In this document: in pieces, positions 1 to 31,155 of the stretch
How the letters are laid out: the number at the start of each line of letters is the position of its first letter
How positions within the stretch are numbered: position 1 is the stretch's first letter
DNA from: a virus
Lineage: Duplodnaviria > Heunggongvirae > Uroviricota > Caudoviricetes
DNA: 31,155 nt
Virus record (IMG/VR): IMGVR_UViG_3300029473_000204
Reading direction: 5' to 3' (one strand)
Notes under the pieces: generated by a model
The model's database searches: none
Seen by the model: the letters and a program-made list of their open reading frames with translations, nothing else
Told to the model about the DNA's origin: nothing
Position numbers and translations under genes: made by a program

Positions 1-996
1 TTATGGACGCATTATGGACATTCCTGACACCGGGTTAAGAGTCACAGCATCTTGTAAGAAATCCGGTGCAAAGTGTGCGTAGGTCATAGTTTGCTGAATG
101 TTAGAATGACCCAGGATGCGCTGCAATGTGATTATGTTACCTCCATTCATTATAAAATGTGTGGCAAATGTATGCCTCAAAACATGTACTGCTTGTCCGT
201 CAGGTAAATCGGGTTTTACTTCCCTGAGAGCGTTACGCACTTTGTAGTAACTGGCATTAAAAAGCCTGCCTGAATTTTTGGTCTTGATCCTTTTAATCAG
301 GTCCTGCGAAACGGGAATTGTCCTGCGCTTTCCGTTTTTAGTTTTCATAAACGTAACCATCTGGTTAATGATGTGTTCAGCTTTCAAATTAGACACTTCA
401 CTCCAGCGTCCACCAGTAGAAAGGCAGACCAGAGTTGCATTTAACTCATCACCATCAAGCATGGATAACAGCCGCGTAATCTCTTCACTGGACAAAAAAG
501 CCATTTCTGTAACAGCTTCACGTAACCGCTTAACCTCACGGAACGGGTTGTGAGAGTGGTATTCACCGGCGTCAATTAACTTGGTGAACATCCCGCTCAT
601 TATTGCCAGATGCCGATTTACGCTGGCTGGTTTTAGACCATCGTTCATCATTACAACTCGATAATCAGTTATCGTTTTCTTTGTTAACTGGTCAGCTCTG
701 GACACTCCCATTTCTGCAAATTTGGCGATTATTGTCGTCAAACGCCCCCGTTCAATATTTCCACGCTCATGTGATTTTCCGTGATATATCCACCATCTGC
801 CTAACAACTCTGTAAGAGTTCGGCGGTCGGCTGGCTTCTCCAGCCACTCTTTGTTGTGGTAGTTAACCAGCACATGACGTTCGAATGCTTGAGCTTCACC
901 TTTAGTTTTAAATTTCCGCCTGATACGTTTTCCATCTGCACCCTGCGGTCTGACGTCCACTTCATAACGACCATCATCGAGCTTTTTAATAGACAT
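1..996 (-). CDS. int: Tyrosine integrase (P2 Int family), 331 aa
   Basis: ORF MSIKKLDDGRYEVDVRPQ... ends LRHTFATHF...GHSNIQQTMTYAHFAPDF, the tyrosine-recombinase catalytic region (R...HxxR...Y). ATG at 994-996 on the minus strand. Position at the prophage end next to C and cox matches P2. Confidence 0.9.
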   Translation of the reverse strand: MSIKKLDDGRYEVDVRPQGADGKRIRRKFKTKGEAQAFERHVLVNYHNKEWLEKPADRRTLTELLGRWWIYHGKSHERGNIERGRLTTIIAKFAEMGVSRADQLTKKTITDYRVVMMNDGLKPASVNRHLAIMSGMFTKLIDAGEYHSHNPFREVKRLREAVTEMAFLSSEEITRLLSMLDGDELNATLVCLSTGGRWSEVSNLKAEHIINQMVTFMKTKNGKRRTIPVSQDLIKRIKTKNSGRLFNASYYKVRNALREVKPDLPDGQAVHVLRHTFATHFIMNGGNIITLQRILGHSNIQQTMTYAHFAPDFLQDAVTLNPVSGMSIMRP

Positions 997-1089
997 AAAG
1001 CCCTCCGATGACGCTGTTTACTTCTACTACTTGAAAATTAATGCAATTTTCTTTCGTACATTTACTGCACACATATGCTGAATAAATCG

Positions 1090-1401
1090 TCAGCCAGTCT
1101 TTTGGTCTGAGTGGTGCAAGGTTGTTGAGTCTTGCCCAATGTGCGCGAGCGCCGGGGCTATTTGTCCGCCAGCGGGATCAGTTTCATCAAACATGAACCA
1201 GTCACGGTACTTGCGAAATCTTTCTGGCTTGAAAAATTTCATACCTGCGTCAAAAGACATCTTTACTTTTCCCTGCTCATATCCAGCATAGGTGTTGTAG
1301 TTAATTCCAGTTAATTCAGCAACTTGCTTCCTTGTCATTCTTTCTGATTCCCGAATAAGTGCGAGTTTCTCTGCTTGAGATGTGATTTGTGTATTTGACA
1401 T
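1090..1401 (-). CDS. C: Immunity repressor C (P2 C-like HTH repressor), about 103 aa
   Basis: Translation MSNTQITSQAEKLALIRESERMTRKQVAELTGINYNTYAGYEQGK contains a helix-turn-helix. It is divergent from cox as in P2. I place the start at the internal ATG (1399-1401) rather than the upstream track start at 1449. Confidence 0.8.
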   Translation of the reverse strand: MSNTQITSQAEKLALIRESERMTRKQVAELTGINYNTYAGYEQGKVKMSFDAGMKFFKPERFRKYRDWFMFDETDPAGGQIAPALAHIGQDSTTLHHSDQKTG

Positions 1402-1505
1402 GAATTGTCGTATCTCGTAATTTATGTTGCATGCGACACACCAGAACAACGCAGAGCGGCTTCAAATAGCTCTGGTTGAATGGCACCAAAGTTGAGGATA
1501 TCAAA
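1402..1505. promoter_or_regulatory. C/cox intergenic immunity-switch region (expected Pe/Pc promoters and repressor operators)
   Basis: A roughly 100-bp AT-rich spacer between the divergent C and cox starts. By analogy with the P2 switch; promoter elements and operators were not individually mapped. Confidence 0.4.
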
Positions 1506-1862
1506 ATGAGTATTGGATCAGAAATGAATAACGATGTTGGAGAAAAAGTATCTGATCTCACAAAAAGTAAAAAATGTGACATCAAACTTGCAGCCGCACC
1601 GTCGGATTTGCTCTCGAAAGAGGGTTTTGCTCTTTACATCGGTAAGACGCCTCGCGCTGTTGCTGAAATGGCGAAAGCAGGCAAGTTACCAGCCTTTTAT
1701 ATGACGGACCCATTAAAGCCGGGCGGTCATGCTGAGTTATGGATTAATCGCCGTGAGTGGGACAAGTACGCAGCCCAGCTAGTTGATGAAGCTCCGACAG
1801 AATGGCATGACTGGAAAAATCGCATTAGTTACAGCAAATCAAGACATGGCCGTGCGGCTTAA
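1506..1862 (+). CDS. cox: Cox-like excisionase / repressor of the lysogenic promoter (Cox/Apl family)
   Basis: Segment YIGKTPRAVAEMAKAGKLPAFYMTDP...ELWINRREWD resembles P2 Cox as I recall it. GAGGA ribosome-binding site 7 nt upstream of the ATG at 1506. The longer track ORF from 1476 is probably an upstream extension. Confidence 0.7.
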   Translation: MSIGSEMNNDVGEKVSDLTKSKKCDIKLAAAPSDLLSKEGFALYIGKTPRAVAEMAKAGKLPAFYMTDPLKPGGHAELWINRREWDKYAAQLVDEAPTEWHDWKNRISYSKSRHGRAA

Positions 1863-1872
1863 GGTGGAAAGG

Positions 1873-2043
1873 ATGAACGAGCCTCGTTGTATTGCTCAGT
1901 TATTGCGTAACGAAAGCCCAAGGGCGATTGACTTCACCATTACCCACGGTAAGGGGCGTAAGGGAATCATTATCCGCACCAAAAAACAGAGTCCGTTAAA
2001 GAAGGCTCTGACCTTTCTGAAAAGCCGGAGGGTCTGGAAATGA
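1873..2043 (+). CDS. Small hypothetical early protein (position of P2 orf78)
   Basis: Short ORF with AAGGTGGAAAGG ribosome-binding site just upstream of the ATG at 1873. Its stop overlaps the B start (ATGA at 2040-2043). No recognisable motif. Confidence 0.35.
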   Translation: MNEPRCIAQLLRNESPRAIDFTITHGKGRKGIIIRTKKQSPLKKALTFLKSRRVWK

Positions 2044-2540
2044 CAGTGATGACGCTCAATCTTGTTGAAAAACAGCCAGCAGCTATGCGCCGGATAATTG
2101 GTAAGCATCTGGCCGTCCCTCGCTGGCAGGATACATGCGATTATTATAATCAGATGATGGAACGTGAACGGCTAACGGTTTGCTTCCATGCGCAGTTAAA
2201 ACAGCGTCACGCAACGATGCGTTTTGAAGAAATGAACGACGTCGAACGTGAACGACTGGTATGTGCAATTGATGAATTGCGTGGGGCATTCTCAAAACGC
2301 CGTCAGGTTGGCGCAAGTGAGTATGCATATATTAGTTTTTTAACAGTCAGTCAGCGCCGTACTTTATTTATGCATGCCGGATTGACTGAAAAAGAATTTA
2401 ACCAGCCATACTGGCGAATTAATGAAGAGTCATGTTACTGGCGTGATGCTTTATTCCGTGCGTTACGTGAATTATTCAGTCTGTTTGAGTATGCACCGAC
2501 AATTCTGACGTCGGTAAAACCAGAGCAATATCTGCATTAA
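2040..2540 (+). CDS. B: Replication protein B (P2 gpB-like, helicase-loader function), 166 aa
   Basis: 166 aa, the same length as P2 B, in the same position in the early operon upstream of A. Confidence 0.75.
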   Translation: MTVMTLNLVEKQPAAMRRIIGKHLAVPRWQDTCDYYNQMMERERLTVCFHAQLKQRHATMRFEEMNDVERERLVCAIDELRGAFSKRRQVGASEYAYISFLTVSQRRTLFMHAGLTEKEFNQPYWRINEESCYWRDALFRALRELFSLFEYAPTILTSVKPEQYLH

Positions 2541-2603
2541 GTAATTAACCAGAGTTTTTAACGCACTTAATCGTGCGGGGCTTCTTTTTGCCTGGAGAAA
2601 GTC

Positions 2604-2828
2604 ATGCATACAGTTTCTGAAAATCAGTGCGGTAAATACGCATTACTGCTGCAACAGGCCAGAACCGAAGCACAGGCCGACGCAGCGACGCGCTTTTCTT
2701 CTCATCTTGACGCCATGATTCGCCACATCACAAAGGCGGAGTTATCCCGCGTGGAGATAGTCGAGCTGCTCAGTCAGGAGTCGGAAAAATTTCACAATAT
2801 CGGATTATCTCGCGGGGAGGTGCTTTGA
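2604..2828 (+). CDS. Hypothetical early protein (P2 orf80 position)
   Basis: GGAGA ribosome-binding site before the ATG. Part of a run of four small translationally coupled ORFs between B and A, as in P2. Confidence 0.55.
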
Positions 2829-3130
2829 TGTCCTGTTCTCATTCAGTTGTATTACTGAATAACGCCTTAAAAATCGCTGTTATGAAAAATGGCGATTTAT
2901 CTCTTATTCAACTTGGTCTTGATAAAGAAAAACGCGAAATAACTGAGTCTGTTATCGCGATTTATCAGAACGAATTAAATCTCCTGTCTGATGTGGTCAA
3001 TTTACTTGTTAAACGCGCTGTATTTCACAAGCAAATCTCCTCCGTGGATGAACTGACGAAATTAACGACAGAAATTGCCAGCTATTGCGCTGATGAATTT
3101 AAAAAACTTAACGACAAAAGGAGCTGGTAA
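2825..3130 (+). CDS. Hypothetical early protein (P2 orf81 position)
   Basis: Start overlaps the preceding stop (ATGA). No motif recognised. Confidence 0.55.
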
Positions 3131-3354
3131 TGCCGGACAACGTAGATTTTATTCAGGAACAACAGGCTGAATTACTGGAGCGCCAGATTAACGCGGCAAG
3201 AGTAAAACATTGCGGTGCTTCTGCGCTGGTTTGCGAAGAGTGTGACGCGCCAATACCTGCTGCCCGTCGTGCGGCTTATCCGTCAGCCACGCGTTGTGTT
3301 TCCTGTCAGTCAGTCTTTGAAGCAAAAAACAAACATTACCGGAGAATGGCATGA
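3130..3354 (+). CDS. TraR/DksA-family C4 zinc-finger protein (P2 orf82-like)
   Basis: CEECDAPIP...(17 residues)...CVSCQ gives a four-cysteine zinc finger of the DksA/TraR type, in a 74-aa protein. Confidence 0.7.
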   Translation: MPDNVDFIQEQQAELLERQINAARVKHCGASALVCEECDAPIPAARRAAYPSATRCVSCQSVFEAKNKHYRRMA

Positions 3355-3626
3355 GCATTCGTATTGAAATTGGCGAACGTTATGTCGTTACCAGTGACAG
3401 CTTTCAGTTTATTCTCCACGAGAAAAAGAGAGCGGAAAGCGGTAAAAACGCCGGTCAGGAATGGCTGGCGGTGGTTGGTTATTACCCGAAATTAAGCCAG
3501 CTCGTTTCCGGCCTGATGCATCACGATATTCTGATCGGAAGCGCAAAGTCTTTTGCTGATTTAAACGCGCAGGTTGAGCAACTCAGCAGGCGTTGTTCAG
3601 AGGCTTTTGGCTCATATGGCCGTTAA
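3351..3626 (+). CDS. Hypothetical early protein (P2 orf83 position)
   Basis: ORF coupled to the upstream gene (ATGA overlap). Its 3' end overlaps the A start. Confidence 0.5.
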   Translation: MSIRIEIGERYVVTSDSFQFILHEKKRAESGKNAGQEWLAVVGYYPKLSQLVSGLMHHDILIGSAKSFADLNAQVEQLSRRCSEAFGSYGR

Positions 3627-5739
3627 AGCCTCCGGGCGTTTTGTCCCTCCGTCAGCATTTGCTGCAGGCACCGGTAAGGCGTTTACCGGTGCTTATGCAT
3701 GGAACGCGCCACGCGAGGCCGTCGGGCGCGAAAGACCCCTTACACGTGACGAGATGCGTCAGGTGCAAGGTGTTTTATCCACGATTAACCGCCTGCCTTA
3801 CTTTTTGCGCTCGCTGTTTACTTCACGCTATGACTACATCCGGCGCAATAAAAGCCCGGTGCACGGGTTTTATTTCCTCACATCCACTTTTCAGCGTCGT
3901 TTATGGCCGCGCATTGAGCGTGTGAATCAGCGCCATGAAATGAACACCGACGCGTCGTTACTGTTTCTGGCAGAGCGTGACCACTATGCGCGCCTGCCGG
4001 GAATGAATGACAAGGAGCTGAAAAAGTTTGCTGCCCGTATCTCATCGCAGCTTTTCATGATGTATGAGGAACTCAGCGATGCCTGGGTGGATGCGCATGG
4101 CGAAAAAGAATCGCTGTTTACGGATGAGGCGCAGGCTCACCTCTATGGTCATGTTGCTGGCGCTGCACGTGCTTTCAATATTTCCCCTCTCTACTGGAAA
4201 AAATACCGTAAAGGGCTGATGACCACGAGGCAGGCATATTCTGCCATTGCCCGTCTGTTTAACGATGAGTGGTGGACTCATCAGCTTAAAGGCCAGCGTA
4301 TGCGCTGGCATGAAGCGTTACTGATAGCTGTCGGGGAGGTCAATAAAGACCGTTCTCCTTATGCCAGTAAACACGCTATTCGTGATGTGCGTGCGCGCCG
4401 CCAGGCAAATCTGGAATTTCTTAAATCGTGTGACCTTGAAAACAGGGAAACCGGCGAGCGCATCGACCTTATCAGTAAGGTGATGGGCAGTATTTCTAAT
4501 CCTGAAATTCGCCGGATGGAGCTGATGAACACCATTGCCGGTATTGAGCGTTACGCCGCCGCAGAGGGTGATGTGGGGATGTTTATCACGCTGACCGCGC
4601 CGTCAAAGTATCACCCGACACGTCAGGTCGGAAAAGGCGAAAGTAAAACCGTCCAGCTTAATCACGGCTGGAATGATGAGGCATTCAATCCAAAGGATGC
4701 GCAGCGTTATCTCTGCCGTATCTGGAGCCTGATGCGCACGGCATTCAAGGATAATGATTTACAGGTCTACGGTTTGCGTGTCGTCGAGCCACACCACGAC
4801 GGAACGCCGCACTGGCATATGATGCTTTTTTGTAATCCGCGCCAGCGTAACCAGATTATCGAAATCATGCGTCGCTATGCGCTCAAAGAGGATGGCGACG
4901 AAAGAGGAGCCGCGCGAAACCGTTTTCAGGCAAAACACCTTAATCGGGGCGGTGCTGCGGGATATATCGCGAAATACATTTCAAAAAATATCGACGGCTA
5001 TGCACTGGATGGTCAGCTCGATAACGATACCGGTAAGCCGCTTAAAGATACTGCCGCGGCTGTTACCGCATGGGCGTCAACGTGGCGCATCCCGCAATTT
5101 AAAACGGTTGGACTGCCGACAATGGGGGCTTACCGTGAACTACGCAAATTGCCTCGCGGCGTCAGTATTGCTGATGAGTTTGACGAACGCGTCGAGGCTG
5201 CTCGCGCTGCCGCAGACAGTGGTGATTTTGCGTTGTATATCAGCGCGCAGGGTGGGGCAAATGTCCCGCGCGATTGTCAGACTGTCAGGGTTGCCCGTAG
5301 CCCGTCGGATGATGTTAACGAGTACGAGGAAGAGGTCGAGAGAGTGGTCGGCATTTACGCGCCGCATCTCGGCGCGCGTCATATTCATATCACCAGAACG
5401 ACGAACTGGCGCATTGTGCCGAAAGTTCCGGTCGTTGAGCCTTTGACTTTAAAAAGCGGCATCGCCGCGCCTCGGAGTCCTGTCAATAACTGTGGAAAGC
5501 CTGCCAGCAGTGATACTTCGTTACCGGCTCCCACGCCTTCTGAACATGCCGCAGCAGTGCTTAATCTGGTAGATGACGGTGTTATCGAATGGAGTGACCC
5601 GGAGGTTGTGAGGATTCTAATGGTAGTGTTAAAAGGAGGGGAAGCATACAAAATCAACAACGAAGACGATTATCACCGCAAAGTGCCGAACAAGTCAGCT
5701 CAGTGGCTAAAACAAAGAATAAATAGAGTGGGTAACTAA
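3616..5739 (+). CDS. A: Replication initiator endonuclease A (rolling-circle, HUH-type), about 707 aa
   Basis: N-terminus MAVKASGRFVPPSAF matches the P2 A start as I recall it. GYIAKYISKNIDGY carries the active-site tyrosines and HWHMMLF the metal-binding histidines. The track ORF starts upstream at 3574, so the true start is ambiguous between 3574 and 3616. Confidence 0.85.
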   Translation: MAVKASGRFVPPSAFAAGTGKAFTGAYAWNAPREAVGRERPLTRDEMRQVQGVLSTINRLPYFLRSLFTSRYDYIRRNKSPVHGFYFLTSTFQRRLWPRIERVNQRHEMNTDASLLFLAERDHYARLPGMNDKELKKFAARISSQLFMMYEELSDAWVDAHGEKESLFTDEAQAHLYGHVAGAARAFNISPLYWKKYRKGLMTTRQAYSAIARLFNDEWWTHQLKGQRMRWHEALLIAVGEVNKDRSPYASKHAIRDVRARRQANLEFLKSCDLENRETGERIDLISKVMGSISNPEIRRMELMNTIAGIERYAAAEGDVGMFITLTAPSKYHPTRQVGKGESKTVQLNHGWNDEAFNPKDAQRYLCRIWSLMRTAFKDNDLQVYGLRVVEPHHDGTPHWHMMLFCNPRQRNQIIEIMRRYALKEDGDERGAARNRFQAKHLNRGGAAGYIAKYISKNIDGYALDGQLDNDTGKPLKDTAAAVTAWASTWRIPQFKTVGLPTMGAYRELRKLPRGVSIADEFDERVEAARAAADSGDFALYISAQGGANVPRDCQTVRVARSPSDDVNEYEEEVERVVGIYAPHLGARHIHITRTTNWRIVPKVPVVEPLTLKSGIAAPRSPVNNCGKPASSDTSLPAPTPSEHAAAVLNLVDDGVIEWSDPEVVRILMVVLKGGEAYKINNEDDYHRKVPNKSAQWLKQRINRVGN

Positions 5740-5870
5740 ACTCGCTTTGTTTTAGTTTGTGAATATATGAGACTGGACGCTGAAACCTGACGAGTAGGTT
5801 TGTGAGAATGATGATCTATTTGCATTGAGATAATATGTTAAGTTATAGGCTCTTTCTGCGTTAGTGCACT

Positions 5871-5897
5871 TCCCCCCCCAACCGTAGCAGGGGGAGG
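5871..5897. terminator. GC hairpin between convergent genes A and the defence operon (possible bidirectional terminator)
   Basis: CCCCCCCC-aaccgtagca-GGGGGAGG stem-loop in the gap between the two convergent genes. No clear T-tract, so this is weak. Confidence 0.25.
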
Positions 5898-5904
5898 TAA
5901 AGGG

Positions 5905-6759
5905 TTAAGCAAATCTTAATATTTCTTTAGGTATGGGAGTTGCACAAGCTAATCTTCGTCTTTCTAACATTAAAGGATCCTTAGTAATTTTCAAATTATT
6001 ATTGACGGATAAATGTGATTTTAAGGATGACAACCAGAGCTTAATGAACTCAAAGACATATTTACCCTTAATGGCTCTTTCGTACGGTAATTCATTGAAG
6101 AATGAAATCAATGCTTTTACATCCTCTGAGTCTTCATTTACTTCATAATCTATTAACGTAGCATTATCCTTGATTGAGATATTTTTATACTCAATATTGA
6201 TAACTGAAGATATTTTATTGTAGAATCTTGTTTTCCCGTTTGCATTATGATTTACAAATAGAGGTCGGCACAATTCTTTTGCTAACTTTTGAAATAGTTG
6301 GAAGTCGGACTCAAAATCTTTTTTGATACGCGCCAATAAATCAGACTGTGTTATATCCATTTTGAACTCGTCCTTTAAATAGCTTTTTGTAGAGGAAGAG
6401 TTAATAATATAGTTTTCAATTGAATAACATGAAAGAGTAACAATGTTATCAGAATTATGCTCAAATAGGTCAAAGTCATGATCTACAAAAAAGTAGCAAT
6501 TGCTTAATATTTCTTGATCATTATGTTGAATTGCATGCTCGTATAACTCAATTATCTGTTTTTTTCCTTTCGCCACAAGGTGGCCTGCATTAGCATACTC
6601 TGGATTGTGTTTCATCCATTCATCGTATACAGGGTAATCATCAACACCTTCAAAAACAAAAATTTTATCGAAGGATGATGTTTTAAGTAATATCTCTTGC
6701 TTTAACGGATTTCTCGAAAAAGCTTCTTTTTTCATAGTATGTAGGAGATTGTTACTCAT
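5905..6759 (-). CDS. TOPRIM-like putative nuclease effector (DUF4435/AriB-like or RloB/AbiLii-like), 284 aa
   Basis: Translation has an acidic glutamate (KIFVFEGVDD) followed about 55 residues later by a DxD motif (FFVDHDFD), the arrangement of TOPRIM catalytic residues. No cysteine or histidine clusters, which argues against an HNH fold. Start overlaps the ATPase stop by 1 nt. AT-rich. Confidence 0.6.
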   Translation of the reverse strand: MSNNLLHTMKKEAFSRNPLKQEILLKTSSFDKIFVFEGVDDYPVYDEWMKHNPEYANAGHLVAKGKKQIIELYEHAIQHNDQEILSNCYFFVDHDFDLFEHNSDNIVTLSCYSIENYIINSSSTKSYLKDEFKMDITQSDLLARIKKDFESDFQLFQKLAKELCRPLFVNHNANGKTRFYNKISSVINIEYKNISIKDNATLIDYEVNEDSEDVKALISFFNELPYERAIKGKYVFEFIKLWLSSLKSHLSVNNNLKITKDPLMLERRRLACATPIPKEILRFA

Positions 6760-8225
6760 CAGACACTACCCTTTCGTACTTTCATAGCAGTTGCATAAGG
6801 GTCTAGCTCATTGTCAAATATGAATGGTGAATGCGTTATGGCAATTATTTGCCTAACATTTTCACCCGCATTCAAATCTGGTAATATCATCCGTTGCCAC
6901 TCTATCGATAACGAAAGTTCCGGTTCATCTATTAATATTATTTTAGGGGTATTATCATTAAGATAAATCGTAGCCATTAGCGAAATTACTTGTTTCTCAC
7001 CTGAAGATAAGTCATTAAGAGAGATGCGATCTCCTGTATATGTATCTTTTACGATAACTTCTAATCTTTGAGGATCAAATTTTAGAGATTTAGAATCACC
7101 TGCTGATGAAAGATATTTATCACAAACAGCAACGAATTTCTCAATTTTTGACTCTTGCTCTTTTGTTTCTTGTATAACCGAGTTTAATTGAGTTAAAAAA
7201 TATTTCAAGTAAGTGATGTTTTTTATTTCATCTTTGTTATATAGCAATTTAAGTGAATCAATTAAAGATTTCTTTTTTGATTCAGATGCTCTTTTTTCTC
7301 GCAAATTTGTACCAGTATCCTCAACTCGATTAAGGAATCTTTCCAAATCCTCTATAGAAGGTAGTGCATTTTGTTCTTTAGCTATCCGCTCATTGTTACC
7401 ATATTTAATTAAATCCTCAAGCATTTTGGCACTTAAAGATCTATAGCCAAGGTTTGATGTCCTTTCAATTTCTAAAGTTAGACCTTTTAAAGCATCTTCG
7501 ACATCCTTTAACCCATATGAAATGCCATCACGTTGTAGTTTCATCCCTCTTTTTCTACCAAACATGCGAGGGTGAAGATTTTCTCTTTCTTCCCTAGGTG
7601 TCGTCTCAAAACTTTTTTCTACCCTTCGATATGTTGGTAGAAATATAACGTCTAAATCCCTAAGCGCTTCAGCAACCACTCTAAAATTATTATTTTTAGA
7701 GTAATGCATTTTTAAATTATGCTGTTCCTTATTCTTCATTTTATTAACTATGTTGTCTTTTAGTTCTCTTAGAAAATGATTTATATAATCCTTTGGGTAT
7801 TTTACGGTATTATATAGGTCATTGACTAAAGCATCATCATTGAATTCATTTTGCTTCGAGTCAATTAAAGTCTTCGCAAACTTGGTAATATCACGATCAT
7901 CCCAAAATGACTCATTAAGAGAAAATCTTTCATTGAGGAATGCTTTTATTTCACCAAAAGGTATTAAAGATGCTCTTTCATTTTTAATTTCAACCTCCTC
8001 ATGATCAAGAATCTTTATGAATATTGATTTAAAATCAATTCTCATAAGGTTTGTAAAATCTTGCTCGAGAAGAAGTCTTATAGCATTAAGTATGGTTGTT
8101 TTTCCTGCGCCGTTCTCGGATACGAAAACTGTTGTCTTGCCTTTCATTTTCATAGTTATATCTTTATAACCATGAACTCCTGTCATTCTAAAATATTCAA
8201 TCGGGTAATTATTACGTGTAGTCAT
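6759..8225 (-). CDS. ABC-type (AAA_15/AAA_21, OLD/SMC-like) ATPase, candidate defence sensor (AriA-like or AbiLi-like), 488 aa
   Basis: Walker A VSENGAGKTTILNAIR near the N-terminus, a long charged helical insert, then ABC signature LSSGEKQ, Walker B ILIDEPELSLS and H-loop IAITHSP near the C-terminus. AAAGGAG ribosome-binding site 6 nt upstream of the ATG at 8225. Confidence 0.7.
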   Translation of the reverse strand: MTTRNNYPIEYFRMTGVHGYKDITMKMKGKTTVFVSENGAGKTTILNAIRLLLEQDFTNLMRIDFKSIFIKILDHEEVEIKNERASLIPFGEIKAFLNERFSLNESFWDDRDITKFAKTLIDSKQNEFNDDALVNDLYNTVKYPKDYINHFLRELKDNIVNKMKNKEQHNLKMHYSKNNNFRVVAEALRDLDVIFLPTYRRVEKSFETTPREERENLHPRMFGRKRGMKLQRDGISYGLKDVEDALKGLTLEIERTSNLGYRSLSAKMLEDLIKYGNNERIAKEQNALPSIEDLERFLNRVEDTGTNLREKRASESKKKSLIDSLKLLYNKDEIKNITYLKYFLTQLNSVIQETKEQESKIEKFVAVCDKYLSSAGDSKSLKFDPQRLEVIVKDTYTGDRISLNDLSSGEKQVISLMATIYLNDNTPKIILIDEPELSLSIEWQRMILPDLNAGENVRQIIAITHSPFIFDNELDPYATAMKVRKGSV

Positions 8226-8439
8226 TATGTCTCCTTTCGTCTACATTACTAAAATCAGTTAGTCAATTTTCTTAAAAACTAAAGTAACAGAAGCTTTCGA
8301 TATATTTGAACAGCTAATTCATACAGCAAAGTCAAACTTAATTCAACTATCCATCAGGCGGTGCACGATTCGTACAGCGCAACCCACAGTTGATTCAACT
8401 CGGATTATAATAATTGCAGATATTTTTTGCGATTTCCAG

Positions 8440-9100
8440 TGGCTACTAGCCATTTTATTGTGATCCCTAAACCACCTCCTGGGGAGGTGGTGATTGATCC
8501 TGTAAGGCTATAGCCTGAAGAATGCCCATGTCGGAATATCTCTGCTTACTCACCACAAGTAAAAGGAGACAAACTGACATGGGGTTTTACAGAAGTTCAT
8601 CATATGTATATTGGCGTTGCAAATATCACATAGTCTGGACGGCAAAGTACCGTTTTAGGATCCTGAGGGATAAATTGGGCAAGGAGCTGTACAGAACCAT
8701 CTATATTCTTTGCGGAATAAAAGATTGTGAGGTTCTGGAGTTAAATGTACAGGCAGATCATGTGCATCTTGTCGTAATAGTGCCGCCAAAAATCTCAATA
8801 TCTACTCTGATGGGGCACCTGAAAGGTCGCAGTGCAATCAGACTCTACAATCGATTCCCGCATATCAGGAAGAAGTTATGGGGAAACCATTTTTGGTCGT
8901 GGGGTTACTTTGTTGATACGGTAGGCGTGAACGAAGAAATTATCAGACGATATGCGAGGTATCAGGAAAAGATGGAGCAAACACATGAACAGCAGATGGA
9001 GTTGCTAGAGTAGAAAACGGAATATGACATTCGCCCCCCTTATAGGGGGCATTCTGAAAAGCCACCTCCTCAGGAGGTGGTCTTTTACTTCTACTGTGTT
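8440..9100 (+). mobile_element. IS200/IS605-family insertion sequence (IS200-like); boundaries approximate
   Basis: A Y1-transposase gene is flanked by near-identical perfect hairpins CCACCTCC-tgg-GGAGGTGG (about 8477-8495) and CCACCTCC-tca-GGAGGTGG (about 9061-9079), plus a CCCCCC-ttata-GGGGG hairpin at about 9045-9060. Exact ends cannot be fixed without a reference copy. Confidence 0.6.
8579..9013 (+). CDS. tnpA: IS200/IS605-family transposase TnpA (HUH Y1 transposase), about 144 aa
   Basis: WRCKYHIVWTAKYR near the N-terminus, HUH motif HVHLVV, and a C-terminal tyrosine region RRYARYQ. AAAAGGAGA ribosome-binding site before the ATG at 8579. The track ORF from 8522 is an upstream extension. 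Confidence 0.8.
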   Translation: MGFYRSSSYVYWRCKYHIVWTAKYRFRILRDKLGKELYRTIYILCGIKDCEVLELNVQADHVHLVVIVPPKISISTLMGHLKGRSAIRLYNRFPHIRKKLWGNHFWSWGYFVDTVGVNEEIIRRYARYQEKMEQTHEQQMELLE

Positions 9101-9213
9101 TGATGCATGAATTTGCATTCGAGTTTTTCTGAGCGTTGCCTTGTCAGTTGTAGGTCTTGTGGGGTTGGGGTGGCCTAATGCAACTGCATTATTAGCGCCC
9201 TATGAAGCGGGCG

Positions 9214-9232
9214 GGCGAGGCGGGGAAAGCAC
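9214..9232. other. cos: cos site (19-nt cohesive-end sequence of P2-like phages)
   Basis: Exact string GGCGAGGCGGGGAAAGCAC, which I recall as the P2 cohesive end, about 170 bp from the end of Q. The flanking GC-rich sequence resembles the P2 genome termini. Confidence 0.75.
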
Positions 9233-9401
9233 TGCGCGCTGGCGGTGGTGCTGATTTTATTTTTTCAGCGTCTGAGCGCGTCGTGATGGCGTTTAGATTG
9301 TTAGCCGGGGCGTTGGTGTGTCTGCGGGCTGTTTTGTGCGGTGGTGAGCGTGTGAGGGCGTGATGGCGGGTTGTAAAAAAGCCGCCCGCAGGCGGCGATG
9401 T

Positions 9402-10436
9402 TCAGCCGTTGTCAGTGTCCAGTGAGTAGTTTTTAAAGCGGATGACCTCCTGACCGAGCCAGCCGTTTATCTCGCGGATCCTGTCCTGTAACGGGATAAG
9501 CTCATTGCGGACAAAGACCTTTGCCACTTTCTCAATATCACCCAGCGACCCGACGTTCTCCGGCTTGCCCCCCATCAACTGAAAGGGGATGCGGTGCGCG
9601 TCCAGCAGGTCAGCGGCGCTGGCTTTTTTGATATTAAAAAAATCGTCCTTCGTTGCCACTTCACTGAGCGGGATAATTTTAATGCCGTCGGCTTTCCCCT
9701 GTGGGGCATAGAGAAACAGATTTTTAAAGTTATTGCGGCCTTTCGACTTAACCATGTTTTCGCGAAGCATTTCGATATCGTTGCGATCCTGCACGGCATC
9801 AGTGACGTACATGATGTATCCGGCATGTGCGCCGTTTTCGTAATACTTGCGGCGGAACAGCGTGGCCGACTCATTCAGCCAGGCAGAGTTAAGGGCGCTG
9901 AGATATTCCGGCAGGCCGTACAGCTCCTGATTAATATCCGGCTCCAGCAGGTGAAACACGGAGCCGGGCGTGAAAGGTGTCGGCTCGTTGAAGGACGGCA
10001 CCCACCAGTAAACATCCTCCTCCACCCCACGGCGGGTATATTTTGCCGGTGAGGTTTCCAGTCTGATGACTTTACCGGTAGTGCTGTAACGCTTTTCCAG
10101 AAACGCATTACCGAACACCAGAAAATCCAGCACAAAGCGGCTGAAATCCTGTTGCGAAAGCCACGGATGCGGGATAAATGTCGAGGCCAGAATATTGCGT
10201 TTAACGTAAATCGGTGAGCTGTGATGCACGGCAGCACGCAGGCTTTTCGCCAGACCGGTAAAGCTGACCGGCGGCTCATACCATCTGCCGTTACTGATGC
10301 ACTCGACGTAATCCAGAATGTCACGGCGGTCGAGTACCGGCACCGGCTCACCAAAGGTGAATGCCTCCATTTTCGGGGCGCTGGCGGTCATTTTTTTTGC
10401 CGCAGGTTGCGGTGTTTTCCCTTTTTTCTTGCTCAT
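9402..10436 (-). CDS. Q: Portal protein Q, 344 aa
   Basis: 344 aa, identical in length to P2 Q, transcribed away from cos together with P. Confidence 0.9.
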   Translation of the reverse strand: MSKKKGKTPQPAAKKMTASAPKMEAFTFGEPVPVLDRRDILDYVECISNGRWYEPPVSFTGLAKSLRAAVHHSSPIYVKRNILASTFIPHPWLSQQDFSRFVLDFLVFGNAFLEKRYSTTGKVIRLETSPAKYTRRGVEEDVYWWVPSFNEPTPFTPGSVFHLLEPDINQELYGLPEYLSALNSAWLNESATLFRRKYYENGAHAGYIMYVTDAVQDRNDIEMLRENMVKSKGRNNFKNLFLYAPQGKADGIKIIPLSEVATKDDFFNIKKASAADLLDAHRIPFQLMGGKPENVGSLGDIEKVAKVFVRNELIPLQDRIREINGWLGQEVIRFKNYSLDTDNG

Positions 10437-12208
10437 CAGTAAAACTCCAGAATGGTGGATGTCAGCGGGGTGCTGATACCGGCGGTGAGTGGCTCATTTA
10501 ACAGGGCATGCATGGTCGCCCAGGCGAGGTCGGCGTGGCTGGCTTCCTCGCTGCGGCTGGCCTCATAGGTGGCGCTGCGTCCGCTGCTGGTCATGGTCTT
10601 GCGGATAGCCATAAACGAGCTGGTGATGTCGGTGGCGCTGACGTCATATTCCAGACAGCCACGGCGGATAACGTCTTTTGCCTTGAGCACCATTGCGGTT
10701 TTCATTTCCGGCGTGTAGCGGATATCACGCGCGGCGGGATAGAACGAGCGCACGAGCTGGAACACGCCGACACCGAGGCCGGTGGCATCAATACCGATGT
10801 ATTCGACGTTGTATTTTTCAGTGAGTTTGCGGATGGATTCAGCCTGGGTGGCAAAGTCCATGCCTTTCCACTGGTGACGCTCAAGTATTCTGAATTTGCC
10901 ACCGGCCACCACCGGCGGTGCCAGCACCACGCATCCGGCGCTGTCGCCACGGTGTGACGGGTCGTAACCAATCCATACCGGGCGGGAGCCGAACGGATTG
11001 GCGGCAAACGGCGCATAGTCTTCCCATTCTTCCAGCGTGTCGACCATGCAGCGTTGCAGCTCCTCGAACGGGAATACCGACGCCTTGTCGTCAACAAATT
11101 CACACATGAACAGGTTTTTAAAATCGTCGGCGCTGTTTTCGCGTTTGAGCTGCTCAATGTCGAACAGTGTGCAGCCGCCTTTCAGGGCGTCCTCAATGGT
11201 GACAATCTGCCGCCACTGGCCGTCCGCACAGAGAAGCCCACCGGCAAGGGCGTTATGACTGACGTCGATTTCCACGCGTTCGGCGGCGCTGGCGCGTCCC
11301 CGGTTGAACAGTTCACCTGACCAGAACGGGTAGGCGTCGTGCGCCAGCGTGGACGGGGTGGAGAAATAGGTCGAGCGCAGGTGACTCTGTGAGGCCATAC
11401 CTGATGCCACCTTACGCAGTACCTGAAAATTCGGGATCCAGAAAATCTCATCGACGTACAGGTCGCCGTTATGGCTCTGCGCGGTGTTGGAGTTGGTGCC
11501 GAGAAAAATCAGTTTTGCGCCGTTATTGCCCAGGACAATCGGGTCACCGGTCAGGTCAACGTCAACCAGCCGGGCAAAGGCGATGATGTATTCACGGAAC
11601 ACATACGCCTGCGTTTTACTGGCCGACAGAAAAATCTGGTTATGACCTGTTTTCAGGGCGCGCAGCAGCGCCTCGCGGGAAAAATAAAACGTCGCGCCAA
11701 TCTGGCGGGATTTCAGGATATCGCGGATGCGGTGCTCAAGCCCGGCGCGATACCAGTGCAACTGATATTCGAAAGACTGCTCAAAGAAAATCTGCTCCAG
11801 CTTTTCGATGGCCTCGTCACTGAAAAAATTCTTTTTCGGTTTGCGACGCCCGCCTTTGTTGCGGTTAGCGACGTTCGGATTAAGGTCTGCCTCGTTGCCG
11901 GTCTGACTGTAACGGTTGACCCGTGCCAGTCGTTCAATCTGGCGTCCGAGCAGGTCAATTTCCTTGAAGTCACCGCCGGTTTTCTGCGGTTTGATGATGA
12001 GCTGGGTCAGCCGCGCTTCCAGACTCATTTCGACACGGCTGATGGGGGCAACGCTGTCCCAGCCGTCGCGCTGTTTCCAGCTCTGCACCGTCGGGCGTTT
12101 CATCTGCAACATGGCGGCAATCTGCGGCACGGAAAACCCCTGCCAGTACAGCAGCGCCGCCTGACGACGCGGGTCGTGTAAAAGAGTGGTGTCTGTGGTG
12201 ATGGTCAT
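10436..12208 (-). CDS. P: Terminase large (ATPase) subunit P, 590 aa
   Basis: 590 aa from the ATG at 12206-12208 (MTITTDTTLL), the same length as P2 P. The track ORF extends 10 codons further upstream. Confidence 0.9.
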   Translation of the reverse strand: MTITTDTTLLHDPRRQAALLYWQGFSVPQIAAMLQMKRPTVQSWKQRDGWDSVAPISRVEMSLEARLTQLIIKPQKTGGDFKEIDLLGRQIERLARVNRYSQTGNEADLNPNVANRNKGGRRKPKKNFFSDEAIEKLEQIFFEQSFEYQLHWYRAGLEHRIRDILKSRQIGATFYFSREALLRALKTGHNQIFLSASKTQAYVFREYIIAFARLVDVDLTGDPIVLGNNGAKLIFLGTNSNTAQSHNGDLYVDEIFWIPNFQVLRKVASGMASQSHLRSTYFSTPSTLAHDAYPFWSGELFNRGRASAAERVEIDVSHNALAGGLLCADGQWRQIVTIEDALKGGCTLFDIEQLKRENSADDFKNLFMCEFVDDKASVFPFEELQRCMVDTLEEWEDYAPFAANPFGSRPVWIGYDPSHRGDSAGCVVLAPPVVAGGKFRILERHQWKGMDFATQAESIRKLTEKYNVEYIGIDATGLGVGVFQLVRSFYPAARDIRYTPEMKTAMVLKAKDVIRRGCLEYDVSATDITSSFMAIRKTMTSSGRSATYEASRSEEASHADLAWATMHALLNEPLTAGISTPLTSTILEFY

Positions 12209-12381
12209 GAATACCTCGCCGTGATGAATACACGGCAAGGCTACTGAGTCGCGCCCCGCGATTCGCTAAGGTGCTGTTGTGTCAGTGATAAGCCATCCGG
12301 GACTGATGGCGGAGGATGCGCATCGTCGGGAAACTGATGCCGACATGTGACTCCTCTAATCACTATTCAGGACTCCTGACA

Positions 12382-13236
12382 ATGGCAAAAAAAGTCTCAA
12401 AATTCTTTCGTATCGGCGTTGAGGGTGACACCTGTGACGGGCGTGTCATCAGTGCGCAGGATATTCAGGAAATGGCCGAAACCTTTGACCCGCGAGTCTA
12501 TGGTTGCCGCATTAACCTGGAACATCTGCGCGGCATCCTGCCTGACGGTATTTTTAAGCGTTATGGCGATGTGGCCGAACTGAAGGCCGAAAAGATTGAC
12601 GATGATTCGGCGCTGAAAGGCAAATGGGCGCTGTTTGCGAAAATCACCCCGACCGATGACCTTATCGCGATGAACAAGGCCGCGCAGAAGGTCTATACCT
12701 CAATGGAAATTCAGCCGAACTTTGCCAATACCGGCAAATGTTATCTGGTGGGTCTGGCCGTCACCGATGACCCGGCAAGCCTCGGCACGGAATACCTGGA
12801 ATTCTGCCGCACGGTAAAACACAACCCTCTGAACCGCTTCAAATTAAGCCCTGAAAACCTGATTTCAGTGGCAACGCCTGTTGAGCTGGAATTTGAAGAC
12901 CTGCCTGAAACCGTGTTCACCGCCCTGACCGAAAAGGTGAAATCCATTTTTGGCCGCAAACAGGCCAGCGATGACGCCCGTCTGAATGACGTGCATGAAG
13001 CGGTGACCGCTGTCGCTGAGCATGTGCAGGAAAAACTGAGCGCCACTGAGCAGCGCCTTGCTGAGATGGAAACCGCCTTTTCCGCACTTAAGCAGGATGT
13101 GACTGACAGGGCGGATGAAACCAGTCAGGCATTCACCCGCCTGAAAAACAGTCTCGACCACACCGAAAGTCTGACCCAGCAGCGCCGCAGTAAAGCCACC
13201 GGCGGTGGCGGTGACGCCCTGATGACGAACTGCTGA
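12382..13236 (+). CDS. O: Capsid scaffolding protein O, 284 aa
   Basis: 284 aa from the internal ATG (MAKKVSKFFRIGVEG), matching P2 O in length. The track ORF from 12316 is an extension. Confidence 0.85.
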   Translation: MAKKVSKFFRIGVEGDTCDGRVISAQDIQEMAETFDPRVYGCRINLEHLRGILPDGIFKRYGDVAELKAEKIDDDSALKGKWALFAKITPTDDLIAMNKAAQKVYTSMEIQPNFANTGKCYLVGLAVTDDPASLGTEYLEFCRTVKHNPLNRFKLSPENLISVATPVELEFEDLPETVFTALTEKVKSIFGRKQASDDARLNDVHEAVTAVAEHVQEKLSATEQRLAEMETAFSALKQDVTDRADETSQAFTRLKNSLDHTESLTQQRRSKATGGGGDALMTNC

Positions 13237-13294
13237 CCGGCGTCAGTCAGTCCGGGAAAACCTTCACGATTAACCCTTAATTTCAGGAAAAACT

Positions 13295-14368
13295 ATGCGC
13301 CAGGAAACCCGCTTTAAATTTAATGCCTACCTGTCCCGTGTTGCCGAACTGAACGGCATCGACGCCGGTGATGTGTCGAAAAAATTCACCGTTGAACCGT
13401 CGGTCACCCAGACCCTGATGAACACCATGCAGGAGTCCTCTGACTTTCTGACCCGCATCAACATTGTGCCGGTCAGCGAAATGAAAGGGGAAAAAATTGG
13501 CATCGGTGTCACCGGCTCCATCGCCAGCACCACCGACACCGCCGGTGGCACCGAGCGTCAGCCGAAGGACTTCTCGAAGCTGGCGTCAAACAAGTACGAA
13601 TGCGACCAGATTAACTTCGATTTTTATATCCGCTACAAAACGCTGGACCTGTGGGCGCGTTATCAGGATTTCCAGCTCCGTGTCCGTAACGCCATTATCA
13701 AACGCCAGTCCCTTGATTTCATCATGGCCGGTTTTAACGGCGTGAGGCGTGCCGAAACCTCTGACCGCAGCAGTAACCCGATGCTGCAGGATGTGGCGGT
13801 CGGCTGGCTGCAGAAATACCGCAATGAAGCCCCGGCGCGCGTGATGAGCAAGGTTACTGACGAGGAAGGTCACACGACCTCTGAGGTCATCCGCGTGGGT
13901 AAGGGCGGTGATTATGCCAGCCTCGATGCACTGGTGATGGATGCGACCAACAACCTGATTGAGCCGTGGTATCAGGAAGACCCTGACCTTGTGGTGATTG
14001 TGGGGCGTCAGCTACTGGCGGACAAGTATTTCCCCATCGTCAACAGGGAGCAGGACAACAGCGAAATGCTGGCCGCTGACGTCATCATCAGCCAGAAACG
14101 CATCGGTAACCTGCCGGCAGTGCGCGTCCCGTACTTCCCGGCAGATGCGATGCTCATCACGAAGCTGGAAAACCTGTCCATCTACTACATGGATGACAGC
14201 CATCGCCGCGTGATTGAGGAAAACCCGAAACTCGACCGCGTGGAGAACTACGAGTCAATGAACATTGATTACGTGGTGGAAGACTACGCCGCCGGTTGTC
14301 TGGTGGAAAAAATTAAGGTCGGTGATTTCTCCACACCGGCTAAGGCGACCGCAGAGCCGGGAGCGTAA
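13295..14368 (+). CDS. N: Major capsid protein N, 357 aa
   Basis: 357 aa, the same as P2 N, in the O-N-M-L order. Confidence 0.9.
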   Translation: MRQETRFKFNAYLSRVAELNGIDAGDVSKKFTVEPSVTQTLMNTMQESSDFLTRINIVPVSEMKGEKIGIGVTGSIASTTDTAGGTERQPKDFSKLASNKYECDQINFDFYIRYKTLDLWARYQDFQLRVRNAIIKRQSLDFIMAGFNGVRRAETSDRSSNPMLQDVAVGWLQKYRNEAPARVMSKVTDEEGHTTSEVIRVGKGGDYASLDALVMDATNNLIEPWYQEDPDLVVIVGRQLLADKYFPIVNREQDNSEMLAADVIISQKRIGNLPAVRVPYFPADAMLITKLENLSIYYMDDSHRRVIEENPKLDRVENYESMNIDYVVEDYAAGCLVEKIKVGDFSTPAKATAEPGA

Positions 14369-14371
14369 CCG

Positions 14372-15115
14372 ATGACGAGTCCCGCACAGCGCCACATGAT
14401 GCGGGTCTCGGCAGCGATGACCGCGCAGCGGGAAGCCGCCCCGCTGCGACATGCAACTGTCTATGAGCAGATGCTGGTCAAGCTGGCCGCAGACCAGCGC
14501 ACACTGAAAGCGATTTATTCAAAAGAGCTTAAGGCCGCGAAAAAGCGCGAACTGCTGCCGTTCTGGTTGCCGTGGGTGAACGGCGTGCTGGAGCAGGGCA
14601 AAGGTGCACAGGATGACATTCTGATGACGGTCATGCTGTGGCGTCTGGATACCGGCGATATTGCCGGTGCGCTGGAGATTGCCCGTTATGCCATGAAGTA
14701 CGGTCTGACCATGCCGGGTAAACACCGCCGCACCCCGCCGTACATGTTCACCGAGGAGGTGGCACTCGCGGCCATGCGTGCCCACGCTGCCGGTGAGTCT
14801 GTGGATACCCGACTGCTGACGGACACCCTTGAACTGACCGCCACGGCTGACATGCCTGATGAAGTGCGCGCAAAGCTGCACAAAATCACCGGTCTGTTTC
14901 TGCGTGACGCTGGTGATGCCGCCGGTGCGCTGGCTCACCTGCAACGTGCGACACAGCTCGACTGTCAGGCAGGTGTCAAAAAAGAGATTGAACGACTGGA
15001 GCGGGAGCTGAAACCGAAGCCGGAGCCGCAGCCCAAAGCGGCCACCCGTACCCCGCGTAAGACCCGGAGCGTGACACCGGCAAAACGTGGACGCCCGAAA
15101 AAGAAAGCCAGTTAA
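14372..15115 (+). CDS. M: Terminase small/endonuclease subunit M, 247 aa
   Basis: 247 aa, the same as P2 M. Basic K/R/P-rich C-terminal tail. Confidence 0.85.
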   Translation: MTSPAQRHMMRVSAAMTAQREAAPLRHATVYEQMLVKLAADQRTLKAIYSKELKAAKKRELLPFWLPWVNGVLEQGKGAQDDILMTVMLWRLDTGDIAGALEIARYAMKYGLTMPGKHRRTPPYMFTEEVALAAMRAHAAGESVDTRLLTDTLELTATADMPDEVRAKLHKITGLFLRDAGDAAGALAHLQRATQLDCQAGVKKEIERLERELKPKPEPQPKAATRTPRKTRSVTPAKRGRPKKKAS

Positions 15116-15214
15116 CAACCGAATGCGCCCCGCGCCAGGGCGGCACGCCGGTCAGTGAGGGTGAATCACCTGACGCTGTACCGGCGTCCACCGCCCGACT
15201 TTTCAGAGGTAGTC

Positions 15215-15724
15215 ATGATGACGCTGATTATTCCGCGAAAGGAGGCTCCTGTATCCGGTGAGGGTACGGTGGTCATCCCGCAACCGGCAGGCGACGAGCC
15301 GGTGATTAAAAACACGTTCTTTTTTCCCGATATCGACCCGAAGCGCGTCCGGGAACGTATGCGCCTTGAGCAGACCGTCGCCCCCGCCCGTCTGCGTGAG
15401 GCTATCAAGTCAGGCATGGCGGAGACGAATGCGGAGCTGTACGAGTACCGCGAACAGAAAATTGCCGCCGGTTTTACGCGTCTGGCGGACGTCCCGGCGG
15501 ACGACATCGACGGTGAAAGCATCAAAGTTTTTTACTACGAGCGCGCCGTGTGTGCGATGGCGACCGCATCGCTTTATGAACGTTATCGCGGTGTGGATGC
15601 CAGTGCGAAAGGCGACAAGAAGGCCGACAGCATTGACAGCACCATTGATGAGCTGTGGCGGGATATGCGCTGGGCAGTGGCGCGCATCCAGGGCAAGCCG
15701 CGCTGCATCGTGAGTCAAATCTGA
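15215..15724 (+). CDS. L: Head completion/stabilisation protein L, 169 aa
   Basis: 169 aa from the ATG at 15215 (MMTLIIPRKE), the same as P2 L. The track ORF from 15155 is an extension. Confidence 0.85.
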   Translation: MMTLIIPRKEAPVSGEGTVVIPQPAGDEPVIKNTFFFPDIDPKRVRERMRLEQTVAPARLREAIKSGMAETNAELYEYREQKIAAGFTRLADVPADDIDGESIKVFYYERAVCAMATASLYERYRGVDASAKGDKKADSIDSTIDELWRDMRWAVARIQGKPRCIVSQI

Positions 15725-15927
15725 TGAAGACCTTTGCGCTACAGGGCGACACGCTCGACGCCATTTGTGTCCGGTATTACGGGCGCACTGAGGGCGTGGT
15801 TGAGACCGTGCTCGCCGCAAATCCGGGACTGGCTGAACTGGGTGCGGTGCTGCCACACGGCACCGCCGTCGAACTGCCCGACGTTCAGACCGCGCCCGTG
15901 GCTGAAACTGTCAATCTGTGGGAGTAA
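15724..15927 (+). CDS. X: Tail protein X, 67 aa
   Basis: ATG at 15724 overlaps the L stop. 67 aa (MKTFALQGDTLDAICVRYYG), matching P2 X in length. Confidence 0.8.
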   Translation: MKTFALQGDTLDAICVRYYGRTEGVVETVLAANPGLAELGAVLPHGTAVELPDVQTAPVAETVNLWE

Positions 15928-15930
15928 CGC

Positions 15931-16212
15931 ATGACAGCAGAAGAAAAAAGCGTCCTGTCGCTTTTCATGATTGGGGTGCTGATTGTTGTCGGCAAGGTGC
16001 TTGCCGGTGGTGAACCCATCACCCCGCGTCTGTTTATCGGGCGCATGTTGCTCGGTGGTTTTGTCTCGATGGTTGCCGGTGTTGTTCTGGTGCAGTTTCC
16101 TGACCTGTCACTGCCTGCGGTGTGCGGTATCGGCTCCATGCTGGGTATCGCCGGTTATCAGGTGATTGAGATTGCCATTCAGCGCCGCTTTAAGGGCAGG
16201 GGGAAACCGTAA
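15931..16212 (+). CDS. Y: Holin Y, 93 aa
   Basis: 93 aa with hydrophobic transmembrane segments (VLSLFMIGVLIVVGKVLAGG... and LLGGFVSMVAGVVLV). First gene of the lysis cassette. Confidence 0.85.
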   Translation: MTAEEKSVLSLFMIGVLIVVGKVLAGGEPITPRLFIGRMLLGGFVSMVAGVVLVQFPDLSLPAVCGIGSMLGIAGYQVIEIAIQRRFKGRGKP

Positions 16213-16709
16213 TGCCGGTTATTAACACGCATCAGAATATCGCCGCCTTTCTCGACATGCTGGCCGTGTCCGAAGGGACGGCAAACCATCCGCTGACGAA
16301 AAACCGGGGCTATGACGTGATAGTCACCGGACTGGACGGGAAGCCGGAAATTTTCACCGACTACAGTGACCACCCGTTCGCACATGGCCGACCGGCGAAG
16401 GTGTTTAACCGTCGCGGTGAAAAATCCACGGCCTCCGGTCGCTATCAGCAGCTTTACCTGTTCTGGCCGCATTACCGCAAACAGCTTGCCCTGCCGGATT
16501 TCAGTCCGTTGTCACAGGACAGACTTGCCATTCAGTTGATCCGCGAACGCGGTGCACTGGATGACATCCGGGCGGGACGCATTGAGCGCGCCATTTCACG
16601 CTGTCGCAATATCTGGGCGTCCCTGCCGGGTGCCGGTTACGGTCAGCGTGAGCATTCACTGGAAAAACTGGTCACCGTCTGGCGTACCGCTGGCGGCGTA
16701 CCGGCTTAA
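16212..16709 (+). CDS. K: Endolysin K (lysozyme-like), 165 aa
   Basis: 165 aa, the same as P2 K, immediately after the holin. Confidence 0.85.
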   Translation: MPVINTHQNIAAFLDMLAVSEGTANHPLTKNRGYDVIVTGLDGKPEIFTDYSDHPFAHGRPAKVFNRRGEKSTASGRYQQLYLFWPHYRKQLALPDFSPLSQDRLAIQLIRERGALDDIRAGRIERAISRCRNIWASLPGAGYGQREHSLEKLVTVWRTAGGVPA

Positions 16710-16723
16710 ACGGAGTAAACACC

Positions 16724-17149
16724 ATGAAGAAATTATCCCTTTCACTGATGCTGAACGTGTCGCTGGCGCTGATGCTGGCACTGTCCCTGATTTACCCGCA
16801 GAGCGTGGCCGTCAATTTTGTCGCCGCCTGGGCGATTCTGGCGACGGTTATCTGTGTGGTTGCCGGTGGTGTCGGCGTGTATGCCACTGAGTATGTGCTG
16901 GAACGCTACGGGCGGGAGCTGCCGCCGGAATCGCTGGCCGTGAAGATTGTCGCGTCGCTGTTTTTGCAGCCGGTGCCGTGGCGCAGACGGGCAGTAGCTC
17001 TGGTGGTGATGGTGGCGACATTTATCTCGCTGGTCGCTGCCGGGTGGATTTTTACCGCGCTGATTTATCTCGTGGCATCGGTGTTCTTCCGACTGATACG
17101 TACGGCCTGCCGTCAGCGTTTTGAGGGGCGGGAACCATGTCAAGGCTGA
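16724..17149 (+). CDS. lysA: Lysis timing protein LysA (membrane protein), 141 aa
   Basis: 141 aa, strongly hydrophobic with several predicted transmembrane helices. P2 position and length. Confidence 0.8.
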   Translation: MKKLSLSLMLNVSLALMLALSLIYPQSVAVNFVAAWAILATVICVVAGGVGVYATEYVLERYGRELPPESLAVKIVASLFLQPVPWRRRAVALVVMVATFISLVAAGWIFTALIYLVASVFFRLIRTACRQRFEGREPCQG

Positions 17150-17562
17150 TGATTGTGCTGGTCGTGTTGTTATCGCTGGCGGTGGCCGGTCTGTTTCTGG
17201 TGAAACACAAAAATGCCAGCCTGCGCGCCTCGCTGGACAGGGCGAACAACGTCGCCAGCGGTCAGCAGACGACCATCACCATGCTGAAAAATCAGCTTCA
17301 TGTTGCGCTCACCAGGGCAGATAAAAACGAGCTGGCGCAGGTGGCACTGCGTCAGGAACTGGAGAACGCCGCGAAACGTGAAGCACAGCGCGAGAAAACC
17401 ATCACGAGGTTACTTAATGAGAACGAAGATTTTCGCCGCTGGTACGGTGCTGACCTGCCTGATGCTGTGCGCCGGTTGCACCAGCGCCCCGCCTGCACCG
17501 ACGCCAGTGATTGTCGCCAACGCCTGCCCGAAAGTGAGTCTTTGCCCGATGCCGGGCAGTGA
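17137..17562 (+). CDS. lysB: LysB, Rz-like inner-membrane spanin, 141 aa
   Basis: N-terminal transmembrane helix (LMIVLVVLLSLAVAGLFLV) followed by a helical periplasmic domain. 141 aa as in P2. Confidence 0.8.
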   Translation: MSRLMIVLVVLLSLAVAGLFLVKHKNASLRASLDRANNVASGQQTTITMLKNQLHVALTRADKNELAQVALRQELENAAKREAQREKTITRLLNENEDFRRWYGADLPDAVRRLHQRPACTDASDCRQRLPESESLPDAGQ

Positions 17563-17707
17563 CCCGGAGACGAACGGTGATTTAAGTGCCGATATCCGGC
17601 AGCTTGAGAACGCGCTGGCACGCTGTGCCAGCCAGGTAAAAATGATTAAACACTGTCAGGACGAAAACGATGCTCAAACCCGACAGCCTGCGCAGGGCGC
17701 TGACTGA
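17417..17707 (+). CDS. lysC: LysC, Rz1-like outer-membrane lipoprotein spanin, 96 aa, overlapping lysB in another frame
   Basis: MRTKIFAAGTVLTCLMLCAGC has a signal peptide and lipobox (LCAGC) and is followed by a proline-rich segment. It starts inside lysB in a different frame and extends past its end. 96 aa as in P2. Confidence 0.75.
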   Translation: MRTKIFAAGTVLTCLMLCAGCTSAPPAPTPVIVANACPKVSLCPMPGSDPETNGDLSADIRQLENALARCASQVKMIKHCQDENDAQTRQPAQGAD

Positions 17708-18137
17708 TGCCGTCACGGTGCTGAAAACTAACCCCGATATGCTGCGGATATTCGTGGATAACGGGAGTATTGCCTCCACACTGGCGGCGTCGCTGTCATT
17801 CGAAAAGCGTTACACGCTCAATGTGATTGTGACCGACTTTACCGGTGATTTTGACCTGCTCATCGTGCCGGTGCTGGCGTGGCTGCGGGAAAATCAGCCC
17901 GACATCATGACCACCGACGCAGGCCAGAAAAAGGGATTCACGTTTTATGCAGACATCAACAATGACAGCAGCTTTGATATCAGCATCAGCCTGATGCTGA
18001 CCGAGCGCACGCTGGTCAGTGAGGTGGACGGCGCACTGCATGTGAAGAATATCCCGGAACCCCCGCCGCCGGAGCCGGTCACCCGCCCGGTGGAGCTTTA
18101 TATCAATGGCGAACTGGTGAGCAAGTGGGATGAATGA
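17670..18137 (+). CDS. R: Tail completion protein R, 155 aa
   Basis: 155 aa, the same length and position as P2 R. Confidence 0.85.
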   Translation: MLKPDSLRRALTDAVTVLKTNPDMLRIFVDNGSIASTLAASLSFEKRYTLNVIVTDFTGDFDLLIVPVLAWLRENQPDIMTTDAGQKKGFTFYADINNDSSFDISISLMLTERTLVSEVDGALHVKNIPEPPPPEPVTRPVELYINGELVSKWDE

Positions 18138-18582
18138 GTTTAAGCGTTTTGAAGACCGGCTGACCGGACTGATTGAATCGCTGTCACCGTCAGGGCGTCG
18201 GCGACTGAGCGCCGAACTGGCAAAACGTCTGCGACAGAGTCAGCAGCGTCGGGTGATGGCTCAGAAAGCCCCGGACGGCACACCCTACGCGCCACGCCAG
18301 CAGCAGAGCGCCAGAAAAAAGACTGGTCGTGTTAAGCGAAAAATGTTTGCGAAACTTATCACCAGTCGTTTTTTGCATATCCGCGCCAGCCCGGAACAGG
18401 CATCAATGGAGTTTTACGGCGGGAAGTCACCGAAAATCGCCAGCGTGCATCAGTTCGGTCTGTCGGAAGAAACCCGGAAAGACGGTAAGAAAATTGATTA
18501 TCCGGCACGTCCTCTGCTCGGCTTTACCGGTGAGGATGTGCAGATGATTGAAGAGATTATTCTGGCTCACCTCGACCGTTAG
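18130..18582 (+). CDS. S: Tail completion protein S, 150 aa
   Basis: 150 aa, the same length and position as P2 S. Confidence 0.85.
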   Translation: MNEFKRFEDRLTGLIESLSPSGRRRLSAELAKRLRQSQQRRVMAQKAPDGTPYAPRQQQSARKKTGRVKRKMFAKLITSRFLHIRASPEQASMEFYGGKSPKIASVHQFGLSEETRKDGKKIDYPARPLLGFTGEDVQMIEEIILAHLDR

Positions 18583-18648
18583 TTGTGCCATTCCTGACAC
18601 CTCATCGTCACATTGCCGCCGGTATGACCCGGCGGCATCCTTCCCGTT

Positions 18649-19284
18649 ATGAACACTCTCGCAAATATCCAGGAACTCGCGCGCGCACTGCGCAACATGA
18701 TTCGCACCGGCCTTGTTGTCGAAACCAACCTTAACGCCGGTCGCTGCCGTGTGCAGACCGGCGGCATGTGCACCGACTGGCTTCAGTGGCTGACCCATCG
18801 CGCCGGACGTTCGCGCACATGGTGGGCACCTTCCGTGGGGGAGCAGGTGCTGATTCTGGCCGTGGGCGGTGAACTCGACACGGCGTTCGTTCTGCCGGGG
18901 ATTTATTCCGGCGATAACCCTCCGCCGTCTGCGTCGGCGGATGCCCTGCATATCCGTTTCCCTGACGGGGCGGTGATTGAGTATGAACCTGAAACCAGTG
19001 CACTGACGGTAAGCGGAATTAAAACGGCCAGCGTGACGGCTTCTGATTCTGTTACCGCCACGGTGCCGGTGGTCACGGTGAAAGCGTCAACCCGTGTCAC
19101 CCTGGACACACCGGAAGTGGTCTGCACTAACAAACTGACTACCGGCACGCTGGAAGTGCAGAAGGGCGGAACGATGCACGGCAACATTGAACATACCGGT
19201 GGTGAACTCTCATCAAACGGTAAGGTACTGCATACCCATAAACACCCCGGCGACAGCGGCGGCACAACCGGGGGACCTCTATGA
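18649..19284 (+). CDS. V: Baseplate spike protein V, 211 aa
   Basis: 211 aa, the same as P2 V. Confidence 0.85.
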   Translation: MNTLANIQELARALRNMIRTGLVVETNLNAGRCRVQTGGMCTDWLQWLTHRAGRSRTWWAPSVGEQVLILAVGGELDTAFVLPGIYSGDNPPPSASADALHIRFPDGAVIEYEPETSALTVSGIKTASVTASDSVTATVPVVTVKASTRVTLDTPEVVCTNKLTTGTLEVQKGGTMHGNIEHTGGELSSNGKVLHTHKHPGDSGGTTGGPL

Positions 19285-19628
19285 CTGCGCGTTATCTCGG
19301 AATGAATCGCAGTGATGGCCTGACTGTCACTGACCTTGAGCATATCAGCCAGAGTATCGGCGATATCCTGCGCACGCCGGTCGGCTCACGGGTGATGCGT
19401 CGTGATTACGGCTCGTTGCTGGCGTCAATGATTGACCAGCCGCAGACCCCGGCGCTTGAGTTGCAGATTAAGGTCGCCTGTTACATGGCCGTGCTGAAAT
19501 GGGAACCCCGCGTCACCCTGTCATCCGTCACCACGGCGCGCAGTTTTGACGGGCGAATGACGGTCACGTTAACCGGTCAGCACAACGACACCGGCCAGCC
19601 ACTTTCGTTAACCATCCCTGTGAGTTGA
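19281..19628 (+). CDS. W: Baseplate protein W (lysozyme-like wedge component), 115 aa
   Basis: 115 aa, the same as P2 W. Start overlaps the V stop. Confidence 0.85.
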   Translation: MTARYLGMNRSDGLTVTDLEHISQSIGDILRTPVGSRVMRRDYGSLLASMIDQPQTPALELQIKVACYMAVLKWEPRVTLSSVTTARSFDGRMTVTLTGQHNDTGQPLSLTIPVS

Positions 19629-19632
19629 AACC

Positions 19633-20541
19633 ATGCCGATTATCGACCTGAACCAGCTACCCGCACCGGATGTGGTCGAGGAGCTGGACTTTGAAACCAT
19701 TCTTGCCGAACGCAAGGCGACACTGATTTCCCTTTACCCGGAAGACCAGCAGGAGGCGGTTGCCCGTACCCTGACGCTGGAATCCGAGCCTCTCGTCAAA
19801 CTGCTGGAGGAAAATGCTTATCGTGAGCTTATCTGGCGTCAGCGTGTGAATGAGGCCGCACGGGCGGTAATGCTGGCCTGTGCCGCCGGTAATGACCTTG
19901 ATGTGATTGGTGCCAATTACAACACCACGCGTCTGATTATCACCCCGGCAGATGATTCGACTATCCCGCCGACACCGGCAGTGATGGAGTCTGACACCGA
20001 TTATCGTCTGCGTATTCAGCAGGCGTTTGAGGGCTTAAGCGTCGCCGGGTCGGTGGGAGCCTATCAGTATCATGGTCGCAGTGCTGACGGACGTGTCGCG
20101 GATATCTCTGTCACCAGTCCGTCTCCGGCCTGCGTCACTATCTCCGTGCTGTCACGTGAAAATAACGGTGTTGCATCCGAAGACCTGCTGGCCGTGGTGC
20201 GTAACGCCCTTAATGGCGAGGACGTCAGGCCGGTGGCCGACCGCGTGACCGTGCAGTCTGCCGCCATTGTTGAATATCAGATAAACGCCACGCTTTACCT
20301 TTACCCAGGTCCCGAAAGCGAACCCATCCGCGCTGCTGCCGTGAAAAAACTGGAAGCGTACATCACGGCACAGCACCGGCTTGGGCGCGACATCCGTCTG
20401 TCTGCCATTTATGCCGCTTTGCATGTAGAAGGCGTGCAGCGTGTCGAGCTGGCCGCACCACTGGCCGACATCGTGCTCAACAGTACGCAGGCGTCTTTCT
20501 GTACCGAATACCGCGTCGTGACCGGAGGCTCGGATGAGTGA
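19633..20541 (+). CDS. J: Baseplate protein J, 302 aa
   Basis: 302 aa, the same as P2 J. Confidence 0.85.
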   Translation: MPIIDLNQLPAPDVVEELDFETILAERKATLISLYPEDQQEAVARTLTLESEPLVKLLEENAYRELIWRQRVNEAARAVMLACAAGNDLDVIGANYNTTRLIITPADDSTIPPTPAVMESDTDYRLRIQQAFEGLSVAGSVGAYQYHGRSADGRVADISVTSPSPACVTISVLSRENNGVASEDLLAVVRNALNGEDVRPVADRVTVQSAAIVEYQINATLYLYPGPESEPIRAAAVKKLEAYITAQHRLGRDIRLSAIYAALHVEGVQRVELAAPLADIVLNSTQASFCTEYRVVTGGSDE

Positions 20542-21145
20542 TTCGCGCCTGCTGCCGACCGGCTCATCACCGCTTGAAGTCGCCGCCGCAAGAGCCTGTG
20601 CGGAAATTGAAAAAACGCCGGTCAGTATTCGTGAGCTGTGGAACCCGGATACCTGTCCGGCAAATCTGCTGCCGTGGCTGGCGTGGTCATTTTCGGTTGA
20701 CCGCTGGGATGATAAGTGGCCGGAAGCGACAAAACGCGCTGTTATCCGCGATGCGTATTTCATTCACTGCCATAAGGGCACTATTGGTGCGATTCGCCGT
20801 GTGGTGGAGCCGCTCGGCTATCTGATTGAGGTGAGGGAGTGGTGGCAGCTCAACGAGGAGCCGGGGACGTTCCGTATCGTTGTTGGCGTGCTTGAGCAGG
20901 GTATTACCGAAGAAATGTATCAGGAGCTGGAGCGTCTCGTTGCTGATGCAAAACCGGCAAGCCGCCATCTGACGGGACTGGCTATCAGTTTAAGTACAAC
21001 CGGCAACATTTTTGCCGGTGCGGGATGCTATCACGGTGACGCCCTGACGGTTTATCCCTACACCCCGGAGGCCATTATTGTCGGAGGGGATTATTTCCCG
21101 GCCTCGGCCATTCATTTAATTGATAACCTGAGAGTAAACGCATGA
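20534..21145 (+). CDS. I: Baseplate/tail-fibre attachment protein I, 203 aa
   Basis: N-terminus MSDSRLLPTGSSPLEVAAA matches P2 I as I recall it. Somewhat longer than P2 I (about 176 aa). Confidence 0.8.
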   Translation: MSDSRLLPTGSSPLEVAAARACAEIEKTPVSIRELWNPDTCPANLLPWLAWSFSVDRWDDKWPEATKRAVIRDAYFIHCHKGTIGAIRRVVEPLGYLIEVREWWQLNEEPGTFRIVVGVLEQGITEEMYQELERLVADAKPASRHLTGLAISLSTTGNIFAGAGCYHGDALTVYPYTPEAIIVGGDYFPASAIHLIDNLRVNA

Positions 21146-22317
21146 CAGTGAAATACTACGCCATTCTGACTAATCAGGGCGCAGCACGGCTGGCTAACGC
21201 GACGATGCTCGGCAGTAAGCTGAATCTGACGCAAATGGCCGTTGGTGATGCGAATGGTGTCTTGCCGACCCCAGACCCGGCACAGACAAAACTGATTAAC
21301 CAGAAACGCATCGCGCCGCTGAATCTTCTGAGTGTTGACCCGAACAACCAGAGCCAGATTATTGCGGAGCAAATCATCCCTGAGAACGAGGGCGGATTCT
21401 GGATCCGTGAGATTGGGCTTTATGATGATGAAGGCGTACTCATTGCGGTGGCGAACTGCCCGGAAACGTACAAACCGCAGTTGCAGGAAGGCAGTGGTCG
21501 TACCCAGACTATCCGCATGATTCTGGTTGTCACGAATACCGAAGCCATCACGCTGAAAATCGACCCGTCGGTGGTACTGGCGACCCGTAAATACGTGGAT
21601 GATGAAGTCCTGGAATTAAAGCTGTATGTGGATGACCAGATGAGGAACCACATTGCCGCACAGGATCCTCATACCCAGTATGCGCAGAAACATAATCCGA
21701 CATTTACCGGAGAACCAAAAGCGCCGACGCCTGCCGCAGGAAATAACACCACGCGGATTGCGACTACTGCGTTTGTTCAGGCCGCTATTACCGCTCTGAT
21801 TAACGGTGCGCCAGCCACGCTGGACACACTGAAAGAAATTGCCGCGGCCATTAACAATGACCCGAAATTCAGCACCACCATTAACAATGCGCTGTCAGGT
21901 AAGCAGCCACTGGATGAGACGCTGACTCATTTGAGTGGAAAGGATGTTGCCGGTCTTCTCGCATACCTTGGTTTGGGAGAATTATCTCTGGCTGGCACTG
22001 CATCGGGTGTCATTGGCCTGAATGGGTATGTAACGATCCCGTTAATTATTTCAGGTTCCCGGAGAACACTGATTATTCAGTGGGGGCAGGCGAGATTTGG
22101 TGGGTCTGGTGGTGAAGATGCCGGATATCTTAACGATTTTCCTTTTGCCTTTCCGTCAGCATGTTATGGAATGATAGTTAGTCATGTGGGGCATACACCT
22201 TCAGGCGCAGGAATCCTGTCGGCTTCTGCAATTACATCAAATCAGTTCCGCGGTTTTTCAAGCATAGCGACTGCTGCAAACGCTGTATTAGGTCGTTATA
22301 TCGCTATAGGGGTGTAA
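21142..22317 (+). CDS. H: Tail fibre protein H, 391 aa; the C-terminal roughly 112 aa lie inside the invertible segment
   Basis: N-terminus MTVKYYAILTNQGAARLANA is the conserved P2 H N-terminal region. It is much shorter than P2 H (669 aa), and the C-terminal region is AT-richer and downstream of the crossover site. Confidence 0.85.
   Translation: MTVKYYAILTNQGAARLANATMLGSKLNLTQMAVGDANGVLPTPDPAQTKLINQKRIAPLNLLSVDPNNQSQIIAEQIIPENEGGFWIREIGLYDDEGVLIAVANCPETYKPQLQEGSGRTQTIRMILVVTNTEAITLKIDPSVVLATRKYVDDEVLELKLYVDDQMRNHIAAQDPHTQYAQKHNPTFTGEPKAPTPAAGNNTTRIATTAFVQAAITALINGAPATLDTLKEIAAAINNDPKFSTTINNALSGKQPLDETLTHLSGKDVAGLLAYLGLGELSLAGTASGVIGLNGYVTIPLIISGSRRTLIIQWGQARFGGSGGEDAGYLNDFPFAFPSACYGMIVSHVGHTPSGAGILSASAITSNQFRGFSSIATAANAVLGRYIAIGV
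21956..21981. repeat. Left crossover site for the DNA invertase (hix/gix-like), inside H
   Basis: TTCTCGCATACCTTGGTTTGGGAGAA. Its last 14 nt (TTGGTTTGGGAGAA, 21968-21981) are the exact reverse complement of 23819-23832, and it encodes LGLGE at the constant/variable junction of H. Confidence 0.65.
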
Positions 22318-22318
22318 T

Positions 22319-22756
22319 ATGTTTTATAGTCCATCTTTAAACATTTTTGTGAATCCTGCACTTAAGGATGATTACATTAATGCAAATTCATGGCCAGATG
22401 ATGCTCTGGCTGTCAGTGACGATGTTTATAATGAATTTGCAATAAATACGCCCCCAGATGGCAAAATTCGTGTTGCAGGAGAAAATGGATTACCCACATG
22501 GGCACTAATACCTTCACCATCACATGAAGAACTTATTCAACAGGCAGAATCAGAAAGGCAATTATTGCTTAATCAGGCCAACGAATACATGAACAGTAAA
22601 CAATGGCCCGGTAAAGCCGCTATTGGTCGTCTGAAAGACGAGGAACTGGCGCAATATAATTTGTGGCTGGATTACCTGGACGCACTGGAGCTGGTTGATA
22701 CCTCCAGTGTGCCAGATATTGAATGGCCTACGCCTCCGGCAGTTCAGGCCAGATGA
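22319..22756 (+). CDS. G: Tail fibre assembly chaperone (Tfa; P2 G equivalent), 145 aa
   Basis: Immediately after H. C-terminus LWLDYLDALELVDTSSVPDIEWPTPP is typical of Tfa chaperones. Confidence 0.8.
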   Translation: MFYSPSLNIFVNPALKDDYINANSWPDDALAVSDDVYNEFAINTPPDGKIRVAGENGLPTWALIPSPSHEELIQQAESERQLLLNQANEYMNSKQWPGKAAIGRLKDEELAQYNLWLDYLDALELVDTSSVPDIEWPTPPAVQAR

Positions 22757-23330
22757 CATCCGGCGCTGTGCTGGTATCTGTTGCCGTCACCGCGTCAATG
22801 TAATCCAGCACAGTGTTAAGTCGGGTGGTCTCTGCCTGCATCAGCTTCCGCCCGGCCTGCAATTTAAGTTGAATCAGACTAATGGAAGCCATTGCAGTAT
22901 TAATCAGTGACTGACGCTGTACTTCTGCCGCGTCTACTGCGGCGCTATGCTGTGCCTCAGTATCGGTCACCCATTTCTTACCATCCCATTTATCGAATGG
23001 CGTTAACGGGGCGATAGTGGTTGTATTTTCAGGATAATCACCCGGAGCTGTGATTTCTTTGGCGTCTCCCGTTTCGGTTTTATAGACGATTTCACCGCGA
23101 TGGTCTGGCACATATTCCCATGAGTTAAAATCTGCAGAACGGCAGATTGCATAACCAGCTTTATGTGTAACTGGTGCATCTAAACAAGAACATGCCGGGA
23201 TACCGACGCCAACCGCAAGATATTCAGTTGATGTGGAAATATATTCCCGCGTTTCACCATCATAATTATAAATGGTAATGTCTCCCGCTTTTATGGCAAT
23301 GAGTTCGTTATTTAATACGGCTTTATTCAT
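22728..23330 (-). CDS. Alternative tail fibre assembly chaperone (Tfa'), inverted orientation, 200 aa
   Basis: C-terminus NTVLDYIDAVTATDTSTAPDVIWPELPEA is a Tfa-type tail. It converges on, and overlaps by 29 bp, the plus-strand tfa. Confidence 0.75.
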   Translation of the reverse strand: MNKAVLNNELIAIKAGDITIYNYDGETREYISTSTEYLAVGVGIPACSCLDAPVTHKAGYAICRSADFNSWEYVPDHRGEIVYKTETGDAKEITAPGDYPENTTTIAPLTPFDKWDGKKWVTDTEAQHSAAVDAAEVQRQSLINTAMASISLIQLKLQAGRKLMQAETTRLNTVLDYIDAVTATDTSTAPDVIWPELPEA

Positions 23331-23872
23331 CAGGCAGCCCTCACGATATAGTTAAATGCAATATTCCGTGGACGGGTTTCATTTATCCCATATGCTGTTG
23401 TTCTCTGATTCCCGACAAAATATCCATTTGGATTAGAAGATACAGAATAATCATCAAAATCAAGTGGGCTATCAGCACCCGGCGTCAGGCTTGCAATATA
23501 TCCTCTTCCCATAACTTCTGATGCTGGTATTTCTTTTGTACGATAATCACTAACTCTGAAGAGCTGCCCTTGGTGGGTGTGTGATTCCACTCCTCCATTC
23601 TGAAGACTTAGCAAGGCACGTACAGCATCAATACCACGCCCGTCATCCCAGCCACGAATAAACTCACCACGTAAATCAGGCAATTTATTTGTCGGATAAG
23701 CCTTTGCCAGTTCCGGGTATTCTTCAGCAGAAAAAGCGGCACCGTTGCATTTCAGCCAGCCTGTTGGCGGAGTGGCTGAAGGCCACGGAACAGGCACCCC
23801 AACCGGTAATGCAGAGCCTTCTCCCAAACCAACGTTTATGAAAATGCAGAGATAACGGGCAAGTGGCATCAT
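23330..23872 (-). CDS. Alternative tail fibre C-terminal (receptor-binding) cassette, currently silent; the first roughly 18 codons of the track ORF are probably not translated
   Basis: Minus-strand ORF with no promoter or ribosome-binding-site context. The right crossover site lies inside its 5' end, encoding the same GLGE junction in inverted orientation. Inversion would fuse residues GSALPVGVPVPWPSATPPTGW... to the constant part of H. Confidence 0.65.
   Translation of the reverse strand: MMPLARYLCIFINVGLGEGSALPVGVPVPWPSATPPTGWLKCNGAAFSAEEYPELAKAYPTNKLPDLRGEFIRGWDDGRGIDAVRALLSLQNGGVESHTHQGQLFRVSDYRTKEIPASEVMGRGYIASLTPGADSPLDFDDYSVSSNPNGYFVGNQRTTAYGINETRPRNIAFNYIVRAA
23819..23844. repeat. 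Right crossover site for the DNA invertase (hix/gix-like)
   Basis: TTCTCCCAAACCAACGTTTATGAAAA resembles the hixL/gix consensus (TTCTTGAAAACCAAGGTTTTTGATAA as I recall it), with imperfect dyad symmetry. It is the inverted partner of 21956-21981. Confidence 0.65.
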
Positions 23873-23899
23873 CTCCGGTTTTTATTCAGGGGGGTGCTC

Positions 23900-24493
23900 A
23901 TGCTTATTGGCTATGTACGCGTATCAACAAATGACCAGAACACGGAATTGCAGCGTAACGCGCTGGAGTGCGCGGGATGTGAGCGGATTTTTGAGGACAA
24001 AATCAGCGGCACGAAGTCCGACAGGCCGGGACTGAAAAAACTGCTCAGGACATTATCGGAGGGGGATACACTGGTAGTCTGGAAGCTGGACCGGCTGGGA
24101 CGTAGTATGCGGCATCTGGTCATTCTGGTTGAGGAGCTGCGCGAACGCGGCATTAATTTTCGCAGCCTGACGGATGCCATTGATACCAGCACGCCGATGG
24201 GACGTTTTTTCTTTCATGTGATGGGTGCCCTGGCTGAAATGGAGCGAGAACTCATTGTCGAGCGGACACGCGCCGGACTGGAAGCGGCCAGAGCCAAAGG
24301 GCGTATTGGTGGCAGACGTCCGAAGCTCACCGCGAGTGAGTGGGAACAGGCAGGACGGTTGCTGGCTGCGGGTGAATCACGTCAACGCGTGGCGCTGATT
24401 TTTGATATTGGCCTGTCCACGCTCTATAAAAAATTCCCCTCATCAGCGGCAAAGAATAAATTGTGTCATCCCTTAGCCAACCGGGACAAATAG
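23900..24493 (+). CDS. Serine recombinase, DNA invertase of the Hin/Gin/Cin/Pin family, about 197 aa
   Basis: N-terminus MLIGYVRVSTNDQNTELQ carries the catalytic serine motif of resolvase/invertase enzymes; GRRPKL and a C-terminal HTH follow. It lies directly next to the crossover site. The track start at 23894 is a GTG two codons upstream. Confidence 0.85.
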   Translation: MLIGYVRVSTNDQNTELQRNALECAGCERIFEDKISGTKSDRPGLKKLLRTLSEGDTLVVWKLDRLGRSMRHLVILVEELRERGINFRSLTDAIDTSTPMGRFFFHVMGALAEMERELIVERTRAGLEAARAKGRIGGRRPKLTASEWEQAGRLLAAGESRQRVALIFDIGLSTLYKKFPSSAAKNKLCHPLANRDK

Positions 24494-24552
24494 CCTGACA
24501 TCTCCGGCACAACTGAAAATAACACTCACCCATTAACCACGGAGTTAAACGG

Positions 24553-25743
24553 ATGAGTGACTATCATCACGGCGTGCAGGTGCTGGAGATTAACGACGGC
24601 ACCCGCGTCATTTCCACCGTATCCACCGCCATTGTTGGCATGGTCTGCACGGCCAGCGATGCGGATGCGGAAACCTTCCCCGTCAATAAACCGGTGCTGA
24701 TCACCAATGTGCAGAGCGCGATTGCAAAGGCCGGTAAAAAAGGCACGCTGGCGGCATCGTTGCAGGCCATCGCTGACCAGTCAAAACCGGTCACCGTTGT
24801 CGTGCGCGTGGAAGACGGAACCGGCGACGACGAAGAAACGAAACTCGCGCAGACCGTTTCCAATATCATCGGCACCACTGACGAAAACGGTCAGTACACC
24901 GGACTGAAAGCCCTGCTGGCGGCGGAGTCGGTAACCGGTGTTAAACCGCGTATTCTCGGTGTGCCGGGACTGGATACCAAAGAGGTGGCTGTTGCACTGG
25001 CATCCGTCTGTCAGAAGCTGCGCGCTTTCGGATATATCAGCGCGTGGGGCTGTAAGACCATTTCCGAGGTGAAAGCCTACCGCCAGAATTTCAGCCAGCG
25101 TGAGCTGATGGTCATCTGGCCGGATTTCCTCGCATGGGATACAGTCACCAGTACCACCGCCACCGCGTATGCCACCGCCCGTGCGCTGGGTCTGCGCGCT
25201 AAAATCGACCAGGAGCAGGGCTGGCATAAAACGCTGTCCAACGTCGGGGTAAACGGTGTTACCGGCATCAGCGCGTCCGTATTCTGGGATTTGCAGGAGT
25301 CCGGCACCGATGCTGACCTGCTTAACGAGTCTGGCGTCACAACGCTGATTCGCCGCGACGGTTTCCGCTTCTGGGGTAACCGTACCTGCTCTGATGACCC
25401 GCTGTTCCTCTTTGAAAACTACACCCGCACCGCGCAGGTGCTGGCCGACACGATGGCTGAGGCGCACATGTGGGCGGTGGACAAGCCCATCACCGCAACG
25501 CTGATTCGCGACATCGTTGACGGCATTAATGCCAAATTCCGTGAGCTGAAAACAAACGGCTATATCGTGGATGCGACATGCTGGTTTAGCGAAGAATCCA
25601 ACGATGCGGAAACCCTCAAGGCCGGAAAACTGTATATCGACTACGACTATACACCGGTGCCTCCTCTCGAAAACCTGACCCTGCGCCAGCGTATTACCGA
25701 TAAATACCTGGCGAATCTGGTCACCTCGGTTAACAGCAATTAA
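24553..25743 (+). CDS. FI: Tail sheath protein FI, 396 aa
   Basis: 396 aa, the same as P2 FI. Confidence 0.9.
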   Translation: MSDYHHGVQVLEINDGTRVISTVSTAIVGMVCTASDADAETFPVNKPVLITNVQSAIAKAGKKGTLAASLQAIADQSKPVTVVVRVEDGTGDDEETKLAQTVSNIIGTTDENGQYTGLKALLAAESVTGVKPRILGVPGLDTKEVAVALASVCQKLRAFGYISAWGCKTISEVKAYRQNFSQRELMVIWPDFLAWDTVTSTTATAYATARALGLRAKIDQEQGWHKTLSNVGVNGVTGISASVFWDLQESGTDADLLNESGVTTLIRRDGFRFWGNRTCSDDPLFLFENYTRTAQVLADTMAEAHMWAVDKPITATLIRDIVDGINAKFRELKTNGYIVDATCWFSEESNDAETLKAGKLYIDYDYTPVPPLENLTLRQRITDKYLANLVTSVNSN

Positions 25744-25755
25744 GGAGCCTGACCG

Positions 25756-26274
25756 ATGGCAATGCCGCGCAAACTCAAGTTAATGAACGTCTTTCTGAAC
25801 GGCTACAGCTATCAGGGCGTCGCAAAGTCCGTCACGCTGCCAAAACTGACCCGTAAGCTCGAAAATTATCGCGGTGCGGGGATGAACGGCAGCGCACCGG
25901 TAGACCTCGGCCTTGATGACGATGCGCTGTCAATGGATTGGTCGCTCGGGGGCTTCCCGGATTCGGTTATCTGGGAGCTTTACGCCGCAACCGGTGTGGA
26001 TGCCGTACCGATTCGTTTTGCAGGCTCTTACCAGCGTGACGATACCGGCGAAACGGTGGCCGTCGAGGTGGTCATGCGTGGACGTCAGAAAGAAATCGAC
26101 ACCGGCGAGGGTAAACAGGGAGAAGACACTGAGTCGAAAATCTCCGTGGTCTGCACCTATTTCCGGCTGACGATGGACGGTAAGGAGCTGGTCGAAATTG
26201 ACACCATCAACATGATTGAGAAGGTGAACGGCGTCGACCGGCTGGAGCAACACCGCCGCAATATCGGCCTGTGA
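25756..26274 (+). CDS. FII: Tail tube protein FII, 172 aa
   Basis: 172 aa, the same as P2 FII. Confidence 0.9.
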   Translation: MAMPRKLKLMNVFLNGYSYQGVAKSVTLPKLTRKLENYRGAGMNGSAPVDLGLDDDALSMDWSLGGFPDSVIWELYAATGVDAVPIRFAGSYQRDDTGETVAVEVVMRGRQKEIDTGEGKQGEDTESKISVVCTYFRLTMDGKELVEIDTINMIEKVNGVDRLEQHRRNIGL

Positions 26275-26330
26275 TTTTCATCCGGTCAGCCTGGCTGGCC
26301 GGTTAACCCTGATTCAGAAGTGAGAAAACC

Positions 26331-26606
26331 ATGAACAAAGAAAATGTCATTACCCTGGACAATCCGGTCAAACGTGGTGAGCAGGTTATCGAACAGGTCA
26401 CGCTGATGAAACCCAATGCCGGGACGCTACGCGGTGTCAGTCTGGCTGCGGTTGCAAACTCCGAAGTCGATGCACTGATTAAGGTGCTGCCGCGCATGAC
26501 GGCACCGATGCTGACCGAGCAGGAAGTCGCCGCGCTGGAACTGCCTGACCTTGTGGCGCTGGCCGGTAAGGTGGTCGGTTTTTTGTCGCCGAACTCGGTG
26601 CAGTGA
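26331..26606 (+). CDS. E: Tail assembly chaperone E, 91 aa
   Basis: 91 aa, the same as P2 E, immediately upstream of the tape measure gene. Confidence 0.85.
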   Translation: MNKENVITLDNPVKRGEQVIEQVTLMKPNAGTLRGVSLAAVANSEVDALIKVLPRMTAPMLTEQEVAALELPDLVALAGKVVGFLSPNSVQ

Positions 26607-26758
26607 CGTTTCCGAAAAATCTCTGGGTCGATGACCTGATGGCGGATGTGGCAGTGATATTTCACTGGCCGCCATCAGAACTGTATCCCATGAGCCTGAC
26701 CGAACTCATCACATGGCGCGAAAAGGCGCTCCGGCGAAGCGGAAACACGAATGAGTAA
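26331..26758 (+). CDS. E': E+E' fusion made by programmed -1 ribosomal frameshift (about 142 aa)
   Basis: Slippery heptamer T TTT TTG at 26579-26585 near the 3' end of E. The -1 frame stays open to a TAA at 26756-26758, overlapping the T start. The predicted product is about 142 aa, like P2 E'. Confidence 0.6.
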
Positions 26759-29198
26759 CAATGTAAAATTACAGGTATTGCTCAGGGCTGTTGACCAGGC
26801 ATCCCGCCCGTTTAAATCCATCCGCACAGCGAGTAAGTCGCTGTCGGGGGATATCCGGGAAACACAAAAATCACTGCGCGAGCTGAACGGTCAGGCATCC
26901 CGTATTGAGGGATTTCGCAAGACCAGTGCACAGCTCGCCGTGACTGGTCAGGAACTGAAAAAAGCCAGACAGGAAGCCGCAGCTCTGGCTGTCCAGTTTA
27001 AAAATACTGAACGACCGACAAATGCACAGGCAAAGGCAATGGAAGCCGCGCGTAAAAATGCGTCTGAGTTACAGGCGAAATATAACAGCCTGAGATTGTC
27101 GGTACAGCGCCAGCGTCAGGAATTGAGTCAGGCGGGTATTAATACCCGTAATCTGGCGCATGATGAACGAGGGCTGAAAAACCGTATCAGTGAAACCACC
27201 ACACAGCTGAACCGTCAGCGTGATGCGCTGGCGCGTGTCAGTGCGCAACAGGCAAAACTTAACGCAGTAAAACAGCGTTATCAGGCAGGAAAGGAGCTGG
27301 TCGGAAATATGGCCTCAGTGGGCGCTGCCGGTGTGGGGATTGCGGCGGCGGGAACGATGGCCGGTGTTAAGCTGCTGATGCCCGGTTATGAATTTGCGCA
27401 GAAAAACTCAGAATTACAGGCTGTGCTCGGTGTGGCAAAAGACTCCGCCGAAATGGCTGCACTACGCAAGCAGGCGCGTCAGCTCGGCGACAATACCGCA
27501 GCCTCGGCAGATGATGCAGCCGGTGCGCAGATTATTATTGCGAAAGCCGGTGGGGATGTTGATGCCATTCAGGCGGCAACGCCGGTCACGCTGAATATGG
27601 CGCTGGCGAACCGTCGCACGATGGAAGAAAACGCCGCCCTGCTGATGGGGATGAAATCCGCCTTTCAGCTTTCAAACGATAAGGTCGCTCATATCGGGGA
27701 TGTTCTCTCCATGACGATGAACAAAACCGCCGCCGATTTTGACGGCATGAGCGATGCGCTGACCTATGCCGCACCTGTGGCAAAAAATGCCGGTGTCAGC
27801 ATTGAAGAAACCGCCGCAATGGTCGGGGCGCTGCATGATGCAAAAATCACAGGCTCAATGGCGGGGACGGGAAGCCGTGCCGTGTTAAGCCGCCTGCAGG
27901 CACCGACGGGAAAAGCATGGGATGCACTCAAAGAGCTTGGAGTGAAAACCTCAGACAGCAAGGGAAACACCCGGCCAATATTTACCATTCTGAAAGAAAT
28001 GCAGGCCAGTTTTGAGAAAAACCGGCTCGGTACTGCCCAGCAGGCTGAATACATGAAAACTATTTTCGGGGAGGAGGCCAGCTCAGCCGCCGCCGTGCTG
28101 ATGACTGCCGCCTCAACCGGAAAGCTGGACAAACTGGCCGCTGCGTTTAAAGCCTCAGATGGGAAGACCGCCGAGCTGGTAAATATCATGCAGGACAACC
28201 TAGGCGGTGACTTTAAGGAGTTTCAGTCTGCTTATGAGGCGGTGGGGACTGACCTGTTTGACCAGCAGGAAGGCGCACTGCGTAATCTCACGCAGACGGC
28301 CACAAAGTATGTGTTAAAACTCGACGGCTGGATCCAGAAAAACAAATCACTGGCGTCAACCATCGGCCTTATTGTCGGTGGCGCACTGGCGCTTATTGGC
28401 ATCATCGGTGCAATTGGTCTTGTAGCCTGGCCGGTTATCACCGGCATTAATGCCATCATCGCGGCAGCAGGCGCAATGGGGGCAATCTTCACGACGGTTG
28501 GCAGTGCTGTTATGACGGCCATCGGGGCGATTAGCTGGCCGGTTGTGGCTGTGGTGGCCGCCATTGTCGCCGGGGCGTTGCTTATCCGTAAATACTGGGA
28601 GCCTGTCAGCGCATTCTTTGGCGGTGTGGTTGAAGGGCTGAAAGCAGCATTTGCGCCAGTGGGGGAACTGTTCACGCCACTTAAGCCGGTGTTTGACTGG
28701 CTGGGTGAAAAGTTACAGGCCGCGTGGCAGTGGTTTAAAAACCTGATTGCCCCGGTCAAAGCCACCCAGGACACCCTGAACCGTTGCCGTGACACGGGCG
28801 TCATGTTCGGGCAGGCACTGGCTGACGCGCTGATGCTGCCGCTTAATGCGTTCAACAAACTGCGCGGTGGTATTGACTGGGTACTGGAAAAACTCGGCGT
28901 CATCAACAAAGAGTCAGGCACACTTGACCAGACCGCCGCCAGAACTCAAGCCGCCACGTATGGCAGCGGTGGTTATATTCCGGCGACCAGCACTTATGCA
29001 GGTTATCAGGCTTATCAGCCGGTCACGGCACCGGCTGGCAGCTCTTATGTGGACCAGAGTAAAAACGAATATCACATCAGCCTGACGGGCGGTACTGCGC
29101 CGGGGACACCGCTTGACCGCCAGTTACAGGATGCGCTCGAAAAATACGAGCGGGATAAACGTGCGCGCGCCCGTGCCAGCATGATGCATGACGGTTAA
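26751..29198 (+). CDS. T: Tail tape measure protein T, 815 aa
   Basis: 815 aa, the same as P2 T. Coiled-coil N-terminal half and a glycine/alanine-rich hydrophobic central region (GLIVGGALALIGIIGAIG). Confidence 0.9.
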   Translation: MSNNVKLQVLLRAVDQASRPFKSIRTASKSLSGDIRETQKSLRELNGQASRIEGFRKTSAQLAVTGQELKKARQEAAALAVQFKNTERPTNAQAKAMEAARKNASELQAKYNSLRLSVQRQRQELSQAGINTRNLAHDERGLKNRISETTTQLNRQRDALARVSAQQAKLNAVKQRYQAGKELVGNMASVGAAGVGIAAAGTMAGVKLLMPGYEFAQKNSELQAVLGVAKDSAEMAALRKQARQLGDNTAASADDAAGAQIIIAKAGGDVDAIQAATPVTLNMALANRRTMEENAALLMGMKSAFQLSNDKVAHIGDVLSMTMNKTAADFDGMSDALTYAAPVAKNAGVSIEETAAMVGALHDAKITGSMAGTGSRAVLSRLQAPTGKAWDALKELGVKTSDSKGNTRPIFTILKEMQASFEKNRLGTAQQAEYMKTIFGEEASSAAAVLMTAASTGKLDKLAAAFKASDGKTAELVNIMQDNLGGDFKEFQSAYEAVGTDLFDQQEGALRNLTQTATKYVLKLDGWIQKNKSLASTIGLIVGGALALIGIIGAIGLVAWPVITGINAIIAAAGAMGAIFTTVGSAVMTAIGAISWPVVAVVAAIVAGALLIRKYWEPVSAFFGGVVEGLKAAFAPVGELFTPLKPVFDWLGEKLQAAWQWFKNLIAPVKATQDTLNRCRDTGVMFGQALADALMLPLNAFNKLRGGIDWVLEKLGVINKESGTLDQTAARTQAATYGSGGYIPATSTYAGYQAYQPVTAPAGSSYVDQSKNEYHISLTGGTAPGTPLDRQLQDALEKYERDKRARARASMMHDG

Positions 29199-29212
29199 GG
29201 AGGTGACGAAAA

Positions 29213-29692
29213 ATGATGCTCGCGTTAGGTATGTTTGTTTTTATGCGCCAGACGCTGCCACACCAGACCATGCAGCGTGAATCAGATTATCGCTGGCCGT
29301 CAAATTCCCGTATCGGCAAACGGGATGCCTTTCAGTTTCTCGGTGTGGGTGAGGAAAACATCACGCTGGCCGGTGTGCTTTATCCCGAACTGACCGGCGG
29401 CAAGCTGACGATGACCACGCTCAGGCTGATGGCAGAGGAAGGTCGGGCGTGGCCGTTGCTGGATGGCACCGGCATGATTTACGGCATGTATGTCATCAGT
29501 AAGGTGAGTGAAACAGGGAGTATTTTCTTTGCAGACGGCACACCCCGAAAAATTGATTTTACGCTGTCGCTCACCCGCGTTGATGAATCACTGGCCGCGC
29601 TTTATGGCGATATCGGTAAACAGGCGGAATCGCTCATCGGTAAGGCTGGCAGTATGGCGACTAAATTCACGGGTATGACGGAGGCGGGATAA
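29213..29692 (+). CDS. U: Tail protein U, 159 aa
   Basis: 159 aa, the same as P2 U. Confidence 0.85.
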   Translation: MMLALGMFVFMRQTLPHQTMQRESDYRWPSNSRIGKRDAFQFLGVGEENITLAGVLYPELTGGKLTMTTLRLMAEEGRAWPLLDGTGMIYGMYVISKVSETGSIFFADGTPRKIDFTLSLTRVDESLAALYGDIGKQAESLIGKAGSMATKFTGMTEAG

Positions 29693-30855
29693 TGCTGGAT
29701 GCGCTGACATTTGATGCAGGCAGTACGCTGACGCCGGATTACATGCTGATGCTCGACAGCAGGGATATTACCGGCAATATCAGCGACCGTCTGATGAGCA
29801 TGACCCTGACGGATAACCGGGGCTTTGAGGCTGATCAGCTTGATATTGAACTGAACGATGCCGACGGGCAGGTCGAACTGCCGGTTCGTGGCGCTGTCCT
29901 GACGGTGTATATCGGCTGGAAAGGTTTTGCCCTGGTATGCAAAGGGAAATTCACCGTTGATGAGGTAGAACACCGGGGCGCGCCGGATGTGGTCACCATC
30001 CGGGCCCGGAGTGCAGATTTTCGCGGGACGCTCAATTCCCGCCGGGAAGGCTCATGGCATGACACCACGCTCGGTGCGATTGTTGAGGCGATAGCCTCCC
30101 GTAACAGGCTGGAAGCCAGTGTCGCTCCGTCACTGGCCGGAATTAAAATCCCGCACATCGACCAGTCGCAGGAGTCTGATGCGAAATTTCTGACCCGCCT
30201 TGCTGAACGCAACGGCGGTGAGGTGTCGGTAAAAATGGGAAAACTGTTGTTTCTCAAAGCGGGGCAGGGGGTGACGGCCAGCGGTAAAAAAATCCCGCAG
30301 ATTACCATCACCCGCAGCGACGGCGACCGTCATCATTTTGCGATTGCTGACCGTGGAGCCTACACCGGTGTAACGGCAAAATGGCTACACACTAAAGACC
30401 CGAAGCCTCAAAAGCAGAAGGTAAAACTGAAACGCAAAAAGAAAGAAAAACACCTGCGCGCACTGGAGCACCCCAAAGCGAAACCGGTCACGCAGAAGAA
30501 AGCGCCAAAAGTACCGGAAGCGCGCGAAGGTGAATACATGGCCGGTGAGGCTGACAATGTTTTTGCCCTGACCACGGTATATGCCACGAAAGCGCAGGCC
30601 ATGCGCGCCGCTCAGGCGAAGTGGGATAAACTGCAACGGGGCGTTGCGGAGTTCTCCATCATCCTGGCTACCGGTCGTGCAGATATTTACACGGAAACGC
30701 CGGTCAAAGTGTCAGGCTTTAAGCGCGTCATAGACGAGCAGGACTGGACAATCACTAAGGTGACACATTTTCTGAATAATAGTGGCTTCACGACGTCCTT
30801 GGAGCTTGAGGTCAGGCTTTCTGATGTGGAGTACGAAACAGAAGATGATGAGTGA
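29692..30855 (+). CDS. D: Tail protein D (late control gene D), 387 aa
   Basis: 387 aa, the same as P2 D. Lysine-rich internal stretch. Confidence 0.85.
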   Translation: MLDALTFDAGSTLTPDYMLMLDSRDITGNISDRLMSMTLTDNRGFEADQLDIELNDADGQVELPVRGAVLTVYIGWKGFALVCKGKFTVDEVEHRGAPDVVTIRARSADFRGTLNSRREGSWHDTTLGAIVEAIASRNRLEASVAPSLAGIKIPHIDQSQESDAKFLTRLAERNGGEVSVKMGKLLFLKAGQGVTASGKKIPQITITRSDGDRHHFAIADRGAYTGVTAKWLHTKDPKPQKQKVKLKRKKKEKHLRALEHPKAKPVTQKKAPKVPEAREGEYMAGEADNVFALTTVYATKAQAMRAAQAKWDKLQRGVAEFSIILATGRADIYTETPVKVSGFKRVIDEQDWTITKVTHFLNNSGFTTSLELEVRLSDVEYETEDDE

Positions 30856-30936
30856 TGTTTTTATTTTATCTGTTTGTTTTATAAGGGTAAATTAACTAAA
30901 ATGGCACCATCAACAAAACCGGAAGAGGTGCTCGCG

Positions 30937-31155
30937 ATGTTTCATTGTCCTTTATGCCAGCATGCCGCACATGCGCGTACAAGCCGCTATATCACTGACA
31001 CGACAAAAGAGCGTTATCACCAGTGCCAGAACGTGAATTGCAGCGCCACGTTCATCACTTATGAGTCGGTACAGAGATACATCGTGAAGCCGGGAGAAGT
31101 CCACGCCGTGAGGCCGCACCCGTTGCCGTCAGGGCAGCAAATTATGTGGATGTAA
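30937..31155 (+). CDS. ogr: Ogr, zinc-finger late-gene transcriptional activator, 72 aa
   Basis: MFHCPLCQHAAHARTSRYIT...CQNVNCSATF gives a CxxC...CxxxxC zinc finger, 72 aa as in P2 Ogr. ATG at 30937. The track ORF from 30874 is an upstream extension. Confidence 0.85.
   Translation: MFHCPLCQHAAHARTSRYITDTTKERYHQCQNVNCSATFITYESVQRYIVKPGEVHAVRPHPLPSGQQIMWM

Follow-up and report, generated by a model that had tools for sequence, protein, structure and literature searches.

This analysis concerned an AT-rich island in a P2-like prophage, and the questions it raises are what the island encodes, how it came to lie where it does, and whether its composition says anything about the time of its arrival. 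The window, i.e., the whole stretch of DNA that was analysed (31,155 nucleotides, IMG/VR record IMGVR_UViG_3300029473_000204), runs from int to ogr, and nearly all of its structural and replication genes specify proteins with 94-100% amino acid identity to those of P2, lower values being found for I (82%) and the tail-fibre protein H (about 42%). The island is best read, with a probability of about 0.82, as the coding portion of an abortive-infection system of the PARIS type, carried by the prophage in its ori-to-cos hotspot as lysogenic-conversion cargo. Its two genes, ariA and ariB (Table 1), are intact, translationally coupled, and under strong purifying selection.

Table 1. Features in and around the AT-rich island (positions are those of the window).
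Feature	Coordinates	Strand	Evidence or remark
Replication gene A (Phage_GPA)	3616..5739	+	Pfam Phage_GPA, E 3e-123; stop at 5739
Left junction segment	5614..5904		New 3' end of A (5614-5739, GC 0.39) and A-ariB intergenic region (5740-5904, GC 0.44)
ariB, predicted effector, DUF4435 Toprim nuclease, 284 aa	5905..6759	-	PADLOC AriB, E 4e-18; Pfam DUF4435, 52.9 bits
ariA, predicted sensor/scaffold, ABC-type (AAA_15/AAA_21) ATPase, 488 aa	6759..8225	-	PADLOC AriA, E 2e-31; Pfam AAA_15 63.8 and AAA_21 62.4 bits
ariA upstream region	8226..8456	-	GC 0.35; Shine-Dalgarno AAGGAG at 8231-8236
IS200/IS605-family IS, 625 bp, GC 0.44	8457..9081	+	Pfam Y1_Tnp, E 2e-37
tnpA	8579-9013	+	PGAP start; longest ORF begins at 8522
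Remaining cargo-side spacer	9082..9177		Klebsiella locus L007 6115-6273 aligns, within a match over window 9083-9239
Hotspot right edge	9178..9232		Conserved cos-proximal DNA from 9178-9185; 19-nt cohesive-end sequence at 9214-9232

An earlier note had described positions 5740-8440 as far more AT-rich than the flanking prophage, and the measurements agree. The GC content of this interval is 0.328, compared with 0.516 for the whole window and 0.537 for the window without 5614-9177. A sliding-window profile (500 bp) showed a clear drop relative to the rest of the prophage, and not the level profile that the note had named as evidence against an island. Windows inside it (n = 44) had a mean GC of 0.321 and a maximum of 0.352, while those outside (n = 533) had a mean of 0.538 (sd 0.050) and a minimum of 0.412, so that every window inside lies below every one outside, the two distributions do not overlap, and the island mean is about 4.4 sd under that of the off-island windows. 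Maximum-likelihood segmentation with two breakpoints placed the low-GC block at 5708-8811 (log-likelihood gain 220), its right edge extending into the neighbouring insertion sequence (IS), itself of intermediate GC. Codon usage also sets the two genes apart, with GC3 values of 0.24 (ariA) and 0.29 (ariB) against 0.54-0.72 in nine P2 core genes (B is lower, at 0.40), and rare codons (AGA, AGG, ATA, CTA, CGA, CGG, CCC and GGA, a list for E. coli of the authors' own choosing) making up 12.5% and 7.7%, respectively, against 0.7-4.2% in P2 core genes. Both genes and the ariA Shine-Dalgarno sequence fall within the island, and ariB begins at position 6759, where its start codon overlaps the ariA stop codon by 1 nt (TGATG). 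The edges proposed for the island were good ones, with gene A ending just before it and the IS beginning 17 bp past 8440, but the foreign DNA as defined by breakpoints is wider.

The proposed location at a variable locus was supported. The island lies in the slot of P2-like phages that replication gene A bounds on one side and cos/portal gene Q on the other, a known variable hotspot (Rousset et al. 2022, PMC9122126). In P2 itself (NC_001895) the slot is occupied by orf91, tin, and old, all three of which are absent from the window, and in other P2-like phages the conserved flanks of the slot enclose unrelated cargo. Alignment to P2-like relatives, which had been suggested as a means of finding the breakpoints, showed that the conserved flanks stop at 5613 and restart at 9178, leaving 5614-9177 as non-P2 DNA, with the left junction inside the A open reading frame. 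On the left, P2, E. coli 4/4, and pro483 can be aligned as far as 5611-5613. On the right, blastn matched 9185-9232 to P2 33546-33593, and 9214 onward to P2 position 1 onward, while homology to E. coli 4/4 and pro483 restarts at 9178/9179; cosL and cosR are annotated in NC_001895, and the cassette DNA ends about 36 bp ahead of cos. The cargo-side spacer (9082-9177), which ran on from the ariA upstream region (8226-8456) before the IS was inserted, showed no homology to P2, E. coli 4/4, or pro483. A blastn search for the source of the left junction segment gave matches only in the same three complete E. coli genomes that carry the locus; homology to the Klebsiella cassette ends at 5882 on this side. 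The segment includes a terminator-like hairpin (5721-5752) and no convincing small ORFs, and no Rfam families were found anywhere in the window.

The left junction alters the C-terminal tail of protein A. A tblastn search with P2 A covered residues 1-673 at 97% identity in a single frame, so that codons 1-673 (to 5634) are P2-like, while the last 34 codons (about 5635-5736) are unrelated to P2 A in an alignment with the A proteins of P2, E. coli 4/4, and pro483; the last 88 codons of P2 A are replaced or missing. The annotated ori nick of P2 (29892) maps to about 5474 by way of an ungapped match (P2 27419-30031 to window 3001-5613), which puts the junction 139 bp 3' of the nick. PGAP annotates A as a pseudogene in all three E. 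coli genomes with this allele and, A being truncated as well, the carrier may be non-viable as a phage.

These features of A are the starting point for an alternative in which the locus is a decaying remnant, the prophage being replication-defective through its truncated A and the cassette silent or in the course of being lost. Other details fit such a history. In strain GZ2408C an IS1 is inserted at the ariA/ariB junction, the Klebsiella copy lies in a prophage that is missing the arm from A to int, and a tblastn search of INPHARED recovered no isolated phage with this AriB lineage. The promoter presumed by the earlier note to lie upstream of ariA (8226-8440) was not substantiated: a consensus scan of the minus strand of 8226-8456 gave no sigma-70-like site of at least 9/12, and promoter-like counts in the region equalled those of shuffled sequences, so that expression from the prophage is an assumption. 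The best candidates by eye are of the 8/12 type, e.g., TTGAAT-17/18-ATGAAT at about 8346-8318, which is conserved in Klebsiella; the upstream region is 87% identical to its Klebsiella prophage counterpart, and conservation ends at about 8240 in the Serratia, Citrobacter-type, and Yersinia copies. Against decay, both ORFs are intact with all of their motifs, dN/dS is 0.03-0.10 for ariA and 0.06-0.08 for ariB, and none of the other P2 core genes in the window is shortened (82-100% identity). In a P2-like prophage of the Citrobacter type that carries the same cargo, the A protein is 673 aa long and conserved only to just past ori, which argues that the tail of A is naturally variable, and the pseudogene label may be an artefact of this variability. 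In addition, prophages that differ in their integrases and lie at two chromosomal sites, pflA and yegR/yegS, share the allele (truncated A, ariB and ariA, IS, cos), a distribution that points to spread after the IS insertion. A decaying remnant is, on balance, unlikely.

The second alternative takes the low GC as the mark of a recent transfer from a low-GC donor, with the cassette brought in by the adjacent IS. The sharp drop of 20 points in GC, the foreign codon usage, the position of the IS next to the genes, and the presence of the locus in only three of 5426 complete E. coli genomes would all suit it. However, the cassette has a GC content of 0.32-0.34 in seven Enterobacterales loci where that of the flanks is 0.40-0.67, and synonymous sites between cassette copies are saturated (dS from 0.4 to above 2), which argues that the low GC is long-standing. 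More distant homologs in Burkholderia and Xanthomonas (GC 0.46-0.47) are likewise about 12 points under their flanks. Since low GC was common to all eight of the related cassettes examined, it neither dates the acquisition nor shows that transfer was recent.

The IS is equally unsuited to the role of carrier. It has the Y1 transposase, subterminal hairpins (8470-8492 and 9062-9081), and discrete ends of the IS200/IS605 family, the Y1 transposases of which mobilise nothing beyond the DNA bounded by their own hairpin ends. At least 28 E. coli genomes carry independent copies elsewhere that span 80% or more of the element, and the 15 listed match positions 1-625 or 2-625, so its ends are precise. 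The Klebsiella prophage locus L007 represents the IS-free site, joining window 8456/8459 straight to 9082/9083, and this comparison indicates that the IS is a later insertion, 231 bp upstream of ariA. In the Klebsiella and Citrobacter-type prophages alike, the corresponding slot holds the cassette but not the IS, and delivery by the IS was rejected. The IS does adjoin the AT-rich part, as had been noted, but as an insertion into the upstream region of the cassette it marks no cassette boundary. Taken together, recent, IS-borne arrival is very unlikely.

The view that the island is a horizontally acquired cargo cassette gained support from its distribution. In addition to the P2-like prophage hotspots of Klebsiella and the Citrobacter-type phage, ariAB was found in a 186-like Yersinia prophage, adjoining int, and at plain chromosomal sites in Serratia, Enterobacter, and K. 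variicola; the two genes occurred together in all ten related contexts examined. The presence of the same pair in several contexts is the behaviour of a mobile cassette and, judging from these comparisons, ariA and ariB travel together among prophage hotspots and chromosomal sites in the Enterobacterales. No plasmid with this lineage was found in PLSDB by tblastn.

The reading of the two genes as defence genes was upheld by profile, by sequence match to the PDB, and by fold, all of which indicate a PARIS-type pair. Under the published detection rule for PARIS (Rousset et al. 2022, PMC9122126), a score of 32 bits or more to AAA_15, or of 27 bits or more to AAA_21, is required of one gene, and a score of 27 bits or more to DUF4435 of its neighbour; the overlapping genes of the island exceed all three thresholds (Table 1). 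For ariA, AriA is the best PADLOC match, phmmer recovered the AriA chain 8ux9_B (E 3.5e-12) with DEPE aligned to the Walker B motif of the B185 protein, and AriA chains took all of the top 15 places in the Foldseek search (E 3.5e-13, the next family following at 2.6e-8; model pLDDT 77, TM 0.5-0.6 to AriA chains). Its ABC ATPase motifs, GAGKTT (Walker A, K42), LSSGEKQ (406-412), and ILIDEPE (Walker B, D433/E434), as well as H465, are invariant in 51 homologs, K42 and the Walker B glutamate answering to K39 and E393 of B185. AriB is tied to solved structures through the Pfam and PADLOC profiles, the fold search, and PARIS-1, while phmmer against the solved structures, B185 AriB included, returned nothing even at an E of 10. 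The AriB model (AF2, pLDDT 92) had significant Foldseek matches in the PDB only to the AriB chains 8v46_D and 8ux9_A (E 4-6e-6, probability 1.0, TM about 0.5). The Toprim residues E37, D41, D93, D95, and E115 are each either invariant among 38 homologs or conserved in no fewer than 90% of them, and have the same order and spacing as E26/D30/D88/E90/E122 of B185, a correspondence drawn from motif order and spacing and from the PARIS-1 alignment rather than from direct alignment to B185. Both proteins match the solved PARIS folds at low identity (14-18%) and moderate TM, and as the global TM-scores are about 0.5 the domain arrangement may differ from that of the solved structures.

It is extremely improbable that the pair is instead another ABC-ATPase defence system, i.e., Septu (PtuA/PtuB), Gabija, or an OLD-family nuclease like P2 old, for while many PtuA profiles (best 8e-23, weaker than AriA) and, less strongly, GajA also recognise the ATPase, which by fold matches retron-associated PtuA chains (E about 1e-8 to 1e-6), and the AriB model has weak, non-significant matches to the OLD C-terminal Toprim region and GajA (E 0.1-0.5), the partner gene is DUF4435, with no HNH match of the kind that PtuB would give, ATPase and Toprim are on separate proteins, unlike OLD/GajA, 5614-9177 holds no helicase gene such as the UvrD-type GajB, and AriA/AriB ranked first whichever of sequence, profile, or fold was compared, with a margin of about five orders of magnitude in the fold searches.

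The closest assayed relative of the island pair is PARIS-1, from the P4-like satellite hotspot of E. coli O42, in which the same AAA_15/AAA_21 and DUF4435 gene pair lies by the cos site of a P2/P4-family element. The AriB proteins share 27% identity over 248 aa (E 5e-22) and the Toprim motifs FVFEG.DDY, FFVD.D, Y.IEN, and GKYV, while two fragments of AriA compared at 52% (81 aa) and 43% (49 aa). The two differ in that PARIS-1 is on a satellite and the island pair on a helper-type phage, and their sequences are still divergent. PARIS-1 protects against phages, but its activity was seen only with expression from an inducible promoter (Rousset et al. 2022, PMC9122126). PARIS-2 of E. coli B185 (8UX9, 8V45-8V49) has the same two-protein architecture and ATPase/Toprim catalytic residues and was the best structural match for both proteins, but identity in structural alignments is 14-18% (AriB 14-17%) with TM about 0.5. 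The old-tin locus of P2 occupies the same slot between A/ori and cos with the same leftward gene orientation; in Old, however, ABC-ATPase and Toprim are fused in one polypeptide, whereas the island has separate genes, and P2 retains the 88 A codons that the left junction removes.

A mechanism can be proposed by analogy with the characterised B185 system, in which the AriA scaffold sequesters AriB, Ocr frees it, and AriB cuts tRNA-Lys, tRNA-Thr, and tRNA-Asn (PMC11464382, PMC12409363). In a lysogen, an ATP-dependent AriA scaffold would hold AriB sequestered until a protein of an infecting phage, e.g., an anti-restriction DNA mimic, bound AriA and released it. Free AriB would then dimerise and cleave host tRNAs in the anticodon stem-loop, translation would halt, and the infection would abort. 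Complex formation, triggered release, tRNA cleavage, and abortive infection are results for the B185 system only (PMC11464382, PMC12409363), and the island lineage is a near relative of PARIS-1 but a distant one of B185. PARIS clades show little conservation in the AriA regions lining the trigger-binding pores (PMC11464382), so the B185 trigger and tRNA specificity are not transferable to this lineage.

The arrangement is already known. Tables S5A/S5B of the published catalogue (Rousset et al. 2022, PMC9122126) list WP_042815548, WP_001297422, and WP_001297419 at the P2 hotspot, labelled PARIS without an assay, and the AriB of their system 149 (PARIS) is one residue off that of the window. The island is therefore an ordinary feature, correctly read.

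A further, joint reading would connect several of these observations. Cargo swaps would be bounded on the left by the ori nick rather than by the end of A, each rewriting the C-terminal 90-130 residues of A; the allele with truncated A, ariBA, IS200, and cos would since have moved between backbones with different integrases; and the low GC would be selectively maintained rather than a scar of transfer. This combination is unlikely. Possible reasons for a maintained low GC are silencing by H-NS, or a Lys/Asn/Ile-rich codon usage that ties translation to the tRNAs the system may attack.

For the biology of P2-like phages, the island represents one more prophage-borne defence cargo in the P2 hotspot, with little import beyond correct annotation. 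The genes are better named ariA and ariB (PARIS, PARIS-1-like lineage) than AAA family ATPase and DUF4435 protein, and a search for new PARIS triggers and tRNA specificities could reasonably include this lineage.

The earlier note had described 5740-8440, between gene A and the IS element, as an island far richer in AT than the flanking prophage, and sliding-window GC content bore this out. The GC content of the island was 0.328, against 0.516 for the whole window and 0.537 outside 5614-9177, and its 44 sliding 500-bp windows (mean 0.321, maximum 0.352) showed no overlap whatever with the 533 such windows outside it (mean 0.538, sd 0.050, minimum 0.412). When two breakpoints were fitted by likelihood, the low-GC block was assigned to 5708-8811 (log-likelihood gain 220), and the edges first proposed by eye lay at most 17 bp from real features, namely the gene A stop codon (5739) and the start of the IS element (8457). 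The drop was also visible in codon usage: the two genes of the island, ariA and ariB, had GC3 values of 0.24 and 0.29 vs 0.54-0.72 for nine P2 core genes, and rare-codon shares of 12.5% and 7.7% vs 0.7-4.2%, the rare codons of E. coli being taken from a list of our own. Gene B, with a GC3 of 0.40, also fell below the range of the other P2 core genes.

The window holds an entire P2-like prophage, from int to ogr, and most of its products (B, orf80-83, Q, P, O, N, M, L, X, Y, K, lysA/B, R, S, V, W, J, FI, FII, E, T, U, D and ogr) were 94-100% identical to those of P2, with protein I at 82%. It differed from P2 in the int/C/cox module, the tail-fiber region and the cargo slot between A and the cohesive-end site (cos), which in P2 holds orf91, tin and old, and it lacked orf30, which is missing between S and V (18584-18649). 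The int, C and cox products (1-2040; integrase of 331 aa) were just 35-53% identical to their P2 counterparts, indicating a different immunity and integration module. Just downstream of Q, the minus strand has a GC-rich hairpin and then a T-run (9381-9396), the counterpart of the P2 terminator tQ. It would keep transcripts of the late P-Q operon, whose direction is the same, from reading through into cos and ariAB.

Alignment to P2-like phages located the breakpoints of the cassette. Homology to P2, E. coli 4/4 and phage pro483 stopped at 5611-5613 and restarted at 9178-9185, so that the non-P2 DNA comprises 5614-9177 (3564 bp, GC 0.354). The reading of the island as cargo at a variable locus was supported, the locus being the A-cos slot that carries old-tin in P2, but the non-P2 DNA extends beyond the AT-rich core on which the original limits had been set. 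The right junction lay about 36 bp ahead of the 19-nt cohesive-end sequence.

The left junction fell within gene A. Residues 1-673 of the P2 protein were retained in one frame at 97% identity, followed by 34 unrelated residues and the stop, whereas the A proteins of P2, E. coli 4/4 and pro483 end in tails of 50-88 residues that are related to one another. Because the P2-type tail has been replaced in this way, A was annotated by PGAP as a pseudogene in GN4143, B7A and GZ2408C, the three genomes with this allele. The P2 ori nick (annotated at 29892) maps to window position 5474, with the junction 139 bp further on. In a P2-like prophage of Citrobacter type, which carries this cargo as well, the DNA match to the window ended at 5500, and its A protein (673 aa) was conserved only as far as ...SPVNNCGK, just beyond the nick. 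The tail of A after the ori thus appears to belong to the variable region, and the pseudogene call on the altered gene (A', with a 707-aa product) may be over-strict.

Features of the prophage and its cargo
Feature	Position	Strand	Size	Details
int	22-996
ariB	5905-6759	minus	284 aa	DUF4435 52.9 bits
ariA	6759-8225	minus	488 aa	AAA_15 63.8 bits, AAA_21 62.4 bits
ariA Shine-Dalgarno	8231-8236			AAGGAG, strong
IS200/IS605-family element	8457-9081		625 bp	Y1 transposase; IS-free site in a Klebsiella pneumoniae prophage
Subterminal hairpins of IS	8470-8492 and 9062-9081
Cohesive-end sequence	9214-9232		19 nt
Tail-fiber gene	21142-22317
Assembly gene (with tail-fiber gene)	22319-22756
Caudo_TAP, alternative set	22728-23330	opposite orientation
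Collar, alternative set	23330-23872	opposite orientation
Serine invertase	23894-24493			Resolvase+HTH_7
Inverted repeats	21956-21981 and 23819-23844		26 nt
ogr	30937-31152

The earlier interpretation of ariA and ariB as defense genes was supported by several lines of evidence. Detection of PARIS requires AAA_15 at 32 bits or more, or AAA_21 at 27 bits or more, beside DUF4435 at 27 bits or more (PMC9122126), and the scores of the pair satisfied this rule; the best PADLOC matches were AriA (2e-31) and AriB (4e-18). In AriA, the Walker A motif GAGKTT (K42), the signature LSSGEKQ, the Walker B motif ILIDEPE (E434) and H465 were invariant in 51 homologs. In AriB, E37, D41, D93, D95 and E115 were either invariant among 38 homologs or conserved in 90% or more of them, and correspond in order and spacing to E26/D30/D88/E90/E122 of AriB from the E. 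coli B185 system, a matching drawn from motif order and the alignment to PARIS-1 rather than from a direct alignment to B185. The AriB model (pLDDT 92) had AriB chains 8v46_D and 8ux9_A as its sole significant fold matches in the PDB (E 4e-6, prob 1.0). For the AriA model (pLDDT 77), AriA chains made up the entire top 15 of fold matches (E 3.5e-13), with retron PtuA next at five orders of magnitude weaker, and a sequence search of the PDB also returned AriA (E 3.5e-12). Values of dN/dS were 0.03-0.10 for both genes against the Klebsiella, Serratia, Citrobacter-type phage and Enterobacter copies, which marks them as functional coding genes. The stop of ariA overlaps the start of ariB (TGATG). 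The pair is intact, conserved and coupled in translation, and its catalytic sites are complete.

A promoter for ariA may be presumed in 8226-8456, because the old-tin transcript of P2 starts 44-46 nt upstream of old. No sigma-70-like site matching at 9 or more of 12 positions was found on the minus strand of this region, and counts of promoter-like sequences equaled those in shuffles. The region was 87% conserved in Klebsiella and unrelated to the Serratia, Citrobacter-type and Yersinia copies, to which similarity starts about 15 nt before the ATG.

The locus has been catalogued before, and the AT-rich island is an already known feature. The definition of the gpA-gpQ hotspot is that of Rousset et al. 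2022 (PMC9122126), whose data comprise 18,150 P2 hotspot loci and who listed this arrangement by its B7A proteins, outside the systems that they tested; system 149 of their Table S5B, labeled PARIS with 13 occurrences, has an AriB one residue different from that of the window. Among systems that have been tested, PARIS-1 (E. coli O42, P4 hotspot) is the nearest relative, with an AriB 27% identical (E 5e-22) and an AriA 52% and 43% identical over the two fragments compared. The B185 system, whose mechanism has been characterized, is far more distant (14-18% identity in structural alignments). PARIS falls into 11 clades, among which the regions that bind the trigger are poorly conserved (PMC11464382), so neither the trigger nor the tRNA specificity of B185, which targets tRNA-Lys, tRNA-Thr and tRNA-Asn, is transferable to this lineage. 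By homology, AriA would form an ATP-dependent scaffold that sequesters AriB (PMC11464382, PMC12409363); binding to AriA of a phage-encoded protein, for instance an anti-restriction factor that mimics DNA, would release AriB, which would then dimerize and cut the anticodon stem-loops of host tRNAs, halting translation and aborting the infection. Residues 201-238 of AriA, modeled with low confidence and rich in Arg/Lys, are perhaps reminiscent of the pore loops, disordered and positively charged, that have been implicated in trigger binding (PMC11464382).

A second stretch of lower GC (0.42-0.50) was seen at 21142-24493, at the position of fun(Z) in P2. It contains two tail-fiber gene sets in opposite orientation, a serine invertase, and inverted repeats that resemble Gin/Cin/Hin invertase crossover sites, and looks like an invertible host-range switch.

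The same cassette was present in a Klebsiella pneumoniae P2-like prophage (L007) at 86.6% nucleotide identity over window 8459-5882 (AriA 92%, AriB 87%). There, the match at window 8459 directly abuts that at 9083, an IS-free junction that bounds the element in the window. Copies in 28 E. coli genomes covered at least 80% of the IS, and those in the 15 genomes listed span query positions 1-625 or 2-625. In the window the IS lies 231 bp upstream of ariA, with transcription pointing away from that gene. The island does lie between gene A and the IS, as first described, but the IS is a later insertion. L007 itself (GCA_054801955.1, 6115-10250) retains the L-to-P genes, cos and ariAB; its Q gene is uncalled, though space suffices, and host gene yegS is reached about 1.4 kb after ariB with no prophage gene (A, int) called between. 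It looks like a decayed prophage still holding the defense cassette.

Homologs of AriB formed 56 clusters in Enterobacterales and Aeromonas, and ariA and ariB were paired in 10 of 10 related contexts examined. These included P2-like hotspots (Klebsiella, Citrobacter-type phage), a 186-like prophage beside int (Yersinia), chromosomal sites (Serratia, Enterobacter), a site beside colicin, microcin and HEPN genes (K. variicola), and loci in Burkholderia and Xanthomonas. Searches of INPHARED for isolated phages and of PLSDB for plasmids found no carrier of this lineage. Cassette GC was 0.32-0.34 in seven Enterobacterales loci with flanks of 0.40 to 0.67; the distant Burkholderia and Xanthomonas homologs had 0.46-0.47, about 12 points under their flanks. 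With synonymous divergence between the copies saturated, the low GC of these cassettes is of long standing, and it is neither evidence of recent arrival nor a dating signal.

Among 5426 complete E. coli genomes the locus occurred in three, GN4143, B7A and GZ2408C. In GZ2408C an IS1 is inserted at the ariA/ariB junction (L006, the locus in that genome, 4718-5537); it removes part of the 5' end of ariB as annotated and uncouples the two genes, so that the system is probably inactivated. The prophages that carried this same A'-ariBA-IS-cos allele occupied two chromosomal sites and differed in their integrases (L020-L022): a 331-aa integrase adjoining pflA in GN4143, as in the window, and a 337-aa integrase adjoining yegR/yegS in B7A and GZ2408C. 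The allele has thus moved between backbones since the IS insertion, which shows modular recombination among P2-like backbones after that event. Identities of AriA to the window (86% for the Serratia and Enterobacter chromosomal copies, 79% for the Citrobacter-type phage) did not track context, which implies repeated transfer. The ariA-ariB pair in the hotspot is a mobile cassette.

Follow-up and report, generated by a model that had tools for sequence, protein, structure and literature searches.

A predicted PARIS module, ariA-ariB, in the cos-proximal cargo slot of a P2-like prophage

Between gene A and the cos site, where phage P2 carries tin and old, the viral genome IMGVR_UViG_3300029473_000204 carries two other genes, and the question is whether they constitute an anti-phage defence system and, if so, of which type. 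The analysis covered a stretch of 31,155 nucleotides (in the following, the window), and the evidence points with high confidence to one answer: the two genes very probably represent ariA-ariB, the abortive-infection module of the phage anti-restriction-induced system (PARIS), which is located as cargo of a P2-like prophage in the gpA-gpQ hotspot close to cos.

Gene layout and prophage setting

Both genes are located on the minus strand. The upstream gene ariA (6759..8225) encodes an ABC/SMC-type ATPase of 488 amino acids with a calculated mass of 56.8 kDa, and the downstream gene ariB (5905..6759) encodes a DUF4435 protein of 284 amino acids and 33.3 kDa with an N-terminal Toprim nuclease core. 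At their junction (GTC TGA TG AGT) the A of the ariA stop codon TGA is at the same time the A of the ariB start codon ATG, which results in an overlap of one nucleotide at position 6759. A preliminary description of this DNA had placed two minus-strand genes at 8225..6759 and 6759..5905 with such an overlap and had estimated their products at about 56 and 33 kDa; direct reading of the open reading frames and of the junction, as well as the calculated masses, bear this out. It had also named the tin/old locus of P2 as the site of insertion, in agreement with the flanking genes A and Q.

The cassette sits at the P2 old/tin hotspot, between gene A and cos/Q. The left-hand ORF is gene A (Phage_GPA, 3e-123), and on the right-hand side an IS200-type tnpA, cos, the portal gene Q and the terminase gene P follow in this order, the annotation of Q and P being read from Escherichia coli GN4143 (100% identical DNA) and ETEC B7A (99.7%). 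The GC content amounts to 0.31-0.36 within the cassette (over approximately 5500-8500), compared to 0.50-0.60 in either flank. From the ariB stop to the end of gene A extends a spacer (5740..5904, not assigned to a strand) with a C8/G8 stem-loop directly after the stop codon and, on the plus strand, a terminator-like hairpin of gene A, the terminator-like site being placed at 5721-5752. Rfam and tRNA scans that covered the cargo region as well as the window yielded no match, so that neither an RNA component nor an escape tRNA is evident.

The insertion sequence between the cassette and cos (8468..9085, plus strand; tnpA at 8579-9013) belongs to the IS200/IS605 family, with a Y1_Tnp match of 2.3e-37 and a tnpA that is annotated likewise in GN4143 and B7A. 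It is flanked by hairpins at 9061-9081 and approximately 8470-8493 and is missing from the otherwise collinear Klebsiella locus. This element is a passenger and stands outside the defence system.

Assignment of the two proteins

PARIS was defined and detected by Rousset et al. (2022) with a MacSyFinder rule, according to which adjacent genes have to match AAA_15 with at least 32 bits or AAA_21 with at least 27 bits and, additionally, DUF4435 with at least 27 bits. AriA scored 63.8 bits against Pfam AAA_15 (gathering cut-off 32.1) and 62.4 bits against AAA_21 (gathering cut-off 27), and AriB scored 52.9 bits against DUF4435 (cut-off 27). Since the genes are not only adjacent but overlapping, the published rule classifies the pair as PARIS. 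With Pfam scores roughly double the respective gathering cut-offs, and with the 488+284-aa pair and its overlap recurring in Klebsiella and Serratia, the observation is far beyond chance. The PADLOC profiles agree: the best model for AriA was AriA (PDLC04164, 2e-31), and for AriB the AriB model (4e-18) and the fused AriAB model were the only matches. The AriAB model covers both proteins collinearly, residues 387-472 of AriA corresponding to profile positions 292-379 and residues 16-148 of AriB to positions 415-550. In a search of NCBIfam no family scored above its cut-off for either protein.

AriA comprises a Walker A motif (NGAGKT, 38-43, with the lysine K42), a Q-loop (LPTYRR, 196-201), an ABC signature (LSSGE, 406-410), a Walker B motif (ILIDEPE, 430-436, with the glutamate E434) and an H-loop (ITHSP, 463-467, including H465). 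Walker A, signature, Walker B and H-loop had been recognized by eye in the preliminary description; all four are present and their cores (K42, S407-Q412, D433-E436 and I463-P467) are invariant in 42 AriA homologues with identities down to 36%. The two ATPase half-domains are separated by a helical insert, and a low-confidence loop at 199-237 contains 11 Arg/Lys among its 39 residues. For the predicted structure (pLDDT 79), the best 14 Foldseek matches in the PDB were all AriA chains (E 6e-14 to 5e-11; TM 0.57-0.64, normalised to the target), followed by PtuA of retron and Septu systems with 1e-8 and weaker. AriA thus is an intact ABC-type ATPase with the AriA fold and corresponds to the PARIS subunit that acts as sensor and scaffold. 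Relatives of the protein reach Xanthomonas and Burkholderia. The designation 'AbiEii toxin', which is merely the Pfam name of AAA_21, was rejected on the basis of the profile and structure results.

AriB displays the motifs FVFEGVDD (E37, D41) and FFVDHDFD (D93, D95), which had been pointed out before as Toprim residues. Six residues (D93, H94, D95, D97, E115 and N116) do not vary among 25 AriB homologues, and E37 and D41 are almost completely conserved; E37, D41, D93, D95 and E115 are the predicted metal-binding residues. The only strong structural match of the protein was AriB, and the fold and the acidic residue set for two metals are both in place; its Toprim core resembles those of OLD and GajA structurally. 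HNH-like features had been described as absent, and Pfam indeed gave no HNH match. In searches against PDB sequences, neither phmmer with AriB nor hmmsearch with the 25-sequence AriB profile found an AriB, and the hhalign comparison of this profile with the AriB of strain B185 was not significant. Because of these failed sequence searches, the link to B185 AriB was taken from structure, from the Pfam and PADLOC profiles and from the PARIS-1 system of E. coli O42. The protein is an intact DUF4435/Toprim protein with the AriB fold and all five acidic metal-binding residues, the effector of PARIS. The 56 clusters of relatives that were found all originate from Enterobacterales, Aeromonas and similar bacteria. 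PARIS, the first choice of the preliminary description, which had based it on protein sizes and gene order, agrees with the results from profiles, structure and literature.

Distribution, expression and alternative readings

The 488+284-aa pair occurs with the identical one-base overlap in Klebsiella, where genes for P2 capsid and terminase are its neighbours, and in Serratia marcescens, where it forms a bare two-gene chromosomal island. A more distant relative in K. variicola (481+289 aa, 11-nt overlap, AriB 55% identical) adjoins a HEPN gene and a colicin. The genes ariA and ariB are translationally coupled and co-inherited across Enterobacterales. Strong purifying selection acts on the two genes, with dN/dS values of 0.04-0.10 relative to the copies in Klebsiella and Serratia. 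Among 5,426 complete E. coli genomes three contain the cargo, and the P2-like prophages that carry it occupy two different attachment sites, one beside pflA and one beside yegR. A megablast search of 50,697 deposited phage genomes retrieved none with the cargo; only 230 bp of the cos-proximal backbone were matched.

The region of approximately 240 bp upstream of ariA (8226..8467, minus strand) presumably contains the promoter and includes the Shine-Dalgarno sequence AAGGAG 7 nt 5' of the ATG, which was graded as strong. It is about 85% conserved compared to the DNA upstream of the Klebsiella copy, and in the E. coli copy 7 bp are missing from the candidate spacer that follows a conserved TTGACT. 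A scan of the minus strand upstream of ariA for the sigma-70 consensus gave nothing at 9 of 12 positions or better and thus no convincing site, for which reason no promoter position was assigned. The PARIS-1 system of O42 defended only if over-expressed from Ptet and not from its own promoter (Rousset et al., 2022). Owing to this dependence on an inducible promoter, the lack of a consensus promoter, the 7-bp deletion and the IS200 element 245 bp upstream, expression of ariAB from the native promoter is uncertain.

AbiL-type pairs (AbiLi ATPase with AbiLii/RloB) and RloA/RloB-type pairs, which had been put forward as an alternative to PARIS, likewise combine an ABC-type ATPase with a Toprim-like partner downstream. 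This proposal could draw on the HHpred results of Rousset et al. (2022, Table S3), in which the tested AriBs had secondary matches to DUF3226 and RloB, and on a weak DUF3226 match of B185 AriB (E 0.03). The 284-aa protein of the window, however, is above the gathering score of DUF4435, lacks any match to RloB (PF13707) or DUF3226 at E<=0.1, and both in PADLOC and among strong structural matches it leads to AriB models alone; the AbiL/RloAB reading is excluded on these grounds, its remaining probability being minute. Very improbable, too, is a system that degrades phage DNA, composed of an ABC ATPase and either an HNH nuclease, as in the PtuAB pairs of Septu and retrons, or a fused Toprim nuclease, as in Gabija and OLD. 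AriA does score well on many PtuA profiles (8e-23) and its predicted structure is similar to PtuA (E 1e-8), but its partner is a DUF4435 protein devoid of an HNH match, and the NCBIfam PtuA family gives 63.6 bits where 500 are required. The likeness of the AriB Toprim core to OLD and GajA, together with the presence of Old at the same locus in phage P2, speaks for the fused types. In P2 Old (class 1/2 OLD nucleases) and in Gabija GajA, however, ATPase and Toprim are united in a single polypeptide, unlike the two separate ORFs of the window, and Gabija additionally has the helicase GajB, whereas no helicase gene is situated between A and Q. Moreover, P2 Old and GajA are DNA nucleases and not tRNA nucleases, they are without the DUF4435 dimerisation region, and the scores of the window proteins for them are far weaker than those for AriA and AriB (AriA: 1.4e-11 with the GajA profile versus 2e-31 with the AriA model).

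A different objection concerns function and not descent: the pair may be PARIS by origin and yet provide no defence in this prophage, as poorly expressed or silenced cargo. The inactivity of O42 PARIS-1 from its native promoter and the result of the promoter scan fit with this, and the 7-bp indel relative to Klebsiella and the IS 245 bp upstream offer a possible cause, either the IS200 insertion or the change in the spacer. The arrangement is also rare (3 of 5,426 complete E. coli genomes and 13 of 18,150 hotspot loci). On the other hand, three unrelated E. coli strains share both ORFs in intact form, with 99.7-100% identity and at two attachment sites, all catalytic residues are retained, dN/dS is low, and the strong Shine-Dalgarno sequence and the translational coupling have been kept. 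A silent or decaying copy is therefore disfavoured and we consider it unlikely.

Relation to tested PARIS systems and proposed mode of action

Table S2 of Rousset et al. (2022) supplied the O42 and B185 sequences for the comparison with the tested systems. The PARIS-1 system of O42 has the same two-gene order and sizes. Its AriA is 34% identical to the window AriA over 417 aa (E 8e-57) and its AriB 27% identical to the window AriB over 248 aa (E 5e-22); the Pfam DUF4435 model accepts the two AriBs alike, and the common motifs include FVFEG-DDY, FFVD-D and a GKYV-F...WL helix. The C-terminus of the window AriB is 24 aa shorter than that of O42 AriB, and O42 PARIS-1 is derived from a P4-satellite hotspot (pFR84/pFD237; Rousset et al., 2022), in contrast to the P2-like phage of the window. 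Judged by sequence comparison, the window pair is closest to O42 PARIS-1 among the tested PARIS systems and, at approximately 30% identity, probably represents a separate subclade.

Both subunits of B185 PARIS-2 (8UX9, 8V45-8V49) have the same fold as the window proteins, at only 13-17% identity. The likeness of the two AriAs is limited to the ATPase motifs, with the Walker B glutamate E393 of B185 being equivalent to E434, and ATPase mutants of B185 lose defence. B185 AriB is not detectably similar to the window AriB by sequence and, unlike the latter, fails Pfam DUF4435 by hmmscan. Its catalytic residues E26, D30, D88, E90 and E122 correspond to E37, D41, D93, D95 and E115 of the window, all of which are conserved; the mapping of E26 and D30 rests on the shared [VF]EGxxD motif, since the MAFFT alignment misplaced the N-terminus of B185. 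In a low-confidence alignment neither K60/K64, the 'tweezers' for the anticodon loop, nor R28/R31, which contact AriA, are recognisably conserved in the window AriB, and the equivalent helix there appears acidic (E-G-V-D-D-Y-P-V-Y-D-E). The pore residues of B185 AriA are not conserved in the window AriA; its basic disordered loop 199-237 recalls the basic disordered pore loops with which B185 senses Ocr. Burman et al. (2024, PMC11464382) distinguish 11 PARIS clades, describe co-evolution of AriA with AriB, and note little conservation, from clade to clade, of the pore residues that sense the trigger. The window pair belongs to a PARIS clade other than that of B185.

By analogy to B185, a trimer of AriA dimers would hold AriB monomers inactive near the ATP sites, in a complex of the composition AriA6:AriB3. 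Binding of a small acidic phage protein to the disordered AriA pore loops, which are positively charged, would, together with ATP, lead to the release of AriB, which would then dimerise and nick the anticodon stem-loop of selected host tRNAs. Translation would stop and the infected cell would arrest before phage is made. In this way ariAB may protect the lysogen, and with it the prophage, from competing phages. The B185 system is triggered by Ocr of T7 and by Ptr1/Ptr2 of T5, and its AriB targets the tRNAs Lys-UUU, Thr-UGU and Asn-GUU (Burman et al., 2024, PMC11464382; Belukhina et al., 2025, PMC12409363). For the window pair, which resembles B185 only in fold, AriB release and tRNA cleavage are deduced from this model, and hexamer formation, trigger and tRNA target are extrapolations, given the weak similarity to B185 and the residues K60/K64 and R28/R31 that are not recognisably conserved. 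With 13-17% identity and with these and the pore residues not conserved, the trigger and tRNA specificity of B185 are not transferable. The window pair represents another lineage of PARIS, to which O42 PARIS-1 is the nearer system, so that it probably has a range of triggers and a set of tRNA targets other than those found for B185.

We tentatively consider a further step possible, at somewhat less than an even chance, namely that the P2-borne lineage is a functionally distinct PARIS which senses another class of phage proteins than Ocr/Ptr and cuts other tRNAs or RNAs. The basis for this consideration is that the window AriB passes DUF4435 proper, is related to O42, carries an acidic helix after the Toprim glutamate and is without recognisable K60/K64. 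Such a lineage could be tuned to spare P2 itself and to exclude rivals. If this applies, a comparison with B185 would reveal what determines the specificity for trigger and substrate.

The gpA-gpQ hotspot was surveyed by Rousset et al. (2022), and both PARIS systems tested in that study came from P4 satellites. In Table S5A of the survey, the proteins WP_042815548, WP_001297422 and WP_001297419 are assigned to the P2 hotspot; these accessions are the B7A locus proteins, i.e., the IS200 tnpA and the pair. Row 149 of Table S5B contains an AriB sequence labelled 'PARIS' with 13 occurrences in 18,150 loci, which equals the window AriB except for R178K. Beside this AriB, the row prints another ATPase sequence as 'protein 1', and the pairing was therefore taken from the accession triples of Table S5A. 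A PARIS pair at the P2 slot has thus already been catalogued and is novel neither in kind nor in locus. With the pair at the same slot labelled as PARIS in 2022, the finding is sound but ordinary, and scientifically it adds little to a literature that already holds the system type, its home in the P2/P4 hotspot and the gene pair. The annotation has its value in assigning a predicted, working-looking abortive-infection system to the prophage cargo slot, which helps to predict how sensitive ETEC B7A and other such strains are to phages, and in providing a divergent PARIS lineage for comparison with B185 and O42 regarding trigger and tRNA specificity. In RefSeq the two proteins are named merely 'AAA family ATPase' and 'DUF4435 domain-containing protein'.

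Borders of the cargo in the gpA-gpQ slot

The left breakpoint of the cargo, the PARIS pair ariA and ariB, falls within the 3' end (5615-5739) of gene A (3616-5739). Residues 1-673 of the gene product share 97% identity with P2-type gpA (765 aa) and are followed by 34 unrelated low-GC codons, which results in a 707-aa protein without the usual final ~92 residues. For the near-identical prophage loci of the E. coli strains GN4143 and ETEC B7A, the RefSeq annotation gives gene A as a pseudogene, either frameshifted or incomplete.

An IS200/IS605-family element (8468-9085; tnpA 8579-9013) has inserted in the interval that separates the region upstream of ariA from cos, and every E. coli copy in the lists of Rousset et al. 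(2022) contains it. The collinear Klebsiella P2-like remnant L003 carries the cassette and lacks the element. A 74-bp stretch spanning the hairpin of the IS end (8447-8520) has ~240 unannotated matching sites in E. coli genomes with ~96% identity, 233 of which are situated on plasmids; one site, on pSA186_5, adjoins IS26 and a TnpB fragment. The matching sites are probably orphan IS200/IS605 ends.

Comparison of the sequences upstream of ariA (8226-8270 in the window, 5480-5535 in L003) revealed that the stretch leading from a conserved TTGACT to the Shine-Dalgarno sequence is 7 bp shorter in the E. coli copy than in the Klebsiella one. This difference may alter promoter spacing and the expression of ariAB.

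Recognition of AriB and its listed partners

The AriB proteins of the window and of O42, a tested E. coli PARIS-1 system, both reach the Pfam family DUF4435 (PF14491), unlike AriB of the E. coli PARIS-2 system B185, the reference AriB in which the PARIS mechanism was established. With hmmscan the literature sequence of B185 AriB remained below DUF4435, and its only match was to DUF3226 (E 0.03). Proteins resembling B185 AriB would therefore be missed by the Pfam profile alone.

In Table S5A of Rousset et al. (2022) the partner of the window-type AriB is WP_001297422. Row 149 of their Table S5B gives as 'protein 1' beside this AriB a sequence of ~395 aa beginning MKLTELTINGIGG..., which is a different ATPase from the window AriA; the mismatch is probably an artefact of the picking of representatives in the table.

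Alternative cargo and further prophage content

The deposited P2-like phage of E. coli O157:H43 T22 (NC_041848.1) holds the cytolethal distending toxin genes cdtABC in the gpA-gpQ slot (6058-8200, corresponding to 3059-5201 of locus L008) and not a defence system. No tRNA genes were found in the whole window, and the prophage thus has no obvious means of using tRNAs to protect against tRNA-cleaving systems, be they its own or others.

The window also encodes an invertible tail-fibre module (21142-24493), a Mu/P1-type switch of host range carried by a P2-like phage. Fibre gene H occupies 21142-22317 and is followed by an assembly protein (22319-22756). An alternative assembly protein (22728-23330) and a C-terminal fibre segment (23330-23872) are both inverted, on the minus strand, and a serine invertase with Resolvase and HTH_7 domains (23894-24493) completes the module.

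Follow-up and report, generated by a model that had tools for sequence, protein, structure and literature searches.

An insertion sequence lies between a two-gene defence operon and the cos region of a P2-like prophage in the window studied here, by which we mean the whole stretch of viral DNA that was analysed (31,155 nucleotides); its features are collected in Table 1. The original prediction of an IS200/IS605-family element at this place is borne out by profile matches, by terminal hairpins and by recurrence in unrelated contexts, all of which identify an IS200-group element. The predicted span of 8440-9100 does contain the element, but its limits need correction, as the true ends are at 8459 and 9088 and the stretch 8440-8458 is the insertion target. 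The predicted distances of about 215 bp to the defence operon and about 120 bp to cos are approximately right: the start of ariA (8225) is 233 bp from the true left end, and the true right end is 125 bp from the cohesive end of cos (GGCGAGGCGGGGAAAGCAC, 19 nt, 9214-9232). The ends were set by aligning copies of the element from unrelated contexts and were confirmed at yafE-mltD and yfeX-pbp4b, where sites filled by sister copies were compared with empty ones; they are constant across the eight distinct contexts examined. The element carries only one gene, tnpA, without tnpB, and has no terminal inverted repeats, since the termini as read from the sequence (TGTGATCC... and ...CTTTTAC) are not inverted. 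In Vibrio cholerae, the IS200-group element IS1004 is likewise compact (about 628 bp) and has just one gene, for the transposase. The element found here is of a well-known kind that is already labelled in public annotation, and the finding itself is routine. It should be noted that RefSeq labels the protein only as 'IS200/IS605 family transposase', whereas copies of IS200C carry an element-specific name; no element-specific name for the present insertion sequence was found among protein names in public sources.

Table 1. Positions of the insertion sequence, its parts and its neighbours in the window.
Feature	Positions	Strand	Details
PARIS-like two-gene defence operon	5905-8225	-	ariA 6759-8225, ariB 5905-6759; transcribed away from the insertion sequence
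Insertion target	8440-8458	+	Terminator-like hairpin TGGCT-ACT-AGCCA 8440-8452, TTTTAT 8453-8458; not part of the insertion sequence
Insertion sequence, 630 bp	8459-9088	+	Runs TGTGATCCC...GGTCTTTTAC; 1-nt ambiguity (8460-9089)
Candidate guide G_L	8468-8471	+	TAAA; 4 nt 5' of the left hairpin foot; by analogy to IS608 (PMC3201880)
Left subterminal hairpin (IP_L)	8471-8491	+	ACCACCTCC-TGG-GGAGGTGGT; element nt 13-33; inverted repeat I15
tnpA 5'UTR stem-loop	8525-8583	+	Inverted repeat I2; predicted to pair the ribosome-binding site and start codon; element nt 67-125
tnpA, 144-aa Y1 HUH transposase	8579-9013	+	RefSeq WP_042815548; H61-V-H63, catalytic Y125 (predicted)
GC-rich hairpin	9033-9050	+	GCCCCC-N6-GGGGGC; just downstream of the tnpA stop; kept in sister copies
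Right end	9058-9088	+	Candidate guide AAAG 9058-9061, hairpin CCACCTCC-TCA-GGAGGTGG 9062-9080, TCTT, terminal TTAC
cos region	9104-9232	+	TGCAT-N5-TGCAT 9104-9118; ~55-bp P2/P4 core about 9179-9232; cohesive end 9214-9232

The transposase gene was recognized by its match to Pfam Y1_Tnp (PF01797; 128.2 bits, E=2.3e-37) and to the NCBIfam equivalog transpos_IS200 (NF033573; 139.9 bits against a cutoff of 55). Its reading frame (8522-9013) includes the start annotated in RefSeq at 8579, with the ribosome-binding site AAGGAGA at 8563-8569. The predicted Y1 HUH transposase with an HVHLVV motif and a C-terminal tyrosine is upheld by alignment to solved structures, in which H61, H63 and Y125 fall on the HUH motif and catalytic tyrosine of 2ec2, of ISDra2 (2xm3) and of IS608 (2a6m); Y125 also aligns with Y125 of IS200C. 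These are the predicted catalytic residues of the enzyme. In TnpA of IS200, the substitution Y125F is catalytically dead (PMC4513863).

Two almost identical perfect hairpins bracket this gene, as originally proposed. Across the 31-kb window the pattern CCACCTCC-N3-GGAGGTGG matches exactly twice (8472-8490 and 9062-9080), while none is expected from 100 shuffles, and the two are near-identical direct copies on the same strand. Both subterminal hairpins fold as single-stranded DNA (z = -3.6 and -5.9). On the model of the homologous IS608 and ISDra2, the transposase would act as a dimer that binds the top-strand hairpins in single-stranded DNA, cutting 3' of TTAT in the left flank and 3' of TTAC at the end of the element. 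The left cleavage or target tetranucleotide would accordingly be TTAT at 8455-8458 and the right cleavage site TTAC at 9085-9088. Both would be positioned by pairing with 4-nt candidate guides, TAAA on the left and AAAG on the right, each of which adjoins the 5' foot of its hairpin. The guide/cleavage pairs, AAAG/TTAC on the right and TAAA/TTAT on the left, show a compensatory difference at the last position. A single-stranded circle would then be excised and pasted 3' of a T-rich tetranucleotide without duplication of the target ('peel and paste').

IS608 of Helicobacter pylori and ISDra2 of Deinococcus radiodurans are the mechanistic paradigms here, and the transposase is homologous to theirs (E = 1e-16 to 7e-20 to solved structures). 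They likewise have subterminal hairpins at both ends and insert 3' of a tetranucleotide without duplication, and the candidate pair AAAG/TTAC at the right end is the same as the G_L/C_L pair at the left end of IS608 (PMC3201880). However, the present element lacks the tnpB of IS608 and ISDra2, its palindromes are perfect where theirs are imperfect, and it has a target of T[T/A][A/G]T beside a hairpin rather than a bare TTAC. The distance from the proposed cleavage site to the hairpin foot is about 12 nt on the left and 8 nt on the right, compared with 19 and 10 in IS608.

In overall plan the element resembles IS200 of Salmonella enterica and IS200C of E. coli, which share with it a lone tnpA, a Y1 HUH transposase with Y125 and the lack of terminal inverted repeats. 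The terminator hairpin at the left end of IS200 occupies nt 12-34 and a second inverted repeat, which sequesters the ribosome-binding site, nt 69-138 (PMC4513863), against nt 13-33 and 67-125 here. The sequences themselves are distant: the hairpins are unrelated to those of IS200 and IS200C, the transposase is only 38% identical to that of IS200C, and IS200 is longer (707 bp compared with 630 bp, and a TnpA of 152 aa compared with 144 aa).

The counterpart of the second inverted repeat is strongly structured in the present element. The RNA of 8498-8600 folds at -34.8 kcal/mol (z = -4.73), and none of 200 shuffled sequences is equally stable. By analogy, this 5'UTR stem-loop is a putative IS200-type translational repressor element, which would bury the ribosome-binding site and AUG, while the left-end hairpin would stop incoming transcription; transposase synthesis is probably low, as in IS200. 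An RNA resembling art200/STnc490 was not found by Rfam search of 8200-9400 at E<=1, in which the sole match, PhotoRC-I, was dismissed as chance (15 bits against a threshold of 45). The promoter scan predicted no antisense promoter in the element; it returned a single site within tnpA, which looks sub-threshold, and no site that faces outward, fewer than in shuffled sequence.

Related copies, 93-98% identical, were located at 423 places spread over 381 of the 5426 complete E. coli genomes (a maximum of nine in one genome), and also on 639 plasmids of Escherichia, Salmonella, Shigella and Klebsiella. Thus, homologous DNA proved not to be native phage sequence devoid of hairpins, as an element with the same ends is found in unrelated contexts in chromosomes and plasmids. 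Sister copies compared with the empty K-12 sites at yafE-mltD and yfeX-pbp4b show no target duplication and an insertion after TTTTTAT, a sequence already in place at the empty sites. In the window, the left end directly follows TTTTAT and, before it, a hairpin at 8440-8452, which folds and was found by the terminator scan. The same holds for 8 of 8 independent contexts, where the left end is immediately preceded by a hairpin and a T-run that ends in T[T/A][A/G]T (TTAT in five, TTGT in two, TAAT in one), while only 5.2% of such tetranucleotide sites in the background have a hairpin and T-run. In other strains, IS200C occupies exactly the same two terminators, yafE-mltD and yfeX-pbp4b.

This family of elements inserts directly behind structures that resemble terminators, and the copy in the window, which lies in cargo DNA of the cos-proximal defence hotspot of P2, follows this pattern with a small hairpin-TTTTAT. 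We speculate that IS200-group elements choose their targets by structure, in that the complex of transposase and circle would recognise the terminator-like hairpin and T-run as a mimic of the element's own right end (hairpin, TCTT-TTAC). We offer this only tentatively and would ourselves lean against it, but if true, it would account for the constant short spacing between such hairpins and all 8 of the insertions examined, and for the same two terminators being hit independently by transposases that are so divergent (38% identity between the present element and IS200C); the insertion in the P2 hotspot would be one more hairpin-TTTTAT event. Strict targeting of a hairpin and T-run, common to IS200C, is of possible interest to specialists in single-strand transposition.

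The insertion in the window is tightly linked to its neighbourhood. A 3.8-kb block from 5405 to about 9241, comprising the defence genes, the insertion sequence and the left part of cos, is 99.8-100% identical in B7A, GN4143, GZ2408C and an IMG/VR contig. The backbone flanking this block is only 93.6-98% identical, and integrases and attachment sites differ. At least three diverged backbones carry the cassette with its insertion sequence; between them they have two types of integrase and two attachment sites, and their host strains come from three continents. The near-identity of the block across diverged backbones and integrases indicates that the insertion sequence travelled with the cassette. 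The exact TnpA allele was found in the same arrangement, at a single position, in 24 of the 24 contigs read, and the exact AriA likewise in the filled arrangement in 24 of 24. The window itself matches GN4143 in its integrase and left arm (99.9%) and is about 2% different in its right arm from all complete genomes examined; for these reasons the prophage of strain B7A, considered as a match for the window, was rejected.

An empty counterpart of this insertion was sought in several collections. Among 5426 E. coli genomes, searched with joined flanks by megablast and blastn, there was none, and the left flank was found in three genomes, all filled. In the phage collection there was no empty site either, with matches only to backbone homology, and a left-flank pattern search of IMG/VR returned a single contig, also filled. 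A gapped pattern specific to the empty state had no matches in viral, genome or metagenome contigs, and neither did the left flank alone in metagenome contigs. Relatives of AriA in species-representative genomes are at most 35% identical and belong to unrelated bacteria, and do not help to place the insertion. Since the searches returned filled sites only, the insertion point in the window is taken from the sister copies, and the junction expected without the element would read ...AGCCATTTTAT|TTCTACTG, with the 1-nt ambiguity.

Based on these data, we are confident that 8459-9088 is a complete tnpA-only IS200-group insertion sequence that stems from a single ancestral insertion and is now a passive, probably neutral passenger of its cassette. 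Insertion would have occurred once, in the ancestor of the PARIS-like cassette, which would then have carried the element passively between P2-like backbones. What the element is, where it ends, how it is built, where its relatives occur, which targets they take and how closely it is linked to the cassette are shown directly by the sequences, whereas the cleavage chemistry, the pairing of the guides, the regulation and the neutrality are inferred.

A passive element may also be a dead one. It is quite conceivable, though we put it somewhat short of even, that the insertion sequence is a relic, intact in outline but with an inactive transposase allele and fixed as a scar in the cassette. Compared with the multi-copy consensus, the allele in the window differs by seven nonsynonymous and five synonymous codons, whereas two active-looking copies, CUPF09 and PS2C, differ from each other by one nonsynonymous and six synonymous codons. 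The replacements include P22A, P59A and R108W, of which R108W and P22A are at positions conserved in the IS200 group (2ec2 and IS200C both have R108). Sister copies also differ from the element in the loop of the left hairpin and at nt 4. B7A, GN4143 and GZ2408C have one copy per genome, and none of the 24 contigs read had the allele anywhere else, so that it may have ceased to transpose. Against this, tnpA is a full-length reading frame with the HUH motif and Y125 intact, and both subterminal hairpins are perfect. Position 59 is also alanine in IS200C and position 22 is valine in ISDra2, and therefore the substitutions are not clearly inactivating; moreover, the counts of codon differences are small, and even intact IS200 is notoriously inactive (PMC4513863). 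We conclude that the allele in the window may be losing activity.

The passenger reading has also to be weighed against a role in defence. The adjacent operon is PARIS-like (AriA/AriB) as judged from its predicted products: that of ariA is an ATPase of Pfam AAA_15/AAA_21 (PADLOC AriA, 2e-31), and that of ariB is annotated in RefSeq as DUF4435 (PADLOC AriB, 4e-18). It lies in the cos-proximal hotspot of P2 and P4 known to harbour PARIS (Rousset et al. 2022, PMC9122126), with the insertion sequence in the cargo between gpA and cos-gpQ, beside AriA and AriB. Neither IS200 nor the words 'insertion sequence' and 'transposase' occur in the main text of that study. The AriA of the window is a rare variant, whose closest relatives in reference genomes of other species are at most 35% identical. 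An effect of the element on operon expression, as originally suggested, could take the form of insulation from late phage transcription by bidirectional terminator-like hairpins, or of a promoter or operator supplied or displaced. Such a role would explain why the element is retained in every copy of the cassette, and indeed this PARIS variant was never observed without it (24 of 24 contigs for each of the exact TnpA and AriA); however, a single origin of a rare cassette explains complete linkage equally well. The right end is terminator-like in the terminator scan, on the + strand only, and by eye the opposite strand shows this hairpin with no more than four T behind it (CTTTTCAG), which the scan did not return; the left hairpin of IS200 is a known bidirectional terminator (PMC4513863). 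Yet a strong terminator is already present after gene Q (9381-9396). As for a promoter, a minus-strand TATAAT with a weak -35 can be seen by eye about 25 bp from the left end of the element, below the scan threshold, but tnpA is oriented away from ariA and the scan predicted no promoter that faces outward, which leaves transcription of ariA from the element unsupported rather than excluded. In P2, the old-tin promoter is only 44-46 nt from the start codon, and the operon of GZ2408C carries an IS1 insertion, which argues against strong selection on the locus there. Taken together, we consider a regulatory role unlikely, and the predicted influence on the defence operon finds no support; comparative data suggest that the effect on its expression is most likely neutral.

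Even less probable, in our view, is that the element damages packaging, by separating cos from sequence to its left or by adding hairpins near cos, such that terminase recognition is lowered or abolished and the prophage is defective. The concern, raised in the original prediction, is understandable given the position of the right end, which is only 15 nt from TGCAT-N5-TGCAT (9104-9118), the outermost conserved motif of the cos flank, and 4 nt from the position of a third TGCAT-like element in some relatives. P2 and P4 share a 55-bp cos core, and flanks beyond it affect the efficiency of cosmid transduction (PMC9594776). However, the conserved cos elements (9104-9232) are all intact and all to the right of the insertion sequence. 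Comparison with other P2-like phages places the beginning of backbone homology at 9165-9180, and in every one of those compared the DNA to the left of the conserved cos elements is non-homologous cargo, and thus no conserved signal has been parted from cos; the third TGCAT is also missing in PhiR44_1 and pro483. The 99.8-100% identity of the cassette on at least three backbones and three continents is hard to square with a phage that cannot be packaged, and with the additional 630 bp the prophage is still about 31 kb, less than the 33.6 kb of P2. An impairment of packaging is thus unsupported, with the element outside every conserved cos element and its cassette spread among P2-like backbones, and from comparison of these sequences the effect on packaging is most likely neutral.

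Some observations on this region stand apart from the insertion sequence. TGCAT-N5-TGCAT is invariant in seven P2-like phages, the window shares it with P2 and five others of this kind, and it has the same distance in P4; its position about 110 nt from the cohesive end in these phages may be of interest to packaging specialists. The edge of the cassette-exchange block falls at cos. In addition, the last ~90 residues of the gpA of the prophage are replaced, which makes its present-day viability uncertain irrespective of the element.

Finally, we find it scarcely credible that the unit is something other than a transposable element, be it a gene native to the phage or a REP-associated tyrosine transposase (RAYT) that has been domesticated and is accompanied by its cognate repeats. 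The flanking pair of near-identical palindromes and a weak secondary match of TnpA to NCBIfam REP_Tyr_transpos speak for this reading, but it is already contradicted: that match scores 25 bits where the cutoff is 80, whereas the score for the IS200 equivalog is above its own cutoff; the palindrome is restricted in the window to the two ends of the element; hundreds of chromosomes and plasmids contain the whole 630-bp unit, always with these ends; and other P2-like phages lack it.

For annotation, the value of this analysis lies in the exact ends of the element, 8459-9088, and in its placement within hotspot cargo just outside the conserved cos signal, where it is fixed as the passenger of a single PARIS-like cassette transferred between P2-like backbones. 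This position and this linkage therefore provide no evidence of a packaging defect or of a deregulated defence operon. The targeting of hairpins and T-runs, the TGCAT-N5-TGCAT motif and the edge of the exchange block may be of interest to specialists in single-strand transposition and in P2/P4 packaging.

The DNA between the defence operon and the cohesive end very probably contains a complete insertion sequence (IS) of the IS200 group. Its tnpA gene lies between the start of ariA, a leftward ATPase gene, and the P2-type cohesive end, and has a ribosome-binding site, AAGGAGA, 9 nt 5' of the start codon. TnpA matches Pfam Y1_Tnp (E=2.3e-37) and scores 139.9 bits against the NCBIfam IS200 equivalog (cutoff 55); an end-to-end alignment with solved Y1 transposases, including ISDra2 and IS608 TnpA, matches H61-V-H63 to the HUH motif and Y125 to their catalytic tyrosine. 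A REP-associated transposase was considered and rejected (25 bits against a model threshold of 80). The window (31 kb) has exactly two copies of the palindrome CCACCTCC-N3-GGAGGTGG, at 8472-8490 and 9062-9080, where 0 were expected; both fold into stable single-strand hairpins. This pair and the transposase matches, with which the RefSeq annotation agrees, therefore bear out the original prediction of a Y1 HUH transposase gene bracketed by two near-identical hairpins between the defence operon and cos. The finding is ordinary, and the element is already annotated as IS200-type in public genomes.

Coordinates of the element, its neighbours and the sites compared with it (window positions unless a retrieved locus, L, is named)
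Feature	Position	Strand	Remarks
ariB	left of IS		DUF4435 protein; PADLOC AriB 4e-18
ariA	6759-8225	-	AAA_15/AAA_21 ATPase; PADLOC AriA 2e-31
Insertion target	8440-8458		small hairpin TGGCT-ACT-AGCCA, then TTTTAT
Left hairpin	IS nt 13-33
Imperfect inverted repeat	IS nt 67-125 = 8525-8583		RNA fold pairs ribosome-binding site and AUG
tnpA	8579-9013	+ (rightward)	144 aa; identical DNA annotated 'IS200/IS605 family transposase' in RefSeq
Cohesive end	9214-9232		GGCGAGGCGGGGAAAGCAC; P2-type
TGCAT-N5-TGCAT in P2	L094:5962-5979
E. coli K-12 empty sites, yafE-mltD and yfeX-pbp4b terminators	L089:2060-2100; L091:4395-4440

In all fetched contexts (copies beside mltD, pbp4b, trhN on an IncHI2-type plasmid, iolE and yehC, and on an IncX1 plasmid), homology begins at TGT[T/G]ATCCCTAAACC and ends at GGAGGTGGTCTTTTAC. 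E. coli K-12 has empty sites at yafE-mltD (...GGTGCCTTTTTAT/TATCTGG...) and yfeX-pbp4b (...CTGGCCTTTTTAT/TACTTCTGC...), and comparison of filled with empty sites gives an element of 629-630 bp, without target duplication, inserted directly after TTTTTAT 3' of a terminator hairpin, with a 1-nt ambiguity. Ends transferred from these sister copies place the IS at 8459-9088; of the span first proposed, 8440-9100, the IS is thus there, but 8440-8458 is target and lies outside it.

The anatomy resembles that of IS200, which carries a bidirectional terminator at nt 12-34 (nt 13-33 for the left hairpin here), a Shine-Dalgarno-sequestering stem at nt 69-138 (nt 67-125 here; RNA fold -34.8 kcal/mol, z = -4.7) and, as in our element, the catalytic residue Y125 (PMC4513863). 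However, IS200 is longer, at 707 bp, the transposase of its E. coli relative IS200C is just 38% identical, and an Rfam scan gave no match to an art200-like RNA. At the right end, the 4 nt directly 5' of the hairpin foot are AAAG and the tetranucleotide at the predicted cleavage point is TTAC; the left end has TAAA and TTAT in these places, a compensatory change at the last position (G/C versus A/T) that would fit IS608-type guide pairing. At the left end of IS608, AAAG and TTAC likewise serve as guide and cleavage site (PMC3201880).

By megablast, 381 of 5426 complete E. coli genomes carry the element, at 423 places (329 of these plasmid-borne) and with as many as nine in one genome; it is also present in 639 plasmids from Escherichia, Salmonella, Shigella and Klebsiella. 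Many E. coli plasmids (search matches H104-H110) hold only its first 107 nt, the left end and hairpin, at 97% identity and without an annotated gene; these resemble a left-end remnant that has become widespread. In 8/8 independent contexts, the 45 nt 5' of the left end form a GC-rich hairpin and then a T-run, whose final bases are TTAT five times, TAAT once and TTGT twice; a looser form of this criterion, chosen post hoc, holds for 5.2% of the T[T/A][A/G]T sites in a control of ~45 kb. IS200C occupies the same two terminators, yafE-mltD and yfeX-pbp4b, in other strains, and there its insertion points (L090, L100) and those of our element (L002, L003) are 0-3 nt apart. A survey found that terminator-like sequences are enriched directly 5' of IS elements, with the strongest excess for IS200/IS605, and interpreted this as limiting transposase expression (PMC13548323). 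IS200-type transposition may recognise the target hairpin mechanistically, or insertions behind hairpins may merely survive better.

The window tnpA differs from the multi-copy consensus allele by seven nonsynonymous (L3F, H9Y, P22A, P59A, R108W, V126A, H128Y) and five synonymous codon changes, while two consensus-type copies are apart by one and six, respectively. Some of the changed positions also vary in distant family members, so inactivation of the window allele is a possibility. No second site of this allele was seen in the 24 contigs read.

The window is a P2-like prophage; from the integrase to cos, its left arm matches the prophage beside pflA in E. coli GN4143 at 99.9% identity. The genes left of the IS are assigned, by their matches, to a PARIS-like pair and occupy the defence hotspot near cos that Rousset et al. 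described between gpA and gpQ (PMC9122126); ariA and tnpA are divergent. The AriA-like ATPase is rare, its upstream flank (8226-8458) being present in only 3/5426 complete E. coli genomes. In GZ2408C (L093:10749-12380), IS1 lies between ariA and a shortened ariB, so the operon has probably been inactivated in this strain, with no change to the IS200-type element. The replication endonuclease gpA (3616-5739, +) matches P2 gpA at 97% identity through residues 1-667, with the last ~90 residues swapped for ~34 unrelated ones, which puts the left junction of the cassette within gene A; all three complete genomes have the gene marked in RefSeq as frameshifted or incomplete.

The window, B7A, GN4143, GZ2408C and an IMG/VR contig share, at 99.8-100% identity, a block that begins inside gpA (~5405) and stops shortly after the cohesive end (~9241); the IS itself is 100% identical in all five, and the flanking DNA on both sides 93.6-98%. 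These prophages do not have the same integrase, immunity modules or attachment site, which is yegR in some and pflA in others. The insertion is therefore older than the spread of the cassette over several backbones. No more than about 10-50 nt separate the right edge of the block from the cohesive end (window versus L001, L092, L093 and L008), and right of cos the window differs by ~2% from GN4143 despite the common left arm; this suggests that arms were reassorted or that recombination took place at cos or close to it. Exact-sequence look-ups indexed the window TnpA allele in 423 blocks and AriA in 155, and the two stood together in the same arrangement in 24/24 contigs read for each. A single origin explains this linkage, because AriA is without close relatives elsewhere: the nearest among 185,579 species-representative genomes, from Marinobacter, Porticoccus, cyanobacteria and others, do not exceed 35% identity. 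No empty site of the window insertion was found in any collection searched. In GCA_021430005 (L104) and GCA_051381295 (L114), the genes that follow ~1.1 kb after the IS are for lysis, not for portal and terminase; both are a deleted prophage keeping the ariB-ariA-IS block.

BLAST homology with other P2-like phages starts at 9165-9180, and DNA further left than the cos flank is non-homologous cargo in each phage. A TGCAT-N5-TGCAT direct repeat at 9104-9118 is invariant when P2, five other P2-like phages and the window are aligned. The satellite P4, packaged by the P2 terminase, is said to have just a 55-bp cos core in common with P2 (PMC9594776); it also carries the repeat (L120:215-229), 110 nt from its right end; in the window it stands 109 nt left of the cohesive end. 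Functional cos therefore probably extends to about 9104, and the TGCAT repeats may be terminase recognition elements. The repeat lies well outside the 55-bp core, which a related TGCAA-C-TGCAT (9179-9189) opens. The proximity of the IS to cos had raised doubt over normal packaging. This doubt finds no support, as the last nucleotide of the IS, 9088, is 15 nt short of the conserved motif, and the occurrence of the cassette on several backbones argues against a packaging-dead phage, although recombination between resident prophages may also have spread it.

The suggested influence on defence-operon expression fared no better: a promoter scan predicted no outward promoter from the IS, and nothing favours an effect over passive hitch-hiking. 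It is conceivable that the IS insulates the operon through its terminator-like ends (at the right end, the scan found this for the + strand, and reading by eye alone for the complementary one); however, gene Q is already followed by a strong terminator (9381-9396). The IS is thus carried by a PARIS-like cassette and lies just outside cos, and we infer that it is neutral for packaging and for defence-operon expression.

Follow-up and report, generated by a model that had tools for sequence, protein, structure and literature searches.

This study concerns a stretch of 31,155 nucleotides from a virus of the Caudoviricetes (IMG/VR record IMGVR_UViG_3300029473_000204), hereafter called the window. 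It carries a gene for a serine DNA invertase beside the tail-fibre gene H and, on the opposite strand, a second fibre C-terminus with a chaperone gene of its own. The original prediction held that this is a host-range switch of the Mu G-segment type on a P2 backbone, which raises the questions of whether the segment between the two fibre ends is indeed invertible, at which sites it recombines, to which known system it is closest and whether the copy in the window still flips. Our conclusion is that the locus is very probably a Pin-type invertible tail-fibre cassette, of the class of the e14 P segment and the Mu G segment, in a P2-like (Peduovirus) prophage. The switch is real and almost certainly works. 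Its features are listed in Table 1.

Table 1 Features of the tail-fibre switch, with positions in the window, strand and the evidence for each
Feature	Positions	Strand	Evidence or detail
H, constant N-terminal part (codons 1-275), outside the invertible segment	21142-21966	+	Phage_tail_fib N-terminal domain, E=2e-62
Left recombination site (pixL-like)	21956-21981	+	TTCTCGCATACCTTGGTTTGGGAGAA; central dinucleotide TT at 21968-21969; inner half-site and core at 21968-21981
Hv, variable C-terminus now fused to H, 116 aa	21967-22317	+	Gp53-like_C, E=2.3e-11
Invertible segment, 1,861 bp from one central dinucleotide to the other	21970-23830		homology breakpoints, in-silico flips
tfa, 145 aa, chaperone for tail-fibre assembly that goes with Hv	22319-22756	+	Caudo_TAP, E=2e-34
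tfa', alternative chaperone, 200 aa, silent in the present orientation	22728-23330	-	Caudo_TAP, E=6e-31
Hv', alternative C-terminus, 167 codons	23330-23833	-	Phage Tail Collar domain, E=5e-16
Right recombination site (pixR-like)	23819-23844	+	TTCTCCCAAACCAACGTTTATGAAAA; central dinucleotide AA at 23831-23832
Leader of 13 codons with ATG, outside the segment	23834-23872	-	MMPLARYLCIFINV; in frame with whichever C-terminus faces it
Serine DNA invertase, Pin/Gin/Cin type, 197 aa	23900-24493	+	intact ORF, domains and identity
Putative recombinational enhancer, Fis-dependent, at nt 19-90 of the invertase gene	23918-23989	+	same place in the gene as the enhancer of P1 cin
P2 pF late-promoter region, equivalent of the Ogr activator site plus FI leader	24456-24552	+	homology to P2; right-hand boundary of the replaced block

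The P2 backbone and the invertase

Over the first 25 kb of the window, Peduovirus genomes gave a coverage of 71-82% with 96.7-97.7% identity; phage pro483 covered 82% at 96.7% identity. Pfam matches to Phage_GPA, Tail_P2_I, Phage_GPD, sheath, portal and terminase were found, and the genes follow the P2 order (int, A, Q/P, capsid, V-W-J-I-H, FI-FII-E-T-U-D). The predicted P2 backbone is thus borne out by Peduovirus homology, but the system nearest to the switch is the e14 P segment with its invertase Pin, which is closer than Mu G. Canonical P2 homology is lost at position 20970 and is back at 24473, with flanks that are 93.7% and 96.8% identical, and the block with the switch stands in place of P2 H-G-Z/fun. 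The activator site and the transcription start at its right-hand boundary are annotated in the P2 record. An invertase in the P2 Z/fun hotspot has been described before (iLund4u preprint, 10.1101/2024.10.15.618418).

The invertase gene is intact and sits just outside the segment, in agreement with the prediction of an adjoining Hin/Gin/Cin-family enzyme. The domains of its product (Resolvase, PF00239, E=8.5e-53, residues 3-135; HTH_7, PF02796, E=1e-12, residues 138-181) and its identity to e14 PinE (86.7%), Gin (79.3%) and Cin (78.5%) place it in the Din family (Hin/Gin/Cin/Pin). The protein matched the Gin crystal structure 3uj3 (S9A form) with E=2.5e-95, the stretches MLIGYVRVSTNDQ and KLDRLGRS align to Gin without gaps, and the catalytic Ser9, in YVRVSTNDQ, is kept together with D64, R65 and R68. 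In NCBIfam, neither the invertase nor the fibre parts matched a specific equivalog.

The recombinational enhancer annotated for P1 falls within the 5' portion of cin. A Fis-consensus-like 15-mer was found at nt 71-85 of the gene in 4/4 invertase genes, exact in cin and gin and with one mismatch in the window. Across nt 19-90, DNA identity among the invertase genes is 5-13 points higher than in the remainder of the gene, and synonymous-site conservation over codons 11-30 was not raised in a four-gene test. These signals are weak, and position, 15-mer and identity are all confounded by coding constraint. By analogy, the invertase of the window may depend on Fis and an enhancer. A promoter scan revealed no consensus sigma-70 site upstream of the invertase gene; genes of such invertases are weakly expressed.

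Recombination sites and inversion in relatives

An inverted-repeat search returned two 26-nt arms (21956-21981 and 23819-23844), which are 81% complementary with 1837 nt between them, and the inverted sites with an exact 14-bp core that had been predicted were found precisely there. The 14 bp common to both are TTGGTTTGGGAGAA at 21968-21981 and its reverse complement at 23819-23832, and the central dinucleotide is identical in both sites when read in the same sense (TT/AA). The expected resemblance to hix and gix could also be verified: with at most three mismatches, the hix/gix-type consensus TTCTCNNAAACCNNGGTTTNNGAGAA matched only these two sites in the 31-kb window, and 0 of 100 dinucleotide-preserving shuffles contained any match. 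When the 14-mer was searched throughout the window with at most two mismatches, the sole further match was at 5795, which is distant and not in any fibre gene. A shufflon-like multi-site system, as in p15B Min or the P2-like locus of EPEC with three inverted repeats, was considered and rejected because only two sites are present in the window.

Both 26-bp sites align with the annotated cixL/R, gixL/R and e14 sites and have the architecture of the Din family, in which two imperfect half-sites of 12 bp flank a 2-bp core. The right site is identical over 26/26 bp to the site beside pinE in e14 of E. coli K-12, and the module is therefore assigned to the Pin/P-segment type of switch on a P2 (Peduovirus) backbone. 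The same exact 26-bp sequence was found at three loci only across species-representative genomes, all of them copies of e14 in E. coli or Shigella. It includes CCTTCTCCCAAACCAA, the e14 inverted repeat reported in PMC12529663, and inversion at e14 repeats that share this core has been validated by experiment (PMC12529663; PMC4272514). A possible action of the window's invertase in trans on e14 rests on this identical site and 87% identity to PinE. The left site differs from the left site of e14 at three outer positions only; it is identical to those of three relatives (L001, L003 and L008) and has one outer mismatch to that of the pair SC477/SC455.

Both orientations are present in close relatives, and so the outcome that would have spoken against a switch, a single orientation only, was not observed. 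Among complete E. coli genomes, 47 match the orientation of the window and 46 its in-silico flipped form, a genome being counted when at least 80% of the respective form was covered; one genome covers 100% of the flipped form in a single piece with 95.9% identity. An identical copy of the module was found neither among complete E. coli genomes nor among phage records, where the best matches reach 95-96% identity. The homology breakpoints between the window and flipped relatives fall at the two sites. Three sister pairs (SC477/SC455, ETEC1730/ETEC1703 and TBE6/TST3) have 0 mismatches over 6.6-6.8 kb after one member is flipped in silico, and this holds only if the crossover is put inside the shared core. 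TBE6 and TST3, which have the same ISKpn26 insertion in common, narrow the crossover to site positions 12-19, TTGGTTT, with the central dinucleotide included. The comparison of sister isolates thus amounts to a crossover map at the level of base pairs. These near-identical relatives have recently undergone site-specific flipping at these sites, and their invertases are 190-196/197 aa identical to that of the window. Flipping of the window's own copy is inferred from these relatives, which are about 95% identical in DNA.

Any pair of inverted repeats, whatever its origin, could in principle recombine, and the inversions in the relatives might have been made by RecA-dependent homologous recombination rather than by the invertase. 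This explanation was rejected as extremely improbable, since no more than 7-14 bp are left for the crossover: the identity amounts to just 14 bp, or 7 bp in TBE6/TST3, far below efficient RecA substrates, and the exchange occurred there in three independent pairs. Besides, a longer inverted repeat between the tfa genes (18 bp, 89%) was left unused, the sites have Din-family architecture and an invertase always adjoins them. In e14, mutation of pinE, alone or together with pinQ, fixes the segment in one orientation (PMC12529663). Site-specific inversion by a Din-type invertase is hence the reading that we follow below.

Alternative fibre tips and the minus-strand leader

The constant part of H is collinear with relatives of either orientation, with 97.6-98.4% identity, as far as 21981. 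Behind each of the two C-termini comes a separate chaperone gene, so that two convergent cassettes, Hv with tfa and Hv' with tfa', lie between the sites, and the 3' ends of tfa and tfa' overlap by 29 nt. The tips differ in domain: Hv carries Gp53-like_C, whereas Hv' carries a Collar domain. H in its present form encodes 391 aa, and the in-silico flip gave an open H' of 442 aa by in-frame fusion. Over its whole length, this H' shares 99.1% identity with the 442-aa H annotated in a flipped relative (L008). The anatomy, the family membership and the in-frame fusion both ways are thereby established. An exchange of the 3' end of H and tfa for the minus-strand C-terminus and tfa' had been predicted and stands, in frame in both orientations, but the coordinates given for that C-terminus (23330-23872) had to be corrected to 23330-23833, since codons 23834-23872 lie outside the invertible segment. 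In the same way, LGLGE had been claimed for both sites; the left site encodes L-GLGE but the right one V-GLGE, and the junction is nevertheless LGLGE in either orientation because the first base of the codon lies outside the crossover.

Hv is 37% identical to the C-terminus of e14 StfP, with the same GLGE junction, and tfa is 52% identical to TfaP over the C-terminal 118 aligned positions. In the silent cassette, Hv' is 58.5% identical to StfE and tfa' 88.5% to TfaE. Among the relatives, the variable tips vary through cassette swapping.

A copy with the full anatomy of a switch could still be a relic that no longer flips, with an invertase that is unexpressed or defunct and only the plus-strand H being made. 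The missing consensus promoter upstream of the invertase gene and the mismatch in the Fis-like site would fit such a state, but we regard it as very unlikely. The invertase ORF is intact with its catalytic residues kept, and its product is identical in 196/197 aa to that of the SC477/SC455 prophage, which was seen in both orientations. Compared with sites that have flipped in relatives, the right site is identical and the left one identical or 1 nt off. The ORFs of the silent cassette are also intact and H' is 99% identical to a homologue in the expressed position, which argues for continued selection. Cross-complementation among Gin, Cin, Pin and Hin is established, and other Din invertases of the host could act in trans.

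Next to the right site, the leader is kept in seven P2-like relatives and in e14 (MMPFACYFFIFINV). The ORF that starts in it would yield a product of 180 aa in the present orientation and of about 129 aa after a flip, and such short ORFs are annotated by PGAP in relatives. The switch might thus have a second purpose, in that the cassette facing the invertase makes a free receptor-binding-domain protein in the lysogen, which masks receptors and excludes other phages; an analogous chimera of e14, StfE2, was reported to block T2 adsorption (PMC12529663). We consider this unlikely, since a promoter scan revealed neither a consensus sigma-70 site nor a promoter-like sequence ahead of the leader on the minus strand, GGAG lies directly against the first ATG, which is poor spacing, and one relative (L002) carries a copy of the final stretch of constant H instead of the leader. 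The conservation of the leader may merely reflect the outer half-site and the promoter region of the invertase. Equally doubtful is a wider scheme, in which a receptor-masking protein translated from the leader is combined with flipping of a resident e14 P segment in trans by the invertase, so that P2-like lysogeny would be coupled to phase variation of phage resistance in the host. The preferred reading remains a switch between two tips of the phage's own fibre.

Known systems, mechanism and consequences

The e14 P segment with PinE has the same order of elements (fibre constant part, site, Hv, tfa, tfa', Hv', site, invertase), the same GLGE junction, the same 29-nt overlap of the tfa 3' ends and the same leader ORF outside the segment, which measures 1,797 bp in e14 and 1,861 bp in the window. 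In contrast, e14 is defective, its fibre constant part is short and its baseplate neighbour is Mu-like (DUF2313), whereas the window contains a complete P2-type phage with the N-terminus of a P2-family H (Phage_tail_fib). Its expressed tip and the N-terminal half of tfa are unrelated or distantly related to StfP and TfaP of e14 (the 37% and 52% given above), and its invertase has an additional C-terminal extension of 13 aa that runs into the P2 pF promoter. Mu G/Gin and P1 C/Cin share the logic of a constant N-terminus outside, two convergent cassettes of C-terminus and chaperone inside and the invertase just outside. Like the window, Mu and P1 have 26-bp sites with an AAACC-NN-GGTTT core, and the central dinucleotide is TT/AA in the window, cix and e14 but TC/GA in gix. 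The segment is about 1.9 kb long in the window, and those of Mu and P1 measure 3 kb and 4.2 kb. The fibre tips of Mu and P1 are unrelated at the DNA level to those of the window, and the phage backbone is different, too.

Such an arrangement is not unusual among P2-like prophages. The P2-like relatives pro483, the P2-like phage of O157:H43 T22 and Salmonella phage MET_P1_103_31 have an annotated DNA invertase and the switch between I/H and FI, as in the window. P2-like loci of EPEC E2348/69, compared by their description (Goldberg et al. 2014, PMC4272514), have it at the same position of the P2 genome; there, both orientations coexist in clonal cultures as revealed by WGS and PCR, and one locus has three sites and four variants, whereas the window has two sites. 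The type of switch is therefore already known and widespread, and inversion was shown experimentally in e14 and P2-like prophages.

From these data we propose the following model. H is split by the 26-bp site, and its codons 1-275, outside the segment, would be transcribed from the upstream P2 late operon. Hv and tfa would now be in the expressed position and give the 391-aa fibre with the gp53-like tip, while Hv' and tfa' would be silent on the other strand. The invertase would bind both inverted sites, cut at the central TT/AA and exchange the strands, probably in a Fis/enhancer-dependent invertasome whose enhancer would lie in the 5' part of the invertase gene itself. The flip would then join the N-terminus of H via LGLGE to Hv', giving the 442-aa fibre with the collar tip, and the TfaE-like chaperone would come next. 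The particles released by a population of lysogens would therefore be of two kinds, which differ in their receptor-binding tips. By analogy with Mu and P1, the two tips may confer a different host range.

New biology would be implied only if the silent cassette proves to be expressed in lysogens. In annotation, H, the two tfa genes and the fragments called "gp53-like" or "phage tail protein" make up one phase-variable unit, and assemblies of the same prophage may legitimately differ by a 1.9-kb inversion. Prediction of the host range of P2-like phages and engineered swaps of their tail fibres need to consider both tips.

Organization of the module and its P2-like context

The window represents a complete prophage of the P2-like (Peduovirus) type. 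It has genes for integrase, portal, terminase, tape measure and gpD as well as gene A, and its first 25 kb were 96.7–97.7% identical to pro483, S164, MET_P1_103_31 and others, in agreement with the P2 structural backbone proposed in the original prediction. Homology to canonical P2 extended to position 20970 (93.7%), was lost there and resumed at 24473 (96.8%). Therefore, a block comprising the 3' end of I plus H, tfa, tfa', the alternative fibre tip Hv' and the invertase gene takes the place of H-G-Z/fun of P2. The right block junction (24473) falls within the counterpart of the P2 Ogr activator site at the late promoter pF. The invertase is 13 aa longer at its C-terminus than PinE of the E. 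coli K-12 prophage e14 (SSAAKNKLCHPLANRDK; 24440–24493), and these extra residues are the reading frame continuing into the pF promoter. Its last codons overlap the activator-site equivalent (24456–24484), and the TGT-N12-CCA arrangement of P2 is kept.

Gene layout of the invertible module and its flanks
Feature	Position	Strand	Product or domains
Gene I	20534–21145		Tail_P2_I
Gene H	21142–22317		391 aa; Phage_tail_fib N-terminal domain, Gp53-like C-terminal domain
tfa (tail-fibre assembly gene)	22319–22756	+	
tfa' (second tfa)	22728–23330	-	
Minus-strand ORF	23330–23872	-	Phage Tail Collar domain
Serine recombinase	23900–24493	+	197 aa; Resolvase, HTH_7 domains
Sheath gene FI	24553–25743		

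Codons 1–275 of H, encoding the constant N-terminus, lie outside the segment, which holds two convergent cassettes of tip and chaperone; the intact invertase gene sits beyond the segment end. The 3' ends of the convergent tfa genes share 29 nt (22728–22756), an overlap also present in e14 and in every relative examined, and an 18-bp inverted repeat in the two genes (89%; 22666–22683 and 22792–22809) codes for their common (W/V)LDY(L/I)DA motif.

Elsewhere, the P2 cargo hotspot that separates gene A from the portal gene Q carries a two-gene PARIS-type anti-phage cassette (5905–8225, minus strand), encoding an AriB-like protein (284 aa, DUF4435; PADLOC AriB, E = 4e-18) and an AriA-like ABC/AAA ATPase (488 aa; PADLOC AriA, E = 2e-31). 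An IS200-like Y1 transposase ORF (8522–9013, plus strand; 163 aa; PF01797, E = 2e-37) adjoins it in the same hotspot.

Recombination sites and family of the invertase

The top-ranked inverted repeat returned by a repeat finder was 21956–21981/23819–23844 (26 nt, 81% complementary), whose inner 14 bp TTGGTTTGGGAGAA (21968–21981) recur as an exact inverse copy at 23819–23832. A scan of the 31-kb window for the hix/gix-type consensus TTCTCNNAAACCNNGGTTTNNGAGAA, allowing up to three mismatches, matched these two sites and nowhere else, and none of 100 shuffled sequences had any match. This confirms the inverted sites bounding the switch segment, their shared core and their predicted likeness to hix/gix. 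Reference sites were taken from annotated records (Mu G-segment boundaries, P1 cixL/cixR with enhancer, K-12 e14), and the window sites aligned with all three systems. Both have AAACC-NN-GGTTT as their core, like gix and cix, and TT/AA as central dinucleotide, like cix. The right site was identical to the e14 site beside pinE (26/26 bp), the left one differed from its e14 counterpart at three positions, all outer, and the e14 repeats TTGGTTTGGGAGAAGG and CCTTCTCCCAAACCAA (Kirigo et al. 2025, PMC12529663) have the same core. Both sites had been said to encode LGLGE, but the codon across the core is CTT (Leu) at the left and GTT (Val) at the right site. The crossover does not include the first base of this codon, so the junction nevertheless reads LGLGE in either orientation; H is in frame in both.

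The neighbouring enzyme, predicted to be of the Hin/Gin/Cin family, was indeed 86.7% identical to PinE, 79.3% to Gin and 78.5% to Cin; Gin crystal structures aligned with it end to end (E = 2.5e-95), and both Ser9 and the D/R/R cluster are kept. The minus-strand Tfa was 88.5% identical to TfaE and the minus-strand fibre C-terminus 58.5% to StfE, whereas the expressed tip (37% to StfP) and tfa (52% to TfaP) are only distantly related, if at all, to their e14 counterparts. From these identities and the site matches, the module can be assigned to the Din (Hin/Gin/Cin/Pin) inversion systems. Of the proposed Mu G-segment-type switch, the Din-class fibre inversion thus stands, but the nearest system by sequence is the e14 P segment and not Mu G.

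An enhancer in the 5' end of the invertase gene is weakly suggested. It was placed by position from the enhancer annotated in P1 (cin nt 19–90); DNA identity there is slightly above that of the rest of the gene, and a Fis-like 15-mer (gene nt 71–85) is kept in cin, gin, pinE and, with one mismatch, the window.

Inversion in close relatives

Flipping was judged from natural experiments in relatives. In MET_P1_103_31 and in the P2-like phage of O157:H43 T22, collinearity with the window ended at 21981 and was regained at 23818/23833; the stretch in between matched the opposite strand, which places the breakpoints at the two sites. To obtain the flipped form, the segment was inverted computationally, placing the crossover at the central dinucleotide. 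Among 5,426 complete E. coli genomes, it was found at a coverage of at least 80% in 46 and the window form in 47; genome 382634_2f covered the flipped form 100% in a single piece (95.9% identity). E. coli MS 198-1 carries two homologous modules in opposite orientations on different replicons (NZ_CP146687.1, chromosome; NZ_CP146689.1, a 66.8-kb record). Each of the two covers 80% of the query, with 95.1% identity.

Two pairs of sister isolates, SC477/SC455 and ETEC1730/ETEC1703, each pair from a single study, differed solely by the flip, with flanks 100% identical over 2.3–2.5 kb. In-silico flipping left 0 mismatches in 6.6 kb when the crossover was put within the shared 14 bp, and only then. 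In a third pair, TBE6/TST3, with a common ISKpn26 insertion in the module, the inner half-sites are not identical, which confines the exchange to site positions 12–19 (TTGGTTT), central TT included. This is the signature of serine-invertase exchange at the core and not of homologous recombination; RecA-mediated inversion, contradicted by a crossover window of 7–14 bp, is scarcely credible. Precise, recent inversions at these sites are thus shown in close relatives. One inner half-site of TBE6/TST3 resembles cix (GGTTTAAGAGCA); recombination thus takes place between non-identical sites. In these two E. coli isolates, ISKpn26 (IS5-like) breaks up the fibre C-terminus of collar type within the segment. 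The segment flipped nevertheless, and in one orientation H itself is interrupted.

The window's own copy could be a frozen relic that no longer flips, which we consider very improbable: its invertase matched that of SC477/SC455 in 196 of 197 aa, and its sites differ by 0 or 1 nt from those that flipped. The predicted swap of the H 3' end and tfa for the alternative pair is also supported: the fusion H' (442 aa) is open in frame and shares 99.1% identity along its entire length with the H annotated in a flipped relative; the silent cassette is therefore a functional allele.

Leader ORF, precedents and proposed mechanism

Outside the right site, a 13-codon ATG leader (MMPLARYLCIFINV; 23834–23872, minus strand) is in frame with whichever fibre C-terminus faces the invertase. 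PGAP names such short ORFs 'gp53-like domain-containing protein' or 'phage tail protein'. The leader may allow the facing cassette to be made in lysogens as a stand-alone receptor-binding domain, a role claimed for e14 StfE2; its conservation in seven P2-like relatives (among L001 and L003–L009) and e14 (MMPFACYFFIFINV) favours this, but a promoter scan gave no supporting promoter and we regard it as unlikely. In the O157:H43 T22 phage (KC618326), a duplicate of the last stretch of the constant region of H (TGLLAYLGLGE) stands in the outside leader position, and the right site (4540–4569) is the perfect inverse of the left (2679–2704) plus 4 bases, a perfect 30-nt inverted repeat; its invertase is annotated ~100 nt shorter at the 5' end and its H has ~220 nt of extra internal sequence.

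Coexisting orientations were found by sequencing and PCR for e14 and two EPEC P2-like prophages, one with a simple two-variant and one with a three-site locus (Goldberg et al. 2014, PMC4272514). Mutation of pinE, or of pinE together with pinQ, locks e14 in one orientation; among 562 deposited E. coli genomes, 33% have the P segment inverted (PMC12529663). DNA invertases, with inversion of the genes beside them, are frequent in the P2 Z/fun hotspot (iLund4u preprint, 10.1101/2024.10.15.618418), and records of pro483 and like phages already annotate the invertase and both fibre/tfa pairs. The finding is thus correct and this kind of system already known; the switch interpretation is supported, refined to the Pin/e14 P-segment type. 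The promoter scan also gave no consensus promoter for the invertase. By analogy with Gin, Hin and Cin, the enzyme would be weakly and constitutively expressed and would cleave at the central dinucleotide in a Fis/enhancer-dependent invertasome, and two particle types differing in receptor specificity would be released.
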